A DNA stretch of 64,000 nucleotides from Candidatus Aenigmatarchaeota archaeon (GTDB lineage: Archaea > Aenigmatarchaeota > Aenigmatarchaeia > CG10238-14 > SpSt-28): the NCBI GenBank assembly GCA_038733315.1, contig JAVYPJ010000001.1, positions 318,832 through 382,831 of the forward strand, read 5' to 3'. A model generated the notes under the pieces. It saw only the letters and a list, made by a program, of their open reading frames with translations, was not told the origin of the DNA and made no database searches. The position numbers and the translations under genes are program-made. Positions within the stretch are counted from its first letter, which is position 1, and the number at the start of each line of letters is the position of its first letter. Shown in pieces: positions 1 through 64,000 of the stretch.

Positions 1-176
1 GTATTATGAAAATCCAAAAGAGCATAATAGTAGATTTTTAAAAAAAGATTTTCCAAGTGGAGAAAATCTCTATGATTTATTAGTATTAAAATTGTATGAT
101 TTTTCCTTTTTAGAGAAACCGTCGCTAATGATTGCTAAATAAATAAAAAAATATTAACTTTTTTAATTTTTTAGAG

Positions 177-247
177 GCGCCAGTCGTCTAGCGGTAGGAC
201 ACCGGCTTCCCAAGCCGGTAGCCCGGGTTCAAATCCCGGCTGGCGCA
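177..247 (+). tRNA. tRNA-Gly (anticodon CCC)
   Basis: 71-nt cloverleaf. Acceptor GCGCCAG/CUGGCGC; anticodon stem CCGGC/GCCGG with loop UUCCCAA; T-loop GGUUCAAAUCC. Confidence 0.85.
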
Positions 248-256
248 TATTTTTAA

Positions 257-970
257 TCATTCAAACAATAGAACTCTAACAAACCTATATGTAATAATTA
301 CTAAGAATGAAAAGAGCGCGTATCCTACTATTGCTAATACTATTGCTATGAATTTACTTATGGGGCTAATCGGAACAATATCTCCATATCCTATGGTTGT
401 TACTGTTTGTGCTGATAGCCAAATACCATCTATCATATTTTTTATTTTGCTATTCGGTATATCAGCCTCTAATATATAAAAGATAGACCCGCCAATAATA
501 ATTGTAACAAAAAATGAAAAAATACACAACTCAATATTTCTAAAAGAAACTTCGTCAAACGCTTTAGCAAGTTTTTTTCTGTTCTCTATAACAGGATAAA
601 TACACCTTATTATTCTTAATAATCTTAATATTCTTAATAACCTAAATGATCTAAGTACGGCATAGTTTTTTAGGCCTAATAGAAACAAATAACCAGCAAG
701 TACTGATAAAAAATCTATAATACCAAAAATACTTATAACATATTCAATTTTTCTTTTTGTGGTTAGTATTCTTAAAATATATTCTATGGTAAATATAGAG
801 GTAAACAAAATCTCTGAAAAAATAAAATATTTTTGATATTTATCCCAAAAATCAGGAATAGTTTCTAGTATTATTAAAAATATCGAAACTAGAATTATTA
901 TCGATATAATATCATTAAAAATTATATATTCTTTAGAGCCTTCTGCCCAGAAAAAATCTTTAATTTGCAT
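257..970 (-). CDS. Voltage-gated potassium channel, KvAP-like, six TM helices
   Basis: Selectivity filter TVTTIGYGD. S4 voltage-sensor arginine repeat LRSFRLLRILRLLRIIR. Six hydrophobic helices. Confidence 0.8.
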   Translation of the reverse strand: MQIKDFFWAEGSKEYIIFNDIISIIILVSIFLIILETIPDFWDKYQKYFIFSEILFTSIFTIEYILRILTTKRKIEYVISIFGIIDFLSVLAGYLFLLGLKNYAVLRSFRLLRILRLLRIIRCIYPVIENRKKLAKAFDEVSFRNIELCIFSFFVTIIIGGSIFYILEADIPNSKIKNMIDGIWLSAQTVTTIGYGDIVPISPISKFIAIVLAIVGYALFSFLVIITYRFVRVLLFE

Positions 971-975
971 AAAAT

Positions 976-1203
976 TTACTTAGTAAGTTCTTTAATTTCT
1001 ATAGCCTCTGCTGGACAGCTTTCTGCGGCCTCTTTAACTTTTTCTAAAATTTTTTCATCTTCAATTATATCTTTTTTCGCTCGGGAAAAACCCTCTTCAC
1101 TAAATTCAAAGACTTCTGGAGCGATTGCTATGCAACTTCCGCAACCAATGCATTTTTCGTTAACCTTTATTTTTATCTTCATAAATAAATTCAAAACTAT
1201 CAT
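976..1203 (-). CDS. 4Fe-4S ferredoxin
   Basis: CIGCGSCIAIAP and a C-terminal CPAEAI motif in a 75-aa protein. Confidence 0.75.
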   Translation of the reverse strand: MIVLNLFMKIKIKVNEKCIGCGSCIAIAPEVFEFSEEGFSRAKKDIIEDEKILEKVKEAAESCPAEAIEIKELTK

Positions 1204-1215
1204 ATAAATTCTTTT

Positions 1216-1617
1216 TTGATTAAATTTATGGAAACAGTGAGAAAAGCTATAAAAGAATTAAAAGAAAAGGATTTAGTAATAATAGATGGCGCGCCATGCA
1301 GAGTAGAAAGTGTATCGACATCAGTAAGCGGTAAGCATGGTGCAGCAAAAACTAGAGTAGAAGCGATAGGATTGTTTGATAGAAAAAGGAGAAGTATAGT
1401 TCAACCAGCTGATGAAAGTGTAGAAGTACCGATAATAAAAAAGAAAAAAGCCCAAGTTTTAGCGATAATAGGAGATAAAGCACAGCTAATGGATTTAGAA
1501 ACTTATGAGACTCTAGAATTAGAAATTCCTGAAGAGAAGAGAGAAAAATTAAGAGAGGGCGAAGAAGTTTGGTATTATGAAGTTGTTGGTGTTAAGACGT
1601 TAAGAGATTTGAAATGA
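1216..1617 (+). CDS. Translation initiation factor 5A (aIF-5A)
   Basis: Hypusine-loop motif STSVSGKHGAAK. OB-fold C-terminal half. 133 aa. Confidence 0.85.
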   Translation: MIKFMETVRKAIKELKEKDLVIIDGAPCRVESVSTSVSGKHGAAKTRVEAIGLFDRKRRSIVQPADESVEVPIIKKKKAQVLAIIGDKAQLMDLETYETLELEIPEEKREKLREGEEVWYYEVVGVKTLRDLK

Positions 1618-2432
1618 GAATAGCAGGCTTCTCTGGCTATTTTTATCCTTTTTTAGAGAGTGAAATAATAGAATTCATAAAAAAGTTTGAAAGCGAGATT
1701 CCTATAAAATCTGAAAAAATAATTTCTGCTATAGTTCCGCATGCTGGTTGGGTTTATAGTGGGAAATGTAGTTTGTATGTTTATAAAAATTTAAGCGAAA
1801 TCGAAAATGTAATAATAATTGCTACAAATCATTCTTCCATAGGCAAAGTTTTATTAAGCTTAGAAGATATAAAAACACCCTTAGGAAAAATAGAAATAAA
1901 TAGAAAAATAGTAAAACAAATTTTGGATGAAATAGAATTTAGTGAAATAAATGAAGAAATACATTGTAATGAGCACGCAATAGAAGTTCAGTTACCATTT
2001 TTACAATATTATTTAAAAAAGTTTAAGCTAACTCCTATACTAGTTTCTAATTTAGAATTAGATGAAATAAAGAAAATTTCTAGTTTTCTAAAAAATAACA
2101 TAAATTTCAAAAATTCTGTAATAATTTTTAGTGGTGATTTAATTCATCACGGCGCTATTTATGGTTTTGAGATATTTAAAGAAAATAAAAAAGAAAATGT
2201 TAGGAATGCTGATTTAGAAATAATAAATTCTATATTGGAGAAAATTTTGGAAAAATATTTGAAGCTAATAAAAAAATATCATACAGTTTGTGGTTATTAT
2301 GTTTTTCAAATTTTTATAGAATTAACAAATAGCTTAAATCTAAAAAATGAACTATTATGCTACTATAATTCAGCAGACGTAACTAAAAACGAAGATGCTA
2401 TTGTAGGATATGCATCTATAATTTCCTACTAG
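1614..2432 (+). CDS. MEMO1-family protein (AmmeMemoRadiSam system protein B)
   Basis: N-terminal RIAGFSG...VPHAGWVYSG motif typical of the Memo/UPF0103 family. Start overlaps the aIF5A stop (ATGA). Confidence 0.7.
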   Translation: MRIAGFSGYFYPFLESEIIEFIKKFESEIPIKSEKIISAIVPHAGWVYSGKCSLYVYKNLSEIENVIIIATNHSSIGKVLLSLEDIKTPLGKIEINRKIVKQILDEIEFSEINEEIHCNEHAIEVQLPFLQYYLKKFKLTPILVSNLELDEIKKISSFLKNNINFKNSVIIFSGDLIHHGAIYGFEIFKENKKENVRNADLEIINSILEKILEKYLKLIKKYHTVCGYYVFQIFIELTNSLNLKNELLCYYNSADVTKNEDAIVGYASIISY

Positions 2433-3526
2433 CCAAAGTTAACTATTTTATATTTTTTATTCTCTATTTCATCTATTTGTTTTGGAAATAAAAGTTTTGA
2501 AGTTTCGGCGCTGCCAACAATATGTATTTTATAATTACAAAATTTGCATCTGTTTTTCTTATTAAGATTAATTTCTTGAACTAGAAAGCCAACTCTCTTT
2601 ATTAAAATATTTTTACAGTTTGGACAATAAGTGTTTTCTAATTTATGGTTAAAAACATTGCCTATATAAACGTATTTTATTCCTTCTCTTATCGCAATCT
2701 CTGCATGCTTCTCTAAAATTTCTATTGGAGTTGAAGGAAAGTTTAACATTTTATAGGTTGGTGAAAATCTTAGAAAATGAATTATCGATTTTTCTCCTAA
2801 GCAATCATATATTTTTTTACATAATTTTTTACAATCATCTAAGTTATCACCAACTTTTGGGATTATTAAGTCTGTAATTTCTAAATGAATTTTTTTCTTG
2901 CTTAGCTCCTCTAAGCTTTGAAATACAGGTTCATAAGAAGGTATAGAAATAAACTTTCTTGCAAATTCATTATTTCCATTACCTTTAAAATCTATAGAAA
3001 TCGCATCTGAAAATTCAGAGAAAAATTCTATAGATTCATCGCTTAAATAACCATTTGTTATGAAAATTATTTTTAGGCTTTCTTTTTTAGCAATTTTTGA
3101 AACATCGTAAATATATTCTGCATATATTGTAGGTTCATTATAAGTAAAACAAATCGAGCTAATGTTATAAATTTCTTTATATTTTTTCGCAATGTTAACT
3201 ATTTCATTTGGTAAGAATTCAAAACCTTCTATTTTTCTTCTTTGGGAAATATCATAATTGCAGCAATACTTGCAAGCCCAATTACATCCAAAGGTTCCGA
3301 AGCTTAATGCTACAGAACCTATATAAAAGTGAAAAAATGGTTTTTTCTCTATCGGATCTAAATTTGCTGCACAAAATAAACCATAGTTTGCTAAATAAAG
3401 CTTATTATCTTTATTAATTCTAACTCCGCAAAAACCAACTTGGTTTGGTAATAGTTTACAATATCTTTTGCATGCAGTACAAATAACTCTATTTTTTTCT
3501 ATTTTATAAAGAATAGCCTCTTTCAT
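2429..3526 (-). CDS. Radical SAM enzyme, PflA-like (AmmeMemoRadiSam system radical SAM component)
   Basis: CNWACKYCCNY radical-SAM cysteine motif with additional Cys clusters. Convergent with and abutting the MEMO1-like gene. Confidence 0.75.
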   Translation of the reverse strand: MKEAILYKIEKNRVICTACKRYCKLLPNQVGFCGVRINKDNKLYLANYGLFCAANLDPIEKKPFFHFYIGSVALSFGTFGCNWACKYCCNYDISQRRKIEGFEFLPNEIVNIAKKYKEIYNISSICFTYNEPTIYAEYIYDVSKIAKKESLKIIFITNGYLSDESIEFFSEFSDAISIDFKGNGNNEFARKFISIPSYEPVFQSLEELSKKKIHLEITDLIIPKVGDNLDDCKKLCKKIYDCLGEKSIIHFLRFSPTYKMLNFPSTPIEILEKHAEIAIREGIKYVYIGNVFNHKLENTYCPNCKNILIKRVGFLVQEINLNKKNRCKFCNYKIHIVGSAETSKLLFPKQIDEIENKKYKIVNFG

Positions 3527-3552
3527 AAATAAATTTTTTACTACAGAAAATT

Positions 3553-3792
3553 ATGACTAAGAAAGAGGTAATAAAAGAGGTTTTTATTCCTAAATGGATG
3601 GCTTGGTTTAATTTAGTTTTGATGGCATTAATTACAGTTTTTATTCTGTACATTAATTCTGTTGTTCCAGAAAGTGAAAAAATACCAGCATTAGGTTTAG
3701 CGATGATACTTTTAATTTTTATAATTATTGTCGTTATAGTATTTTTATCGGCATATAGAAGATTGCCTATCTACTATTTAAAGGAAAGATAA
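3553..3792 (+). CDS. Small membrane protein (2 TM)
   Basis: Two hydrophobic helices. No recognisable family. Confidence 0.3.
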   Translation: MTKKEVIKEVFIPKWMAWFNLVLMALITVFILYINSVVPESEKIPALGLAMILLIFIIIVVIVFLSAYRRLPIYYLKER

Positions 3793-3795
3793 TTA

Positions 3796-4314
3796 ATGGA
3801 AGTTTATGTTTTAAGATTGTTCCATAGAAGGGAAAGGGATAAAAGGGTTACAACTCATTGTGCACTAGTTGCTAGAGCTTTTTTAGCAAAGAAAATGTTT
3901 TATTGTGGAGATAGGGATGAAAGTTTAGAAGATAATATAAAAGACATTAATAAAAGATTTGGTGGTAGTTTTGAAATTGAATACGTAAAGGAATGGAAAA
4001 AATTATTAAAAGATTTTTCTGGAGTAAAAATTCATTTAACTATGTATGGAATACCTTTATTAGATAAATTAGATGAAATTAAGAAAAAAGAAAAAATTTT
4101 AGTTATTATCGGTTCTGAGAAAGTTCCTAGAGAAGTATATGAAATTTCTGATTATAATATTTCGATAACAAATCAGCCGCATTCAGAAATAGCGGCCTTA
4201 GCAATATTTTTGGATAAAATTTTTGAAAGTAAAGAGTTTTTTGTAGAATTTGAAAATGCTAAGATAAAAATAATACCTAGCGAAAGGAATAAAAAAGTTT
4301 TAAAGATTAAATAG
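3796..4314 (+). CDS. tRNA (cytidine56-2'-O)-methyltransferase aTrm56 (SPOUT)
   Basis: N-terminus VLRLFHRRERDKRVTTHCALVARAF matches the archaeal aTrm56 signature. About 170 aa. Confidence 0.7.
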   Translation: MEVYVLRLFHRRERDKRVTTHCALVARAFLAKKMFYCGDRDESLEDNIKDINKRFGGSFEIEYVKEWKKLLKDFSGVKIHLTMYGIPLLDKLDEIKKKEKILVIIGSEKVPREVYEISDYNISITNQPHSEIAALAIFLDKIFESKEFFVEFENAKIKIIPSERNKKVLKIK

Positions 4315-4325
4315 TATAGGTAAGT

Positions 4326-4829
4326 ATGGTGGTTGGACTTTTTGTTGCGAGGTTTCAGCCTTTGCATAAGGGGCATGAAAGGGCTATAAGGAAAGCTCTG
4401 AAGTTATATGAAAAAGTAATAATAGTAATAGGAAGTGCGGATAAGAGCAGAGAAGAAAAGAATCCTTTTACTGCAGAAGAAAGGAAGTTAATGTTAGAAG
4501 CAGTATTTTCTAAGGAAATTAATGATGGAAAAATTGAAATATTGGCTATAGAGGATAAAACTAGCGATGAAGAATGGGCAAACGAATTAATTTCGAAAGT
4601 TAGTTTTGATGAGGTTTATACTGCAAGCGATTGGGTAGCAAAAGCTTTTGAAGGAAAAAAGAATGTTAAAAGGTTTAAGCCATTTAAATATGAAACTATA
4701 AACGGAACAAATATTAGAAGATTAATAAAAGAGGGAAATGAAGAGTGGAAAAAATATGTAAATAAGAAAATAGCTGAAATGATACAAAAAGTTGCACTTA
4801 AGGAATTCTTTTCAAAACTTTCTTCTTAA
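4326..4829 (+). CDS. Nicotinamide-nucleotide adenylyltransferase (archaeal NMNAT)
   Basis: GLFVARFQPLHKGH nucleotidyltransferase (H/T)xGH motif. About 170 aa. Confidence 0.7.
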   Translation: MVVGLFVARFQPLHKGHERAIRKALKLYEKVIIVIGSADKSREEKNPFTAEERKLMLEAVFSKEINDGKIEILAIEDKTSDEEWANELISKVSFDEVYTASDWVAKAFEGKKNVKRFKPFKYETINGTNIRRLIKEGNEEWKKYVNKKIAEMIQKVALKEFFSKLSS

Positions 4830-4843
4830 TTTTTTTTAATTCT

Positions 4844-4918
4844 TAGCGGGGGGTGGATTTGAACCACCGACCTCCGGGTTATGAGCCCGGCGGGCACTCC
4901 AGGCTGCCCTACCCCGCT
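4844..4918 (-). tRNA. Initiator tRNA-Met (anticodon CAT)
   Basis: Reverse complement gives AGCGGGG...CCCCGCU with an A1:U72 pair. Anticodon stem has the three G:C pairs G29-31:C39-41. Loop CUCAUAA. These are archaeal initiator hallmarks. Confidence 0.85.
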
Positions 4919-4954
4919 TCATTCATATAATTTAATTTTCTCCAAATAAATTAT

Positions 4955-6394
4955 TTGTCAATTCTCAAAATATTTATGGAAGAAAAAATAAGAGAAGTAA
5001 TTAAAGAGGCCTTAAAAATGTCAATACCTTCTAAGAGCGAATATGAGTATGTAAACGAAATTAAAGATAAGGTTTTATTTTTCGCTGAAAAACATTCAAG
5101 AATATATAATGCAGAGGTAATGCTTTGTGGAAGTTTTGCAAAGAATACATGGTTGCCAAAAAGATATGAAATAGATATTTTTATTTTATTTTCTCCAAAA
5201 TTGGATAAAGAAAGGTTAGAGGAACTTGGCTTAATAATAGGCAAAAGAGTTGCAGAGGAGTTAAATGCAGAATATATAATTGAATATGCTGAGCATCCAT
5301 ATGTTAGAATTAAATATAATGATGTTCAAATAGATATAGTTCCAGCGTATAAAGTTAGTAAAGCCGATGAAAAAATAAGCGCTGTAGATAGGACTCCTTT
5401 TCACACAATATATGTAAAAGAAAAGCTTAAAAATATATTAAACGACGAAGTTAGATTGTTAAAGAAATTTATGATTTCTAACGAAATATATGGAGCAGAT
5501 TCGAAAACAAATGGCTTTAGCGGTTATGTATGCGAGCTATTAATAATTAATTACGGAACTTTTTTAAACACAATTAAAGCAGTAGCAAACTGGAAGCCAA
5601 TAACTATAATCGATATAGAAAATTATTATTCTGAAAATGATAGAGAAGTTTTGGTCAAAATTTTTAAAAACCAACCTTTAATAATCATAGATCCTATAGA
5701 TAAAGATAGGAATGCTGCTGCAGCGGTAAGTACATATAATTATTTTAAGTTTATTAATTTGGCAAAATCATTTTTGGAAAATCCGTCAACATCTTTTTTT
5801 GAGAAAAAAGAAGCAAAAATTGTTAGCGAAGAAGAAATAATAAAATATCAAATGGATAGAAGAACAGAGCTAATAGTTTTGAGATTTTTTAGGCCAAAGG
5901 TTGTAGATGATATAATTTATCCTCAAATGAGAAAGTTTGCTAATAGAATTGAAGAAATATTAAAAAAATATAATTTTAGGGTGCTTAATAAAGATGTTTT
6001 TTGTAATGAAAAGTATTGTTACTTAGTTTTAGAGATGGAAATATTTAAGCTACCAAAAATAGAAAAGAAAATAGGTCCAATTTTTTTTGATTTAAATAAT
6101 TCTAAGAAATTTATTGAAAAGTACAAAAATAACATAACTTATATTGAGGAAAATAGATGGGTTGCTGAAGTAGAAAGAAAGTTCGTTAGGGCTATTGATA
6201 AGATAATAGATAGTTTAAATAAAGATGAAAAAACGTTAAGGGAAAAAGGAATTCCAAGTTTTGTTGCTCAACAGATTTCTAAAAACCTTGAAATAACTAA
6301 TGAAACTTCTAAAATCAAATCGTTTGTTAAAGAAGACGAAGATTTTGGAAAGTTTTTAAAGAAATTCTTTAATAAAGAGAAATTAATAATATGA
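4955..6394 (+). CDS. cca: CCA-adding enzyme (class I tRNA nucleotidyltransferase)
   Basis: MLCGSFAKNTWLPKRYEIDIF pol-beta-type nucleotidyltransferase motif at the N-terminus. About 480 aa, archaeal class I architecture. The true start may be the internal Met (MEEKIR). Confidence 0.8.
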   Translation: MSILKIFMEEKIREVIKEALKMSIPSKSEYEYVNEIKDKVLFFAEKHSRIYNAEVMLCGSFAKNTWLPKRYEIDIFILFSPKLDKERLEELGLIIGKRVAEELNAEYIIEYAEHPYVRIKYNDVQIDIVPAYKVSKADEKISAVDRTPFHTIYVKEKLKNILNDEVRLLKKFMISNEIYGADSKTNGFSGYVCELLIINYGTFLNTIKAVANWKPITIIDIENYYSENDREVLVKIFKNQPLIIIDPIDKDRNAAAAVSTYNYFKFINLAKSFLENPSTSFFEKKEAKIVSEEEIIKYQMDRRTELIVLRFFRPKVVDDIIYPQMRKFANRIEEILKKYNFRVLNKDVFCNEKYCYLVLEMEIFKLPKIEKKIGPIFFDLNNSKKFIEKYKNNITYIEENRWVAEVERKFVRAIDKIIDSLNKDEKTLREKGIPSFVAQQISKNLEITNETSKIKSFVKEDEDFGKFLKKFFNKEKLII

Positions 6395-7137
6395 GAATAA
6401 TTGCCATAACTAGCGGAAAAGGTGGTGTCGGTAAAACTTTTTTTTCTGTTAATTTAGCTACGGCGTTAGCAAAAATAGGAAAAAGTGTAACTCTAATAGA
6501 TTCCAACTTTACAACACCTAATACAGCATTAGTTATAGGGTATCTAACTAGATTTAATACTATTCACGATTTTTTAAGCGAAAACGTTAAAGATGTTACT
6601 AGCGTTATACATAAGACCAGATATGGTTTTAAAATAGTGCCAGGTAGTATAGATTTAGATTCTATGGTTAACTCTAACATAGAGATGTTTAGACTGTTCT
6701 TAGAAAAAATAAGGGATGATTTTATAATATTAGATACAGCTGCTGGAATCGGCAGAGAGGCTTTGTATTCTATTTTGAATTCTAACGAAATTATTATAAT
6801 CGTTAATCCAGAAATTTCGAGTATTATAGATGCAAAAAGAATTTTGGATATCTGTAATAGAGTTAATAAAAAAATCTTGGCAATAGTTGCAAACATGGTA
6901 AATAGTAAAAAAAGTGTTAAAAAAATAGAAGAATATATAGGTAAAAGCGTAAATTTAGTTTTACCTGAAGATAAAAGAGTTAGAAATTCTATAGAAAAAA
7001 GAATTCCATATATTGAAATGTATCCAAATTCATACATTTCTTCACAAATTTTGAATTTTGCAAGTTATTTGTCTGGAGAACTCTATACTTTTAAACCAAG
7101 TTTTTTTGAAAGATTGAGATTTTCCTTTTATATATGA
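6391..7137 (+). CDS. MinD/ParA-family P-loop ATPase
   Basis: Deviant Walker A SGKGGVGKT. About 250 aa. Confidence 0.75.
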   Translation: MRIIAITSGKGGVGKTFFSVNLATALAKIGKSVTLIDSNFTTPNTALVIGYLTRFNTIHDFLSENVKDVTSVIHKTRYGFKIVPGSIDLDSMVNSNIEMFRLFLEKIRDDFIILDTAAGIGREALYSILNSNEIIIIVNPEISSIIDAKRILDICNRVNKKILAIVANMVNSKKSVKKIEEYIGKSVNLVLPEDKRVRNSIEKRIPYIEMYPNSYISSQILNFASYLSGELYTFKPSFFERLRFSFYI

Positions 7138-7670
7138 ACGTTTTTGAAGCTATAGAGAAAAGAAAAAGTGTAAGAAAGTATAGAAATATAGATGTGGATT
7201 TAAATAAAATCATAACTATACTAGAATATTCTATATTGGCACCATGCGCAGGAAATGTTCAGGAATGGAGATTTATAGTGGTTAATGACAAAAAAATTAA
7301 AGAAGAGTTAGCAGAAGCTTCTTATAACCAAGATTTTATAGCTGAAGCTCCATATGTTATTGTAATTTGTGCTGATGAAAAAGAAATCTATAACGCATAT
7401 GGTAAAAGAGGAAAAGAGAGATATATGTATATGGATTGTTCTTTTGCAGCGGCAAATATAATTTTATCTGCAGTTTCCTTAGGTTTAGATACTTGTATTG
7501 TTGGCGCCTTTGAAGACGAAAAAGTTAGCAAAATCTTGAATTTGCCAGAAAATATTAAGCCTATATTTATAGTTCCAATCGGTTATGCCGCTGAAGATCC
7601 TATAAGACCCTTAAGAAAGCCGATAAGTTCAATAATTTTTTATAATACTTATGGGAAAAAACTTAAATAG
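7134..7670 (+). CDS. Nitroreductase-family protein
   Basis: Opening EAIEKRKSVRKY and the FMN-binding fold pattern. 178 aa. Confidence 0.7.
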   Translation: MNVFEAIEKRKSVRKYRNIDVDLNKIITILEYSILAPCAGNVQEWRFIVVNDKKIKEELAEASYNQDFIAEAPYVIVICADEKEIYNAYGKRGKERYMYMDCSFAAANIILSAVSLGLDTCIVGAFEDEKVSKILNLPENIKPIFIVPIGYAAEDPIRPLRKPISSIIFYNTYGKKLK

Positions 7671-7691
7671 TTTTAAATTTAATAAATCTTA

Positions 7692-9038
7692 ATGAAGATG
7701 AAGCCGAATAACTTAATACTAATAACTCTTTTTGTTTTTCAGATTTTTCTTATATCCTTTTCTCAATTTTCTGATAGAGTAGAAGTTAAAATACCTTCTC
7801 TTTATAACATAAATGCAGGACAAACAGTAAGGATACCAATAGAAATAAAGAATTTAGATTATAATGAAGTTAAAGTTTTCCTTTATGTATTTCCGCCATA
7901 TTATGAAGGAATTTCTGCTTATTTTGATGTTAATAATGTAGTGCTTTCTCCAAATTCTGAAGCTAGTGTTAACTTAGTGATTTCTGCTCCTACTGAAGCT
8001 AAAAGCGCTATAATAACTTATCAGATATTTGTAGAGTATAATAATATTAAAAAAACTTATAAGATGGAATTAAACGTTATAGGTGGTAAGGGTGAAATAA
8101 AAGTAACAAATTTTGGAATTAATAAAAATAGGTTTGATCCAGATGAAAGTCTAATAGCTTTTGTTGAGTATCAGAATTCTAAGAATATTGTAACTTTCGT
8201 AAGAGCAAAAATGGAAATTTCAAGAGAAAATGAAATAATTAAAACAGAGGAGAAAACTGTTAATATTCTTCCATTTTCCAAAGCTTCTTTAAACTTTTCT
8301 TATCTTTTCTCTTATTTTGACAGGCCAGGAAAATACTATATTAACATATACTCTTATGATGAAAATAAAAACACTATATCCAAACTTTCTTTTGAAGTCT
8401 TTTTGAATGAAATAAATAACGTAGAAAAAAGAGTAGATAAACAATTTTCGATATTTCAATATAGAGTTAGTGTAGAGATAGAAAATGTTGGTAACGTTAT
8501 TCAAAAAATTAGGTTAGAGGAAGAATTTCCGATTATACTCAAACCTTTTGTGGTTTTTGAAGGAATGAATCCAAAAATAGAAAATAATAAGGCAATTTGG
8601 GAAGTTGATTTAAAACCTAAGGAAAAGATTACTTTTTCATATTCTATAATATACTTACCTATATTATTACTAGCCTCGATTTTAGTAGTAGCGTTTTTGG
8701 TATTTTTATTCTTTTATTTGCTTAAGCCAAGAAGCCTTAAGAAATATGAGAAGTTCGAAGATATTTACAAAATTAAAATATTTATTAAAAATAGCTCAAG
8801 AAAGAGAATGAAAAATATAGAGATAAGTGATTTTGTACCATCTCTATTTTCTATAGTAGAGTTTGAAACATTAAAACCGCAAGTAAAGAAATCAAAAGAT
8901 GGTTATGATTTGATTTGGAAAATTAGAGAGTTGAAACCTAAGGAAGAGCTAATAATCTCATATAAAATAAAACCTCTAATAGAAATTATTGGAGAGGTAA
9001 AGCTTCCGAAACCTAAGATTAAATATGTATTAAAATAA
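7692..9038 (+). CDS. Secreted/surface protein with N-terminal signal peptide and a TM helix near residue 320
   Basis: Hydrophobic N-terminus, beta-rich repetitive body, TM ILLLASILVVAFLVFLFFYLL, then a ~110-aa basic tail. Confidence 0.4.
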   Translation: MKMKPNNLILITLFVFQIFLISFSQFSDRVEVKIPSLYNINAGQTVRIPIEIKNLDYNEVKVFLYVFPPYYEGISAYFDVNNVVLSPNSEASVNLVISAPTEAKSAIITYQIFVEYNNIKKTYKMELNVIGGKGEIKVTNFGINKNRFDPDESLIAFVEYQNSKNIVTFVRAKMEISRENEIIKTEEKTVNILPFSKASLNFSYLFSYFDRPGKYYINIYSYDENKNTISKLSFEVFLNEINNVEKRVDKQFSIFQYRVSVEIENVGNVIQKIRLEEEFPIILKPFVVFEGMNPKIENNKAIWEVDLKPKEKITFSYSIIYLPILLLASILVVAFLVFLFFYLLKPRSLKKYEKFEDIYKIKIFIKNSSRKRMKNIEISDFVPSLFSIVEFETLKPQVKKSKDGYDLIWKIRELKPKEELIISYKIKPLIEIIGEVKLPKPKIKYVLK

Positions 9039-9041
9039 ATA

Positions 9042-10253
9042 ATGTTTATGCTTGAAAACGTTTTTTTCGTATTAGTAGATGGCTTAAGTGATTTACTAAG
9101 GGAAAAAACTCCACTAAGAGAAGCAATCAAACCAAACATATCTTCAATTCTTTCAAAATCTATAGTAGCAAAATTTTGGCCATTAACTAAAAACAATTGG
9201 CCAAAAAGTGGGTATGCAAGTGTAAGTCAATATGCAAATTTTAGCATTTTAGGTTATAATGTCAAAAATCTTTATGCTAAAAGAGGAGTTATAGAAGCTT
9301 TGGGAAGTGATTTAGATTATAAAAATGGTTGGTTAGCAATAAGGGTAGATTTTGGCTGTGTAGATAATAGATTAGTGGTAATAGATAGAAGGGTAGGAAG
9401 AAATGTATATGGCTTAGATAAGTTAATAGAGGATTTTAACAAAATAGATTTTGATGTTCCTTTCGTTTTAAAAAGGACTTATGGACATAGAGGAGTTTTG
9501 ATTTTAAAAGAAAAGCTTAGCGATGAAATAACAGATAGCGATCCTTTGGAAAATAATAAGAAAATTAATTTTATATTACCAACTTCCAAAAAAAATTCAG
9601 CTAAAAAATCTGCTGAAATTGTTCAAAAACTTTTAGAGAAATTTTATTTTTTTGCTAAAAAACACGAAATAAATAGGAAAAGAAAAGAAATGGGACTATT
9701 AGAAGCAAACTATTTGCTTACTAGAGAGCCCGGAAACAAATTGCCAAAAGTTCAAAATTTTTTTAAGAAATGGAAATTTAAAAATGGTGTTGTAATAAGT
9801 GAAAATGGTGTAATAAAGGGTAGCTGTAAAGTTTCTGGATTTGATTGCATTACTGTAGAAGAAATGGAATTTGAAAATCAAATAAGTTTTATATTTGAAA
9901 AAGCATTAGAAGCTAAAAGAAAGTATCAAATTGTTTATATGCATATTAAGGGGGCTGACGAAGCTGCACACGATAAAGATTTTAAAAAGAAAAAAAGTAT
10001 TATAGAAGCTATAGATGAGAAAATAGGATATTTGCTAAATAATGTAGATTTCGAAAAGTCGGCTTTAATACTTACTGGAGATCATATAACAGATTGCATT
10101 ACAGGAAAGCATGAATTTGGGTTTGTACCTCTTTTAATATATAATGAAAAAATTAAAGATGGTAAAGCAAAGAATTTTAGCGAAATAGATGCTAAAAAAT
10201 CTAAGAAAGAGTTTTATCCTAAGGATATGTGGAATTTTGTTAAAAAATTATGA
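9042..10253 (+). CDS. apgM: 2,3-bisphosphoglycerate-independent phosphoglycerate mutase, archaeal type
   Basis: Alkaline-phosphatase-superfamily layout. ILTGDHITDCITGKHEFGFVP motif. About 400 aa. Directly upstream of enolase. Confidence 0.75.
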   Translation: MFMLENVFFVLVDGLSDLLREKTPLREAIKPNISSILSKSIVAKFWPLTKNNWPKSGYASVSQYANFSILGYNVKNLYAKRGVIEALGSDLDYKNGWLAIRVDFGCVDNRLVVIDRRVGRNVYGLDKLIEDFNKIDFDVPFVLKRTYGHRGVLILKEKLSDEITDSDPLENNKKINFILPTSKKNSAKKSAEIVQKLLEKFYFFAKKHEINRKRKEMGLLEANYLLTREPGNKLPKVQNFFKKWKFKNGVVISENGVIKGSCKVSGFDCITVEEMEFENQISFIFEKALEAKRKYQIVYMHIKGADEAAHDKDFKKKKSIIEAIDEKIGYLLNNVDFEKSALILTGDHITDCITGKHEFGFVPLLIYNEKIKDGKAKNFSEIDAKKSKKEFYPKDMWNFVKKL

Positions 10254-11428
10254 TAGTAAGAGATATAAGAATTAGAGAAATATTTTCGCATAATTTAAAA
10301 GAAACGATAGAAATAGAGGTTGAGATTTCTAAGGGCAAAGTTAGAGCAAGCGTTCCAATAGGAACTAGTAGAGGTTTATATGAAATTAGTTATTTGCCTG
10401 TAAAAGATGTTATAAAAAACTTCTTAGAAATTAGAGATAAGTTTAGAATGAAAGAGTTCAAAAGTTTTGATGAGGTTGATAATACTTTATTAGAATTTGA
10501 TAATTCTGAAAAATTGAGTAAAATTGGTGGAAATTTGGCTATAGGAATTTCCTTAGCTATGTTAAAAGCATTTTCATTGCACGAAGATTTAGAAGTTTTT
10601 GAGTTTGTAAGTAGTTTTTTTGGAGAAAAGCCAAAAATACCAAAAGCGGTTTGTAATGTAATTGGTGGGGGTAAGCATTTTGGTGGTAGTGATATTCAAG
10701 AGTTTTTATTAATTGGGAAAACTTCATACTTTAGGAACGAGATTAAAAAAATAGTGAATGCATATTTCAAAATTGCCGAAATTTTAAAGAATGAGGACAA
10801 AACTTTTAATTTTGGTAGAAATATGGAATCTGCATGGATTACAAATTTAAACACATCTAAAATACTGGAAATATTGAAAAAGATTTCTATGGAGTACGAT
10901 TTGTATTTAGGCTTAGATATTGCAGCGTCTTCTATTTTTGATAGGGATAAAAGTGTTTATGTTTATGAAAAAGAAGGATTAGAATTGAATAGAGTAGAAA
11001 ATTTAAGCTATCTGTATGAGTTAATAAAAGACTACGAAATATTTTATATAGAAGATCCTTTTTATGAAGAGGATTTTGTTAGTTTTTCTACGCTTTTATC
11101 TCACTTTCCTCAAAAATTAATTGTAGGGGATGATTTAACTTCTACGAACTTAGAGAGGTTAAAAAAGGCTGTTGAATTAAAATCTATAAATGCAATAATA
11201 ATAAAACCTAATCAAATAGGTTTAGTTACTAGAGTTTCGCAAGTTGTTAAGTTTGCTAAGAAAAATGATATTAAGCTTGTGTTTTCTCATAGGAGTGGAG
11301 AAACTGAAGATCCAATAATATCTCAATTAGCAATAGGGTTTGGCGCTGAATATATAAAGGCTGGTATTGCTGGAGAAAGAACTGCAAAGATAAATGAAAT
11401 ATTAAGGGTTGAAGAAAAAATTATTTAG
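10250..11428 (+). CDS. eno: Enolase
   Basis: SHRSGETED catalytic motif and the IKPNQIG motif. 392 aa. Confidence 0.9.
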   Translation: MIVRDIRIREIFSHNLKETIEIEVEISKGKVRASVPIGTSRGLYEISYLPVKDVIKNFLEIRDKFRMKEFKSFDEVDNTLLEFDNSEKLSKIGGNLAIGISLAMLKAFSLHEDLEVFEFVSSFFGEKPKIPKAVCNVIGGGKHFGGSDIQEFLLIGKTSYFRNEIKKIVNAYFKIAEILKNEDKTFNFGRNMESAWITNLNTSKILEILKKISMEYDLYLGLDIAASSIFDRDKSVYVYEKEGLELNRVENLSYLYELIKDYEIFYIEDPFYEEDFVSFSTLLSHFPQKLIVGDDLTSTNLERLKKAVELKSINAIIIKPNQIGLVTRVSQVVKFAKKNDIKLVFSHRSGETEDPIISQLAIGFGAEYIKAGIAGERTAKINEILRVEEKII

Positions 11429-12696
11429 GGCAAAGAAAACAGATTGTTCTCATATGTTGGCATTATAGCATTAAAACCCATTTCATTTAATTCTTTCTCA
11501 AAATCTTCTATTTTTTCTCCGTGAACTAGAAAAATAACTTTTGGATTTGTTTTGTTTATAAAATCTAGTATTTCACTTCTATCGGCATGGGAAGAAAATT
11601 CAAATAGTTTGTATTTGCATTTTACTTTTTTATTTAAACCGTCCTTTGTTATTAGTCTTCCTGTTTCTATTAAAAGTTTTCCAACAGTTTTTTCGACTTG
11701 ATAGCATGTTAAAAATATAGCACAGTTTTCCCTATTATAAATCTTTCTAATATAGTAATTAGCTGGCCCACCTTCTAGCATTCCAGAGCCACAAATAATT
11801 ATCTTTGGTTCCTTTTTCATTATTATTTCTTTTCTTTTAGCCTTTCTCCTAACTTTTTTGGCTGTTTCTAAAACTTTTAGAAAATCTTTTCTATTATTTA
11901 AATAGTTTTCGAATTTCTGATAAATTTTGCATATCTCTATAACCATTCCATCGATATATATTTCAACATCTTTATGTAAATTATATTTTCCAAGTATTGC
12001 TAAAACCTCTTGAGCCCTACCTACTGCTAGCGATGGTAGTAGAACTATACCATCTTTATCTAAGGTCTCTCTTATTTCATTTATAAATTCTTTTTCTAAC
12101 ATATTTCTTTCTGGTAAATTCCTTTTCCAATATGTAGTTTCAATAATTAATATATCTGGATTTTTTTCTGGCTCACTGCAACCAAAAGTTAATGTTGTTG
12201 GTTTTGTTTTAAAATCTCCAGTGTACAGAATTCTTTTGTTATCAATGCTTAACTCTATCATTGCTGCACCTAATATGTGGCCAGCATCTATGAATTTAAA
12301 ATCGAAAGATCTCTTTTCAAAAGTTTTTTCATAAGTTACGTTTCTAAATTTAGAAATAGTTTTATTAACATCGTTTTCTGTGAAACTTATCGGAATTCCT
12401 TTTCTTTTCAAAACTTTTATGTTATCTCTTAGTATAACATTTGCAATTTCTTTCGAAGCTCTCAATGAAAAAATTTTTGATGCACTTTTTGAAAAATAAG
12501 TTAAATATCCGCTATGATCTAAATGAGAATGGGATAATAAAATATAATCAACATTATCCACTCTTAGAGGAGGTTGCGGAGGATTTTCGAAAACTTTTAA
12601 TCCATAATCTAAGACTATTCTTTCCTTTTCTGTTTCTACCATTACTCCGCTATTTCCTATTTCATTTAGTGCTCCTAAAAATTTTATTCTAATCAT
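11425..12696 (-). CDS. Beta-CASP metallo-beta-lactamase ribonuclease (aCPSF2-like)
   Basis: HSHLDHSG motif I, downstream beta-CASP motifs. About 420 aa, without KH domains. Confidence 0.7.
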   Translation of the reverse strand: MIRIKFLGALNEIGNSGVMVETEKERIVLDYGLKVFENPPQPPLRVDNVDYILLSHSHLDHSGYLTYFSKSASKIFSLRASKEIANVILRDNIKVLKRKGIPISFTENDVNKTISKFRNVTYEKTFEKRSFDFKFIDAGHILGAAMIELSIDNKRILYTGDFKTKPTTLTFGCSEPEKNPDILIIETTYWKRNLPERNMLEKEFINEIRETLDKDGIVLLPSLAVGRAQEVLAILGKYNLHKDVEIYIDGMVIEICKIYQKFENYLNNRKDFLKVLETAKKVRRKAKRKEIIMKKEPKIIICGSGMLEGGPANYYIRKIYNRENCAIFLTCYQVEKTVGKLLIETGRLITKDGLNKKVKCKYKLFEFSSHADRSEILDFINKTNPKVIFLVHGEKIEDFEKELNEMGFNAIMPTYENNLFSLP

Positions 12697-12753
12697 CTTA
12701 GGCTAATAAATTAATAGGATTCTTAATTATTAAATTTTGAATAATAATTATTT

Positions 12754-13338
12754 ATGAGATATTATATCCTTGCGCTAATAATAACATGTATATTAATAGC
12801 GTCTTTAGTCTCTTTTTCACACTCCTTTAAACCTCTTTCCTTTTCAATATCGTTACCAAAAAATATAAACGTTAAAATGAATGAAGAAATATTTTTAAAT
12901 TTAATAATCACAAATACCGGTGGGTTTGAAGACGTTTATTATATTAATTTAACTGTTGGAACTAACGATATAAGAGTTTCGATAAAAAATCAATCAATTG
13001 AGTTATCACCCTCTGAAACAAGGCAAATTCCTATAAGCATAATTATATATTCTTCTCTTGGTGAAGATAAAAATGTTAGTATAAAAGTTTGCAGCGCAAA
13101 GCTTTTAAGTTTTGAGAATAATAACGAAAAAATACAGGAATGTTCGGCCGAGAAATGTGAATTAGAGGAAAATAAAAATTGTATAAGATCTGTAATTAGT
13201 TTTAAAGTAGCAACGCTTACCTTAGGATATTTTATCTTAGAGCTTATAATACTTCCTCTATTTTTGATAGTATTTGCGACTTTGTTAGGTTTTGCTGAAT
13301 ATAGGCGCCAGAAGCTTTTTGATGCCCGCCGCCATTAA
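12754..13338 (+). CDS. Secreted protein with C-terminal TM anchor
   Basis: Signal-like N-terminus, C-terminal TM followed by a basic RRQKLFDARRH tail. Its 3' end overlaps the convergent DHH gene. Confidence 0.35.
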   Translation: MRYYILALIITCILIASLVSFSHSFKPLSFSISLPKNINVKMNEEIFLNLIITNTGGFEDVYYINLTVGTNDIRVSIKNQSIELSPSETRQIPISIIIYSSLGEDKNVSIKVCSAKLLSFENNNEKIQECSAEKCELEENKNCIRSVISFKVATLTLGYFILELIILPLFLIVFATLLGFAEYRRQKLFDARRH

Positions 13339-14158
13339 AAATCTTTGCTATTTTCTGAACATCAACATCTTTAAAACTTCTGAATTCAATCTTAACTCCT
13401 CTTAAACCCCTATAAATTATTATTAGGAAATCTGAATTGTTTTTTAGCATTTCGTTCTCAACCACAATATAAGGTGGAATATTAGTTTTGGTTTCTAAAA
13501 TACCTACTCTTAAATTCTTTATTTCCACAATTTCTAACTTTTCTTGAATAATTTTCTCAAATTCTTTTTTTAAATTTTCGAATTGAAATATAGAATTTTT
13601 AACCTCTTCAGTATTAACAAAGTCCTTAGGATTAAAATTTAGTATTTTCTTAGCTAGCATTCCAAGATATCTATTATACAATTTTCTGTATTTAATTCTT
13701 AGGAAGGATAAATAATCTCTAATATCTCTAGATTCTTTGCTAGTGCAGCTATTTGAATCGACTTCATTAGTAATTTCAACCCAATCACTATAGAAATTAA
13801 AATATTTTGAAACAAGTTCAGTAGTGCTTTTGGAGTTATGATCTATTATAGCCTCTAAATTTTGAAAACTTAAAAATTTTTCGTTGATGTGATGATCTAT
13901 CCAAAGAACTTTATTAAATAGAGCGCAAGAAGTTTTCAGTATTTCATTTCTCATTGATAAATCAAAAAAACAAATTTTATTATAATTAGAGATTCTAGAA
14001 ACTACTTTGAAAAAACAGGATTTAAAAGAAAGGTTTGAAGTAAAGTATATCTTAGAGTTTTCTAAAAACTTTATTGCTATAGCGGAGCTTATTAAACCGT
14101 CTAAATCATTATGTGTAATTATTATATTTTCCGCATCCATTAAATTATTAAGTAGCAA
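13244..14158 (-). CDS. DHH/DHHA1-family phosphoesterase (NrnA-like)
   Basis: ITHNDLDGLISSAIA (DHH motif) and the GGGHQKASGA (DHHA1) motif. Confidence 0.7.
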   Translation of the reverse strand: MLLNNLMDAENIIITHNDLDGLISSAIAIKFLENSKIYFTSNLSFKSCFFKVVSRISNYNKICFFDLSMRNEILKTSCALFNKVLWIDHHINEKFLSFQNLEAIIDHNSKSTTELVSKYFNFYSDWVEITNEVDSNSCTSKESRDIRDYLSFLRIKYRKLYNRYLGMLAKKILNFNPKDFVNTEEVKNSIFQFENLKKEFEKIIQEKLEIVEIKNLRVGILETKTNIPPYIVVENEMLKNNSDFLIIIYRGLRGVKIEFRSFKDVDVQKIAKIFNGGGHQKASGAYIQQNLTKSQILSKIEEVL

Positions 14159-14939
14159 TTATTAAAATTTCTATGAAAGCACCAAAGAGTAATAATATAG
14201 TGCTAAAAATATAAAGTCTTATAGCATCTATTAATATGTATTTAGAGTTGTATTTCTTTTTCATAAAATAGGAAGATAATATTATTCCAGAGACACTTCC
14301 TAAAAAATATGCAACAAACTCGAAAATACCGTGTGGCATAAATGTCATTAAGCCAATAAGTATTCCGAGTGCTCCATGAGAATGAATAAAACTTCCTATA
14401 GCTGCTGCTAGTATAGTTATATTCCAAACTAGTATTATTAATATTCCACCATATATAAAAGATAAGATAAATGCTAAGGTCAATACAGAAAAATTATTTA
14501 GAAAGATTTTAAAAAAAGTATCTCCTACTATAAAATTACCTCTAATCCTTTCTATTGTTTCTATTTGTTGTTTAAATATTTCATTAACAACTTCCTTAGG
14601 CAGAAACAAAAATAAAGAGGTTAACCCAAATAAAGTTCCGAAAAATACTATAGTAAAGACTTTAAAGGTTTCATAATGCCTGTCAAAAAAACTATCTTTG
14701 AATCTATATATAGATTTTTTCATATTTGCTAAGATTGCTTTTCTTAGTACTGGCCATACAGCAACTGAAATGAAAAAAACAACGAATATACCTACAAATT
14801 CTTTGAAAACTAAGTATGAAATATAAACACTAACAATTGAGATAATTGCAGAATATATGAAAGATATGAAAGGTTTTTCTTTTAAAGATTTTTCATTAAT
14901 TAATGATTCCAGTACCATAATAATTATGAAGATTAGCAA
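14148..14939 (-). CDS. Polytopic membrane protein (DUF95/SpoIIM-like)
   Basis: About six predicted TM helices. No enzymatic motif. Confidence 0.4.
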   Translation of the reverse strand: MLIFIIIMVLESLINEKSLKEKPFISFIYSAIISIVSVYISYLVFKEFVGIFVVFFISVAVWPVLRKAILANMKKSIYRFKDSFFDRHYETFKVFTIVFFGTLFGLTSLFLFLPKEVVNEIFKQQIETIERIRGNFIVGDTFFKIFLNNFSVLTLAFILSFIYGGILIILVWNITILAAAIGSFIHSHGALGILIGLMTFMPHGIFEFVAYFLGSVSGIILSSYFMKKKYNSKYILIDAIRLYIFSTILLLFGAFIEILIIAT

Positions 14940-15360
14940 AAAAATGTTAATATTGATAGGAATAATATTTGCTGAAGGAATTTTTATACTTTCGATTTTT
15001 AGTCATTACTCTATATATTCTTATAATACAGCTACAAATGAATTAAAAAGTAATATAAACTTTTTTGAACCTTCAAGAAGTTTAAAGTATCAGATGCTTT
15101 ATGAAGGAAAGACTATTGTAATAGTTTATAATTATTCTTCGATTTCTATAGAAGAATTAGAAGGTTTAGTAGATATATTTCAAAAAAATGTTTATTTCTT
15201 TTTGGTTAATTATACCGTACCACAGGCTTTTATTATTTCTGGAATTCGGGGTAGAATTTTTTATGAAAATACTATATTTAACTTAACTTATTTTAATTTG
15301 CTTAGAGAGCTTTGTAAAGCTTCTATAGATACTCCAAAGGAATGCATAGAGATAGAATAA
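14857..15360 (+). CDS. Hypothetical membrane protein
   Basis: ORF with one TM. Overlaps the neighbouring gene's 3' end, so the true start is probably the internal Met. Confidence 0.2.
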   Translation: MKDMKGFSFKDFSLINDSSTIIIMKISKKMLILIGIIFAEGIFILSIFSHYSIYSYNTATNELKSNINFFEPSRSLKYQMLYEGKTIVIVYNYSSISIEELEGLVDIFQKNVYFFLVNYTVPQAFIISGIRGRIFYENTIFNLTYFNLLRELCKASIDTPKECIEIE

Positions 15361-15935
15361 TTTTTTGTGGGATTGATTTGGCGGGTAGCGAAAAAAGAAT
15401 AAGCGGAATAGCTTTTATGAATTTAAATTTAGAGGTTTTCTGTTATTCGGTTCATACAAACAATGAAATATTAGATTTAGTTGAAAAAAATAATCCTAAA
15501 TTTATATTTATAGATGCTCCTTTATCGCTTCCTAAGGATAGGAAAAGCTTAGAGAAAGTTTCTAATATACATTTTAGGAAGTGTGATTTAGAGCTTAAAA
15601 AACTTAAAATAAAAATTTTTCCAATAACTTTGGGTCCGATGAGAATGCTAACTATGAGGGGAATTTTGTTAAAAAAACTTTTATCTAAAAAAGGTAGAAT
15701 AGTTAAGGAAACGTTTCCTGGCGCGTTTTATGATTTAAAAAACCTAAAAAGAAAGAATTTAGAAGAAATATATAATTTTTTTCAAAGTGTTGGATTGCGC
15801 TTTCTTACAAAAATTAGAAATATTCATGAAATGGATGCTATAACTTGTGTTTTTATTGCATATTTATATTATAATGGTAGGGCTAAAGAGATCGGAGAAA
15901 AAAAGGAAGGTACGATTGTTATACCTGCAGATTAA
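15342..15935 (+). CDS. RNase H-fold protein (DUF429/DUF460-like predicted nuclease)
   Basis: GIDLAGSEKRISGIA resembles the RuvC/YqgF-type N-terminal motif. Confidence 0.4.
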   Translation: MHRDRIIFCGIDLAGSEKRISGIAFMNLNLEVFCYSVHTNNEILDLVEKNNPKFIFIDAPLSLPKDRKSLEKVSNIHFRKCDLELKKLKIKIFPITLGPMRMLTMRGILLKKLLSKKGRIVKETFPGAFYDLKNLKRKNLEEIYNFFQSVGLRFLTKIRNIHEMDAITCVFIAYLYYNGRAKEIGEKKEGTIVIPAD

Positions 15936-16149
15936 TTTTTTGAATTTTATAAAATTTTATTTACTTTTTCAATTTTTTTACTTTATAAACGATATTCTTT
16001 ATTTTAGAGACATTTCTGTTGCTTTCATCTCTCTACTTCAGAATTTAATAAACCCACTCTCCATATTGATAAGAATATTAAACGGTATAAAAAATTATAA
16101 TATTTTAGAGGTCAACACATTTTTAATAATTTTTCTAATCTCTTTTATT

Positions 16150-16845
16150 CTATCTTTCGTTAAGAGAAGAAAGAATAAGAGAAATATTAGAAAAACCTCT
16201 TAGTATATGCTTTCCGTTTATTACTATTGTAGGAACTGAGTATATTTCATACATTTCATTAATTATCTCTATCTCACTTAAGTTTAGCTCTTTATCGATT
16301 ATGAAAAAGTAATAATCTAAGTTATATTCTTTAACTTTATCTAACTCTTCTCCCTGCTTTATACAAATGTCTCCACAAGAAGCAGAATAAACATATAGAA
16401 TTGTTGAAATGTTTTTATTGCAATCCTCTATGTATTTTAAAGTAAGAAAATATGAAGTCGATAATAATTTCATGTATTCTCTTTTTAATCTTAAATATTC
16501 CGAAGAAGATCTATATTTTGAATCGTATTCTTCTAATCTATATGGTAATTGTTTTGCAAGCACTTCGAAGCTGTAATATCTTACCTTATTATTTATTCTT
16601 TCTAATAACTTGCACTTTGCATCTCTATTTAAAAAATCCAATAGCAAAATTTCTTTATTTGTGTTTATTTCTTCGTTAAGATTTTTGGCTTCTAAGTATA
16701 GATTCTCGATTTTTTTAAATAATTCGTTTGCATAAAAATACTCAAAAATTTTTAAACCAAAGTAAATTCCTATAAAATAAAAACCTAATGTTAAGAATAT
16801 AGATAATACTAATACATTTTTTATTCTTTTTTTAGCTATCTGCAT
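16150..16845 (-). CDS. Membrane-anchored thioredoxin-fold protein
   Basis: N-terminal TM. C-terminal SASCGDIC plus a cis-Pro-type VPTIVING motif. Confidence 0.4.
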   Translation of the reverse strand: MQIAKKRIKNVLVLSIFLTLGFYFIGIYFGLKIFEYFYANELFKKIENLYLEAKNLNEEINTNKEILLLDFLNRDAKCKLLERINNKVRYYSFEVLAKQLPYRLEEYDSKYRSSSEYLRLKREYMKLLSTSYFLTLKYIEDCNKNISTILYVYSASCGDICIKQGEELDKVKEYNLDYYFFIIDKELNLSEIEIINEMYEIYSVPTIVINGKHILRGFSNISLILSSLNER

Positions 16846-18311
16846 ATTAATATATAGATACTAGGTTTTTTAATTTCTTCTAATATTTCTTTGCAATAAT
16901 CTTTTGCATCTTTAATGTTGATAAAAATCTTTATAAACTTTTCAGTTTCGTTATACTCTATAACTTTGTAATTGTATATTATAGGTATTTCTTCTATTTT
17001 TGCGTTAAAATTCCAATATCTTAATACTATTTTTTCATTATATTTTTTATACCAATCTGTTTTAAGGGTATCGTAAAGAGTTATATTTTTTTGATTAATA
17101 AATTTATAATAATACCAGAAGAATTGGCTATCATGAAATGGAGTAAACATTATTTCTTCGTTTTCTGGAATTTTTTCTACAAGTTCTTGAAGCGGAAAAT
17201 ATATGAAATTTTCATCGTATAGCATAGAAAGTCTAATCACAGAGGAATCAAAAAAGATTAACGGCAAAAATAAAATTAAAAAAGCTAAATTCCTTTTAGA
17301 TAAAATTATAAGATTTAGAATTGTTAATGGAAGAGAAAGATAAATGAATTGTCGTGGTAAAACTAAATATCTTGAAGTTAGGATTGAAAATGCTATGTTA
17401 AAAAACAAAATTGTAAAAAAAATTAAAGAATACAAAATTACATACTCATCTCTAAATCTTCTACTAACTAATAGAAATATTGGTAGAATAAACAAAAATT
17501 GCGATATGAGCTTAGAAAAATTTGATAAGTCAGATTGGATTATCATTTTTTCCCAGCTTTGTTCTTTGAAGAGCTCTATAGGAAAATTTAAAAGAAAATC
17601 TTTATAAATTTCTTTAAAATATTCATAAAAAGAAGTACTTCCTTTCCAACTTATGTAGGAGCTAAAAACTATTATTAGAGATGCTAAATAGATAATTAAA
17701 GTTATTAATGGATATTTCAAGTTTTTTACTGTTAAGTCTAGGGCCTTTCTGAATTGCACTCTTTTAACTATAAAGATGAAAAGCATTTTTGCAAACAGTA
17801 GTAAAATGTTAAAATAAAAAACTAATAGTGCTATGCAATCTATCAATACACTCTTTTTAAAATAGTATAATCTATTAAATTTTATATATTTTACAAAATA
17901 AAGGGTAGAGATTGCTGAGAGGAATAGCGAGAGAGAATATGGCCTTACTATTGCTAAGGAATATATTATTGGTGTGAAGGATAATGATAATAATATAATA
18001 ATTTCAAAAATTTTTTTTTGTGTTTTTATAATATTTAGTGTTTTTACACAAAGAACTACTGAGAACGAAACTAATGTAGCAAGAATTAATCTTAAGAATT
18101 CTATTTTAATAGAAAAGACAGTTAATGGGAATATGAAAAAATAAAATATTGGTGTTTGAGTATCCCATACTATACATTCTGTGAAAAAGTAAAGGGAGCA
18201 AATTAGGCTTGCTGTTTCATCTATGTGTGGATCTCTTGAAAAAGAAAAGATTGAGATAATAATGAAAGATATTATCCAGTACAATATATATCTTTTTTCA
18301 ATTTCTATCAT
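16836..18311 (-). CDS. GT-C family membrane glycosyltransferase (ArnT/PMT-like)
   Basis: About 490 aa with 10 or more TM helices and an N-terminal acidic loop motif (RDPHIDE). Part of a glycosylation cluster. Confidence 0.5.
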   Translation of the reverse strand: MIEIEKRYILYWIISFIIISIFSFSRDPHIDETASLICSLYFFTECIVWDTQTPIFYFFIFPLTVFSIKIEFLRLILATLVSFSVVLCVKTLNIIKTQKKIFEIIILLSLSFTPIIYSLAIVRPYSLSLFLSAISTLYFVKYIKFNRLYYFKKSVLIDCIALLVFYFNILLLFAKMLFIFIVKRVQFRKALDLTVKNLKYPLITLIIYLASLIIVFSSYISWKGSTSFYEYFKEIYKDFLLNFPIELFKEQSWEKMIIQSDLSNFSKLISQFLFILPIFLLVSRRFRDEYVILYSLIFFTILFFNIAFSILTSRYLVLPRQFIYLSLPLTILNLIILSKRNLAFLILFLPLIFFDSSVIRLSMLYDENFIYFPLQELVEKIPENEEIMFTPFHDSQFFWYYYKFINQKNITLYDTLKTDWYKKYNEKIVLRYWNFNAKIEEIPIIYNYKVIEYNETEKFIKIFINIKDAKDYCKEILEEIKKPSIYILICR

Positions 18312-19393
18312 TTATTTAAATAAACTTTTTTTAAACTTAATATGTAATTAAATATAACAGCCACGAAAATCCCTATAAGATTTGATATAAGATAATTTAT
18401 TGAAAAGAATTCTGTAAGTACAAACAATACTATAACATTTATTATTAGGCCGAAAATTCTTACAATGTTTGTTTTTAACATTCTAGATATGAAATTCCTA
18501 ATACCTCTTTTTCTTAAATCTCTAAAAACAAAGAATTCACAAAACAAAAAATTCCATATGATGCTAATCTCTATTGAAATAACAGAAGAAAATATATAAT
18601 AAAAATTTAGAAGTTCTGTAAAAAAATATAGTAAAAACTCATTTACAAAAATTCCGCTAGCTCCTACTAAGGAAAATTTTATAATCCTTTTATATTCTTT
18701 TGTTTCTCGAAGTAAAGTCAAAAACAATTTTAAAAAGTTATAAACCTCTTTAAATCCCATTTTAGATTTTCCCTCTTTTCTTTTTTCGAATTTGAATGGA
18801 ACTTCAACAAATTTTAGTTTTTGTTTAGCTAGTAATTCAAACAAAAACTTAAAGCCAATACATTTCATTTCCTTTAAATTCACTTTTTCTTTATTCAATA
18901 AGAAAAAACCAGATAGTGGGTCTGAAACTTTATTTAAATTTGGAAAGAATGAAGAAATTAAAAATATTGCGATTTTCGAAAAAAGTATTCTAATTTTTTT
19001 TGTTTTTTTAACACTTTTATCTAAGAATCTACTAGCTATAGATATATCGGCAGAATTTTCAATTAGTTTCTCGTATAATTTAGGAATGAATTTAGGTGGA
19101 TGTTGAAAATCAGCATCCATTACACAAACATATTTATATTTAGATTTCTCTATCCCAAATTTAATTGCACTCGCCAATCCTCTTTCTTTTTTTCTTACAA
19201 AAACTTTAATTCTTTCATCTTTGAATTTTTTTACCTCTTCATAAGTTTTATCTGGACTATTATCGTCTACAACTATTATTTCAAAATCTTCAAAATTTTT
19301 TTCACATATTTTAACTATTTCCGGAATAATTTTTTTAATGTTTTCCCTTTCGTTATATGTCGGAATTACAATTGAAATTTTTTTATAATTCAT
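18308..19393 (-). CDS. Dolichyl-phosphate mannose/glucose synthase-like GT2 with C-terminal GtrA-like TM domain
   Basis: ISIVIPTYNEREN, VVDDNSPD and DADFQHPP GT2 motifs. About four C-terminal TM helices. Confidence 0.75.
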   Translation of the reverse strand: MNYKKISIVIPTYNERENIKKIIPEIVKICEKNFEDFEIIVVDDNSPDKTYEEVKKFKDERIKVFVRKKERGLASAIKFGIEKSKYKYVCVMDADFQHPPKFIPKLYEKLIENSADISIASRFLDKSVKKTKKIRILFSKIAIFLISSFFPNLNKVSDPLSGFFLLNKEKVNLKEMKCIGFKFLFELLAKQKLKFVEVPFKFEKRKEGKSKMGFKEVYNFLKLFLTLLRETKEYKRIIKFSLVGASGIFVNEFLLYFFTELLNFYYIFSSVISIEISIIWNFLFCEFFVFRDLRKRGIRNFISRMLKTNIVRIFGLIINVIVLFVLTEFFSINYLISNLIGIFVAVIFNYILSLKKVYLNK

Positions 19394-19400
19394 AATATAT

Positions 19401-20642
19401 ATGGAAGGTATAAGTTTTTATTACGTATCTTTGCTAATACATAACCTTAGTTTAATTCCGGTAGTGTTTTTATCGTTTATCTTTTACTTTCTTTGTATAT
19501 ATGCAATCACTTTTCAGAATGATGTAAGAAAGAGAAATGTTATTAAGGAATATCCGTTTGTTTCTATTCATATTCCAGTTTATAACGATATAATAGTTGG
19601 AAGATGTATTCAAAAGTGTTTGGAGCTTGACTATCCAAAAGATAAATATGAAATAATAGTTATAGATGATAGCACTGACGAAAAAGTAAAAAAAGTTGTA
19701 GATTCCTTTAAAGGAAAAATAAAAATTTTGAGGAGAGAAAACAGAGAAGGATTTAAGCCGGGGGCTTTAAATTATGCTCTAAAGAAATCAAAAGGAGATA
19801 TAATTGTTATATTTGATTCTGATGAAATTCCTCCAAGGAATTTTTTAAAAGAGGTTGTAAAACATTTCAATGATGAAAAAATTGCGATGGTTCAAACAAA
19901 ATTGAAAATTTATAATTCAAACAAAACAATAGTTTCTAAGTTCGCTTCTCTAGTTTTATACGTTTATTACGACATATTTTTACCGGCTTTTTTCAAAAAT
20001 AGAATTCTTCATTGCGCAGGTTCTAGCGTAGCTATAAGGAAAGATGTTTTATTAAAACTTGGTGGTTGGAATCAAAGCAGTGTTACTGAAGATACAGATT
20101 TTAGTATAAAACTTCTTTTAAATGGTTACAAAGCGGTTTATTTAAAAAATTTGCAAACAAAAGCCGAAGCTCCGGTTGACTTAAAAAGTTTTATTAGGCA
20201 GCAAGCAAGGTGGACTTTTGGAATTGTCAGAGGTTTTGTAGAAAATTGGAGAGATATTATAACAGATAACACACTTAATTTTACTCAAAAATTTCTAATA
20301 ACGTTTCAGTTATTCTTGGGATATTTTTTGGGTATGTTTATTATTATTTTCACTTTTTCTGGTCTGTTCGTTTTTATATTGGGAGAACCAAGAGAGCCTA
20401 CATTAATGGATCTTTTTAAAACTGTAGGAATATTTTTTATAACTTCGGGTTTTCTTGCAAATCTATTTTTTGTAAGTTTTAAAGAAAAAATAAAAATAAA
20501 GTTTGAGTTGATTTTTGTTTTACTAACTCTTGGATTTCTTTTATTGGTTACTAATACAATTTATTTTTTTAGAGCATTTTTCACTAATAAGTTTTATTGG
20601 CATGTAACTCCAAAATATTCAAATAGATTTATTAAAAGTTAA
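19401..20642 (+). CDS. Membrane GT2 glycosyltransferase (processive, QxxRW-type)
   Basis: VSIHIPVYND and VIDDSTDE motifs, FDSDE, and QQARW. TM helices at both ends. Confidence 0.7.
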   Translation: MEGISFYYVSLLIHNLSLIPVVFLSFIFYFLCIYAITFQNDVRKRNVIKEYPFVSIHIPVYNDIIVGRCIQKCLELDYPKDKYEIIVIDDSTDEKVKKVVDSFKGKIKILRRENREGFKPGALNYALKKSKGDIIVIFDSDEIPPRNFLKEVVKHFNDEKIAMVQTKLKIYNSNKTIVSKFASLVLYVYYDIFLPAFFKNRILHCAGSSVAIRKDVLLKLGGWNQSSVTEDTDFSIKLLLNGYKAVYLKNLQTKAEAPVDLKSFIRQQARWTFGIVRGFVENWRDIITDNTLNFTQKFLITFQLFLGYFLGMFIIIFTFSGLFVFILGEPREPTLMDLFKTVGIFFITSGFLANLFFVSFKEKIKIKFELIFVLLTLGFLLLVTNTIYFFRAFFTNKFYWHVTPKYSNRFIKS

Positions 20643-20675
20643 ATTATCATTAATAGGCTGTTTTATTATGAGAAT

Positions 20676-20747
20676 GGCCCGGTTGGTGTAGCGGTAGCAC
20701 AGGGGCCTGTGGAGCCCCTAGGCCGGGTTCGAATCCCGGGCCGGGCC
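20676..20747 (+). tRNA. tRNA-His (anticodon GTG) with genomically encoded G-1
   Basis: An extra 5' G pairs with discriminator C73. Anticodon loop CUGUGGA. Confidence 0.85.
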
Positions 20748-20792
20748 AAAATTAAATCTTTTTTAAAGGTTTTAAAATAATATTTTTTATAA

Positions 20793-22424
20793 GTGAGCAT
20801 GACAACTTATATATTTGTAACAGGTGGAGTAATAAGTGGTATAGGAAAAGGTATAGTAACTGCTTCTATCGGAAGGATTTTAATTTCTAAGGGGTTTAGA
20901 GTTACTGCTATAAAGATAGATCCATATATAAATTACGATGCTGGAACTTTAAGACCTACTGAGCATGGAGAAGTTTTTGTTACTGCAGATGGTGGAGAAA
21001 TAGATGAAGATTTGGGTCACTATGAAAGATTCTTAGGAATTAATTTAACAAAAAATCATAATATAACTACTGGTAAAATTTATCTTAGAGTTATAGAAAA
21101 AGAGAGAAGAGGAGAATATCTTGGTAAAACTGTGGAAGTAATTCCTCACATAACAAATGAAATAAAGGATTGGATTAAAAAAATTGCAAAAGAAGATAAC
21201 GCAGATTTTGTTATTGTTGAAATTGGCGGAACTGTTGGAGAGTATCAGAATGAAATATACTATAGGGCAGCTAGAATAATGAAAAATGAGGGCGAAAAAG
21301 TTTTGTTTGTTCACGTAGTTTATCTTCCTATTCCTAAGCATCTGGGTGAAATGAAAACAAAGCCGGCACAACATAGCATAGAATTATTAGGTAGATTAGG
21401 GATTTTTCCAGATTTTATAGTTGCGAGAGCGGAAAAGGAGTTAGATGAGATAAGAAAGGAAAAATTTTCTATGATGTGTAATATAAGAAAAGAAGATATA
21501 ATTTCTGCACCTGATTTAGATCTAACATACGAATTACCTCTATATTTTGAAAAGCAAGATCTTGGAAATAAAATATTAGAAAAAATTGGTTTAGAAAAAA
21601 GAAAAAGCGATTTGAGCTTATGGGAAAAAATGGTTATGAATTTAAAAAATTCGAATACAATAGTTAAGATTGGAATAGTTGGAAAATATTTTGATAGCGG
21701 AAATTTTGAATTTTCGGATTCTTACATTTCTATTATAGAGGCTATTAAGCACGCATGCGCTTTTTTAAAAGTAAAACCTCAGATAATTAGCATAAATTCT
21801 AAAGCTCTAGAAAATAGTGAAGACTTAAATAGTCTTAAAGATTTAAATGGAATAATAGTTCCAGGCGGTTTTGGAGTAAGTGGTGTTAACGGTAAATTAA
21901 GGGCAATTAAGTATGCTAGAGAGAATAACATTCCATTTTTGGGATTGTGTTTTGGATTTCAGCTAGCGGTTATAGAATTTGCTAGGAATGTTTGTAATTT
22001 AAATAATGCAAATTCTACCGAAATAGATGAGAAAACAGAGCATCCTGTAATAGATTTAATTCCAGAGCAAAGAGAAATACTTGAAGAAAAGAAATATGGT
22101 GCATCGATGAGATTGGGGAATCATGTAGTTAAGATTAAAAAAGAAACATTAGCATATAGGATTTATCAAAAAGAAGAGGTTTTAGAGAGATTTAGACATA
22201 GGTATGAAGTAAATCCAAAGTATGTCAAAATTCTTGAAAAAAATGGCTTAGTTTTTTCTGGTTTTTCAAAGGAGAATGAAAAAATAATGCAAATTTGCGA
22301 ATTGCCGAATCATAAATTTTTTATATGTACACAATTTCATCCAGAATTTTCCTCTAAATTTTTAGATCCTCACCCAATTTTTGTTAATTTTGTTAAAGCA
22401 TGTATATCTTATGAAAAAACATAA
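20793..22424 (+). CDS. pyrG: CTP synthase
   Basis: N-terminal synthetase domain IFVTGGVISGIGKG. C-terminal glutamine amidotransferase domain (GLCFGFQ). Confidence 0.9.
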   Translation: MSMTTYIFVTGGVISGIGKGIVTASIGRILISKGFRVTAIKIDPYINYDAGTLRPTEHGEVFVTADGGEIDEDLGHYERFLGINLTKNHNITTGKIYLRVIEKERRGEYLGKTVEVIPHITNEIKDWIKKIAKEDNADFVIVEIGGTVGEYQNEIYYRAARIMKNEGEKVLFVHVVYLPIPKHLGEMKTKPAQHSIELLGRLGIFPDFIVARAEKELDEIRKEKFSMMCNIRKEDIISAPDLDLTYELPLYFEKQDLGNKILEKIGLEKRKSDLSLWEKMVMNLKNSNTIVKIGIVGKYFDSGNFEFSDSYISIIEAIKHACAFLKVKPQIISINSKALENSEDLNSLKDLNGIIVPGGFGVSGVNGKLRAIKYARENNIPFLGLCFGFQLAVIEFARNVCNLNNANSTEIDEKTEHPVIDLIPEQREILEEKKYGASMRLGNHVVKIKKETLAYRIYQKEEVLERFRHRYEVNPKYVKILEKNGLVFSGFSKENEKIMQICELPNHKFFICTQFHPEFSSKFLDPHPIFVNFVKACISYEKT

Positions 22425-22887
22425 ATATATAAATCTTTATAAAGAGTTTCAACAAAATCTATTTAGTTCAGTGAATTATTTAAAGAAACATTTTTTATAT
22501 AATTTTCTAGTGTTTTTTTCAAGGAGCATTTTCTTTATTTATGCCTATTTCTGGCAAATTAAAAAAGGAAAAATTGAATACTCTTCTATGAACGATATTT
22601 TGAACTTGTTTTATTTCGATTTTCTAAGAATAGAAGAGAAAGATGTTGAGATTGTAAAAATTTCTCATAAGGAGCTTGTTACTAGGTGTCGTAATCCTTG
22701 TCCAATTTTGAAAATCGCTAACTACTTTAATTTAGATACTAGAGATTTTTGTAAAAGAGTTTCTGAGCCTGTTTGTAAATATGTTTTAAGGAAAATAGAT
22801 AAAAATATTTTGTTCGAGAGAAATTATAATAATATAAGACCATATAAAGATAGCTGTGAAGAAAAGATAGAATTAATAAGCAATTAA
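22381..22887 (+). CDS. Cys-rich hypothetical protein
   Basis: The ORF's 5' end overlaps pyrG, so the real start is probably the internal Met (about 100 aa). CRNPCP and CKRVSEPVCKY Cys pairs. Confidence 0.3.
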   Translation: MLILLKHVYLMKKHKYINLYKEFQQNLFSSVNYLKKHFLYNFLVFFSRSIFFIYAYFWQIKKGKIEYSSMNDILNLFYFDFLRIEEKDVEIVKISHKELVTRCRNPCPILKIANYFNLDTRDFCKRVSEPVCKYVLRKIDKNILFERNYNNIRPYKDSCEEKIELISN

Positions 22888-22904
22888 AAGGTACTTGATA
22901 TTTT

Positions 22905-23429
22905 ATGATATCCGAAATTTTAATATCTTTTTTTATAGCACTCTCTATTCTAATTTTCTTTAAATATTTAGAAATAAGCAGAAAATTACATGAAAAGGCT
23001 TTTGAATTATTTCAAAAATGGAAAGAAAAAGAGTTAGAAAAAGAAGCGATTGAAAGAGCAAAAATTCTATTAGAGAGATGGCTTTTAGAAAAAGAGAAGA
23101 AAATTAGAGAAGATGCTATACAAAAATCTTTATCAACAATAATAGGAAAAGTTGGTGAACAATTAGCGCCTATATTTTTTCTGAAAAACTATGGAATAAA
23201 TCCAAAAGATGTTAGGTTTATAGGTAGCCCTATAGATTTTATAGCTTTTAAGAATCTAAGCGAAAATAAACCGGAAAAAATAATTTTCATAGAAGTTAAA
23301 AGTGGTAAGTCTAATTTAAGCGAAAAAGAGAAAATGATTAAAGAACTAATAAATAAAAAAAGGGTAGAGTTTTTAGAAGTTGATATAGAGGAAGAAATAA
23401 AAAAACTAAATTACTCCAAGCTTCGCTAA
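22905..23429 (+). CDS. Membrane-anchored endonuclease related to archaeal Holliday-junction resolvase (COG4741-like, PD-(D/E)XK)
   Basis: N-terminal TM plus coiled coil. C-terminal IGSPIDFIAF...IIFIEVKSGKS matches the D...E-V-K nuclease core. Confidence 0.5.
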   Translation: MISEILISFFIALSILIFFKYLEISRKLHEKAFELFQKWKEKELEKEAIERAKILLERWLLEKEKKIREDAIQKSLSTIIGKVGEQLAPIFFLKNYGINPKDVRFIGSPIDFIAFKNLSENKPEKIIFIEVKSGKSNLSEKEKMIKELINKKRVEFLEVDIEEEIKKLNYSKLR

Positions 23430-23666
23430 TATTTCGTTTGCATTATATTCCTTCTTTAACTTTATGTAAGCTTTTTTAATACCTTTTCTCGTAATTATTG
23501 TATTTACTTTTTCTACTTTAACGTTTAATTGTTTTTCTATAGCTTCTTTAATTTGTTTCTTGTTAGCGTTTCTATCTACTATAAAAACTAGCTTATTCTC
23601 TTTTTGCGCTAATCTTATGGCTTTTTCTGTTTGATATGGATAAAATATCACATCCATACTATTCAT
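23406..23666 (-). CDS. rpl23: 50S ribosomal protein L23 (uL23)
   Basis: 86 aa. NKLVFIVDRNANKKQIKEAIEKQLNVKVEKVNT is a close match to archaeal L23. Confidence 0.85.
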   Translation of the reverse strand: MNSMDVIFYPYQTEKAIRLAQKENKLVFIVDRNANKKQIKEAIEKQLNVKVEKVNTIITRKGIKKAYIKLKKEYNANEILAKLGVI

Positions 23667-23696
23667 AGAGTTTTTATATTTAAATATTGTTTTTGT

Positions 23697-23708
23697 ATTG
23701 CGCGCAAT
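23697..23708. promoter_or_regulatory. 12-bp GC-rich perfect palindrome ATTGCGCGCAAT in a divergent intergenic region
   Basis: Lies between the rpl23 start (minus strand, 23666) and the exonuclease gene start (23751). GC content is atypical for this AT-rich spacer. Confidence 0.35.
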
Positions 23709-23750
23709 TAAGGGTATGTAAACCCAATAAATCTAAAAATTTAAATATAA

Positions 23751-24236
23751 ATGGAAAATTTTGTAGTACTGGATATTGAAACTACAGGATTAGATCCTTT
23801 TAGCGATAAAATTATAGGCTTTGGGTTAGCAGATGAAAAGAAAATTTTAGTGAGGGTATCTATGGATGAGAAAGTTTTGTTAAGGGATATTTGGGAAAAC
23901 ATAAGTAATAAAGTTGTTATTGGATATAATGTAAAAAACTTTGATTTTCATTTTTTGAAAATAAGAAGTTTAAAAAACGATATTGCTGTTAAAAAAGTTT
24001 CAAATGTAGTTGATTTATTAGAAATTTTGGGAATGAATAATAGCTATAAGAGAAAAAGCTTAAATTTTCTTTTGGAGTTTTTAGATTTTAATACTAAACC
24101 TTTCTCTGGGGCTAAAATTCCAGAATTTTTAGAGAGGGGTGAAATAAAAAAGATTGAGATGTATATAGAGGAGGAAATAAAGGCTTTATTAAAGCTAATA
24201 AAAAAATTAAAAGATTGCGGTTTATTAAATTTATGA
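23751..24236 (+). CDS. DEDD-type 3'-5' exonuclease (PolB-exo-like, minimal)
   Basis: VVLDIETTGLDP Exo I motif and YNVKNFDFHFL Exo II-like motif. Only 161 aa. Confidence 0.55.
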   Translation: MENFVVLDIETTGLDPFSDKIIGFGLADEKKILVRVSMDEKVLLRDIWENISNKVVIGYNVKNFDFHFLKIRSLKNDIAVKKVSNVVDLLEILGMNNSYKRKSLNFLLEFLDFNTKPFSGAKIPEFLERGEIKKIEMYIEEEIKALLKLIKKLKDCGLLNL

Positions 24237-24568
24237 GATATAAATTATTACTCGCAATACCTTTAATACTTTTTACTTTGCAAATTTCCCTTTCAGATTC
24301 TATTCTAACGAATATTAATAATTTAATAGAAAATGTTCTAAACATTCCTTTAAGAATTGGTAAGTTTTTTTATGATTTTTTAGGCTTAGAAAGAACTGTT
24401 GGAGCTTATCTTAAATCTGTTTCTGAACCTGTAAAGAGTATTGTTATAGTTATTCTTTTGGTTATTTCAATTTTTTTAATCATAACATTTATAAAAAACT
24501 TAGTTTTTGCTATAGTAGTCTTTATCTGTTTATGTATAATACTTTATTTGATTTTTTATGTTTTATAG
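24215..24568 (+). CDS. Small membrane protein (2-3 TM)
   Basis: Hydrophobic ORF. Confidence 0.3.
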   Translation: MRFIKFMRYKLLLAIPLILFTLQISLSDSILTNINNLIENVLNIPLRIGKFFYDFLGLERTVGAYLKSVSEPVKSIVIVILLVISIFLIITFIKNLVFAIVVFICLCIILYLIFYVL

Positions 24569-25087
24569 ATGGTTAAAAAGTTTTATTACATATTATATCC
24601 GAGAAATGTTTATGTTATAGGTGTTGGTAGTGTAAAGAATAATGAAATAAACTTTATGAGCGCTTGTTGGGTTATGCCAGTTGCTACAGATAAAAAACTA
24701 ATAGCTTTTTCGTGCCATAGGGAAAATTATTCTTTCGAGCTTATTGAGAAATATAAGGCTTTTTCTGTTAATGTGACAGATAATATAGATTTAATTTGGA
24801 AGCTTGGAACAACTAGTGGAAGAGAAATAAATAAAGCTAAAGAGTTTGATGTTAAATTCGAAAGCGGGAAGGTTTTGGATGTGCCTATTTTAAAAAATTG
24901 TCTAGCATTTTTAGAGGCAAAAGTTATTAATTATGTTGATGTCTCAGATCATAGATTATACATAGCTGAAGTTATGAATTTGGGTGGAGATATTGGCGAT
25001 TATGGTTTAAGGGAGTATTGGAGAGTTCCATTACATAAGGGTGGAAAGGCTTTTGCAAAAGTTTCTAGAGAATTAAAATTTATTTAA
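24569..25087 (+). CDS. Flavin reductase-like FMN-binding domain protein
   Basis: Sequence pattern VIGVGS...MSACWVMPVA..KLIAFSC is typical of flavin reductase-like split-barrel proteins. Confidence 0.55.
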   Translation: MVKKFYYILYPRNVYVIGVGSVKNNEINFMSACWVMPVATDKKLIAFSCHRENYSFELIEKYKAFSVNVTDNIDLIWKLGTTSGREINKAKEFDVKFESGKVLDVPILKNCLAFLEAKVINYVDVSDHRLYIAEVMNLGGDIGDYGLREYWRVPLHKGGKAFAKVSRELKFI

Positions 25088-25106
25088 AAATTTTTATATA
25101 TACTCT

Positions 25107-25733
25107 ATGGGGGAATTAAAAATTAAAATAAAAACATCTTATTTAATAGCAATTGTTATTGTTTTAATATTTTTAGTTTTTTCAATTTTTTTGTTTCAAA
25201 ATCTAAATTTGTTTAAAGAAAGCGAAATTACAAATGTTAATGATTTAATACTTCAGAGCGATATAATTCTAGGAAATCCTAATTCTGGAAAAATTCTAAT
25301 TGAATATAGCAGTTTAGAATGTTCTGCATGTGAATATTTTCACTTATACCTTTTTGATAATGTTCAGGATGCAATTAATAAAAACGAAATAGCGTATATA
25401 ATAAGGTTAATTCCTTTTAAAAGGGATGAGTTTAGCAACAATTTAGCTAAGCTAGGATATTGCTCAATAAAACTTACTAATTCAACAGAATTTATTAAAA
25501 CTATATATAAGAATTTAGATAGCGCTAAAAACATTAACTTTTTTTATGAATTGTTTGATGGTGATGTAGAGAAATTAAAAGAGTGCGTAAATAGTTTTGA
25601 AGCTGAAAAATATTTATCTAATAACATTAAGAAATTCTTAGATGATAAAAATGAATTCACTCCAACATTTATATTAATAAAAAACGGTAGAATTGAAAAA
25701 ATAGTTGGTGCTAGGGTTATTAATTTAGATTAG
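25107..25733 (+). CDS. DsbA-like thioredoxin-fold protein with N-terminal TM
   Basis: N-terminal TM. SLECSACEYF CxxC motif. Confidence 0.5.
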   Translation: MGELKIKIKTSYLIAIVIVLIFLVFSIFLFQNLNLFKESEITNVNDLILQSDIILGNPNSGKILIEYSSLECSACEYFHLYLFDNVQDAINKNEIAYIIRLIPFKRDEFSNNLAKLGYCSIKLTNSTEFIKTIYKNLDSAKNINFFYELFDGDVEKLKECVNSFEAEKYLSNNIKKFLDDKNEFTPTFILIKNGRIEKIVGARVINLD

Positions 25734-27317
25734 AAGGTTTAAATTAATTTCTGCTATAGTAGTTGGCATGAATATTTCAAAATTGGATAAAATTTCGGGA
25801 TGAACTTCTCCTAAGAATCCTATAACTTTTTTATTTTCTAAAACTATGTATGCTTGTCTACCTTCTATTAAAAACTCTAGTTTACTTTCTTTTAGAGAAA
25901 TTTCTTTCTTTAAATATTTGAATAACTCTTCCAAAATAGAAATAATTTCTGAAAGGTTTGCTTTTTCGTGGCAACAACAAATACATAAACATCTATAATC
26001 CTCTAAATTTTTTACTATATATCCTATTTCGAAAACATTTTGTGGATATTCTTTTGAAATGTTTTTAGATAAGAAGGATAGAATACTTGGGAATAAACAA
26101 TTTCTTATTACGTTATATTCTTCGCTTACAGGATTTAATATTTTAGTAGGTTCTTCAGAAATTTTAGCCCTTATTAAATTTTTTTTGTTTGTAAGTGTTG
26201 GTGTTATTATTTCTAAAAACTTCATACCTATTAAAAATTCCCTAATTTTGTTTTCAAAAATTTCTCTTTCGTGAATCTTTCCTATCGTTACTGTTTTTAA
26301 TTCATCAAGCTCAAAATTATTATAACCATATGCTATTGCTACATCCTCTATTATATCTCTTTTATGTAATATATCTACTCTATAGAATGGTACAACAACA
26401 TCTATATCTTCTTCATTTAATGTAATAGCTTCAAATCCCATTTTTTCAAGTAAATTCTTTATTTCTTCAGCTTTTAAATTTAAACCAAGTAAGCTATTTA
26501 TTTCTTTCTTATTTATTCTAATTATTTCGTTATCGATTTTTGGATATTCATCATTATTTAAATAAACTTTTTGAGGACTTCCAAAAAATGAAAAGAAATA
26601 AATTAATATTTTTGTGGCTATTTCTACACTTCTCTTATCTATTCCAGTAATGTCTACAAAAATGTTTTTAGTATTTGTTGTTAATCTTGTTTTTTCGGAA
26701 TTTATTATTGGTGGAAATGAAATTATAGATTCTTCATCATAAATTGCTGGATAAGGTTCATAAATCAAATTCCCATATTTCTTACCTTTATCACATATTT
26801 CCAAAACTTCGTTTAAAGTCATTTCAGTTTCATAAGTTAGTGGAATCATTTTTTCGTTTGGAAGAGCTTCTCTATAATAAATCTCTCCCTTTATTTTATC
26901 TAAATCGTGAATTCCTATAGCAACTAAACTTCTGTCTCTTCCAACATATTTATGCAAAGTTTCTTGAAATTCAATAATTCTTTTTAGTAGATTTTCATCC
27001 ATTTTTAAATCTTTAACTACAAAACAAGAAAAGAATTCTCTACATCGAACTTTATGTTTATAATATACTTTTATTCCAGAATTTTCCATTTCAAGCTTTT
27101 TAATGCAGCCACCAAATAGGAAATCTTTTATAGCTTTTAGAAGACCCTCTTCAAAAAACAAATCAACCCTATCTTGAGTTATAGATATTTTTATTTTATC
27201 TTCAGTAATTTCCTCTACTTCTGGTTTAAAACTCTCTATTATTTCAGCTATTTTTTCGTTTTCTTCTGTCTGAAGCTCTTTTTTCAGTTTCTTTAAATTG
27301 TATTCGAAAACAGGCAT
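25725..27317 (-). CDS. pheT: Phenylalanyl-tRNA synthetase beta subunit (archaeal type)
   Basis: About 530 aa with B3/4 and B5 domains. Immediately downstream of pheS on the same strand. Confidence 0.8.
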   Translation of the reverse strand: MPVFEYNLKKLKKELQTEENEKIAEIIESFKPEVEEITEDKIKISITQDRVDLFFEEGLLKAIKDFLFGGCIKKLEMENSGIKVYYKHKVRCREFFSCFVVKDLKMDENLLKRIIEFQETLHKYVGRDRSLVAIGIHDLDKIKGEIYYREALPNEKMIPLTYETEMTLNEVLEICDKGKKYGNLIYEPYPAIYDEESIISFPPIINSEKTRLTTNTKNIFVDITGIDKRSVEIATKILIYFFSFFGSPQKVYLNNDEYPKIDNEIIRINKKEINSLLGLNLKAEEIKNLLEKMGFEAITLNEEDIDVVVPFYRVDILHKRDIIEDVAIAYGYNNFELDELKTVTIGKIHEREIFENKIREFLIGMKFLEIITPTLTNKKNLIRAKISEEPTKILNPVSEEYNVIRNCLFPSILSFLSKNISKEYPQNVFEIGYIVKNLEDYRCLCICCCHEKANLSEIISILEELFKYLKKEISLKESKLEFLIEGRQAYIVLENKKVIGFLGEVHPEILSNFEIFMPTTIAEINLNLLI

Positions 27318-27318
27318 G

Positions 27319-28770
27319 TTAAATATTTCTTAAGAAATCAATATCTTGTGACATTATGTTTCTTATGTCGTTTATTCCTGTTTTTAACATAACTAACCTA
27401 CCGATTCCAATACCCCAAGCTAATATTGGTAAATCTATATCGAAGGGCTTAGTTACTTCTTCTCTAAATATTCCAGCACCACCAACTTCTACATATTTAT
27501 CGTTAATTTTAATAAAAACCTCTACACTTGGTTCTGTAAACGGAAAATAGGCTGGCTTAAACTTAACTTTATCGCTACCAAAAATTTTTACTAATTCTTT
27601 TAGTATATATAGTAAATTTTTAAATGTCAAATCTTTATCTACTATAATTCCCTCTAACTGATCAAACTCTATAAAATGTTTTGCATCTATTGTATCCGGT
27701 CTAAAAACTCTATCTATTGCAAACATTTTTAAGGGAATTTTTACTTCGCCTTTTTTTATTTTGTATAGAACTCTAGCACTTATTGATGTATTATGACTTC
27801 TCAAAATATATTTTTTTGCAAGTTCTTCGTCAAAATATTCCCATCCTTTAGAATATTTACCTAAGTGAGAAGACTTTACTTTTTCAAAAATTTCATTATC
27901 TATTTCAGCTTTTTCTTGAGTATCTATATAATATATGTCATGAATATCTCTTGCAACATGTCTACTAGGCATAAACAAAGCATCACAATTCCAAAAATTG
28001 CTTTCAATAATTCTTCCTTTAAACTCTTCAAATCCTAGGGAAATCAAAAAAATTCTAACTTCGTTAAGTATTCTATTATAAAAATGAATTTTTCCTGGAT
28101 AAATTCTTCCAGAACTTATTAACTCATATTTTTTAAATCTTTTGTTTTTCCACATTCCTTTTTTTAGAATTTCTGGAGTAATAGATGCTATTTCGGCTTC
28201 ATCTATCTCAATTTCTTCTTTTTTTGCCAGCTCTGTTAGCTTTATAAATCTTTTTTTGATAATCTTTTCTTCTACAATTTTCCTTTTTATAAATTCTTGT
28301 AACACATTTTTATCTTCTATTTCATCTTCGCTAACTTCAAACTTAAGTTTTTCTAATACAATCTCTTTTGGCATTTTATTTTCTAAATATTCTTTTGCTT
28401 TTTCATTTAGTTGTACTTCTCCTCTAACTATGGAGATTAATTTATCGTTTTTAAGCCAAATAATTCCTATTTCTGATTTTCTATATTTTGTTGTTAGCTC
28501 ACCAATGTTTGTTATACCATTTGCTAATAAATTCAAAACATTTCTTTCTGGTAAACCATTTTCTAAATACTCTTTACCTTCTTGAGATAGCGTATAAACC
28601 TTTTTCTCTTCTGTTATAATTTCTATTAAATTCTTGGATTTTAATAATTGTAGTATTCTTTCTAGATAATCTTTATTTAACCTAGACTTTTCTACAAGGT
28701 CCTCGAAATTTATACTTTCAAAATCTCTTAAAAGTTTAATTATAGCATACTCATCGCTGGATACTTTCAT
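27319..28770 (-). CDS. pheS: Phenylalanyl-tRNA synthetase alpha subunit
   Basis: Class II aaRS motifs (FRPD..DAKHF, FPFTEPSVEV, GAGIFREEV). Winged-helix N-terminal domains. Confidence 0.85.
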   Translation of the reverse strand: MKVSSDEYAIIKLLRDFESINFEDLVEKSRLNKDYLERILQLLKSKNLIEIITEEKKVYTLSQEGKEYLENGLPERNVLNLLANGITNIGELTTKYRKSEIGIIWLKNDKLISIVRGEVQLNEKAKEYLENKMPKEIVLEKLKFEVSEDEIEDKNVLQEFIKRKIVEEKIIKKRFIKLTELAKKEEIEIDEAEIASITPEILKKGMWKNKRFKKYELISSGRIYPGKIHFYNRILNEVRIFLISLGFEEFKGRIIESNFWNCDALFMPSRHVARDIHDIYYIDTQEKAEIDNEIFEKVKSSHLGKYSKGWEYFDEELAKKYILRSHNTSISARVLYKIKKGEVKIPLKMFAIDRVFRPDTIDAKHFIEFDQLEGIIVDKDLTFKNLLYILKELVKIFGSDKVKFKPAYFPFTEPSVEVFIKINDKYVEVGGAGIFREEVTKPFDIDLPILAWGIGIGRLVMLKTGINDIRNIMSQDIDFLRNI

Positions 28771-28804
28771 AAACTAAAATATTACCCTGAAAAATTTAAA
28801 TAAT

Positions 28805-28878
28805 GGGGCCGTAGTCTAGCTTGGTAGTGATGCCGGCTTGGGGTGCCGGTGGCCCGAGTTCAAATCTCGGCGGCCCCA
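28805..28878 (+). tRNA. tRNA-Pro (anticodon GGG)
   Basis: Acceptor GGGGCCG/CGGCCCC. Anticodon stem CCGGC/GCCGG with loop UUGGGGU. Confidence 0.8.
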
Positions 28879-28883
28879 AAAAC

Positions 28884-28923
28884 GATTTTATATAGGATTT
28901 TTTCTAAGATTTATTTTATATAG
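28884..28923 (+). promoter_or_regulatory. Tandem AT-rich TATA-like motif GATTTTATATAG (two copies) between tRNA-Pro and tRNA-Ser
   Basis: Direct repeat ATTTTATATAGG / ATTTTATATAGA, plausibly a BRE/TATA promoter for tRNA-Ser. Confidence 0.35.
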
Positions 28924-28931
28924 AATTTTAT

Positions 28932-29080
28932 GCCGGGGTCGCCTAGCTGGCTATGGCGGCGGACTTGAGTGACAGATTGGCGTGAAACTGATTAGAAAAT
29001 GAAAAATGATGTGGGTGTCGAAATGAGAAAGAAATCCGCTGGGCTTTACGCCCGCGTGGGTTCAAATCCCACCCCCGGCG
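28932..29080 (+). tRNA. tRNA-Ser (anticodon TGA) with 64-nt intron (28970..29033)
   Basis: Type II tRNA. Anticodon stem GCGGA/UCCGC is split by an intron after position 37. Long variable arm UGGGCUUUACGCCCGC. Discriminator G73. Exons near-identical to the second Ser gene. Confidence 0.75.
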
Positions 29081-29606
29081 ATATATTTTGATTTAACTTA
29101 TATTTATTTTTGCAATATTCAAAAAATTCTTCAACTATTTTTTTAGTTATTTCTATGAAAATATTTTTTTCGAGCGCTGGTAATTCTAATACTATAGTAT
29201 TTTTGCAAAGAACATCATCTATTATGCAAACATAATAATTGTTAATTCTTTCAGCAATTTTCCTTCCATTTTCATCTATTAAGAATTGTTCTGTTGAAGC
29301 TTTTAGATTATAATTTTTTAATATATCTTCTATTTTCTTAGAAATAGAGATTAAATCTTCTTTTTTGGGATAAATTATTATCGAATATTCTTTATATTCT
29401 TTTTTCTTATCCAATACATTTTCATGAATTTCTAAAATTAAGGGATTTTCTTCATATAAATCTTTTATATATTTTATAAACTCGTTTCTTTTTTCAAAAT
29501 TTTTAAACTCTATTTCTTTATTTTTGAATTCATCAGAAATAATACTAAATGCCTCTTTTGGTAATTTTTCTCCTTTATGCTCAAAACAAACAACTATAAG
29601 CTTCAT
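29046..29606 (-). CDS. Hypothetical protein (3' end runs antisense into tRNA-Ser)
   Basis: 186-aa ORF. The last 12 codons (ISPGVGFEPTRA) are antisense to the tRNA-Ser T-arm. No earlier stop codon. Confidence 0.3.
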   Translation of the reverse strand: MKLIVVCFEHKGEKLPKEAFSIISDEFKNKEIEFKNFEKRNEFIKYIKDLYEENPLILEIHENVLDKKKEYKEYSIIIYPKKEDLISISKKIEDILKNYNLKASTEQFLIDENGRKIAERINNYYVCIIDDVLCKNTIVLELPALEKNIFIEITKKIVEEFFEYCKNKYKLNQNISPGVGFEPTRA

Positions 29607-29636
29607 TAATTAAAAAGGTGTTAATTAATTTAGTTT

Positions 29637-29707
29637 TGGGCCCGCTGGGAATTGAACCCAGCTCTCCGCCGCGTGAGGGCGGTGTCCTACCGCTAGACTA
29701 CGGGCCC
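29637..29707 (-). tRNA. tRNA-Val (anticodon CAC)
   Basis: Reverse complement: GGGCCCG acceptor, anticodon stem CCGCC/GGCGG with loop CUCACGC. Confidence 0.8.
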
Positions 29708-29712
29708 AAAGA

Positions 29713-30123
29713 TTATTTACCAAATTTCCAGTGTTTAGAAACTCTAATAATTATTCTATCTTCGAAAAAATCGAAAATTAAGTGAATAAGGAATGCTAAA
29801 AGGAACAATGATATTAGTGTATTGTAAAACATCAACAAAGGCACTGTAATTAATAGAATTGCGATTGTTGGAATATTGTGAAATAATAGAAAACCTCTTC
29901 TATACCTATCACTTTTAATATTAAACCTTAGAAAATCCTTTATCGAAGTAAATCTAATATATTTTAAATATATGAAGTGATCTATATCTGGTATAAACGC
30001 ACCAGCAAATATTACAACAATTCTCTCTATTATAGAAATGTCTTCTACATATATTAAAGATAGTACAATAAGAATTACTGGAATTAAAAAGTGTAGTATT
30101 GAATGTAATACCCAACTCTCCAT
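29713..30123 (-). CDS. Membrane-bound metal-dependent hydrolase (YdjM/DUF457-like)
   Basis: 136 aa and 3-4 TM helices with His/Asp-rich loops (HSILHF, PDIDHF, HNIP). Confidence 0.45.
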   Translation of the reverse strand: MESWVLHSILHFLIPVILIVLSLIYVEDISIIERIVVIFAGAFIPDIDHFIYLKYIRFTSIKDFLRFNIKSDRYRRGFLLFHNIPTIAILLITVPLLMFYNTLISLFLLAFLIHLIFDFFEDRIIIRVSKHWKFGK

Positions 30124-30126
30124 AAG

Positions 30127-30672
30127 TTAAAATGAGAGACTTAGAACTATAAATATTAAAGATATAATTAAAAAAATCGGTATTAGTTGTGGCCTGTAGA
30201 AAAATAGTGCTGAGCTAAACGAGTTTGGATAAGGGGTTAAAAGGGAAATTGTTAAAATAGAAGGTATAAAAGTTAATATGAAGTTTTTGAAAATAATTCC
30301 TAAGGAAGAAATTATTAAAAGTACGAGTAAAAAAATAAAAGAGACTTCTCCAATTTCCTTAGAAGTCATTCTATATTCAAAAATTTTTCTTGCTCTAGTA
30401 TAATAATAAAAATCTCCAAGAGATAGTAGCGGAAAAAAAGGGATTTTGAAAATTACAAGAAAAAGAGATAGAAGCATTCCAATCAAAAAAATTCTATATG
30501 TTGGTTTTATATAGATTTTTTCTGAATAAAGATAAGAGGCGAAAAAGGCTAAAAAAAGGATTGATAAGGAAGCTATGCATGAGAGAAAGATGTTTATAGA
30601 AAAAATGTAGGATATAGAAATTCCACAAAAAATTGCTGTTAAAAAAATGTTTAGAAAATTATTGATAAACAT
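30127..30672 (-). CDS. Polytopic membrane protein
   Basis: About six TM helices. No recognisable motif. Confidence 0.3.
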   Translation of the reverse strand: MFINNFLNIFLTAIFCGISISYIFSINIFLSCIASLSILFLAFFASYLYSEKIYIKPTYRIFLIGMLLSLFLVIFKIPFFPLLSLGDFYYYTRARKIFEYRMTSKEIGEVSFIFLLVLLIISSLGIIFKNFILTFIPSILTISLLTPYPNSFSSALFFYRPQLIPIFLIISLIFIVLSLSF

Positions 30673-31451
30673 TAACTTTTGAAAAAGTATTTTAGTGCAT
30701 CTTCTATTTTAGACACTTCTATAACATTCATTCCAAGTTCCTCTGATAGATTTACTTCCTTAGTTTCATACGTTATTGTACAAAACTCAAAATTTCCTAT
30801 TTTTGTGCAACTTCTTTTTGGTATTAATTCTATTTCTTTTGATTGTCCATTTGGAACTAAACATATTTTAGCACCATTGTTTTTGGCAGCTAAGCATTTT
30901 TCTTTTACAGCACCAACTTTACCTATGTTTCCATTTTCATCTATGGTACCAGTTATGACAACTTCTCTATTAATTTCTTTTTGTGATAAGGCTGCTATAG
31001 TAGCTATTGTTATCGCAGACCCAGCAGAAGGACCACCAACAATAGATGCATTTGCTTCAATAGTATATATGATATCTAAATTGGATGTGTTTATTTTTGT
31101 TATTTTTTCAGCAATTTCTTTTGCTACTCTTATAGAATTTTGTGTGTCAACCCAAAAGAATAAATTTTCTATGTTTACTAATACTTTTCCAGTACCGTTT
31201 TTAACTTCAACAATTAGCTTAGTTATAGCTCCATAACCATTTTCGTCTATTGCAAGCAATGGAAATTCTACTCTTGAAAAATTACTTTGAAATGTTGTTG
31301 TGAATTTCGTTTCTAAATAATTTTCTTTAATAGCGTTTTTAGTTTGTAAATTTTTTATATTTGTGAATATAGATGTTATTGCTATAAGTATAACAATTAT
31401 AGATAATACAATTACAATATTTTCATTCTTTTCCTTTTTCCTTCTCTTCAT
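30672..31451 (-). CDS. Lon-like S16 peptidase domain protein, membrane-anchored, no AAA+ module
   Basis: N-terminal TM. PSAGSAITIATIAAL (catalytic Ser) and the ITGTIDENGNIGKVGAVKEK (catalytic Lys) motif. Confidence 0.7.
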   Translation of the reverse strand: MKRRKKEKNENIVIVLSIIVILIAITSIFTNIKNLQTKNAIKENYLETKFTTTFQSNFSRVEFPLLAIDENGYGAITKLIVEVKNGTGKVLVNIENLFFWVDTQNSIRVAKEIAEKITKINTSNLDIIYTIEANASIVGGPSAGSAITIATIAALSQKEINREVVITGTIDENGNIGKVGAVKEKCLAAKNNGAKICLVPNGQSKEIELIPKRSCTKIGNFEFCTITYETKEVNLSEELGMNVIEVSKIEDALKYFFKS

Positions 31452-31489
31452 ATATTAATACTTCAACTTATAAATTAAAAAAATAATTT

Positions 31490-31772
31490 GGTGGGGGCGC
31501 GCTTAGAGTCGATAGGTTAACCCATTGTAGTTAACCCAGCTTTCAACTCTTAACTATACCTACGAACGTGGCTACCATAGTTTATGGCTGCTCCCTTTCG
31601 GGCCTCACCAGGTTCACTATGATAGCCACCCCGTAGGCATAGTTATTTCATTGTTTACGGCTGGACTACAATGAGCTAACCTACCTTCCCTAAGCTACGG
31701 CGGCCATTATGGACCGTTTGCCCTGGCAGTGCGCCAGAGGGGAGGCCCAGCCCCCCGCCGGAGGCCCCCACC
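31490..31772 (-). ncRNA. ffs: Signal recognition particle RNA (7S/SRP RNA)
   Basis: A 283-nt GC-rich island in an AT-rich genome. The minus-strand RNA has paired termini (GGUGGGGGC...GCCCCCACC). Its helix-8 element reads CCUGGUGAGGCCCGAAAGGGAGCAGCC (compare the bacterial/archaeal consensus AGG-CCGGAAGG-AGCAGCC), flanked by complementary arms GUGGCUAUCAUAG/CUAUGGUAGCCAC. Confidence 0.85.
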
Positions 31773-31864
31773 TAAAAATATTATTGTTTTTACTTCATAA
31801 AAACGCGAATCTAAATTTCGAAAAGTATTTATATATTTAAAATTAATACTATAAGTAATATAAT

Positions 31865-32008
31865 ATGAACTACTGGATATATCAGGAAGAGGAAGAAGAG
31901 GAAGAGGAGGAAGAAGAGGAAGAAGAAGACTTTGATGAGGAAGACTTTGATGAAGAGATAGGAGAAATAGAAGAAGAAGAGGATTGGGAAGAAGAAGAGG
32001 AAAAATAA
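31865..32008 (+). CDS. Possible 47-aa poly-Glu acidic peptide
   Basis: ATG followed by a GAA/GAG run encoding MNYWIYQ-E14-DFDEEDFDEEIGEIEEEEDWEEEEEK. Could be a real small protein or a purine-rich repeat. Confidence 0.25.
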   Translation: MNYWIYQEEEEEEEEEEEEEEDFDEEDFDEEIGEIEEEEDWEEEEEK

Positions 32009-32016
32009 TAAAGATA

Positions 32017-32844
32017 TCAAAAAACCCTAAAATCTATCCTTACTTTATATATTTTTGGTGCGTAGGGCAAAACTTTTATTTTTTCTAATATTTCAAAATT
32101 TAACTTAAATTTTTTGCAAGCCTCTTCAACATCTTTTATAGCTTTTTCAAAGGGATTTTCTTCTTTGCCCCAGTTATAATAATGAATAATAGTATTTTCT
32201 TTTGCAAACTCTAAAGCTTTTAAAAGAAAATTCTCTGATGAAATAGGTAAAGTAACAATAATTCTATCAAATTTTGATTTAAGTTTTAAATTTTTTACAT
32301 CGCAAATTATGTTAACAATTTCATTTTTTATTTTATTTAATTTTTTGCTTTCTTCAGAGTATTTTATAGCATATTTATTAATTTCAACACAAAAAATCTT
32401 AACATTTTTAACTTTTTTAACTATTGCAAACGCGAGCGGAGAAATTCCACTAAATAAATATAAAATTTTTTCTCCATCTTTTATTTTTGATGCTATTCTT
32501 TGTCTTTCTGTTGCTTCTCTTGGAGAAAAATAAACTTTTTGTGGGTCTACTTTCAAAAAATATCCATATTCTTTATGAATTACTTCTGTATTTTTATCTC
32601 CTACTATCTCAAATTCATATAATCTTAATTTGCCTTTTCTGCCCGATTTTTTAAATAAAACAGATTTAACATTTTTATTAAATTTTTTGATGGCCTCTGC
32701 TATTTCATTTTTATATTTATCCATACTCTCATCCCAATCTATAATAGCTACAGCTTTATCTCTATTTCCAACTATATCAAAGCTTCCTGGAATTTTTTTT
32801 AAAGTTTCTTCAGGAATAATGTTTTTTAAGAGAGTTTTTAACAT
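32017..32844 (-). CDS. Trm5/TYW2-family tRNA methyltransferase (class I SAM MTase)
   Basis: Met-10+ like architecture, about 275 aa. SAM-binding motif around FCVEINKYA. Confidence 0.6.
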   Translation of the reverse strand: MLKTLLKNIIPEETLKKIPGSFDIVGNRDKAVAIIDWDESMDKYKNEIAEAIKKFNKNVKSVLFKKSGRKGKLRLYEFEIVGDKNTEVIHKEYGYFLKVDPQKVYFSPREATERQRIASKIKDGEKILYLFSGISPLAFAIVKKVKNVKIFCVEINKYAIKYSEESKKLNKIKNEIVNIICDVKNLKLKSKFDRIIVTLPISSENFLLKALEFAKENTIIHYYNWGKEENPFEKAIKDVEEACKKFKLNFEILEKIKVLPYAPKIYKVRIDFRVF

Positions 32845-32850
32845 AAATTT

Positions 32851-33498
32851 ATGATAGTTGCACTAAACTTTAAGGCATTCAGAGAAACTATCGGAAACAA
32901 TTCTTTAAAGATTATTAAAAAAATAGATAAAAAATTTAAAAAGATAAAATTGATAGCTATAGTTAATCCAGCTGATATTTCTTTGGTTTCGAAGGTAAAA
33001 AGAAAAAATATAAAACTATACACTTCTTTAAATAAATACTGTGAAACTTATGGATCTTATACTGGTGGAATTCCGTTAGAGTTTTTAAAGGAAAAGAATT
33101 TTGACGGAATTCTTTTGAACCATTTCGAAAATAGAATAGTTTTTAGCGAGTTAAAAAAATTTATCGACTTTTCTAAAAAAATAGGTTTAGAAACTATGGT
33201 CTGTGCGAAGGATTTGAGTGAAGCTAAAAAAATAGATAAGATAAATCCAAAATATTTATCTTACGAGGCACCAGAATTAATAGGAACAGGGAAAGCAATA
33301 TCAAAATATAAGGCAGAGAGTTTAAAAAAGTTTATTGAAATAACAAAATCGATTCCAATCTGTGGCGCTGGAATTTCTGAAGCTATAGATGTTAAGATTG
33401 CAAAAGATTTAGGAGCAGAAGGAGTTTTAATTGCTAGCGCTTTCGCCAAGGCTAAAAATAAAATAAAGTTTTTAAAAGAGATTGATAGAATTTTATGA
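32851..33498 (+). CDS. tpiA: Triosephosphate isomerase (archaeal short form)
   Basis: About 215 aa. GILLNHFENR and C-terminal GAGISEAIDV..GAEGVLIASAF phosphate-binding motifs. Confidence 0.75.
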   Translation: MIVALNFKAFRETIGNNSLKIIKKIDKKFKKIKLIAIVNPADISLVSKVKRKNIKLYTSLNKYCETYGSYTGGIPLEFLKEKNFDGILLNHFENRIVFSELKKFIDFSKKIGLETMVCAKDLSEAKKIDKINPKYLSYEAPELIGTGKAISKYKAESLKKFIEITKSIPICGAGISEAIDVKIAKDLGAEGVLIASAFAKAKNKIKFLKEIDRIL

Positions 33499-34433
33499 AA
33501 GTATTAGTTGTTGGGAGTGCGTTAATAGATATTGTTTGTAAAATAGAGGATAAAATTGATTTAAAATCAAAAAAACTAATTTTTAATTTAGGTAGTAAGT
33601 ATAACTTAAGTTTGATTGAATTTTCCGCTGGCGGCTCTGCTCTAAATGTTGCTTGTAATTTATCTATTTTAGGAGAAAAAACTTTTTTAGTTTCTAGAGT
33701 TGGTAGGGATTTATATGGCAATTATATTCTTGAGACGTTAAAAAAATATGGAGTAACTTCTTTATTGAAAATAGATAAAAAAAATTCTACTGGCTTTTCT
33801 GTAATTTTAATAAAGGATGGAGAAAAAGTTGTGTTTAGTAGTAAGGGGGCTTCTGAAGAGTTAAGCGAAAAGGATATTAAAGAGGAAAATATTAAAAATA
33901 GCGATGTTATTATTGCAACTAGCTGTGGAAAAAAGTCCAGAAAAATTTATAAAAATCTTTTTAACCTTTCTAAAAAATACAATAAATTTTTTGTTTTTAA
34001 TCCTAGCATTTCTATTATAAGAAAGGAAAAGAAGTTGTTAAAAATTTTTAAAGATGCCGAGCTAATAATTTTGAATAAGGAAGAGGCGCTAGAAATAACT
34101 AATAAAAAAAGTTTAATAGAATCTGCTAAGAAAATGTTAAGACATTTTAAAAGGGTTATAATTACTTTGGGTAATGATGGATGTATTTATTTTGATGAGA
34201 GAACAAAAATATATAAAAAAGCTTATAAGGTTAAAGTGGTTAGTACCATAGGTGCTGGGGATAGTTTTACTGCAGGGTTTGTCCATTATTTTTTTAAAAC
34301 AAGAAATATAGAAGATTCCTTAGATTTTGCTAGTGCGTACGCTGCTATAAACGTTTCTAACTTTGGAAGTATTGTTAATGCTAAGGAATCTCAAGTTCTA
34401 GATTTTATGAGAAAATACAAAACTAAAAGGTAA
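33495..34433 (+). CDS. PfkB-family carbohydrate/nucleoside kinase
   Basis: N-terminal VLVVGSALIDI. C-terminal GAGDSFTAGF ribokinase-family motif. Overlaps the tpiA stop. Confidence 0.7.
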   Translation: MKVLVVGSALIDIVCKIEDKIDLKSKKLIFNLGSKYNLSLIEFSAGGSALNVACNLSILGEKTFLVSRVGRDLYGNYILETLKKYGVTSLLKIDKKNSTGFSVILIKDGEKVVFSSKGASEELSEKDIKEENIKNSDVIIATSCGKKSRKIYKNLFNLSKKYNKFFVFNPSISIIRKEKKLLKIFKDAELIILNKEEALEITNKKSLIESAKKMLRHFKRVIITLGNDGCIYFDERTKIYKKAYKVKVVSTIGAGDSFTAGFVHYFFKTRNIEDSLDFASAYAAINVSNFGSIVNAKESQVLDFMRKYKTKR

Positions 34434-34692
34434 AATAGTTTTTGAACTTTTCGTTAATTTTAATTAAGCCTAAATGAAGGCATGCATCTAAATAAGCCCA
34501 AGAAATTACTATGGCTTCGAAGGAATTTATATAATCACTCTTTTCATAGAAATATTTAGAATCTTCATAATACTTTTTTGCCATTTCTATTATTTTATTT
34601 TCTTTAATTATTTCTAAATTTTTTAGAACTTCATCAATTATTTTAATATTCTTTTCAGAAAGTTTTTTTAGCTTTTCTTCTATTTTTTCCAT
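34423..34692 (-). CDS. Hypothetical small protein
   Basis: 89-aa helical ORF immediately downstream of tatD. Confidence 0.25.
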   Translation of the reverse strand: MEKIEEKLKKLSEKNIKIIDEVLKNLEIIKENKIIEMAKKYYEDSKYFYEKSDYINSFEAIVISWAYLDACLHLGLIKINEKFKNYFTF

Positions 34693-34694
34693 TT

Positions 34695-35462
34695 TTATAT
34701 TTTTAAATCGAAAAAGTTTATAGCATTATTATCTAAGATTTCTTCTACAGTCTCTTTGCTTATTTTCTTTAGTTTTGCTATTTCCTCTATGCAGATCTTT
34801 ACATTTATCGGTTCGTTAATTTCCTTTCCTATTCCGCACCACGGAGAATCTGTTTCTGCAACTAAGTATTCTAGCGGTATTTCTTTTGCAACGTTTTGAA
34901 TTGCTGGGTTTTTGTAAATTTGATTGTTAATGCTTATTAAATAACCCTCTTTAATTATTTCTTTTGCGAGTTTAATTTTTCCATCGAAAAAGTGAAATAA
35001 AGCTTTTTTAATATCTTCGTTAATAACAATTTTTAAAACTTCTTCTATAGCAAGCCTTGCGTGTAAGACTACAGGTTTCTTTAAATCTTTTGCCACTTCT
35101 AAAAATCTTTTAAATGTTTCTTTTGTTTTTTCTATTTTATTTTTTTCTTTTATCCAATAAAAATCTAGTCCAATTTCTCCTATTGCAACTATTTTATCTT
35201 TATTTTGATGAATAAACTCTAAATATTCGTCTATTTCTTTTTCTGTAAGGTTAATTGCTTCTATTGGATGTAAGCCTAGAGAGCTAAATATAAAGTTTTT
35301 ATATTTTTCCGATAATTCAATTGAAGTTTTCGAATCTTCAAAATTCGATGTCGAATCTATTATCGCTTTCATAGAATTTTTATACTCTTCTATTTTGCTT
35401 ATGAGTGGATTTTCTTTTCCGTTAAATTTTTTTATGCTTAAATGACAATGAACATCAATCAT
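34695..35462 (-). CDS. tatD: TatD-family metal-dependent hydrolase
   Basis: MIDVHCHLS start and the TIM-barrel His/Asp/Glu pattern. 255 aa. Confidence 0.8.
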   Translation of the reverse strand: MIDVHCHLSIKKFNGKENPLISKIEEYKNSMKAIIDSTSNFEDSKTSIELSEKYKNFIFSSLGLHPIEAINLTEKEIDEYLEFIHQNKDKIVAIGEIGLDFYWIKEKNKIEKTKETFKRFLEVAKDLKKPVVLHARLAIEEVLKIVINEDIKKALFHFFDGKIKLAKEIIKEGYLISINNQIYKNPAIQNVAKEIPLEYLVAETDSPWCGIGKEINEPINVKICIEEIAKLKKISKETVEEILDNNAINFFDLKI

Positions 35463-35501
35463 AAAAATTATCTTTTTAGCTTAACATAATTTTATGACAA
35501 T

Positions 35502-35601
35502 GCCGGGGTGGCGGAGTGGCTTCACGCGGCGGGCTGCAGGGTTTTGCGATTTATGAGCGATGGAAACCCGCAGATCCCGGGTTCAAATCCCGGCCCCGGC
35601 T
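35502..35601 (+). tRNA. tRNA-Cys (anticodon GCA) with 26-nt intron (35540..35565)
   Basis: Acceptor GCCGGGG/CCCCGGC. Discriminator U73. Anticodon stem GCGGG/CCCGC interrupted after position 37. Confidence 0.75.
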
Positions 35602-35802
35602 AGTTAATTTCTACTAAACCCATATGTGGAGTGTATAAGAAAGTTAAAAAGAAAAAAGTAGAAAAAAAGTTTTTTAGAATGGGCTTAGTAGGGATTAAAA
35701 TAGTTGCTGTTTAATCTCTTAAAGTCTATATTGAAAGATTATTGACTCTCTATTATAGATTTGTTTGTAGTTTCTATAAATTTGTTCAAATGATTAAATT
35801 TT

Positions 35803-36003
35803 ATGAAGAAGATACGTAGCAATGAAGATATAAGAGAAATAGGAATAGCATTAATAACGGCAGTTATGGTTGTAGCTATAATAGGAATAATGTTTACTAG
35901 GGATTATCTCAAAGTAGGAATATGTATTTTGGGTCTAATAGTAGTGGCATATATAGTTTATAAAATGGTATCTAAAATCTATAGTAGAATCCGCTCAACT
36001 TAG
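35803..36003 (+). CDS. Small 2-TM membrane protein
   Basis: 66-aa hydrophobic ORF. Confidence 0.25.
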   Translation: MKKIRSNEDIREIGIALITAVMVVAIIGIMFTRDYLKVGICILGLIVVAYIVYKMVSKIYSRIRST

Positions 36004-36034
36004 ATTTTTATGCTGTTTATATAATAATATTTTT

Positions 36035-36724
36035 ATGATAGAGAGGATTCCAACGGGAATTCCAGGATTAGATGAATTAATCGAAGGGGGAATTCCTAAG
36101 GGATTTCAAATTTTGGTTGCTGGAGAAGCTGGTGCGGGAAAAACAATTTTTTCTTGTCAGTTTGCTTATAATAAAGCAAAGGAAGGGTTAAAAACATATT
36201 ATATGACTATAGAAGAGAGTGAAAAGAGTATAATAAAAGGTATGTCAAGATTCACATGGGGTAAAGAGTTCGAGGATTTTGTTAAATCCGAACATATTAT
36301 AATCGAAAGAACTATTCCACTAAGTATAGAGGATATAACAAGAAAAGTCTTAAGCGCGTATGATAAATACAAGTTTAAAATATTTATTTTAGATACTTTA
36401 ACAGCTGCGGCAATGGGTTGGAAGGAATTACAAGATTTACCCAAGCTAAGAAGAAACATTTTTAGTTTGATAGATATATTAAGGCAGTATGAAATAACAT
36501 CATTAATGTTAAGTGAAATAGAAGAGGGAAGGCTTTATAAATATGGGTTTGAAGGCTATCTAATGGACGGTGTAATAGTTCTAAGATATCTAGAATTTAT
36601 AAGTACTGGAATACCCAGAGCGCTGCAAATTCTAAAAATGAGAGGTACAAAACATATAGAACAGGTTTGTCCAATCGAAATAGATAATAGTGGCATAAAA
36701 ATAACAAAACCCGGCTTGGTTTAA
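36035..36724 (+). CDS. KaiC/RadA-like RecA-superfamily ATPase
   Basis: IPTGIPGLDELIEGGIPKGFQILVAGEAGAGKT Walker A in a KaiC-domain context. 229 aa. Confidence 0.75.
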   Translation: MIERIPTGIPGLDELIEGGIPKGFQILVAGEAGAGKTIFSCQFAYNKAKEGLKTYYMTIEESEKSIIKGMSRFTWGKEFEDFVKSEHIIIERTIPLSIEDITRKVLSAYDKYKFKIFILDTLTAAAMGWKELQDLPKLRRNIFSLIDILRQYEITSLMLSEIEEGRLYKYGFEGYLMDGVIVLRYLEFISTGIPRALQILKMRGTKHIEQVCPIEIDNSGIKITKPGLV

Positions 36725-36779
36725 ATACAGATTTAAATCAACTCGATTTTAAAATATTTAATATTTTTATTATAATTTA

Positions 36780-37373
36780 ATGAGTGAGAAAGAAAAAAAT
36801 TTTTTATCCTCCTTTTTTTGCGAAAGCGATTCTCAGGAGATTAGAAATTTGTGCAAGAGTATAGTTCTTTCTAAAAGAGATAAGGAACCAATAGAAGCTA
36901 TTTTTTTATGGGTTAGGGATAATATAGAGTACACTATAGAGCCGAAGTTTGTTAGCGCTAAAGGTTATATAAGAAAAAAAACTAAAAAAGGTAATTGCTT
37001 TAATAAAAATAATCTTTTTATTGCATTATGCAGAAGTATCGGTATCCCTGCGAGATATGCTATAACTAAGTTAATTTTTACTATAAAAGACATCAATAAA
37101 AAATTTGTCATTCCGCATATGGTTGCTGAAATATTTTATAACAATCGTTGGGAGATTTATGATACGAGTTTTGGTAAGAAATCGTCTGAATTTAGAACCA
37201 GATATATTAGTGTTTTTAGGGGTTTGAATGCTAGAGTACTTCTAAGATTCTGGAAAGTGAATATTTTTATACTAATTTTCATGTTTTTATTTTCTAAAAT
37301 TTCTCCAAATATTAGAAGACTAAAACGTTATTTAAAAATAGTTCCTGAAGTTAATATTACACTATCCGAATAA
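36780..37373 (+). CDS. Transglutaminase-like cysteine protease-fold protein
   Basis: KGNCFNKNNLFIALCRSIGIPARYA matches the TGase-like core catalytic Cys motif. Confidence 0.6.
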   Translation: MSEKEKNFLSSFFCESDSQEIRNLCKSIVLSKRDKEPIEAIFLWVRDNIEYTIEPKFVSAKGYIRKKTKKGNCFNKNNLFIALCRSIGIPARYAITKLIFTIKDINKKFVIPHMVAEIFYNNRWEIYDTSFGKKSSEFRTRYISVFRGLNARVLLRFWKVNIFILIFMFLFSKISPNIRRLKRYLKIVPEVNITLSE

Positions 37374-38083
37374 TAGGTAGATTTACTATTTATGTTCGAA
37401 AAACCATACTTTTTTAGTAAATTTTCCACTTCTTCCCTAGTGTGTAGGTGGGTATTTAATCCTATCTTCATCGGTATATTTAGAAATAAAATAGAGGCAA
37501 AAATTATAGAATATTTAAATTTTTCTCTTATTGTTTTTAAGTTTTCTATCAATTCCTTATGCATTTTTGAAATAAGATCCTTATCTAATTTTATTTCTCC
37601 ATCTGGATAAACAAGGGCTATTTTTCCAGAATTTTTAAGAACCCTTCTACTTTCTCTTATGAAGTTCTCTAGAGTTTGATCATCTAGATACATAATAAAA
37701 TTTATTGCTGAAATGCCATCGAACATGTTATCGTGATATGGTAGTTTTTCTCTGAAATAATATTTTATAACGTCTACTCTGTCTATACAATTATTCTTTT
37801 CTGCTTTTTTTCTTACCAATTCTAACCCTTTTTCTGATAAATCGAAACCGTAAAATTTAATATTATTCCTATTTTGACCAAGAGCGTAAATAATAAAATT
37901 CCCGCTTCCGCAACCGGCATCTAGAAAGTTTCCTGATGTAAATTTTTCAATTTTCAGAGCGTTATAAGTATCGCGTAGCATTTTTTCATATTCAGGGTGT
38001 TTAGACATAAAATCATAAAAAGGTAGATATATATTCCAAAACAGTTGTTTGGTTAAATCTTTTATAGAAAAAACCTGTGTCAT
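37328..38083 (-). CDS. Class I SAM-dependent methyltransferase
   Basis: LDAGCGSGNF motif I. Follows a UbiE/COQ5-like pattern. Confidence 0.7.
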   Translation of the reverse strand: MTQVFSIKDLTKQLFWNIYLPFYDFMSKHPEYEKMLRDTYNALKIEKFTSGNFLDAGCGSGNFIIYALGQNRNNIKFYGFDLSEKGLELVRKKAEKNNCIDRVDVIKYYFREKLPYHDNMFDGISAINFIMYLDDQTLENFIRESRRVLKNSGKIALVYPDGEIKLDKDLISKMHKELIENLKTIREKFKYSIIFASILFLNIPMKIGLNTHLHTREEVENLLKKYGFSNINSKSTYYSDSVILTSGTIFK

Positions 38084-39597
38084 ATTTGGTATAGCTCTCT
38101 TTCTAATTGTCTTTTAATTTTTTCATACTGATCAATTCTAATTGTGTTATGCGGTTTATGATGTGAAAGTGGATAAACTATATCTTTTAACACATTTGGG
38201 GGTAGTCTTTCTACCTCTATTGTTCTTAAGGATTTGAACATTGGATTCATAAAATCGTATAATCTGTCTTCTATTTCTATAATTTCTTCATCGTTAACAT
38301 TGTCTGGTAACAGAACTATAATTCTATCGTTTTTGTTATCATGGTTTTCAGCAACTTCAGGAATTACTATACAATAATCATATCCGAAATAATGTCTTAG
38401 AATCTCCTCTGCGATATCTAAATTGAAGGAATACTCTCTCACCTTTACTGTTCTTTCATCGCTCTTTCTTCTGATATCATAAGAGAGTGTTGGAAAGGGT
38501 ATTTTCATTTCTATGCCGTTATATATAGTTTCGGTTTCATAGCTTATTAATTTCGTAATATCACCCACAGGATAGTCTATTAGTGCGGTTCCTTCGAATG
38601 GGGCCGTTACTCTGATTTCTCCTTCTTCACCCTCGCTAACGTTATTCCCATATTTATCTACTACTCTAACATGTACAAATGTTTCTCTTACTACTAGGCC
38701 ATCTGTCGGTGGAATACGTCTATTTTCGCTTGACATTACACCATTTGCTATAAAGGCGAATGGACATACCTCTTGCGCTCCATATAGATTAGCAAATATT
38801 CTGGCCCCAATGCTATGTGCTTCTTCTACAGACTTTTTTGATGGTTTATAACCACCGACGCTGATAAGTTCTAATTTATTATATCTTAGACCATTTTCTG
38901 TCATAAATTTTGCTATATCATGAAGTATTGCTGGAGTAGTTTGTATGGCATCTACTTTATCGATAGTTTCTATAACATAGTCTGCTAATCTGCCCCCAAT
39001 AGGTTCTCCATAACATAATAATCTTATGGGTATTCCACGCTTGAGCGAGAACGCTGGAATGGAAACTGCTGGATATAGACCAGAACCAGAAGGCATTCCG
39101 TATAAATGTGCAAGATCGGCGATAGTAGGTGTTTCTATATCTTTAAAAACTGTCTTTATGCTTGGATATAAAATCTTATTAAAAAACTCTTCAATATCTC
39201 TCGCTGTATATGCAACAGTTTTTCGTTTAAATATTTTTGGAAATTCTTTAAGGTCGTACCTCCCTCTAATCTTTTCTATTGAAGTATATCCTGATGAGGA
39301 CTGAACCCATATTCTGTACTTAGGATCTACCATGCTTAAATGTTGAGAAAAGTTCTTACCCATTAGATCATTTGGTTTTGGAGAAATTACCGATCCATAT
39401 TTTTCTAGAAATCTATCTAATTTTTCAATGGTGTTTATTTGTTTAACTTCCCAAATATCTATATCGTTTTCCTTTAATTTTTTTCGATAAAATGGTATTT
39501 GAAGTGCATTTCTAGCTCTCTTCGCAATTTTATTTCTCTCTCTTTCAATATATAATTTTCCTACTCCGTTATAAATTAGTTGTTTAATGTTTATCAT
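38080..39597 (-). CDS. Adenylate-forming enzyme of the ANL superfamily (PaaK/CapK/F390-synthetase-like)
   Basis: N-terminal IPFY motif, SSSGYTS (A3-like), YGAQE (A5), GEEGEIRV (A6), YPVGDI (A7), RRKSDERTVKV (A8). Confidence 0.5.
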   Translation of the reverse strand: MINIKQLIYNGVGKLYIERERNKIAKRARNALQIPFYRKKLKENDIDIWEVKQINTIEKLDRFLEKYGSVISPKPNDLMGKNFSQHLSMVDPKYRIWVQSSSGYTSIEKIRGRYDLKEFPKIFKRKTVAYTARDIEEFFNKILYPSIKTVFKDIETPTIADLAHLYGMPSGSGLYPAVSIPAFSLKRGIPIRLLCYGEPIGGRLADYVIETIDKVDAIQTTPAILHDIAKFMTENGLRYNKLELISVGGYKPSKKSVEEAHSIGARIFANLYGAQEVCPFAFIANGVMSSENRRIPPTDGLVVRETFVHVRVVDKYGNNVSEGEEGEIRVTAPFEGTALIDYPVGDITKLISYETETIYNGIEMKIPFPTLSYDIRRKSDERTVKVREYSFNLDIAEEILRHYFGYDYCIVIPEVAENHDNKNDRIIVLLPDNVNDEEIIEIEDRLYDFMNPMFKSLRTIEVERLPPNVLKDIVYPLSHHKPHNTIRIDQYEKIKRQLERELYQI

Positions 39598-39606
39598 ATT
39601 TTTAAA

Positions 39607-40161
39607 TTAAATAATAGCTACCTTAAATTCTTCGACTTCATCGCCTTTAGAGTGACATCTTATCTCTTCTACTATAACCTCTCTGTTAGTAAATAACTTT
39701 GCCCATACATATAAATTTACTTTATAGAGTATACAAACTCTCGACTTACCATTGAAGACATTTTTAGAGAATTCTAAGATGGGAGAGTTTTTTATTATGA
39801 CATCTAAGATAATATTTCCAGATTTTTCATCTCTAAAAACGTTCTTAATCTCGACCTTGCCTAGTCCGTATATATCCAGGAAAGATTCTAGATTTTTTAA
39901 AGGTTTTATATCTTGTAGGTCTTCAATGGTTGGAATATTAAATATTTTAAATACCTTTTCCATAGCAATTTTACAGGCTTCTAACAATATCTTTTCGGTC
40001 TTTTCTTCTCCTATTTCCTCAATAACTTTTTGATAAAGATACGCGAGAGAATCCGCTTCTACAAAGACAATGTTGTATTTACCCATTACTGATATTCTAC
40101 CGTTTTCTATGCTTAGTGCTCCAGCAAGCATCATTCTTTTGAAAAAATCTGATATTGCCAT
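39607..40161 (-). CDS. V4R-like domain protein (predicted small-molecule binding)
   Basis: C-terminal EEIRCHSKGDEVEEF resembles the V4R terminal C..G..C-F motif with one Cys lost. First gene of the operon with the PaaK-like enzyme and methyltransferase. Confidence 0.35.
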   Translation of the reverse strand: MAISDFFKRMMLAGALSIENGRISVMGKYNIVFVEADSLAYLYQKVIEEIGEEKTEKILLEACKIAMEKVFKIFNIPTIEDLQDIKPLKNLESFLDIYGLGKVEIKNVFRDEKSGNIILDVIIKNSPILEFSKNVFNGKSRVCILYKVNLYVWAKLFTNREVIVEEIRCHSKGDEVEEFKVAII

Positions 40162-40329
40162 CTTTCTATAAAAAATTATTATAGAGATTAATATATAAAT
40201 ACTTTTCTGTATGTGGTGAAAATTGTGATCACGTTTTTTACTATTAACGAGGAATTATCATAATTTATATAGATTTCGACACATCGGGAATATTATTTTA
40301 AATAATAATTATATTATTACCTAATAATT

Positions 40330-41631
40330 ATGATAAAAGAAAATTATTTACATCCCTTTAAAGGTTTGAGAGATTTTCCTTCAGAAATTGAAATTTTGAG
40401 AAAAAATATTTTTCAAAAAATAGAAAGAATTTTTCAAAGATATGGTTTCGATCCAATAGAAACTCCGATAGTTGAAAAATGGGAAGTTTTAAAAGGAAAA
40501 TATAGTGAAGATGTTGAGGATAAACTAATTTGGAGATTTAAGCTACCATATAGCGAAAAAGAATTTGGATTAAGATACGATTTGACAATTCCTTTAGCTA
40601 GATTTTATTCAAGGTTCAAGCCAAAGCTACCCTTTAAAAGGTATCAAATTGGAAGAGTTTTTAGGTATGAAGAGCCACAAAAAGGGAGATATAGAGAATT
40701 TTGGCAATGCGATTTCGATATTTTGGGTTCGAGAAGTTTTTTAGCTGATGTAGAGATTCTAAATGTTGTTATTGATGTTTTTAAAGAATTTAATTTTAAA
40801 GATTTTTTAATTAAAATTAACGATAGAAATTTATTAGCTTTTATTTTTGAAAAGAAAACAGGGATAGAAAAAGAAAAAATAATTAAAGTTTATAGAATTA
40901 TTGACAAACTAGATAAAATAGGAAAAGAAAATGTATTAAAAGAATTAGAGAGGGAATTAAACAAAAAACAATTAAATGAGATTGAAAAAATCATAGATAT
41001 CTCTGAAATGCAAAACGAAGAAATTTTTATAGAATTGGAAAAGATTAGTTCAAAAGAGTTAAGCGAATATATTGAAAATTTAAAAAATATAATAGATTTT
41101 GTAAAGGAAAAAAATAAAATAAAAGTAGATTTATCCTTAGTAAGAGGTTTAGATTATTATACTTCAACAATTTTTGAAGCTATAGTTAAAAAACCAAGAA
41201 TTGGAAGTTTAGCTGGTGGTGGGAGATATGATAATTTAATTTCTAAATTTATAAATCAAAACGTTCCGGCTGTTGGTGGGAGTATAGGGATTGAAAGATT
41301 AATAGATGCTGGAATAGAATTGGGCTTGTTTAATCTTAATGAAAAAACATACTGTAAAGTTGGAGTAATTTTTACTAAGGAAGTTGATATCAAAAAAGTT
41401 TTAGAGATAGTAAATAGGCTAAGAGAAAATGACATAAATACGTTTATGTATTTTACTGCCTTTAAAAATATTGTTGAAGGAATAAAGGAATTAGATAAAA
41501 GAGGGATTAAGTATGCAATAATAGTAGGAAGTAGAGAGATAGCTGAAAACAAGTTTACACTTCAGAACTTAAAAACAAGAGAAAGATATACATTAAGCAT
41601 AGAAGAAATAATAAATAAGTTAAAGAGTTAG
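40330..41631 (+). CDS. hisS: Histidyl-tRNA synthetase
   Basis: Class II motifs LRYDLTIPLARFY, YQIGRVFR and GGGRYDNL. C-terminal anticodon-binding domain. Confidence 0.85.
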   Translation: MIKENYLHPFKGLRDFPSEIEILRKNIFQKIERIFQRYGFDPIETPIVEKWEVLKGKYSEDVEDKLIWRFKLPYSEKEFGLRYDLTIPLARFYSRFKPKLPFKRYQIGRVFRYEEPQKGRYREFWQCDFDILGSRSFLADVEILNVVIDVFKEFNFKDFLIKINDRNLLAFIFEKKTGIEKEKIIKVYRIIDKLDKIGKENVLKELERELNKKQLNEIEKIIDISEMQNEEIFIELEKISSKELSEYIENLKNIIDFVKEKNKIKVDLSLVRGLDYYTSTIFEAIVKKPRIGSLAGGGRYDNLISKFINQNVPAVGGSIGIERLIDAGIELGLFNLNEKTYCKVGVIFTKEVDIKKVLEIVNRLRENDINTFMYFTAFKNIVEGIKELDKRGIKYAIIVGSREIAENKFTLQNLKTRERYTLSIEEIINKLKS

Positions 41632-42626
41632 TTGTGCTCTGTAATAATAATTTCTTTCAAGTTTGGCGGGATTACTAGTTTTGGATTTCTAATCGAATAT
41701 CTTATCATTACTAATCTCTTTTTAGGACCAGGAATACTTCCTTGAATTAATATATAATCACCTCTAACAACTCCATAGTGAGAGAATCCACCTTTTGGAG
41801 TAACTTCATTTCCATTAGAGGAAATCTTTAATATTCTTTTGTTTAATTCTGTTCTTCTTTGAAAACCCAATTGACCTCTGCTAGGAATTTTTCCTGGCAG
41901 TACTCTTCCTTCACCTTGAGAACCCAAGGAACCGACATGCCTAATTTTTTGTTTTGCCTTTCTTCTTTGCTCTTTTATGCCAAATCTCTTTACTGGTCCA
42001 GCGGTTCCTTTTCCTTTTGTAACAGCTATAACATCTACAAACTGCCCCTCTTTGAATATTTCGCTAGCTTTTATTTCTTTTCCAAGAACGCTCATTGCAT
42101 ATTTTATAGCATCTTCTATTTTTCCTCCAACTTCTATTTCAAAAACTTCTGGCTTTTTCTTTTTAATTCCCGCAAGCCATGGTTGTGTACAAACAACCAA
42201 TCTAACTTTTTTTATTTTAGTTTTATTTAGCTCTTCAAATTTTTTAATTGCTTTATCATAATTACTCTTAATATTTGTTATTTTTCTTTTTAGATTTTTT
42301 GGTATTTCTTCGTCTTTTGCATATATATCTAATAGACTTTTATAACCTTTTGTAGTTAATTCATAAAATCTTACTCCAATAACTTTTAGAGGTGGAACTT
42401 CAATAACTGTTGCAGGTACAAAGTATTCCTCTTCAATTTCCTTTTTCAAGACCTTTCTTTTTCTAAGTTCTATTATATGAACCATACCAGCTTTATAGCC
42501 GGCGAAAGCTAATGGTATAGCTTTATCGTATTGGGGATATGTTTTAATAACTGGATAAATCCTTTTAGCTCTTTTTCTTGGCCAAAAGGCTCTACTTCCT
42601 GCTAATGGCTTCGAATCTTTAACCAT
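41628..42626 (-). CDS. rpl3: 50S ribosomal protein L3 (uL3)
   Basis: 332 aa. FAGYKAGMVHI and GKGTAGPVKRFG motifs. Not followed by L4/L23/L2. Confidence 0.9.
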   Translation of the reverse strand: MVKDSKPLAGSRAFWPRKRAKRIYPVIKTYPQYDKAIPLAFAGYKAGMVHIIELRKRKVLKKEIEEEYFVPATVIEVPPLKVIGVRFYELTTKGYKSLLDIYAKDEEIPKNLKRKITNIKSNYDKAIKKFEELNKTKIKKVRLVVCTQPWLAGIKKKKPEVFEIEVGGKIEDAIKYAMSVLGKEIKASEIFKEGQFVDVIAVTKGKGTAGPVKRFGIKEQRRKAKQKIRHVGSLGSQGEGRVLPGKIPSRGQLGFQRRTELNKRILKISSNGNEVTPKGGFSHYGVVRGDYILIQGSIPGPKKRLVMIRYSIRNPKLVIPPNLKEIIITEHN

Positions 42627-42663
42627 AAATTATATGTTTAAATTATTTATGTTTTAGATAAAA

Positions 42664-42713
42664 TCTGTACCTAGCCTATTTCTTCATTGTTCAGCTGACC
42701 GTCGTTTCTTCAT
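42664..42713 (-). ncRNA. Candidate box C/D-like sRNA (locus 2) or rpl3 leader element
   Basis: Minus strand reads AUGAAGA-N12-CUGA-ACA-AUGAAGA-N13-CAGA. Same architecture as the locus at 53412..53465. Contains direct repeat TTTCTTCATT and the palindrome TCAGCTGA. Confidence 0.3.
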
Positions 42714-42722
42714 TATATAAAA

Positions 42723-43292
42723 TTATATTAGAGATTTAATTATTAAATCTATTTTTTCATAAAAATCTTTTAAAGATGAATTATTTTCTATAATAAAATT
42801 CGAATTTTCTTCAATTTTGTCTAATCCAAGGTTTTTAATATCTTCTTTATCTCTTTTTAGGAATTCCTCGAAAGAAAGGTTGAAGAATTTATCTTGCTGT
42901 TTTCTTCTTTCATACCTTATTTTTGCATCAGATTTAATAAAAATTAGCCAAAAATTTTTGTTAAACTCTTTTTTAAAAACTTCTACTTCAATAACATTTC
43001 TAAAACCATCAACAGTTACTCTATCTATATTTTCTTTCTTAATTTTTTCAGCAATTTTTATTGCAAAATAATCTTCTCTTCCATATTTTTCTCGTATTGT
43101 TTTTCCAATTTCACTTAACCTTCTTTTCTTTTCTTCTAAACTCAATTTTTCTTGAATTAGATTTAGTTTTTTTGCTTCCTCTTCAATCTCTCTAGAAAAT
43201 TCAAAAGTTTCGAACCCATATTTATTTTTTAAGTATTTCGCCGCTTCGCTTTTACCGCTAGCCGCGTATCCTGAAAGACCAATTATCAGCAT
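42723..43292 (-). CDS. P-loop nucleotide kinase (dephospho-CoA kinase/CoaE-like)
   Basis: IIGLSGYAASGKSEAAKYL Walker A. About 190 aa with a lid region. Confidence 0.5.
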   Translation of the reverse strand: MLIIGLSGYAASGKSEAAKYLKNKYGFETFEFSREIEEEAKKLNLIQEKLSLEEKKRRLSEIGKTIREKYGREDYFAIKIAEKIKKENIDRVTVDGFRNVIEVEVFKKEFNKNFWLIFIKSDAKIRYERRKQQDKFFNLSFEEFLKRDKEDIKNLGLDKIEENSNFIIENNSSLKDFYEKIDLIIKSLI

Positions 43293-43309
43293 AAATATTT
43301 TTTATGATT

Positions 43310-43621
43310 TCAAGATAGTAGTTCGTGGAGTTTAAATAAGAACTTATGAACTTCTGAGTATTCTTTTCCAATAGTTGCAAAAACTCCTAGTAAATCATTT
43401 ATTCTTTTTCTTTCTATTTCCTTAATTTTTCTGTATATGTATTTTGTGTATGGTGTCATTAAATTATTTTTTTCTTCAATTCTTTCTAATCTTAAAAACA
43501 TCTCCTCCATACTAGATAAAAATACAGAAGTTTTATATTTATACGGTATTTGTGAATATAACTCTTCTAAAGAATTTTTTGCGTATGAGATGGTTTTTCG
43601 CAACGGAAAAATAATAGACAT
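43310..43621 (-). CDS. Hypothetical protein
   Basis: 103-aa helical ORF. Overlaps the opposite-strand ORF. Confidence 0.3.
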   Translation of the reverse strand: MSIIFPLRKTISYAKNSLEELYSQIPYKYKTSVFLSSMEEMFLRLERIEEKNNLMTPYTKYIYRKIKEIERKRINDLLGVFATIGKEYSEVHKFLFKLHELLS

Positions 43622-43847
43622 GGATTATAGTAAGAACAAAAATAAAAATCAAATAAAGATAAGGTTAAGAGGGATTGATGAGAGGGGTTTAGAATGTGTT
43701 GTAAATAATTTATTAGATGAGTTTAAAAACAAATTGGGAAAGCTAAAAACTAAGGTTTATGTGACGAGTAGAAGCACGTTAAATACGAGTATAGCTATGG
43801 AAGAAATTGTTACTCTTAGAGAGTTTAAGAAAAGGTATTTAGCATAA
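43437..43847 (+). CDS. Hypothetical protein (likely starts at internal Met, position 43590)
   Basis: The C-terminal 86 aa (MVFRNGKIIDMDY...) look protein-like. The N-terminal part overlaps the minus-strand ORF. Confidence 0.25.
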   Translation: MYFVYGVIKLFFSSILSNLKNISSILDKNTEVLYLYGICEYNSSKEFFAYEMVFRNGKIIDMDYSKNKNKNQIKIRLRGIDERGLECVVNNLLDEFKNKLGKLKTKVYVTSRSTLNTSIAMEEIVTLREFKKRYLA

Positions 43848-43852
43848 ATATT

Positions 43853-44542
43853 TTGTTTAGAAATAGAATTATGAAACTAATAATTTTTGGCCCACCTGGA
43901 AGCGGTAAGGGAACTTATTCAGCGAAGTTAAAGGAAAAGATAGGAATAGAAAAGATATCTACTGGAGATATTTTAAGGGCAGAAATAAAAAATCAAAGCG
44001 AGCTAGGAAAAAAAGTAGAAAATTATTTAAAGCAAGGATTGTTAGTTCCAGATGAAATCGTTATAGAAATAGTTAAAAAAATTATTGATGAAAAAAAGGA
44101 TAATTTTATTTTGGACGGTTTTCCGAGAACTATAAAACAGGCTGAATGGTTAATAGGTTATACAAAAATAGATGCTGTAATAAAAATTAATGTGCATGAT
44201 GAAATTTTAATAGAAAAGATTTCTGCTAGAAGAATTTGTAGTAATCCAAATTGCGATGGAAATTATAATATTGCGAATATAGATAAATTAATTGATGGCA
44301 TTCATTATAAATTACCACCTCTATTACCAAAAAATGATATGGTTTGTGATAAGTGTGGTTCGAAGTTAATTCAAAGAGATGATGATAAACCAGAAATAAT
44401 TAAGGAAAGATTAAAGGTATACTATCAACAAACTAAACCTGTAGAAGATTATTTAAGAAGTAATGGAATAAGGTTTATAGAAGTTTGGATGAATAGGGAA
44501 CCAAGTCTAGTGGTTGAGGAAATATTGGAAAAATTAAAATAG
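43853..44542 (+). CDS. adk: Adenylate kinase (zinc-lid type)
   Basis: MKLIIFGPPGSGKGT P-loop (probable true start at 43871). Cys4 lid CSNPNC...CDKCGS. Confidence 0.85.
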   Translation: MFRNRIMKLIIFGPPGSGKGTYSAKLKEKIGIEKISTGDILRAEIKNQSELGKKVENYLKQGLLVPDEIVIEIVKKIIDEKKDNFILDGFPRTIKQAEWLIGYTKIDAVIKINVHDEILIEKISARRICSNPNCDGNYNIANIDKLIDGIHYKLPPLLPKNDMVCDKCGSKLIQRDDDKPEIIKERLKVYYQQTKPVEDYLRSNGIRFIEVWMNREPSLVVEEILEKLK

Positions 44543-44557
44543 GATTTTAATTTTAAC

Positions 44558-45118
44558 CTAAAATATATACTTTAAAGATTTTTGAACGAACTCTTTTAAT
44601 TCTTCAGAGTTTTTTGGATTAAGATTAACATAAGATTTTAGCAGTTCTTTTAGTTCTGAATGTGGTATTTCTGTAATTTTTGAATTATTAAATAATTTTT
44701 TTAACATCTCTTTATTTTCTGAAATTTGAAATTGTATAGCTTGTGTAAAAAATTCTATTATGATCTTTAAAATTCCTGTTGCATAGGGATCTTTGGATTG
44801 TAATAAGAACTCTCTAACATCTTCATTTTCCTCGAGAAGAATGTGGTGGAGTATTTCTTCTTCCATTATTCTACGTAGCTCTTGTTTATCAGAAAAAAGA
44901 TACGTAGGAATAGTTATTTTATGTGAGTAAATGTCATAAGAGGGAAAGAGTTCTTTTAGAGAAGTTTTACACATACTAAAAGATGGGATTTTTATAGTTT
45001 TTTTTGGAATTTCATACTTTTCAACAACAGTATTATACAAATATTCTGTAAGCTTATTTATTTCTTTTTTATATTTTCTTTCGTCTAATACGTGTTTTTT
45101 GTATTTTTTATACGACAT
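44558..45118 (-). CDS. Hypothetical helical protein
   Basis: 186 aa. Contains EEEILHHILLEE. No confident family assignment. Confidence 0.3.
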   Translation of the reverse strand: MSYKKYKKHVLDERKYKKEINKLTEYLYNTVVEKYEIPKKTIKIPSFSMCKTSLKELFPSYDIYSHKITIPTYLFSDKQELRRIMEEEILHHILLEENEDVREFLLQSKDPYATGILKIIIEFFTQAIQFQISENKEMLKKLFNNSKITEIPHSELKELLKSYVNLNPKNSEELKEFVQKSLKYIF

Positions 45119-45127
45119 ATACTTTTT

Positions 45128-45553
45128 TTATTTTTTTAAAAGATAATTTTTTACAAAATTTTTAAACACATTATAAACTTCACCCGGATTTATTGCGTAA
45201 TTTACCCGATTACTATTTAGTTTATTTTTGTCTTCTTTCTTTGTCACTGAGTTGTTGCGGTATAGGGTTAAATAACATACATTTTTATTGTTATCTTTGC
45301 TAAAAAATACCTCTCCAATTAATGAATCAGAGGTGCGAAATTTTATCTCTAAGTATTTACAGACTTTCCTGTTACTAAAACACTTACATCCATCAAGTTT
45401 GTCTGGATTTGAAATTTCTTTATTTTCTATGTCTATATTTAGAAGCTCGTAATCTCGATGTTCGGGATGTCTGCATTTAAATTGGATAGATTTTGAATTG
45501 CAAAAAAGTTCCTTCACAATAGTTTTCAGTTCGCTTTTTTCTAACTTTCTCAT
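45128..45553 (-). CDS. Hypothetical Cys/His-rich protein
   Basis: 141 aa. CNSKSIQFKCRHPEH and CKCFSNRKVC clusters suggest Zn binding. Confidence 0.3.
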   Translation of the reverse strand: MRKLEKSELKTIVKELFCNSKSIQFKCRHPEHRDYELLNIDIENKEISNPDKLDGCKCFSNRKVCKYLEIKFRTSDSLIGEVFFSKDNNKNVCYLTLYRNNSVTKKEDKNKLNSNRVNYAINPGEVYNVFKNFVKNYLLKK

Positions 45554-45684
45554 AATTAATTTTTATAGATTAGAGTTAATATAACTTATATTGATTTACA
45601 TTATTATTAATTAATAATGTTTTTTAATTTTTAATAACCGTAAAATAATACAGATTTGTATAACGGGTTAGAATAATATTTGTC

Positions 45685-45757
45685 TAGCCCCGCCCGGATT
45701 CGAACCGGGGTCTCCGGGTCCAGAGCCCGGCATCCTTGGCCGCTAGACGACGGGGCT
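45685..45757 (-). tRNA. tRNA-Gln (anticodon CTG)
   Basis: Reverse complement: AGCCCCG...CGGGGCU with A1:U72 (typical of archaeal tRNA-Gln). Anticodon loop CUCUGGA. Confidence 0.8.
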
Positions 45758-45832
45758 TTCCTATAATATAAAAAGGTTAAGTTACAAAAAAATTGGTCGT
45801 TTTTAATTATAAATTAAAAGAATAGATAAATA

Positions 45833-46822
45833 ATGAGGATTATTGAAAGCAGCTCTTTAAAAGAGGAGCTTGAAAATCTAATAATAAAATTAAAAGAGCA
45901 AAAATTTAAAAAACTATTTTTTCAAATTCCAGAGGGTCTAAAAAGTAAAATAAACGAAATTAAGTTTATTTTTGAAAAAGAGGGTTTTGAAACAATTTTT
46001 TCGTTAGAGCCTACATATGGTGCTTGTGATATAAAAGATGAGGAGGCAAAAAGACTAGGTTGCGATGCATTAATTCATATAGCTCATGCTAACTTTGGTG
46101 TAAGAGCATCTATTCCAACTTTTTATATTCATTTTATTTTTGAAGTTAATGAGGAGGAAATAAAAGAAATTTTGGAGAAAAATTCTCAAAATTTTGTTTA
46201 TAATTCTTATGTTATAGTTTCTAGCTTACAATATATAAAATACGTATATTTTGTAAAAAATTTTTTAGAAAAGTTAAATAAAAAAGTTTTTATAAAAAAA
46301 GTTTTAGAGTATGAAGCTCAAATTCTTGGATGTAATGTGAACGCTGCAAAGGTTAATGAAGCAGAAGCTATAATAGTGATTTCAGAAGGTTTGTTCTATC
46401 CTTTGGGATTAATAATGGAAATAGATAAACCAATAATATACATAGACTTAGAGAAAAAAGAGGTTAAAGATATTAGCGGTTTAAAAGAAAAATATAATAG
46501 AATAATTGCATGGTATTTATCTAAGTTTAGAGATTCGAAAAAAATTGGACTATTAGTTAGCTGGAAAAAAGGTCAAATTTTTTATGATGTCTTTAAGATT
46601 AAAGAATATTTTGAAAAAATGAACAAAGAAGTTTATATTTTTGCATTCGATGAAATTTCTCCAGAAAAGTTAGAGGGTATCGATGTAGATTTTTTAGTTA
46701 ATTTAGCATGTCCAAGAGTTTTTCCGGATGATTATGAAAGATATAAAATACCTATTTTAAATTATTCTATCATTTTAAAACACTTTTATGATGAAAAAAG
46801 AAATACAAATAATTCTTTCTAA
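45833..46822 (+). CDS. dph2: Diphthamide biosynthesis protein Dph2 (2-(3-amino-3-carboxypropyl)histidine synthase)
   Basis: About 330 aa. Three-domain Dph2 pattern with conserved Cys (TYGACD, GCDALIHIAHANF, LACPR). Confidence 0.75.
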   Translation: MRIIESSSLKEELENLIIKLKEQKFKKLFFQIPEGLKSKINEIKFIFEKEGFETIFSLEPTYGACDIKDEEAKRLGCDALIHIAHANFGVRASIPTFYIHFIFEVNEEEIKEILEKNSQNFVYNSYVIVSSLQYIKYVYFVKNFLEKLNKKVFIKKVLEYEAQILGCNVNAAKVNEAEAIIVISEGLFYPLGLIMEIDKPIIYIDLEKKEVKDISGLKEKYNRIIAWYLSKFRDSKKIGLLVSWKKGQIFYDVFKIKEYFEKMNKEVYIFAFDEISPEKLEGIDVDFLVNLACPRVFPDDYERYKIPILNYSIILKHFYDEKRNTNNSF

Positions 46823-47423
46823 GCTTAAAAGCTTTGAAAACCCTAAGGTTGAGCTAGAACAATATGAAACGCCATGTGATTTAATAAGCAAAATAGTTAG
46901 CGAGCTAAATCTTATGAGTTTGATTAAAGATAAAGAAATTTTAGAAGTTGCATGTGGAACGGCAAAATTCTCTATAGCTGCTTCTTTTTATAAACCTAAA
47001 AAAATAATAGCATTAGATAAAGATAAAGATGCTATAAGAGTAGCAAAGTATAATTATAGCATTATTAAAGAAAAATTTGACGTTTCAATTATAAAATTTT
47101 TAATTGCAGATGTTAAAGAAATACATTTTAAGAAAAAATTTGATTTAATTATTATGAATCCCCCTTTCGGGATTCAAGGAAAAGTAAAAGATATCGATTT
47201 CTTAAGATTTGCTTTTAATTTTTCAAATTTTGTAGTTTCAATAAATCCGAATGGAAGGAATATAAAATTTTTTAAAAATATTGCACAAAAACATAACTTT
47301 AAACTTTTGAAGTTCGAAAAATATATGTTTCCTATTAAAAAAATTTTCGATTTTCATAGAAAAAAGGAAAAGAAAATAGAAACTCTAATTTTATATTTTT
47401 GCTCAAGTTTTTATGGAATATAG
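46788..47423 (+). CDS. N6-adenine-type SAM methyltransferase (METTL5/HemK-like)
   Basis: VACGTAKF motif I and the IIMNPPFG catalytic NPPF/Y motif. Confidence 0.6.
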   Translation: MMKKEIQIILSKLKSFENPKVELEQYETPCDLISKIVSELNLMSLIKDKEILEVACGTAKFSIAASFYKPKKIIALDKDKDAIRVAKYNYSIIKEKFDVSIIKFLIADVKEIHFKKKFDLIIMNPPFGIQGKVKDIDFLRFAFNFSNFVVSINPNGRNIKFFKNIAQKHNFKLLKFEKYMFPIKKIFDFHRKKEKKIETLILYFCSSFYGI

Positions 47424-47976
47424 ATATAAGTTTAATAAAAAAGAAGCTGAAATAGAGAAAGATATAAAAGAGGCAGAAAACCTTTTATACGAAGCTATAG
47501 AGATAGCAACTGAAATGATTAATATTATTACAAATTTTAAATATAACTTAGATAAAAAATGGCTAAATAGAATAGATTCTTTTTCGAATCATAAAGATAT
47601 ATATAATGGTTTGAAAAAATCAAAAGAATATTTGGACGCACTAGATAGACATTTAGCAGAAAAATTAAAAAGAATTAAGAATCTAAATATTTATGAAATT
47701 TTTAATTCTGGATTGTCTCAGAGAGAGGAAAGAGAGAAAAGAATGAAAATAACGAATATAAGGGATTATCTTTTGTCTACTAAAAAAATTTTGGACGAAA
47801 GTATTTCTGATATGGATAAAGCTGAAAGAGATCTAAATAACGAAAATTTTAAGAAGGCATCAATATATATAAATTTTGTAGTAGGTGCGTTAGAAGTAGC
47901 TAGTGAATATATCAATATTAAGTTGGATAGAAATTTAAAAGAGTTGAAGAGAAAGCTAAAATTAGGAAAAATGTAA
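47413..47976 (+). CDS. Hypothetical coiled-coil protein
   Basis: 187 aa, helical and charged. Start overlaps the upstream methyltransferase. Confidence 0.3.
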   Translation: MEYRYKFNKKEAEIEKDIKEAENLLYEAIEIATEMINIITNFKYNLDKKWLNRIDSFSNHKDIYNGLKKSKEYLDALDRHLAEKLKRIKNLNIYEIFNSGLSQREEREKRMKITNIRDYLLSTKKILDESISDMDKAERDLNNENFKKASIYINFVVGALEVASEYINIKLDRNLKELKRKLKLGKM

Positions 47977-47984
47977 ATTAAATT

Positions 47985-48566
47985 TTATATGGAGTTTAAT
48001 TGTTTTTTATAAAAATTAAAAGCATTTTTAGAAACGTATGGATTATCTTTAATAAAAAATCTTAAATTTTTTTCTAAATCTCTTTTAACTCCTATTCTTT
48101 TAGAAGAGTATATTTCAAATTTGTTTATAGAGTTGTTTTCAGCAACGTATAGTGGACCTTTTTTATAAACCTTAATACCATTTAAACTTTTATCTATTTT
48201 TAATGCTTTAGTTAATTTTCCTGGACCATCTGTTTTTTCAGTTATATTTTTAATAGGTTCTACAGCCCTTATTAGAACAGCGCCAGCTTCACTTTTTTTA
48301 TGTGCAACAATATTTAATAGCCAGTTTGAATGAACCATATATATAAGAGATAAGCCGATATCTCCATATAGAGCTTCAACAACATACTTCGGAAATCCTA
48401 AATAAGCTCTTGAGGCTGGATCTTCTTTTCCGTAATATGCTTCTACTTCAACAATTTTACATATAATTTTTTTATTTTCTATTTCTCTGATTAAATATTT
48501 TCCGAGTAGATTTATTGCTACTTCTTTTGTATCCCTTTCATAGAAGCTTTTCTTTAATATTTTCAT
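47985..48566 (-). CDS. DNA-3-methyladenine glycosylase (Mpg/AAG family)
   Basis: ERDTKEVAINLLGKYL and the EVEAYYGKEDPASRAY motif. About 190 aa. Confidence 0.7.
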   Translation of the reverse strand: MKILKKSFYERDTKEVAINLLGKYLIREIENKKIICKIVEVEAYYGKEDPASRAYLGFPKYVVEALYGDIGLSLIYMVHSNWLLNIVAHKKSEAGAVLIRAVEPIKNITEKTDGPGKLTKALKIDKSLNGIKVYKKGPLYVAENNSINKFEIYSSKRIGVKRDLEKNLRFFIKDNPYVSKNAFNFYKKQLNSI

Positions 48567-48569
48567 TTT

Positions 48570-49091
48570 CTAACAAATTTTTTCTCCAGCAGATAACATT
48601 AAATCTTTTTTAATGTAAATTGGTGAGTTTAATCTTAGGGCCATTGCTATTCCATCACTAGGTCTAATATCTATTTCTCTTATTTTATTTCCCTGCATAA
48701 CAAAGGCTTTTGCGATATAAGCATTGTTTTTAATTTCTTCTATTCTAACGTCTATTAGTCTAATATTAAATTCATTAAATACATCTGAAGCAAAATCGTG
48801 AGTATTTGGTCTAAATTCTCTAATTTTTTGCAAAGCATTATTAATAGATCTTACTTGGACATCTTCAACAAATCCAACGAGCTTATAACAATTTGAATAT
48901 AGAATTATTGTCGGCGGTTCAAGAGTAGTTTCTACACTTTCAACTTTAAAATAGTTTTCTGTAGATAGTTGAGGAATAGATGTTATTAGATTTGATATAT
49001 CTTTAAATTCTTCTCTTTGCCATATAGATAGAGTTAAAGCTATTATAGATATTAATAGAGCAATTATTACAGTTAAAAGACTTTTTTCCAT
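48570..49091 (-). CDS. Bifunctional nuclease domain (DUF151) protein with N-terminal TM
   Basis: RPSDGIAMALRLNSPIYI motif. Confidence 0.65.
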   Translation of the reverse strand: MEKSLLTVIIALLISIIALTLSIWQREEFKDISNLITSIPQLSTENYFKVESVETTLEPPTIILYSNCYKLVGFVEDVQVRSINNALQKIREFRPNTHDFASDVFNEFNIRLIDVRIEEIKNNAYIAKAFVMQGNKIREIDIRPSDGIAMALRLNSPIYIKKDLMLSAGEKIC

Positions 49092-49105
49092 ACTATTTTT
49101 AAAGT

Positions 49106-50188
49106 TTAAAAATACTTTAAGTATTCTAAAATTCTTTTATCTTTTTTCAATCCTACGAAATCTTCTAGAACCTCTCTTTTTAATATATCAAAACATTCTT
49201 GGAGAACCTCTAAAAACTCTCGCCTTTCTCTTTTAACGTGGAAATAATTCCTATAATCGCTAAAAGTTATGTGTATGCTGTAAATGTCTTTACTTTTTTC
49301 TATATGAATTTTTAAGAATCCTTGCTTAAAATGTTTTTTAGCTCTTTTTATAAAATTCTTAATGTAAGATTCTAAATGCTCTAAATAATAGCTTTTGACG
49401 TTTTCTTTTCCTATTAATATAACATTTATTTTTTCTAAAGTTTCCTCTACTAACGGTTTTATTAAATCTTTCTTTGTTATTATTCCTAATAAATTTTCTT
49501 TAACTAGGCATGAAATTTTGTAGTTGAGTAGTTTCTTTATTACGTATGAAATCTTTTCGTTGTTTGAATATGTTATTACGTTTTTAGAAGCTATTGAAGT
49601 TATTGGGTTTTCAAATATTTTATATTTTTTTCCAATAAGCTCTCCAAGAGTTTCTCTATTCTTAGATTCTCTAATAAGAAAGTCTGTAACATCTTTTGAA
49701 GATACAATTCCAACTATTTTTCCATTTTCGACTATCGGAATATGGGAAATATTATATTTTGCCATTAGTTTAATCACTTTAAATATCGTTTCATTCGGGT
49801 TTACTAAAACAATATTTTTAGTTTCTATTTCTTCAACCTTCAGATTTCCAAACCTTTCTTTAACTTTTTCTAGTAAAGAATCTATATGTATCATACCAAT
49901 AACTTTATCGCTCTTATCTAAATATGCTGCTATGTAACAATCGTTTTCTAACATTCTTCTAGAAATTTCACTTTCATTAATTTCATAAACTTTACAATCT
50001 CTTTTTCTTATGTTTTTTATTTTTTCGTTTAAATTTTTTTCTGTTATAATATCTCTTAATTTTATAATACCTTTATATTCGTTTTTGTTATTTACAACAA
50101 TTATTTCTCTTATGTTGTTTTCATTCATTAATTTAATAGCATTTTTTAATGTTTCGTTTTCTTCTATTGTTATTGGTTTTGTAATCAT
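49106..50188 (-). CDS. CBS-domain protein (two CBS pairs plus C-terminal domain)
   Basis: Repeated CBS motifs (IREIIVVNNKNEYKGIIKLRDI; ISHIPIVENGKIVGIVSSKDV). Confidence 0.65.
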   Translation of the reverse strand: MITKPITIEENETLKNAIKLMNENNIREIIVVNNKNEYKGIIKLRDIITEKNLNEKIKNIRKRDCKVYEINESEISRRMLENDCYIAAYLDKSDKVIGMIHIDSLLEKVKERFGNLKVEEIETKNIVLVNPNETIFKVIKLMAKYNISHIPIVENGKIVGIVSSKDVTDFLIRESKNRETLGELIGKKYKIFENPITSIASKNVITYSNNEKISYVIKKLLNYKISCLVKENLLGIITKKDLIKPLVEETLEKINVILIGKENVKSYYLEHLESYIKNFIKRAKKHFKQGFLKIHIEKSKDIYSIHITFSDYRNYFHVKRERREFLEVLQECFDILKREVLEDFVGLKKDKRILEYLKYF

Positions 50189-50310
50189 CTTGCTTGAACT
50201 CTTTTGATTTTTTGTGGTCTTATTTTTTCGAAAATTCTATATCCGCAGTTTAAGCAAATTATTCTATCAATTTTTTCATAAATTTTTTTACATCTTACGC
50301 ATCTATACAT
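50185..50310 (-). CDS. rpoP: DNA-directed RNA polymerase subunit P (Rpo12/RpoP)
   Basis: Unlisted 41-codon ORF MYRCVRCKKIYEKIDRIICLNCGYRIFEKIRPQKIKRVQAR with CxxC...CxxCG. Immediately downstream of rpl37ae, the usual archaeal arrangement. Confidence 0.6.
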   Translation of the reverse strand: MYRCVRCKKIYEKIDRIICLNCGYRIFEKIRPQKIKRVQAR

Positions 50311-50314
50311 GTTT

Positions 50315-50539
50315 TTACTTGACCTTTACGCCAGGTGGAAAGTATGCTGAGGAAGCTACTTTTGTATTACATTTTTTACATTGCCATATTCCAGTAGAAA
50401 CTCTTTTTAACTTTTTAAACCCACATTTTGGGCAAACATGCTTAGATTTTTGAATAAGCTCGATTTTATCTATCTTTTCTCTTAGGGTCATTCCGTATCT
50501 TGCTCCAAATCTTCCACTTGAACCAACCCTTCTTACCAT
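50315..50539 (-). CDS. rpl37ae: 50S ribosomal protein L37ae (eL43)
   Basis: GRFGARYG...CPKCG...CKKC zinc ribbon. 74 aa. Confidence 0.85.
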   Translation of the reverse strand: MVRRVGSSGRFGARYGMTLREKIDKIELIQKSKHVCPKCGFKKLKRVSTGIWQCKKCNTKVASSAYFPPGVKVK

Positions 50540-50647
50540 AGAGAATATTATCTTAATTAAAAAATTAATATACTTTTCGATTATTTAGTTTATCTCATTT
50601 TTACTATTTTCTGGAATTTTAATGCTAAGTAAAATAAATGTTGTATA

Positions 50648-50766
50648 TGCGGGGGGTGGGATTTGAACCCACGACGGCTCTACGCCATCGGGTTTCTTAT
50701 CATTTATTCAAAGCTTAAGATTTTATCTTAAGCCCGACGCCCTTGACCAGGCTAGGCGACCCCCGC
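50648..50766 (-). tRNA. tRNA-Leu (anticodon TAA) with ~33-nt intron
   Basis: Type II tRNA with long variable arm. The anticodon stem UCGGG/CCCGA is split after position 37. The intron carries CUUAAG, complementary to the exon's CUUAAG (BHB helix). Confidence 0.75.
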
Positions 50767-50816
50767 TTATAATTTAAATTACATCAAATTAATTTAAATT
50801 AATCTCTCTATTAATT

Positions 50817-52226
50817 TTAGGCTTGATCTTGAATATACTTTTCTCCTTTTCTTAATTTTTCAAAAGCTTTTGTAATTTCTTTTCCTAAATATAAAGCATG
50901 ATCATATAAACTAAAAAAACTTCCACCCTTTAAGGAATTGTATATTTCCCAAAAATCCTTACTTTCGATTTTAAAATCTATTAAAGAATTATCTGGGGTT
51001 CTATGTTCTAAAACTATTTTATCATTCTCTTGATAAATTAAAAATAGACCTTTTGGATCTTCTACAAATTCTTTCATTTTAAATGAATATTTATTCAATA
51101 TTTCTCTTACTAAATTCCAATCGTGCTGATAAATATGTGCACTTGTAGAAATTGTTGTTATTGTTTCGATTTCAAAATTCGATTTAGTTTCTTTATTTAT
51201 TTCATTAACAATATATTCTGCTAATTTTATTTGAGCAACAATATTTATTGGCCATCCTTTGACCATATCATTACTTCTAATCCAAACAGTATGATTATAA
51301 TAATTTTCTGTTATTATTCCTTGAATACCTATTATGCATGGTGGATTTGGGGAATTTTGATCTATTAAATGATCCCATGAAACAATTAAAGCTCTTCTTG
51401 AATAAGGAGCTTTAGATAATTTGTCAATTAAATATTTAACTTGATTTTTTCCAAATCTATGTTCAAAGATTCTTTCTCCATATGTATATTCTACACTTTC
51501 TAATTTTTTTGGATATAAAACTTCATTAATATGCCTTTCAAAATCTTCTCTTTTCAAAAATTCAAAAAATTCTTCTTCAATTTTATATTCTTTACCATAT
51601 AGACCTATAGTAATCATTAAATTTAAAAATTCTTTTTGTGGTTCTTCATATTCTGAAAATTTTATACTTCCAAATTTCATTATTAAATCTAAAATTTTTA
51701 TCCATGCTCTAAAAATGCTTGTATCGTATATATAGCTACCGCTTAATGGAATTGGCCAAGAAGCTAATTCTACTTTTTCTTCAATTGTTATATCGATTTT
51801 TTCTCTAACTTCTTTTGCATTTGTTTTAAAATTTTTTTCTATTTCTTCTTCAAGTTTTTTAATATTATTTCTTTTAAATTCTTCTCTTAAATCAATAATT
51901 TTAACTGTATTCAAAACATTTTCAATTTTATTTATTGGAAAAATTATTTTATAATCTTTAAAATTTTTGTTTTTAAAAACATCGATTAAAGCTTTTCCAC
52001 TTAGAGATAAATCAGCACCATAGATTATTAAAGTATCTATTTTTGGAAATTGTGCTAACGTTTCCAAAATAAAATTAATTCCATAAGTTGTATAAGTAGT
52101 TCCAATAATTCCAATTTTACTTCTTATTTTCTCTTGTAGTTGATTTAAAATTATTTCTTTTTTTGACCATAGAGTTGATATAGCAATATTACTATTTTCA
52201 TTTAAGATTATTATATCTTTTTTCAT
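50817..52226 (-). CDS. Thymidylate synthase (ThyA)-fold protein with ~150-250 aa N-terminal extension
   Basis: C-terminal domain motifs YTYGERIF, SRRALIVSWD, NPPCII, WIRSNDMVKGWPINIVAQIKLAEYI and TSAHIYQHD. These match YGxQWR, SRRxIxSxWN, LPPCH, YQRSxDxxLGxPFNIASYALL and GDxHLY. Confidence 0.6.
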   Translation of the reverse strand: MKKDIIILNENSNIAISTLWSKKEIILNQLQEKIRSKIGIIGTTYTTYGINFILETLAQFPKIDTLIIYGADLSLSGKALIDVFKNKNFKDYKIIFPINKIENVLNTVKIIDLREEFKRNNIKKLEEEIEKNFKTNAKEVREKIDITIEEKVELASWPIPLSGSYIYDTSIFRAWIKILDLIMKFGSIKFSEYEEPQKEFLNLMITIGLYGKEYKIEEEFFEFLKREDFERHINEVLYPKKLESVEYTYGERIFEHRFGKNQVKYLIDKLSKAPYSRRALIVSWDHLIDQNSPNPPCIIGIQGIITENYYNHTVWIRSNDMVKGWPINIVAQIKLAEYIVNEINKETKSNFEIETITTISTSAHIYQHDWNLVREILNKYSFKMKEFVEDPKGLFLIYQENDKIVLEHRTPDNSLIDFKIESKDFWEIYNSLKGGSFFSLYDHALYLGKEITKAFEKLRKGEKYIQDQA

Positions 52227-52262
52227 ATGTTTTTATTTGTTTGAATTAATAAATAGTTATAA

Positions 52263-53414
52263 ATGATTGAAATTGCGTTAGTTGGAAAGCCAAATTCTGG
52301 AAAATCTACATTTTTTAAAGCAGCAACTCTAATGGATGTTAAAATTTCAAATATTCCTTTTACAACATTAAAACCAAACAGAGGAATTGCTTATGTATCA
52401 ACTCAATGTGTTTGTAAAGAATTTAATGTTAAATGCAATCCTCAAGATGGATTTTGCATAGATGGATTAAGATTTATTCCAATAATTCTTTGGGATGTCC
52501 CGGGATTAATTCCAGAGGCTCATAAGGGAAAAGGATTAGGAATAGAATTTTTATCGGCTATAAATCATGTAGATGGAATTGTTTATATTATAGATATTAG
52601 TGGGAAAACTGATTTAGAAGGAAAAGAAATAGAATTTTCAAGTCCAATAGAAGAGGTAAAATTTCTTTTAAATGAATTAATTCAATGGTATAAACAAAAT
52701 ATTCAAAAGCACATTCCGAAATATTATAAAAATGAAAAAGAATTAATAGATATTTTATCTCAAAAACTTAGCGGGTTAAAAATAAAAAGAGAGCAAATAG
52801 AAAAACATATTGATAAAATAAACGATTTGGAAAGTTTCTCTAAGGCATTACTATTCGAAAGCAAAAAAATGATTATTGCTGCGAATAAAATTGATGAGGA
52901 AAAATCTGAAAAAAATTTAAAAGAATTAAAAGAATTTTTAGAAAAAGAAAGTATTAATATAAAGATTGTTGCTTCTAGCGCTTTAAGTGAATTAATTTTA
53001 AGAACCTTAAGTCAAAAAGGGATAATAGAGTATAATTTCAAAAGTTTTGAAATTTTAAGGAAAAATGAATTAACTAGCGAACAAATAAATGCACTAGAAA
53101 GAATTAAAGAATTATTAGAAAAATATAATGGAAGTTTTATATTGAATGTTTTAAATGCTTTAGTTTTTGATGTTATGCAATATAAAGTTGTTTTTCCTGT
53201 TGAAAATGAAAATAAATTAAGCGATAAAAAAGGAAATATTTTACCAAATGCAATTTTATTGGAAAAGGATGCAAAAACAATAGATTTAGCTGAAAAAATT
53301 CATTCTGAAATAGCTAAAAATTTTTTATATGCAATTGAAATTAAAAGCAGAAAAAGAATAGGTAAAGATTATATTTTAAATCATAGAGATGTAATAAAGA
53401 TATATCACGCATAA
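52263..53414 (+). CDS. Obg-family GTPase (Ygr210/YchF-like) with C-terminal TGS-like domain
   Basis: G1 motif VGKPNSGKST, G2 motif TTLKPNRG, G3 motif DVPGL. 383 aa. Confidence 0.75.
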   Translation: MIEIALVGKPNSGKSTFFKAATLMDVKISNIPFTTLKPNRGIAYVSTQCVCKEFNVKCNPQDGFCIDGLRFIPIILWDVPGLIPEAHKGKGLGIEFLSAINHVDGIVYIIDISGKTDLEGKEIEFSSPIEEVKFLLNELIQWYKQNIQKHIPKYYKNEKELIDILSQKLSGLKIKREQIEKHIDKINDLESFSKALLFESKKMIIAANKIDEEKSEKNLKELKEFLEKESINIKIVASSALSELILRTLSQKGIIEYNFKSFEILRKNELTSEQINALERIKELLEKYNGSFILNVLNALVFDVMQYKVVFPVENENKLSDKKGNILPNAILLEKDAKTIDLAEKIHSEIAKNFLYAIEIKSRKRIGKDYILNHRDVIKIYHA

Positions 53415-53465
53415 TCAGAAGTACTCCTTTTCATCATTTTTCAGATGCGGCGGTATTCTTCATAA
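53412..53465 (-). ncRNA. Candidate box C/D sRNA (locus 1)
   Basis: Minus strand: AUGAAGA (C-like) - AUACCGCCGCAU - CUGA (D') - AAA - UGAUGA (C') - AAAGGAGUACUU - CUGA (D). The 12-nt guides and spacer length fit archaeal C/D sRNAs. Confidence 0.4.
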
Positions 53466-53498
53466 AAATTAAATTTTAACAAATTTCAAATTTATTAT

Positions 53499-53637
53499 GC
53501 CGGGGTCGCCTAGCGGATATGGCGCCGGCCTCGAGTTAAATGATAAGCTCTGGGGTAGCTGAAAATAATGATGATTTTGCTATAAGAGAAAGCCGGTGGG
53601 CTTTACGCCCGCGTGGGTTCAAATCCCACCCCCGGCG
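53499..53637 (+). tRNA. tRNA-Ser (anticodon CGA) with 55-nt intron (53536..53590)
   Basis: Acceptor, D-arm, variable arm and T-arm are the same as the tRNA-Ser(TGA) gene at 28932. Anticodon stem CCGGC/GCCGG split after position 37. Discriminator G73. Confidence 0.75.
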
Positions 53638-53698
53638 AAAAGTTTGTGCTTAGCAAATTTTTTAAAAAAATAAATTAATTATAATATCTAATAAATTA

Positions 53699-54910
53699 AT
53701 GAAGTTAACAGCTAGCGATATTAAAAACGAAGGAGAATTTAAAGTTTATGGAATTGTTAGTCATGTAAGAGAGCTAGGTCCTAAAAAATTTATAATAATA
53801 ACTGATGGAAAAGACATTTTGCAAGTAGTTTATGAAGGTAATAAAAGGGTTAAAAGAGGGGATAGCATTTTTGCAGTTGGAAATGCATTTTTTGATAAAA
53901 GAGCTCCAAGAGGAATAGAGCTTAGAGCAAAAGATATAGAAATAATTAATGAAATAAAAGAGGAATCTTTTGATGAATGGAGTATAAAAAGAATGAGTTT
54001 AGACAAAAAAATTAAATATAGAAGTATAAGCTTGAGAATTCCAGAATTTTACAAAATATTCGAAATATATGCTAAGGTTACGCATTATTTCAGAGAGTTT
54101 TTCATAAATTTAGGCTATTTAGAAATCTTTACTCCAAAGGTTGTTAAAATGGGAACAGAATCCGGGGCTGAAGTATTTTCTATATTATATTTCGATAAAG
54201 AAGCTTTTTTAGCGCAGAGTCCGCAACTATATAAACAAATGATGTTAGCTAGCGGTTTAAAAGGTGTTTTTGAGTTTGGTCATTATTATAGGGCAGAGGC
54301 TTCAAGAACTAAGAGACACTTAACAGAATTTTATTGTTTAGATGTTGAAATAAATTATGTTGAAAGCTTAGACGATGTTATGAAAGTTTTAGAAGATGCA
54401 ATAAAATATGTTCTTGAGAAATTTAATTTAAAAATAGAGAAAATACCAATACTAACTTTTGATGAAGCTAAAGAGATTTTAGAAAGAAATGGAATAAAAA
54501 CTAAAAAAGATTTAACAACAGAGGGAGAAAAGTTTATTGGGGATTATGTTAAAGAAAATTTTAATTCCGATTTTGTTTTTATTACAGAATTTCCCTTCGA
54601 CGTAAAACCGTTTTATGTTATGAAAAAAGATGATGGGAAAAGTTATTCTTTTGATTTATTATTTAAAGGTTTAGAAATAGTTTCTGGGGCTAAAAGAGAG
54701 CATAGATACGAAATTCTTATTAATCAAATAAAAGAGAAGAAAATAAATCCAGAAAGAATGTATTGGTATTTAGAAACTTTTAAGCATGGAATTCCTCCAC
54801 ATGGTGGTTTTGGTTTAGGAATAGATAGATTTGTTAAGCAAATGCTAAACTTAGATGATATAAGAGAATGTGTTTTATATCCTAGAGATCCAGATACCTT
54901 AGAGCCATGA
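53699..54910 (+). CDS. aspS: Aspartyl-tRNA synthetase (archaeal type, likely non-discriminating)
   Basis: N-terminal OB anticodon-binding domain. Class IIb motifs QSPQLYKQMLM, FRAEASRT, GGFGLGIDR. Directly upstream of gatCAB. Confidence 0.75.
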   Translation: MKLTASDIKNEGEFKVYGIVSHVRELGPKKFIIITDGKDILQVVYEGNKRVKRGDSIFAVGNAFFDKRAPRGIELRAKDIEIINEIKEESFDEWSIKRMSLDKKIKYRSISLRIPEFYKIFEIYAKVTHYFREFFINLGYLEIFTPKVVKMGTESGAEVFSILYFDKEAFLAQSPQLYKQMMLASGLKGVFEFGHYYRAEASRTKRHLTEFYCLDVEINYVESLDDVMKVLEDAIKYVLEKFNLKIEKIPILTFDEAKEILERNGIKTKKDLTTEGEKFIGDYVKENFNSDFVFITEFPFDVKPFYVMKKDDGKSYSFDLLFKGLEIVSGAKREHRYEILINQIKEKKINPERMYWYLETFKHGIPPHGGFGLGIDRFVKQMLNLDDIRECVLYPRDPDTLEP

Positions 54911-55176
54911 TAGAAATAGAAAAAATTGCTTGGCTTGCAAGAATAAAACTAGAAGAAAAAGAAAAGGAAGAATTATTTAAGGATATATCTAAAATCTTAG
55001 AGATGTTTAAAAAAATACAAGAAGTAAAAATAGAGGAAAAGGATATTGATAGTGATGAAATTTTTGATTTTTTCTTTAGAGGAGAAACTATAGCTGAAAC
55101 TTTTGATAACGAAAAGATTTTGAAGAATTTTCCAAAAAGAGATGAAAATTTGTTAGAAGTTCCTAAGACATTATGA
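54907..55176 (+). CDS. gatC: Asp-tRNA(Asn) amidotransferase subunit C
   Basis: 89 aa. IEKIAWLARIKLEEKEKEEL matches the GatC N-terminus. Coupled to gatA. Confidence 0.75.
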   Translation: MIEIEKIAWLARIKLEEKEKEELFKDISKILEMFKKIQEVKIEEKDIDSDEIFDFFFRGETIAETFDNEKILKNFPKRDENLLEVPKTL

Positions 55177-56552
55177 TAACTAAGGAAATATTAAGTGAAG
55201 CTATATCAAATCCGATAGACCATTTTGAAAAAATTAGAAAAGAAATAGAGAAAAGAGAAAAAGAGGTAAAATCATTTATAACTCTTAATATAGATTCTGC
55301 TGAAAAAGAAGTTAAAGAAAAAAAAGTTGGAAAATTATCATATTTAATAATTTCAGTTAAAGATAATATTCTTGTTGAAAATTTAAGAGCTACCGCAGGG
55401 TCTAAAATTTTAGAAAACTATATAGCTCCTTATAATGCTACTGTTATAGAAAAAATAAAGAAAGAAGGGGCAATAATAATAGGTAAAACAAATTTAGATG
55501 AGTTTGCATGCGGTTCAGATGGTACAAATTCTGCTTTTTTTGAAACTAGAAATCCCTTTGATTTGGAAAGAGTTCCTGGAGGATCCTCATCTGGCTCTGC
55601 TGCAAGCTTAGCTGCAGGTTTTTGCGATTTATCTTTAGGTTCAGATACAGGAGGTTCAATAAGAAATCCAGCAGCCTTTTGTTCTTTATTTGGATTTAAA
55701 CCTAGTTATGGTTTAGTTTCTAGATATGGCTTAATAGATTTAGCTATGAGTATGGATCAAATAGGTCCATTTGCAAAGGATACTTATGGAATAGCTTTAT
55801 TGTTAGATGTAATTCATGGAAAAGATGAAAAAGATGCTACAACAGTTAATAAAAGATTTGAGTTTGTTAAAAGGGTTGAAAATTTTAACGAAAAGGAATT
55901 AAAGAATAGAAAAATAGCATATGCTACAGAATTTTTAGAATATTGCTCCGAAGATATTAAAAAAAGATTTTTTGATGTGTTGAATTATTTGTCTAATTTT
56001 GGAATAGAAATTAAAGAGATTTCGATACCAGAAGTTAATGTTGCTGTATCAACTTATTATTTAGTTGTTTCTTCTGAATTTTCTTCTGCAATGCAAAAGT
56101 TTGATGGATTAAAATATGGTGTAAGAATAGAAAATAAAGATTTAAACGAAACAATTTTATTATCTAGAAGTTTATTGGGAAAGGAAGTTAAAAGAAGAAT
56201 TTTGATTGGTACTTTTGTAACTTCTAGAGAGGGATATGGTAAATGGTATAAAATAGCTATGTTAGTAAGAAATAAAATAAAGCAAAGATTTTACTCTATT
56301 TTTAAAGATTTCGATTATTTAGTTTCTCCAACTATGCCTGTTAAACCTTGGAAAATTGGAGAGAAAAAAGAACCTATAGAAATGTACCAAATGGATGTTT
56401 TAACAGTTTTAGCAAATTTGGCAAAAATACCTGCTATTTCTATTCCAGTAGATAAATTTATAGGATTCCAAGTTATGGGTAAATATTTGGAAGATGAAAA
56501 ACTTTTAGAAATTTCAAAAATAATAGAGGAAAAATTCAATATATGGAAATGA
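55173..56552 (+). CDS. gatA: Asp-tRNA(Asn) amidotransferase subunit A (amidase)
   Basis: Amidase signature GGSSSGSAASLAAG and the GSDTGGSIR motif. Confidence 0.9.
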   Translation: MITKEILSEAISNPIDHFEKIRKEIEKREKEVKSFITLNIDSAEKEVKEKKVGKLSYLIISVKDNILVENLRATAGSKILENYIAPYNATVIEKIKKEGAIIIGKTNLDEFACGSDGTNSAFFETRNPFDLERVPGGSSSGSAASLAAGFCDLSLGSDTGGSIRNPAAFCSLFGFKPSYGLVSRYGLIDLAMSMDQIGPFAKDTYGIALLLDVIHGKDEKDATTVNKRFEFVKRVENFNEKELKNRKIAYATEFLEYCSEDIKKRFFDVLNYLSNFGIEIKEISIPEVNVAVSTYYLVVSSEFSSAMQKFDGLKYGVRIENKDLNETILLSRSLLGKEVKRRILIGTFVTSREGYGKWYKIAMLVRNKIKQRFYSIFKDFDYLVSPTMPVKPWKIGEKKEPIEMYQMDVLTVLANLAKIPAISIPVDKFIGFQVMGKYLEDEKLLEISKIIEEKFNIWK

Positions 56553-57910
56553 AGGTTGGTTTAGAAATTCACGTTCAATTAAAAACAAAAGAAAAACTTT
56601 TTTGTAAATGTAGCTCAGAATATAGAGATAAAAAACCTAATGAAAACATTTGTCCTATATGCACTGGTCAACCAGGTAGCAAACCTATGAATGCTAATTT
56701 GGAGGCAATAAAAAATCTTTTAAAAATAGGTTTAATACTTAATTGTGAAATAGTTAGAGAAAGAATAAGATTTTTGAGAAAACATTATTTTTATCCAGAT
56801 TTACCTAAGAACTATCAAATAACTTCAGAACCTATAATGAAAAATGGTAATTTTTTTGGAATAAGGATTAGAGAAATTCATTTGGAAGAAGATCCTGGAA
56901 GATATGATTTAAGAAACGGATATGTTGATTTTAATAGGTCTGGAATCCCATTGGCTGAAATAGTTACAGAGCCAGATTTTAATTCAATAGAACAAATTGA
57001 AGATTGGTTAGATAAATTTTACACTTTTTTAAAATTTTCTAATTCAATAGTAGAAGATCCTGGAAGTATTAGAATAGATGTAAATATTTCTACAAAAGGA
57101 GAAAGAGTTGAAATAAAAAATGTAACTGGAATAAAAAACGTAATAAAAGCAATAAAATACGAATTACTTAGACAAGAAAGAAGTTTAAAAATAGGTAAAG
57201 AAATAAAAAGGGAAACTAGGCATTTTGATGAGGAAAAGAAAATTACAGTACCATTAAGAGAAAAAGAGTATGTTGAAGATTATAGGTATATTCCAGAACC
57301 AGATTTGCCGAGTTTTAAAATAAATGAAGAATTAATTAACGAAGTAAAAAAAGATTTAATAATCGTTTCTGAAGAAGAGAAAAAGTTAAAAGAAGTTTAT
57401 AAAATTAACGAAGAATATATTAAAAAAATTATAAAAAATCCAGTATTACTTATTTCAATTAATAAAATTTTTGAAAATGTTAAAAAAGACTTTAATAAAA
57501 TAGCGGAATTAATTACTGATTACGTTTATCCTATATGCGGGGATAAAAATATAAATTTATTAAATCTTTTAGAGGATAATAATTTTTTGGAAAATTTAGA
57601 GGAAATAGTTGAAAATCTGGATAAAATAGATAGAAAAAAGTTAAGAGAAATAGTCGAAGTTTTAATTTCTGGTAAAAATCCAATAGAATATGCAAAAGAG
57701 AAAAATTATTTTTTAGAGGGTGTCTCTGAGGAAGAAATAAAAAAAGTAATAGAAATGGTAATAAACGAAGAAAAAGAAGCTATAGAAGATTACAAAAAAG
57801 GAAATGCTAAGGCAATAAATTATTTAATTGGAAAGACTATTCAAAAACTTAAAAAAAGGGTTGATGTAAAGATTATAGATAAGTTTTTAAGAGAATTTCT
57901 ATCAAAATAA
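56543..57910 (+). CDS. gatB: Asp-tRNA(Asn) amidotransferase subunit B
   Basis: VGLEIHVQL start, the CPICTGQPG motif, and a GatB/YqeY C-terminal domain. Confidence 0.9.
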   Translation: MEMKVGLEIHVQLKTKEKLFCKCSSEYRDKKPNENICPICTGQPGSKPMNANLEAIKNLLKIGLILNCEIVRERIRFLRKHYFYPDLPKNYQITSEPIMKNGNFFGIRIREIHLEEDPGRYDLRNGYVDFNRSGIPLAEIVTEPDFNSIEQIEDWLDKFYTFLKFSNSIVEDPGSIRIDVNISTKGERVEIKNVTGIKNVIKAIKYELLRQERSLKIGKEIKRETRHFDEEKKITVPLREKEYVEDYRYIPEPDLPSFKINEELINEVKKDLIIVSEEEKKLKEVYKINEEYIKKIIKNPVLLISINKIFENVKKDFNKIAELITDYVYPICGDKNINLLNLLEDNNFLENLEEIVENLDKIDRKKLREIVEVLISGKNPIEYAKEKNYFLEGVSEEEIKKVIEMVINEEKEAIEDYKKGNAKAINYLIGKTIQKLKKRVDVKIIDKFLREFLSK

Positions 57911-57916
57911 AATGTT

Positions 57917-58894
57917 TTAAATTTTTTCTATAATATTCTCTCTAACTTTAAAGATTTTTCCTAAGAATTTTTCTATAGTATAAATATTTGTAAGTGTATG
58001 ATTAGATATTTCTTCAACTTTTATTGTAGATTTTTCTTCACATAGTGCTAAATAAATTAAGATTTGATCTGCCATATATCTATCTAAACATGCATTAGAA
58101 TTTTCAGCATTTTTTAGATTATTGATAGCAATCTTTGAATTTTCTAAACTATCGCTTCCTAAAACGCAATTCTCATAATAAGATGCAATAGTAACAGAAA
58201 AACCTTTACTTAATGTTTTTTCATTCCTTATCTTTAATTCAACACCTTTTAATTCATTTTTTATAACTTCAGCTTCTTCTCTTATTCTTTTTTCATCTTC
58301 AAATGCAGAAATTCTTGCTACATATTTTAAAAAATTCTTTCTTTCAATCATTTCTATACCATTTAATTTTTTTATTGGGTAAATCTCTATTTCAATTATT
58401 CCTCCACCCTTTGGATAAAATCCATGTTTTACTATATTAATTTCTGGTTTTTCTATTCCTAAAAACTTTAAGTTTTCAAACTTAACTAAATCTAAATAAT
58501 CTATTGTTGGTGCGTGTAATACACATGTGCCACCAATTATTCTTAATTTGACTTTTTTATTTGAAAGAAAAGAGATTATCGGAAAAATAGTTTGTAAAAA
58601 TAAAGAAATGCTGCCAGCAGTTCCAATATTAATTTCTTCAAAATTTAGGATATTTTCTTCTTTCGGAATAAATTCGATTTCAGTACTTCCAATATATAAT
58701 CCTTTAACTTCTGCGTTTAATAATTTAGCTGCAAACTTTGCTCCAGCTAAATGTTGAGCTTTCAATCCTGGTTGTGGTCTATTTTTTCTAATATTATAAA
58801 TTCTAAAAGGTTTTTTAAGAATGCAAGATAAAGCTATCGAAGTCCTTAAAATTTGACCGCCACCCTCTAAATAACTACCATCTATTTCAATCAT
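57917..58894 (-). CDS. rtcA: RNA 3'-terminal phosphate cyclase
   Basis: MIEIDGSYLEGGGQILRTSIALS signature N-terminus. 325 aa. Confidence 0.85.
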   Translation of the reverse strand: MIEIDGSYLEGGGQILRTSIALSCILKKPFRIYNIRKNRPQPGLKAQHLAGAKFAAKLLNAEVKGLYIGSTEIEFIPKEENILNFEEINIGTAGSISLFLQTIFPIISFLSNKKVKLRIIGGTCVLHAPTIDYLDLVKFENLKFLGIEKPEINIVKHGFYPKGGGIIEIEIYPIKKLNGIEMIERKNFLKYVARISAFEDEKRIREEAEVIKNELKGVELKIRNEKTLSKGFSVTIASYYENCVLGSDSLENSKIAINNLKNAENSNACLDRYMADQILIYLALCEEKSTIKVEEISNHTLTNIYTIEKFLGKIFKVRENIIEKI

Positions 58895-58920
58895 AAAATA
58901 AATTTTAAAATATTAAAGAA

Positions 58921-58991
58921 TGGGTCCGCCCGGAGTTGAACCGGGTTCTCCGCCTCGTAAGGGCGGCGTCCTACCGTTAGACTACGGACCC
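58921..58991 (-). tRNA. tRNA-Val (anticodon TAC)
   Basis: Reverse complement: GGGUCCG acceptor, anticodon stem CCGCC/GGCGG with loop CUUACGA. Confidence 0.8.
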
Positions 58992-59038
58992 ATAAATTTA
59001 TCAGAGATAATAAAGTTAAATTCTTCGTATAATATCAT

Positions 59039-59135
59039 TGGGGCCGCTGGGATTCGAACCCAGGTCAGCGGGTTTCTTCACTTTTCTGAGCTCCATTTCT
59101 GGAGCCCGCCGTCCTGCCATCTAGACGACGGCCCC
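59039..59135 (-). tRNA. tRNA-Trp (anticodon CCA) with ~24-nt intron
   Basis: GGGGCCG acceptor. Anticodon stem GCGGG/CCCGC split after the CUCCAG loop. Intron UGGAGC is complementary to exon GCUCCA (BHB). Confidence 0.75.
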
Positions 59136-59177
59136 ATAAATTGTTAAGATTTTTATATCTTTTCATAAAATATTTAT

Positions 59178-59576
59178 ATGGCCGAATTTAGACTAAGGGG
59201 GTATACTTTGGAAGAATTAGAGAGAATGAGCTTAGAGGAGCTTGCAAAAAAAGTTTTTGATGCGAGAGTTAGAAGAAAAATTTTAAAAAGAGGATTTACT
59301 GAGCAAGAAAAAAAGTTTTTAGAAAAAATTAAAGAAATAAAACAAAAAAATCCGAATAAATTTATAAAAACGCATTTAAGACAAATGCCAATTTTACCTA
59401 TAATGGTTGGATTAACTATTGGAGTACATAACGGAAAAGAGTTTGTGCCAGTAAAAATAAGGCCAGAAATGATTGGTAGAAGATTGGGCGAGTTTTCAAT
59501 AACAATAAAAGAGGTAAAGCATAGTGGACCTGGGATTGGGGCTACTAGGGGAACTAAATTCTTATCTGTGAAATGA
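59178..59576 (+). CDS. rps19: 30S ribosomal protein S19 (uS19)
   Basis: MVGLTIGVHNGKEFVPVKIRPEMIGRRLGEFSIT..HSGPGIGAT is a close match to archaeal S19. Confidence 0.9.
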   Translation: MAEFRLRGYTLEELERMSLEELAKKVFDARVRRKILKRGFTEQEKKFLEKIKEIKQKNPNKFIKTHLRQMPILPIMVGLTIGVHNGKEFVPVKIRPEMIGRRLGEFSITIKEVKHSGPGIGATRGTKFLSVK

Positions 59577-59926
59577 TTGCTTCGGCATATATTAAAAATC
59601 TTAGAATTTCTACTAAGCATGCAAAATATATTTCGAAAATTATTAGAGGTAAAAATGTGTTAAAAGCTAAGAGATTTTTGGAGTTGGTATCCCAACAAAA
59701 ATTAACCTTAGATGGAAAAAAGTATTATTTAAACGCTACAAGAGCAATTTTAAAAGCGCTAGAAAGTGCTATAGCTAATGCAAAAGTTAAAGGCTTAGAT
59801 GAGAATAAGTTAAAAATAAAAATAATAGAAGCTCATAAGGGATCTAAAATAAGAACTCCTAAAAGGGTTAAGTTTAGGGGTAGGGAAAAGAAAAATACTC
59901 ATATTAAAATTGTTTTATCCTATTAA
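59573..59926 (+). CDS. rpl22: 50S ribosomal protein L22 (uL22)
   Basis: Overlapping start. ISTKHAKYISKIIRGKNVLKAKRFLE motif. Confidence 0.85.
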   Translation: MIASAYIKNLRISTKHAKYISKIIRGKNVLKAKRFLELVSQQKLTLDGKKYYLNATRAILKALESAIANAKVKGLDENKLKIKIIEAHKGSKIRTPKRVKFRGREKKNTHIKIVLSY

Positions 59927-60515
59927 TATGGGGGCTACTGAAAAGAAAATTATTACTCAAAAAATTGTTGAAGTAGAGTTGGAGGATTATCTAAAAAATA
60001 TTTTTGAAAAGGCTGAATATAGCGGTTTAAGAGTGGAGAAAACCCCTATACTTACTAGAATATTTGTTTTTGTTGGTAAGCCTGCGATAGCAATCGCTAG
60101 ATTAAGAAGAAGGGAAGAAGAAATAAAGGAAACTTTAACTAAAAACTATAACATTCTTAATCCTCAAATTGTAATTCAAGAGGTTCAAAATCCATATTTA
60201 GATGCGAGAATTATAGCTTATAGAATAAAAAAAGCTATAGAAAAAGGTATAAATTTTAAAAAAGCAGCATTATTTTATATCGAGCGCTGCATGGAGAACG
60301 GAGCTTTAGGAATAGAAGTTAGAATCGCCGGAAAATTATTAGGTAAAGAGAGAAGTGCAGCTTATAAGTTTCGAAAAGGATATATTTTACATACAGGATT
60401 TCTTAAGGAAATGTATATTGACGAAGCAAAACAACAAGCTATAATTCCTGTTGGAATAGTTGGAATAAGAGTAAGAATACTTAAATACTTACCTCCACTA
60501 GTTTCTGCTAAATAA
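59910..60515 (+). CDS. rps3: 30S ribosomal protein S3 (uS3)
   Basis: KH-domain N-terminus. GIEVRIAGKL motif. Confidence 0.85.
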   Translation: MFYPINMGATEKKIITQKIVEVELEDYLKNIFEKAEYSGLRVEKTPILTRIFVFVGKPAIAIARLRRREEEIKETLTKNYNILNPQIVIQEVQNPYLDARIIAYRIKKAIEKGINFKKAALFYIERCMENGALGIEVRIAGKLLGKERSAAYKFRKGYILHTGFLKEMYIDEAKQQAIIPVGIVGIRVRILKYLPPLVSAK

Positions 60516-60724
60516 TGGCCATTTTAAGAATTAAAGAGATAAGAGAGATGAAAAATGAGGATTTAATTGAAAGGTTAAATAGATTAAGAGAGGAGTTAGA
60601 GAAATTAAGGATGCAAACTCAAATGAAAAGACCTATAAAAAATACGAGTAGAATAAGAGAGCTAAGAAGGACTATTGCAAGAATTCTTACAGTTTTAAGA
60701 GAGAGAGGTATAAAAATTCGATGA
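60515..60724 (+). CDS. rpl29: 50S ribosomal protein L29 (uL29)
   Basis: 69 aa. LRIKEIREMKNEDLIERLNRLREEL. Confidence 0.8.
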   Translation: MAILRIKEIREMKNEDLIERLNRLREELEKLRMQTQMKRPIKNTSRIRELRRTIARILTVLRERGIKIR

Positions 60725-61008
60725 GCGAGGTTTGCCAAATTTGCGGATTACCAAAAGATTTATGTGTTTGTGAAAAGAAAGTAGAAGAAAAAATTATTGT
60801 AAGAGTTGAGAGAAGGAGCTTAGGTAAAATAGTTACTCTGATAAGTGGAATTCAAGAGAATCTAAAAGAAATTTCTAGTAAACTAAAGAGCAGACTTGGA
60901 TGTGGAGGAACTGTAAAAAACGGAATTATTGAATTGCAAGGGGATCATAGAAGAAGAATTAGAGAGTTGCTAAATGAGCTTGGTTTTAAGAATGTAGAAA
61001 TTTATTAG
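60721..61008 (+). CDS. Translation initiation factor SUI1 (aIF1)
   Basis: N-terminal Cys4 knuckle (CQICGLPKDLCVC) plus SUI1 core (IVRVERRSLGKIVT...GCGGTVKNG..IELQGDHR). Confidence 0.8.
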   Translation: MSEVCQICGLPKDLCVCEKKVEEKIIVRVERRSLGKIVTLISGIQENLKEISSKLKSRLGCGGTVKNGIIELQGDHRRRIRELLNELGFKNVEIY

Positions 61009-62117
61009 CTTATTGGTTCAAAAATTATATTTTTCTTTTTAGCATATTCATAACATTTTTTAATTTCCTCATAGTTTAATCTTCTTGAAATTTCTGGAAA
61101 CTTATAGGGAAATTTTTCTACTAAGTATTCTGGCCTATATTGATCCATTATGTTAACTAATACATTCGGTAATTTTTCTGAAATATAATCCAAAATTTTA
61201 TATGTGCAACATTCTAAATGATTTGGCAAAACTAAATGTCTTATTATTATATTTTCGCCAAAATCGTGAATTATTTTATGGTTTCTTGAAACAACTTCAA
61301 AATAATTTTTTATTTTACTATATTTGAAAGCGCATTGATTATTACCATATTTAAAATCGGGTAGCCAAATATCTATTAAATCTAATAACAAATTTAAGCT
61401 TTCTTTTGTCATGTACATATTCGAATTCCAAAGTAATGCAATATTTTCATTAAAATATTTCAAACTTTCTAAGATTGTATGTAAGTTTTGATCTGGATTA
61501 CCACCAACAAAGTTTATGTTTATCGCGCCTTCTTCACATAATTCTTTTTCTATTTTCGAAAGTTCCATAGGATTAACTTCAAAACCATTCTTAGGGTTTT
61601 GGCTTATATCCCAATTTTGACAATATACACATTTAAAACTACAGCCAGTAAAAAATATTGTACCAGAAGGAATTAGTGGTGCTTCTTCTCCATAATGTAA
61701 AAAAGCAGATGCAACTCTAGTAACATTATCCAATCCGCATTTTCCCTTTTCATTTTCTAATCTTTTTGCAAGGCACATATTTTCACAAAATCTGCATGGA
61801 GACAGCATTCTATATGCTAGCTCTATTTTAACATCTAAAAAGTTTAACTTATCTTTTTCAAAAATTAAATTAATATTTTTGCCTCTTTTTATGTTTTCGA
61901 GTAAAGCTATAAATTCGTTTCTTAATTCTGAATGGATTTTCCATAATTCGTTCTCTTCTAATTCTTTTAAATTTAAACTTTCTTTGAGAATTATAGATTT
62001 TGCAATTAAATATTTGGCTATAACTTCTTTTTTTAAGATTTTATAATACCAGTTAAGCTTTTCTTTAACTTCTTTATTCTTCCATATACTTACAGAATCA
62101 AATCTAAAAAATACCAT
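61005..62117 (-). CDS. Radical SAM protein, PflX-like (COG1313)
   Basis: CSFKCVYCQNWDIS CxxxCxxC motif. Additional Cys pairs CRFCENMC. 370 aa. Confidence 0.65.
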   Translation of the reverse strand: MVFFRFDSVSIWKNKEVKEKLNWYYKILKKEVIAKYLIAKSIILKESLNLKELEENELWKIHSELRNEFIALLENIKRGKNINLIFEKDKLNFLDVKIELAYRMLSPCRFCENMCLAKRLENEKGKCGLDNVTRVASAFLHYGEEAPLIPSGTIFFTGCSFKCVYCQNWDISQNPKNGFEVNPMELSKIEKELCEEGAININFVGGNPDQNLHTILESLKYFNENIALLWNSNMYMTKESLNLLLDLIDIWLPDFKYGNNQCAFKYSKIKNYFEVVSRNHKIIHDFGENIIIRHLVLPNHLECCTYKILDYISEKLPNVLVNIMDQYRPEYLVEKFPYKFPEISRRLNYEEIKKCYEYAKKKNIIFEPIS

Positions 62118-62126
62118 AAAAATTTT

Positions 62127-63248
62127 ATGAGGTTTAAAGAAATTCCAAAAGAGCTTTTGAAAAGAGTTTATAAATGGAAAGTTTTAATAGAAAGTAAAAA
62201 TGAATTTTTTGGAAGTTCTCCGCCAAGTATTTTCGTATCTTCTGTGAATTATCCAAAAGTTAATATTGGTGCACTCTCTTTACCAATAATAGATGAGAAT
62301 AGCTATTATTTAGATTCTCCAGAGCTTTGGTATAAAGATGGTTTAGGTTTTGAGGAGATTATTGATTTAAGGTCTAGATTAATATACTCTTTTCAAAACG
62401 TTAACATCAAAAGAAAATTTAATTTTATTGAGAAAATTCAAGAATTGGCTTTAGCTAAGAATGTTGTAGATTTAGAGGTTAAACTAAAGAATAAACCGAA
62501 ATTTAAGTTTTTGTTCGATAGGTTTATTTCTCCTATAGGTAATCCTGCAAAAATGGAAAATTTAAAAATTCAAAGTAATGTTAAGATTGAAAATTTTGTT
62601 GAAAGAATTATTAACGATGAAATAAAAGCTTATGATGCAGTTTTTTTACTTTATGAAAAGAATTTAGAAGTTTCGAGAATTCAAAAAATTTTTTCTGCTG
62701 GGTTATTGGGAATAGAGAAAAAGATTATTCCAACAAGATGGAGTATTACAGCTATAGATAGTATTATTAGCGATAAATTGATAAAGAGAATCAGAGAGTA
62801 TAAAATCTTAGATAAATTTCGGGTTTTTTATAATGAATATTTAGGGAACAAGTTTTGGATAGTTTTGTTGCCATACGTTTTTGGTTTTGAAATGGTAGAA
62901 TTCATTGGAAATAAAATTTATCAAGATTATGAAATATTTTTTGAAAGAAAAAAGTATGCTGAAAATGTTGCAGGTGGTTATTATGCAGCTAGATTAGCAT
63001 GCTGTGAATATTTAGAAAAAATAAGGAGACAAGCTGCTATTATAGTTTTTAGAAAGGTAGAAAAACTTTTTACAATTCCTTTGGGTGTGTGGAAAGTTAG
63101 AGAGTGTGTAAGAGGCGCTTTTAATAATAAATCAATAGAATTTAATTCTCAAGAGGAATTAGAGAAATATTTAATCGAAAATAATTTAGATATAAGCCTT
63201 AGCAAAATTTTAAAAATTTATAAAACTCAGAAAACCCTTATAATATAA
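62127..63248 (+). CDS. Conserved hypothetical protein
   Basis: 373-aa soluble ORF divergent from the radical SAM gene. Family not recognised from sequence alone. Confidence 0.3.
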   Translation: MRFKEIPKELLKRVYKWKVLIESKNEFFGSSPPSIFVSSVNYPKVNIGALSLPIIDENSYYLDSPELWYKDGLGFEEIIDLRSRLIYSFQNVNIKRKFNFIEKIQELALAKNVVDLEVKLKNKPKFKFLFDRFISPIGNPAKMENLKIQSNVKIENFVERIINDEIKAYDAVFLLYEKNLEVSRIQKIFSAGLLGIEKKIIPTRWSITAIDSIISDKLIKRIREYKILDKFRVFYNEYLGNKFWIVLLPYVFGFEMVEFIGNKIYQDYEIFFERKKYAENVAGGYYAARLACCEYLEKIRRQAAIIVFRKVEKLFTIPLGVWKVRECVRGAFNNKSIEFNSQEELEKYLIENNLDISLSKILKIYKTQKTLII

Positions 63249-63274
63249 TAAGAATTTTTGCAGTTTAGAAATTG

Positions 63275-63306
63275 TACTGCACAAATTTATTAATTTTTGT
63301 GCAGTA
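63275..63306. repeat. Inverted repeat TACTGCACAAA-N10-TTTGTGCAGTA followed by a T-tract
   Basis: 11-bp perfect arms in the 115-nt gap upstream of the AAA ATPase gene. A partial third TGCAGT copy lies at 63261. Confidence 0.5.
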
Positions 63307-63363
63307 TGATTTTTATGATAAAAAATAAATTGGAAAAATTTTTAATTAACTAAATAATTTATA

Positions 63364-64000
63364 TGGAAAACTATAAAGATAAGTTAATAGAATCTATAGA
63401 GGAGTTCTGGAGAAAAGAATTACCAATTTTGAAAGAAAGGGAAGTAAAGATAGATTTGGAAACAGAGCTTATTAACGATATAATAGGTGTTAGAAGGGCT
63501 GGAAAAACATCGGCAATGTTATTAACTATAAGTAAATTAGGAAAAGAAAGATGTATTTACTTAAATTTTGAAAATAGGAAGCTATTTCCTTTAACTAATA
63601 AGTACTTTGATGCTATAGTCGAGTTTATCTATGGTAGAGAATTACTTAAAAAATTTGGAAAAATTTACTTATTTCTAGATGAAGTTCAAAGGATAAACGA
63701 GTGGGAAAGATATGTAAGAAGTATTTATGATGAGTTTAAGGGTAAAATAAAAATATTCATTTCTGGATCAACTTCTAAATTATCAGCTTCAGAACTTTCA
63801 ACTTTGCTAAGTGGGAGACATATTACTACTTATGTATTTCCGTTGAGTTTTAGGGAATTCTTAGGCTTTAAGGAGTTTAAGATTCCAAGTTTCTATATAG
63901 AGGAAGATAGGGCAAGAGTGTTAAGATTCTTAAAGGAATATATTGAATTTGGTGGTTTTCCAGAGGTGGTTTTAAGTGATAAAAAAGAAGAAATTCTTCA
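63364..64000 (+). CDS. AAA+ ATPase, DUF4143/COG1373-type (5' partial, runs off window)
   Basis: ATG at 63364. IIGVRRAGKTSAM Walker A and LFLDEVQ Walker B. No stop before the window end. Confidence 0.6.

Follow-up and report, generated by a model that had tools for sequence, protein, structure and literature searches.

A predicted dual-guide box C/D sRNA gene adjoining a YchF-type GTPase gene in a thermophilic Candidatus Aenigmatarchaeota genome

The window analysed here, a stretch of 64,000 nucleotides (64 kb) from a thermophilic Candidatus Aenigmatarchaeota (DPANN) genome of 27% GC, contains on its minus strand what is very probably the gene of a dual-guide archaeal box C/D sRNA of ~50-60 nt, which would be transcribed towards the 3' end of a GTPase gene. 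As judged from its sequence, the element is genuine and conserved, but it belongs to a familiar class of RNA in which it does not stand out, and a specialist would not find it surprising. It adds a well-supported, previously unannotated guide RNA gene to the DPANN phylum Aenigmatarchaeota, for which our literature search turned up no report of C/D sRNAs, and it accounts for a conserved intergenic block beside the YchF-type GTPase gene. The presence of such a gene suggests that these reduced, host-dependent thermophiles retain RNA-guided rRNA modification. A testable prediction follows, namely a 2'-O-methylated adenosine (Am) at the 16S rRNA equivalent of E. coli A676, and the homologous loci provide a seven-genome comparative set in which the guide ends drift and the cores are fixed.

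Architecture of the element

Read from the letters of the window, the predicted gene is 49 nt long and occupies positions 53463..53415 of the minus strand, on which the order is AUGAAGA, AUACCGCCGCAU, CUGA, AAA, AUGAUGA, AAAGGAGUACUU, CUGA. The C box (AUGAAGA, 53457..53463) is followed by a 12-nt D' guide (AUACCGCCGCAU, 53445..53456) with the core CCGCCGCA, a D' box that matches the consensus (CUGA, 53441..53444), an unconstrained D'-C' loop (AAA, 53438..53440), a C' box (AUGAUGA, 53431..53437), a 12-nt D guide (AAAGGAGUACUU, 53419..53430) with the core GGAGUAC, and the D box (CUGA, 53415..53418). The guide/loop/guide geometry is 12/3/12. The D box lies directly against the GTPase stop codon (TAA at 53412-53414, here read in complement), and the element has no overlap with the GTPase ORF (52263..53414). 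An earlier reading of the sequence alone (hereafter the sequence-only reading) had placed a box C/D motif on the minus strand next to this stop codon, and the letters are as it described. The extent that it gave, 53412-53465, is 2-3 bases too wide at each end and takes in the complement of the stop codon; the C' box, which it wrote as UGAUGA, is the full 7-mer AUGAUGA following the 3-nt loop.

The internal D' and C' boxes, which would make up a K-loop, are both perfect. The C box departs from the consensus RUGAUGA by a single change, U5 -> A; the G3-A4 needed for a K-turn is kept, and the G-A dinucleotides are present in both the C and the D box. In a K-turn, the G-A of the C box forms sheared pairs. 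Reasoning from the established K-turn geometry, the U5 -> A change would swap the U.U pair with U2 of the D box for an A-U pair. The same departure is known from expressed RNAs: the sRNA lists in the supplement of Dennis et al. 2015 (PMC4644070) contain AUGAAGA or GUGAAGA C boxes in RNA-seq-detected sRNAs of Nanoarchaeum equitans, Pyrobaculum calidifontis, Ignicoccus hospitalis and M. kandleri, including NeqsR14, NeqsR16, PCAsR37/112 and IHOsR95/439.

Canonical folding gives no significant structure for the region (z=-1.0), and the element has no terminal stem. Archaeal sRNAs depend on assembling into RNPs and frequently occur in circular form, and a missing terminal stem or significant fold is usual among them, just as a position within 25 nt of a protein gene is a common context for their genes (PMC7994747). 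The closest comparison that we found in kind is N. equitans, a DPANN archaeon of another phylum, whose 26 RNA-seq-detected sRNAs (PMC4644070 supplement) likewise measure ~50 nt and combine C/D and C'/D' boxes with a short loop and a pair of 12-nt guides. Like these, the element is intergenic, lies at most 25 nt from a protein gene and is without a long terminal stem; the N. equitans sRNAs were detected by RNA-seq, whereas the Aenigmatarchaeota element is known from sequence alone. The guides of the element have no counterpart in common among the N. equitans sRNAs in the covered part of that supplement.

A promoter would be expected in the A/T-rich spacer of 35 nt that separates the element from a divergent tRNA-Ser gene (53464..53498, minus strand), where ATAATAAAT lies ~30 nt upstream of the C box, although TATA-like strings are weak promoter evidence because the genome is 73% A+T. 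On the model of the well-studied box C/D family, from which all of the following steps are drawn, the terminal C (AUGAAGA) and D (CUGA) boxes of the transcript would form a K-turn and the internal D'/C' boxes a K-loop. L7Ae would bind each of these motifs first, followed by a Nop5 dimer and two fibrillarins. With each 12-nt spacer paired to a stable RNA, fibrillarin would 2'-O-methylate the target nucleotide that faces the fifth guide base, counted upstream from D or D' (the N+5 partner). A tblastn search with approximate probes found no fibrillarin, Nop5 or L7Ae gene in the window or in L001-L009 (~170 kb of the lineage covered). These genes are presumably elsewhere in the genome; fibrillarin and Nop5 serve as universal archaeal single-copy markers (PMC9258230).

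Comparison with chance and with Rfam

We scanned both strands of the 64 kb with the pattern RUGAUGA-N10-14-CUGA-N2-9-RUGAUGA-N10-14-CUGA and found the element to be the sole match in the window at up to two total box mismatches. For the null model, sequences with the window's composition were simulated, 300 from a first-order and 300 from a third-order Markov chain, and 0/600 of them held a match at this level. When up to three mismatches were allowed, the simulated sequences gave 0.06-0.10 matches per 64 kb, compared with three loci in the window. The motif is far beyond chance.

A covariance-model scan, which the sequence-only reading had proposed as a check, gave a divided result. At Rfam gathering thresholds the element had no match, while at permissive thresholds ~10 archaeal C/D families aligned with it end to end, with all four boxes and on the correct strand, among them sR5 (RF01304), sR2 (RF01139), sR9, sR12, sR17 and snoPyro_CD (RF00095). 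The scores were 17-21 bits (best 20.9) against gathering thresholds of 36-45, so that the element falls outside the membership of these families. Such sub-threshold scores are expected because the models are guide-specific: sR5, sR2, snoPyro_CD and the others model guides of Sulfolobus or Pyrococcus, and the element belongs to none of them.

Conservation in related genomes

The element occurs in the same place, on the opposite strand behind the GTPase stop codon, in seven related contigs whose GTPases are 74-91% identical to that of the window. Six of these loci contain it in full, with GTPase identities of 91% (L001), 88% (L002), 75% (L078), 74% (L080/L081) and 78% (L082), and a seventh (L079) in part; the detailed alignment took six sequences. 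Written in the same order as above, the window reads AUGAAGA AUACCGCCGCAU CUGA AAA AUGAUGA AAAGGAGUACUU CUGA, the nearer relatives L001/L002 read AUGAAGA AUGCCGCCGCAU CUGA AUA AUGAUGA AAAGGAGUACUU CUGA, L078 reads AUGAAGA AUGCCGCCGCAU CUGA UAA AUGAUGA AAUGGAGUACCU CUGA, L080/L081 read AUGAAGA AUGCCGCCGCAU CUGA UUA AUGAUGA GAUGGAGUACCU CUGA, and L082 reads AUGAAGA AUACCGCCGCAA CUGA UUGA AUGAUGA GAUGGAGUACCU CUGA.

No box base is changed in the homologs (0/22; P about 2e-5, one comparison), all four boxes being invariant throughout. The guide cores, CCGCCGCA in the D' guide and GGAGUAC in the D guide, are invariant as well, and the guides vary at their ends only. In the D' guide, position 3 toggles between A and G and position 12 is A in L082; in the D guide, the final U is fixed, either U or C stands at position 11, and there is variation at positions 1 and 3. 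The D'-C' loop differs in both sequence and length (AAA, AUA, UAA, UUA, UUGA), which gives the relatives a geometry of 12/3-4/12. Measured against the GTPase gene next to it, the element is strongly constrained: the nearer relatives have 2/49 changes versus 17% divergence at the third codon positions (P=0.005), and the deeper relatives have 4-6/49 changes versus 39% (P=1e-6 to 3e-5).

The constraint does not extend upstream, where the flank is unalignable and the spacer at 53464..53498 has been swapped for other DNA in L001 and L080/L081. The element keeps with the GTPase gene, and its other neighbour varies between the tRNA-Ser gene, a LemA gene and another gene. It is absent behind the GTPase gene of relatives at 56-58% identity, in which a convergent protein gene holds the place. 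This pattern of conservation is, so far as sequence comparison can tell, the signature of an archaeal guide RNA of the L7Ae/Nop5/fibrillarin kind. The chance statistics, the full-length but sub-threshold Rfam alignments and the conservation together back the proposal that this is an archaeal box C/D sRNA whose C box has one mismatch and whose spacing is 12/3/12.

Predicted target of the D guide

Neither the window nor the lineage loci retrieved contain rRNA genes, and the target searches used as proxies the 16S and 23S alignments of seven archaea and E. coli from the supplement of Dennis et al. 2015 (PMC4644070), which is also the source of the statements below on sRNAs of other archaea.

In the window clade the D guide has the complement AAGUACUCC, and in the deeper relatives AGGUACUCC. 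The latter matches the archaeal consensus of 16S positions 673-680 (E. coli numbering), gGUACUcC; 8-9 contiguous pairs would form in 5/7 species, these being reference rRNAs rather than the lineage's own and a match of 8-9 bp to some rRNA site being expected by chance about once per guide. Most likely, the D guide (GGAGUACYU, immediately before CUGA) pairs with 16S (A/G)GGUACUCC, on the 5' strand of a 16S helix that has GGUACUCC in most archaea. From this register we predict that the 16S nucleotide equivalent to E. coli A676 is methylated to Am, since the N+5 partner would be the A of GUAC. The variation within the lineage supports 16S GGUACUCC, because the change of guide U11 to C fits a G in the target (U.G -> C-G), and would break an A-U pair. 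The 16S block of GGUACUCC is a labelled hot spot in the alignment of Dennis et al. 2015 (PMC4644070).

Two sRNAs of other archaea carry the core GGAGUAC in the same register as the element, namely I. hospitalis sR437 in its D guide (GGGAGUACGG before CGGA) and Sulfolobus acidocaldarius sR19 in its D' guide (GGAGUACGA before CUGA). In both, two bases separate GGAGUAC from the D or D' box that follows it, and the N+5 partner would therefore be the A of 16S GGU[A]CUCC. We regard this likeness as an apparent analogy of targeting and make no claim of orthology, because there is no homology outside the boxes and the 7-nt core. The second guides also differ: the D' guide of IHOsR437 addresses 16S around E. 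coli 705 and is unlike that of the element (AURCCGCCGCAU).

Other sites considered for the D guide were rejected. The 23S segment 2435-2443 fits in E. coli (AGGUACUCC), where archaea read AAAAG(C/U)UACCCC; the neighbouring tRNA-intron guide described below is the one directed at this site in the lineage. A site at 23S ~430 (AAAUACUCC in N. equitans) conflicts with the U -> C change of the guide, and a metagenome scan made for this guess with GCTAARTACTCCTTT..ACCGATAG returned 67 loci, all of bacterial-type 23S.

The D' guide

The D' guide is as conserved as the D guide and is therefore presumably functional; in AUGC[G]GCGGUAU, the bracketed G would be its N+5 partner. In the rRNAs of the seven reference archaea it has no convincing target, and the exact complement of its core, UGCGGCGG, is absent from their 16S and 23S. 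With E. coli rRNA as the proxy, the search with the two guides gave only 9-bp runs or 9/12 matches (23S 2435-2443, 23S 2483-2491, the P-loop and the 16S 3' end). A likeness to 23S domain V (helix 89, CGACGGCGGU), which the sequence-only reading had raised as speculation, turned out to hold for E. coli only, since 7/7 reference archaea read CGACCCCGCGG; helix 89 was dropped as a D' target, archaea reading CCCCGCGG there. The 23S P-loop (CUGGGGCGGCAC) matches at 9/12 with a G x G mismatch beside the N+5 base, which is chance level, 23S ~1270 (CGGCGGUA; CCCGGCGGUAG) leaves the three bases next to D' mismatched, and the 16S 3' end offers merely six contiguous pairs. tRNA targets, the other possibility that had been put forward for the guides, are lacking among the 13 tRNAs of the window, and a search of the window, L001, L002 and L078-L082 (~170 kb) for tRNA, SRP RNA or other complements to the guides found only the gene's own antisense strand. 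P. calidifontis sR39 has a D' guide (CCUAGCGCCGCCGCA before CUGA) with the same 9-mer, GCCGCCGCA, beside its D' box. Its register is one base off relative to the element and it gives no target lead; UGCGGCGGC was not found in the aligned P. calidifontis 16S and 23S.

Two places in 16S rRNA that vary between lineages could hold the D' site. One is the variable bases just 5' of GGUACUCC (in Pyrobaculum, GGCCGCCGGUACUCC); the other is in the 5' domain, in the stretch before GGCGGACGG, E. coli 101-108. The first place would bring the two guides together, as the complements AUGCGGCGGUA(U) and (A/G)GGUACUCC have GGUA in common. We consider it a long shot that both guides address one overlapping 16S stretch, with the sRNA acting as a strand-specific clamp or chaperone that places two methyls 8 nt apart, or else that the D' guide, a conserved orphan as far as rRNA is concerned, is directed at some other RNA or molecule. 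If the overlap were true, the 16S of the lineage would read AUGCGGCGGUACUCC and be covered by both guides, where reference archaea read, for example, GGCCGCCGGUACUCC, and the A/G toggle at position 3 of the D' guide would pair with the universal U of GGUAC either way.

The missing D' target also bears on the function of the RNA as a whole. The element may be a true K-turn/K-loop RNA, bound by L7Ae and perhaps also by Nop5-fibrillarin, with one or both guides orphan, so that its task would be mainly that of an rRNA-folding chaperone or lie with a non-rRNA target rather than in methylation of 16S A676. Orphans make up ~28% of Pyrobaculum guides and some of them are conserved, a chaperone role of C/D sRNAs has been discussed in the literature, and the D' core is invariant here in spite of having no convincing match in the rRNAs of the seven reference archaea or among the tRNAs of the lineage DNA covered. 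We nevertheless think this unlikely. A conserved 16S site matches the D guide in the canonical register, and the substitution adjacent to the core of that guide is compatible with compensation; the failure to place the D' guide, for its part, may reflect the use of reference rRNAs in place of the lineage's own.

Explanations other than a guide RNA

The constant position of the element next to the GTPase stop codon would also be expected of a signal belonging to the GTPase gene itself, either a plus-strand cis element of its transcript (a terminator or 3'-UTR signal) or an antisense regulator of its 3' end that happens to contain box-like words. Indeed, T-runs on the plus strand (TTTTCATCATTTTTCAG) could end archaeal transcription. 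A terminator, however, needs no four exact box words at 12/3/12 spacing, a pattern that arises by chance in fewer than 1/600 windows, and it leaves unexplained why two GC-rich cores of 7-8 nt are invariant while the T-rich loop between them is variable. The mature sRNA as delimited here, moreover, has no overlap with the ORF. We therefore judge this explanation very improbable.

A micro-ORF, MKNTAASEK, had been offered as an alternative reading of the same letters, and an ATG-initiated frame is present in all homologs. The ATG is just that of the C box, the stop codon shifts so that the peptide would have 8 or 9 residues, and no ribosome-binding context is apparent. Conservation, moreover, does not drop beyond the stop, where C', the D guide and the D box lie: the 28 nt past it are conserved as much as the supposed coding part. 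A peptide gene is accordingly hardly credible. Finally, words with UGA are common in DNA of 27% GC, and a chance cluster of such words in A/T-rich DNA is effectively refuted by the 0/600 composition-matched simulations at equal stringency and by conservation far above that of neutral sites in seven genomes.

Genome context and neighbouring elements

The ORF at 52263..53414 encodes a YchF-type (YchF-related) GTPase whose nearest relatives are in hot-spring Candidatus Aenigmatarchaeota MAGs. On the other side, 35 bases from the element, is the divergent tRNA-Ser gene (53499..53637) with a 59-nt insertion in its anticodon loop, and beyond it an archaeal-type aspartyl-tRNA synthetase gene and then GatC/GatA. 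The G+C content of the window is 24-32%. Its genes for stable RNAs are GC-rich; 13 of these encode tRNAs, with long introns in five, and another encodes an archaeal SRP RNA. GC-rich stable RNAs in low-GC DNA are the pattern of a thermophilic archaeon.

The intron of the tRNA-Ser gene next door holds a C/D-like guide directed at 23S rRNA, which is more unusual than the element reported here; it addresses CUACCCC at the archaeal 23S 2435 site. A second C/D element with AUGAAGA boxes lies at 42664..42713 of the window and is kept in L001, L002 and L078 (L078 2543-2592). Its conserved D' guide pairs over 10 bp with a universal 16S segment, AUGGCCGUCGUC, and a second AUGAAGA element of like build indicates that the lineage clearly uses such guides.

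A C/D-like guide RNA inside the intron of a probable tRNA-Ser gene

The tRNA gene beside the GTPase-linked box C/D sRNA lies at 53499..53637 (+), with an intron at about 53534..53591. This gene is probably tRNA-Ser(CGA), because it has a long variable arm, a G discriminator and the anticodon loop CUCGAG ahead of the insertion. We found that the intron, which is ~55-59 nt long, contains a C/D-like guide RNA with the layout RUGAUAA - CUCUGGGGUAR - CUGA - variable loop - RUGAUGA - variable 12-15 nt - AGAGAAA. The window and six related loci (7/7) all keep the element; in the latter, the tRNA genes lie at L001 12580-12719, L002 11237-11375, L078 11239-11341, L080 13223-13326, L081 3336-3439 and L082 4146-4249. 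In a published supplement (PMC4644070), the D guides of Pyrobaculum sR16, Sulfolobus sR128 and Ignicoccus sR425 share their register with the GGGGUAG-CUGA of the intron and are directed at 23S CUACCCC(G/A)GG (E. coli 2437-2447), with position 2441 as the N+5 site. A guide that is directed at rRNA, sits in the intron of tRNA-Ser and has a degenerate terminal D box would represent a new variant. To our knowledge, the sole well-known C/D RNA nested in an intron is that of tRNA-Trp, which acts on its own tRNA. It has been termed a "unique example" in a review.

Introns are present in 5/13 tRNA genes of the 64-kb window (28932-29080, 35502-35601, 50648-50766, 53499-53637 and 59039-59135), several of them being 25-80 nt long, and most of these five genes were missed or mis-called by ARAGORN.

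Gene order around the sRNA

In L001, an inserted protein gene separates the sRNA from tRNA-Ser, in the interval 11240-12580 that corresponds to 53464-53498 of the window, and in L080 and L081 this position is occupied by LemA and M48 peptidase genes. It is the sRNA-GTPase junction that forms the stable unit, the sRNA-tRNA junction being a rearrangement hot spot.

Other C/D sRNAs and rRNA matches

A second, intergenic box C/D sRNA, AUGAAGA AACGACGGUCAG CUGA ACA AUGAAGA AAUAGGCUAGGUA CAGA, is located at 42664..42713 (-), with copies on the minus strand of L001 (about 1075-1125), L002 (about 65-115) and L078 (2543-2592). Its D' guide core, CGACGGUCA, is kept among the relatives; its D guide is not conserved in their copies. 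The D' guide forms 10 bp with AUGGCCGUCGUC, a 16S segment that is universal (E. coli 1055-1066), placing N+5 at C1059; for other archaea, this segment is labelled as a hot spot (PMC4644070).

Many bacterial 23S rRNAs from the metagenome scan (L011-L077) read GCUAAAUACUCCUUUG(U/C)GACCGAUAG at E. coli 424-450. Since five bacterial 23S rRNAs in this set carry AAGUACUCCUUU, the exact complement of the D guide of the GTPase-linked sRNA, a 12-nt match to some rRNA somewhere is not evidence of targeting.

In the more distant relative L084, whose GTPase is 56% identical, we noticed a C/D candidate just upstream of the GTPase gene (4148..4196, +), which reads GUGAUGA UGCUGUCCCAGU GUGA UUG AUGAUCA ACGGGGUAACUA CUGA. 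The archaeal 23S sequence AGUUACCCCG is complementary to its D guide.
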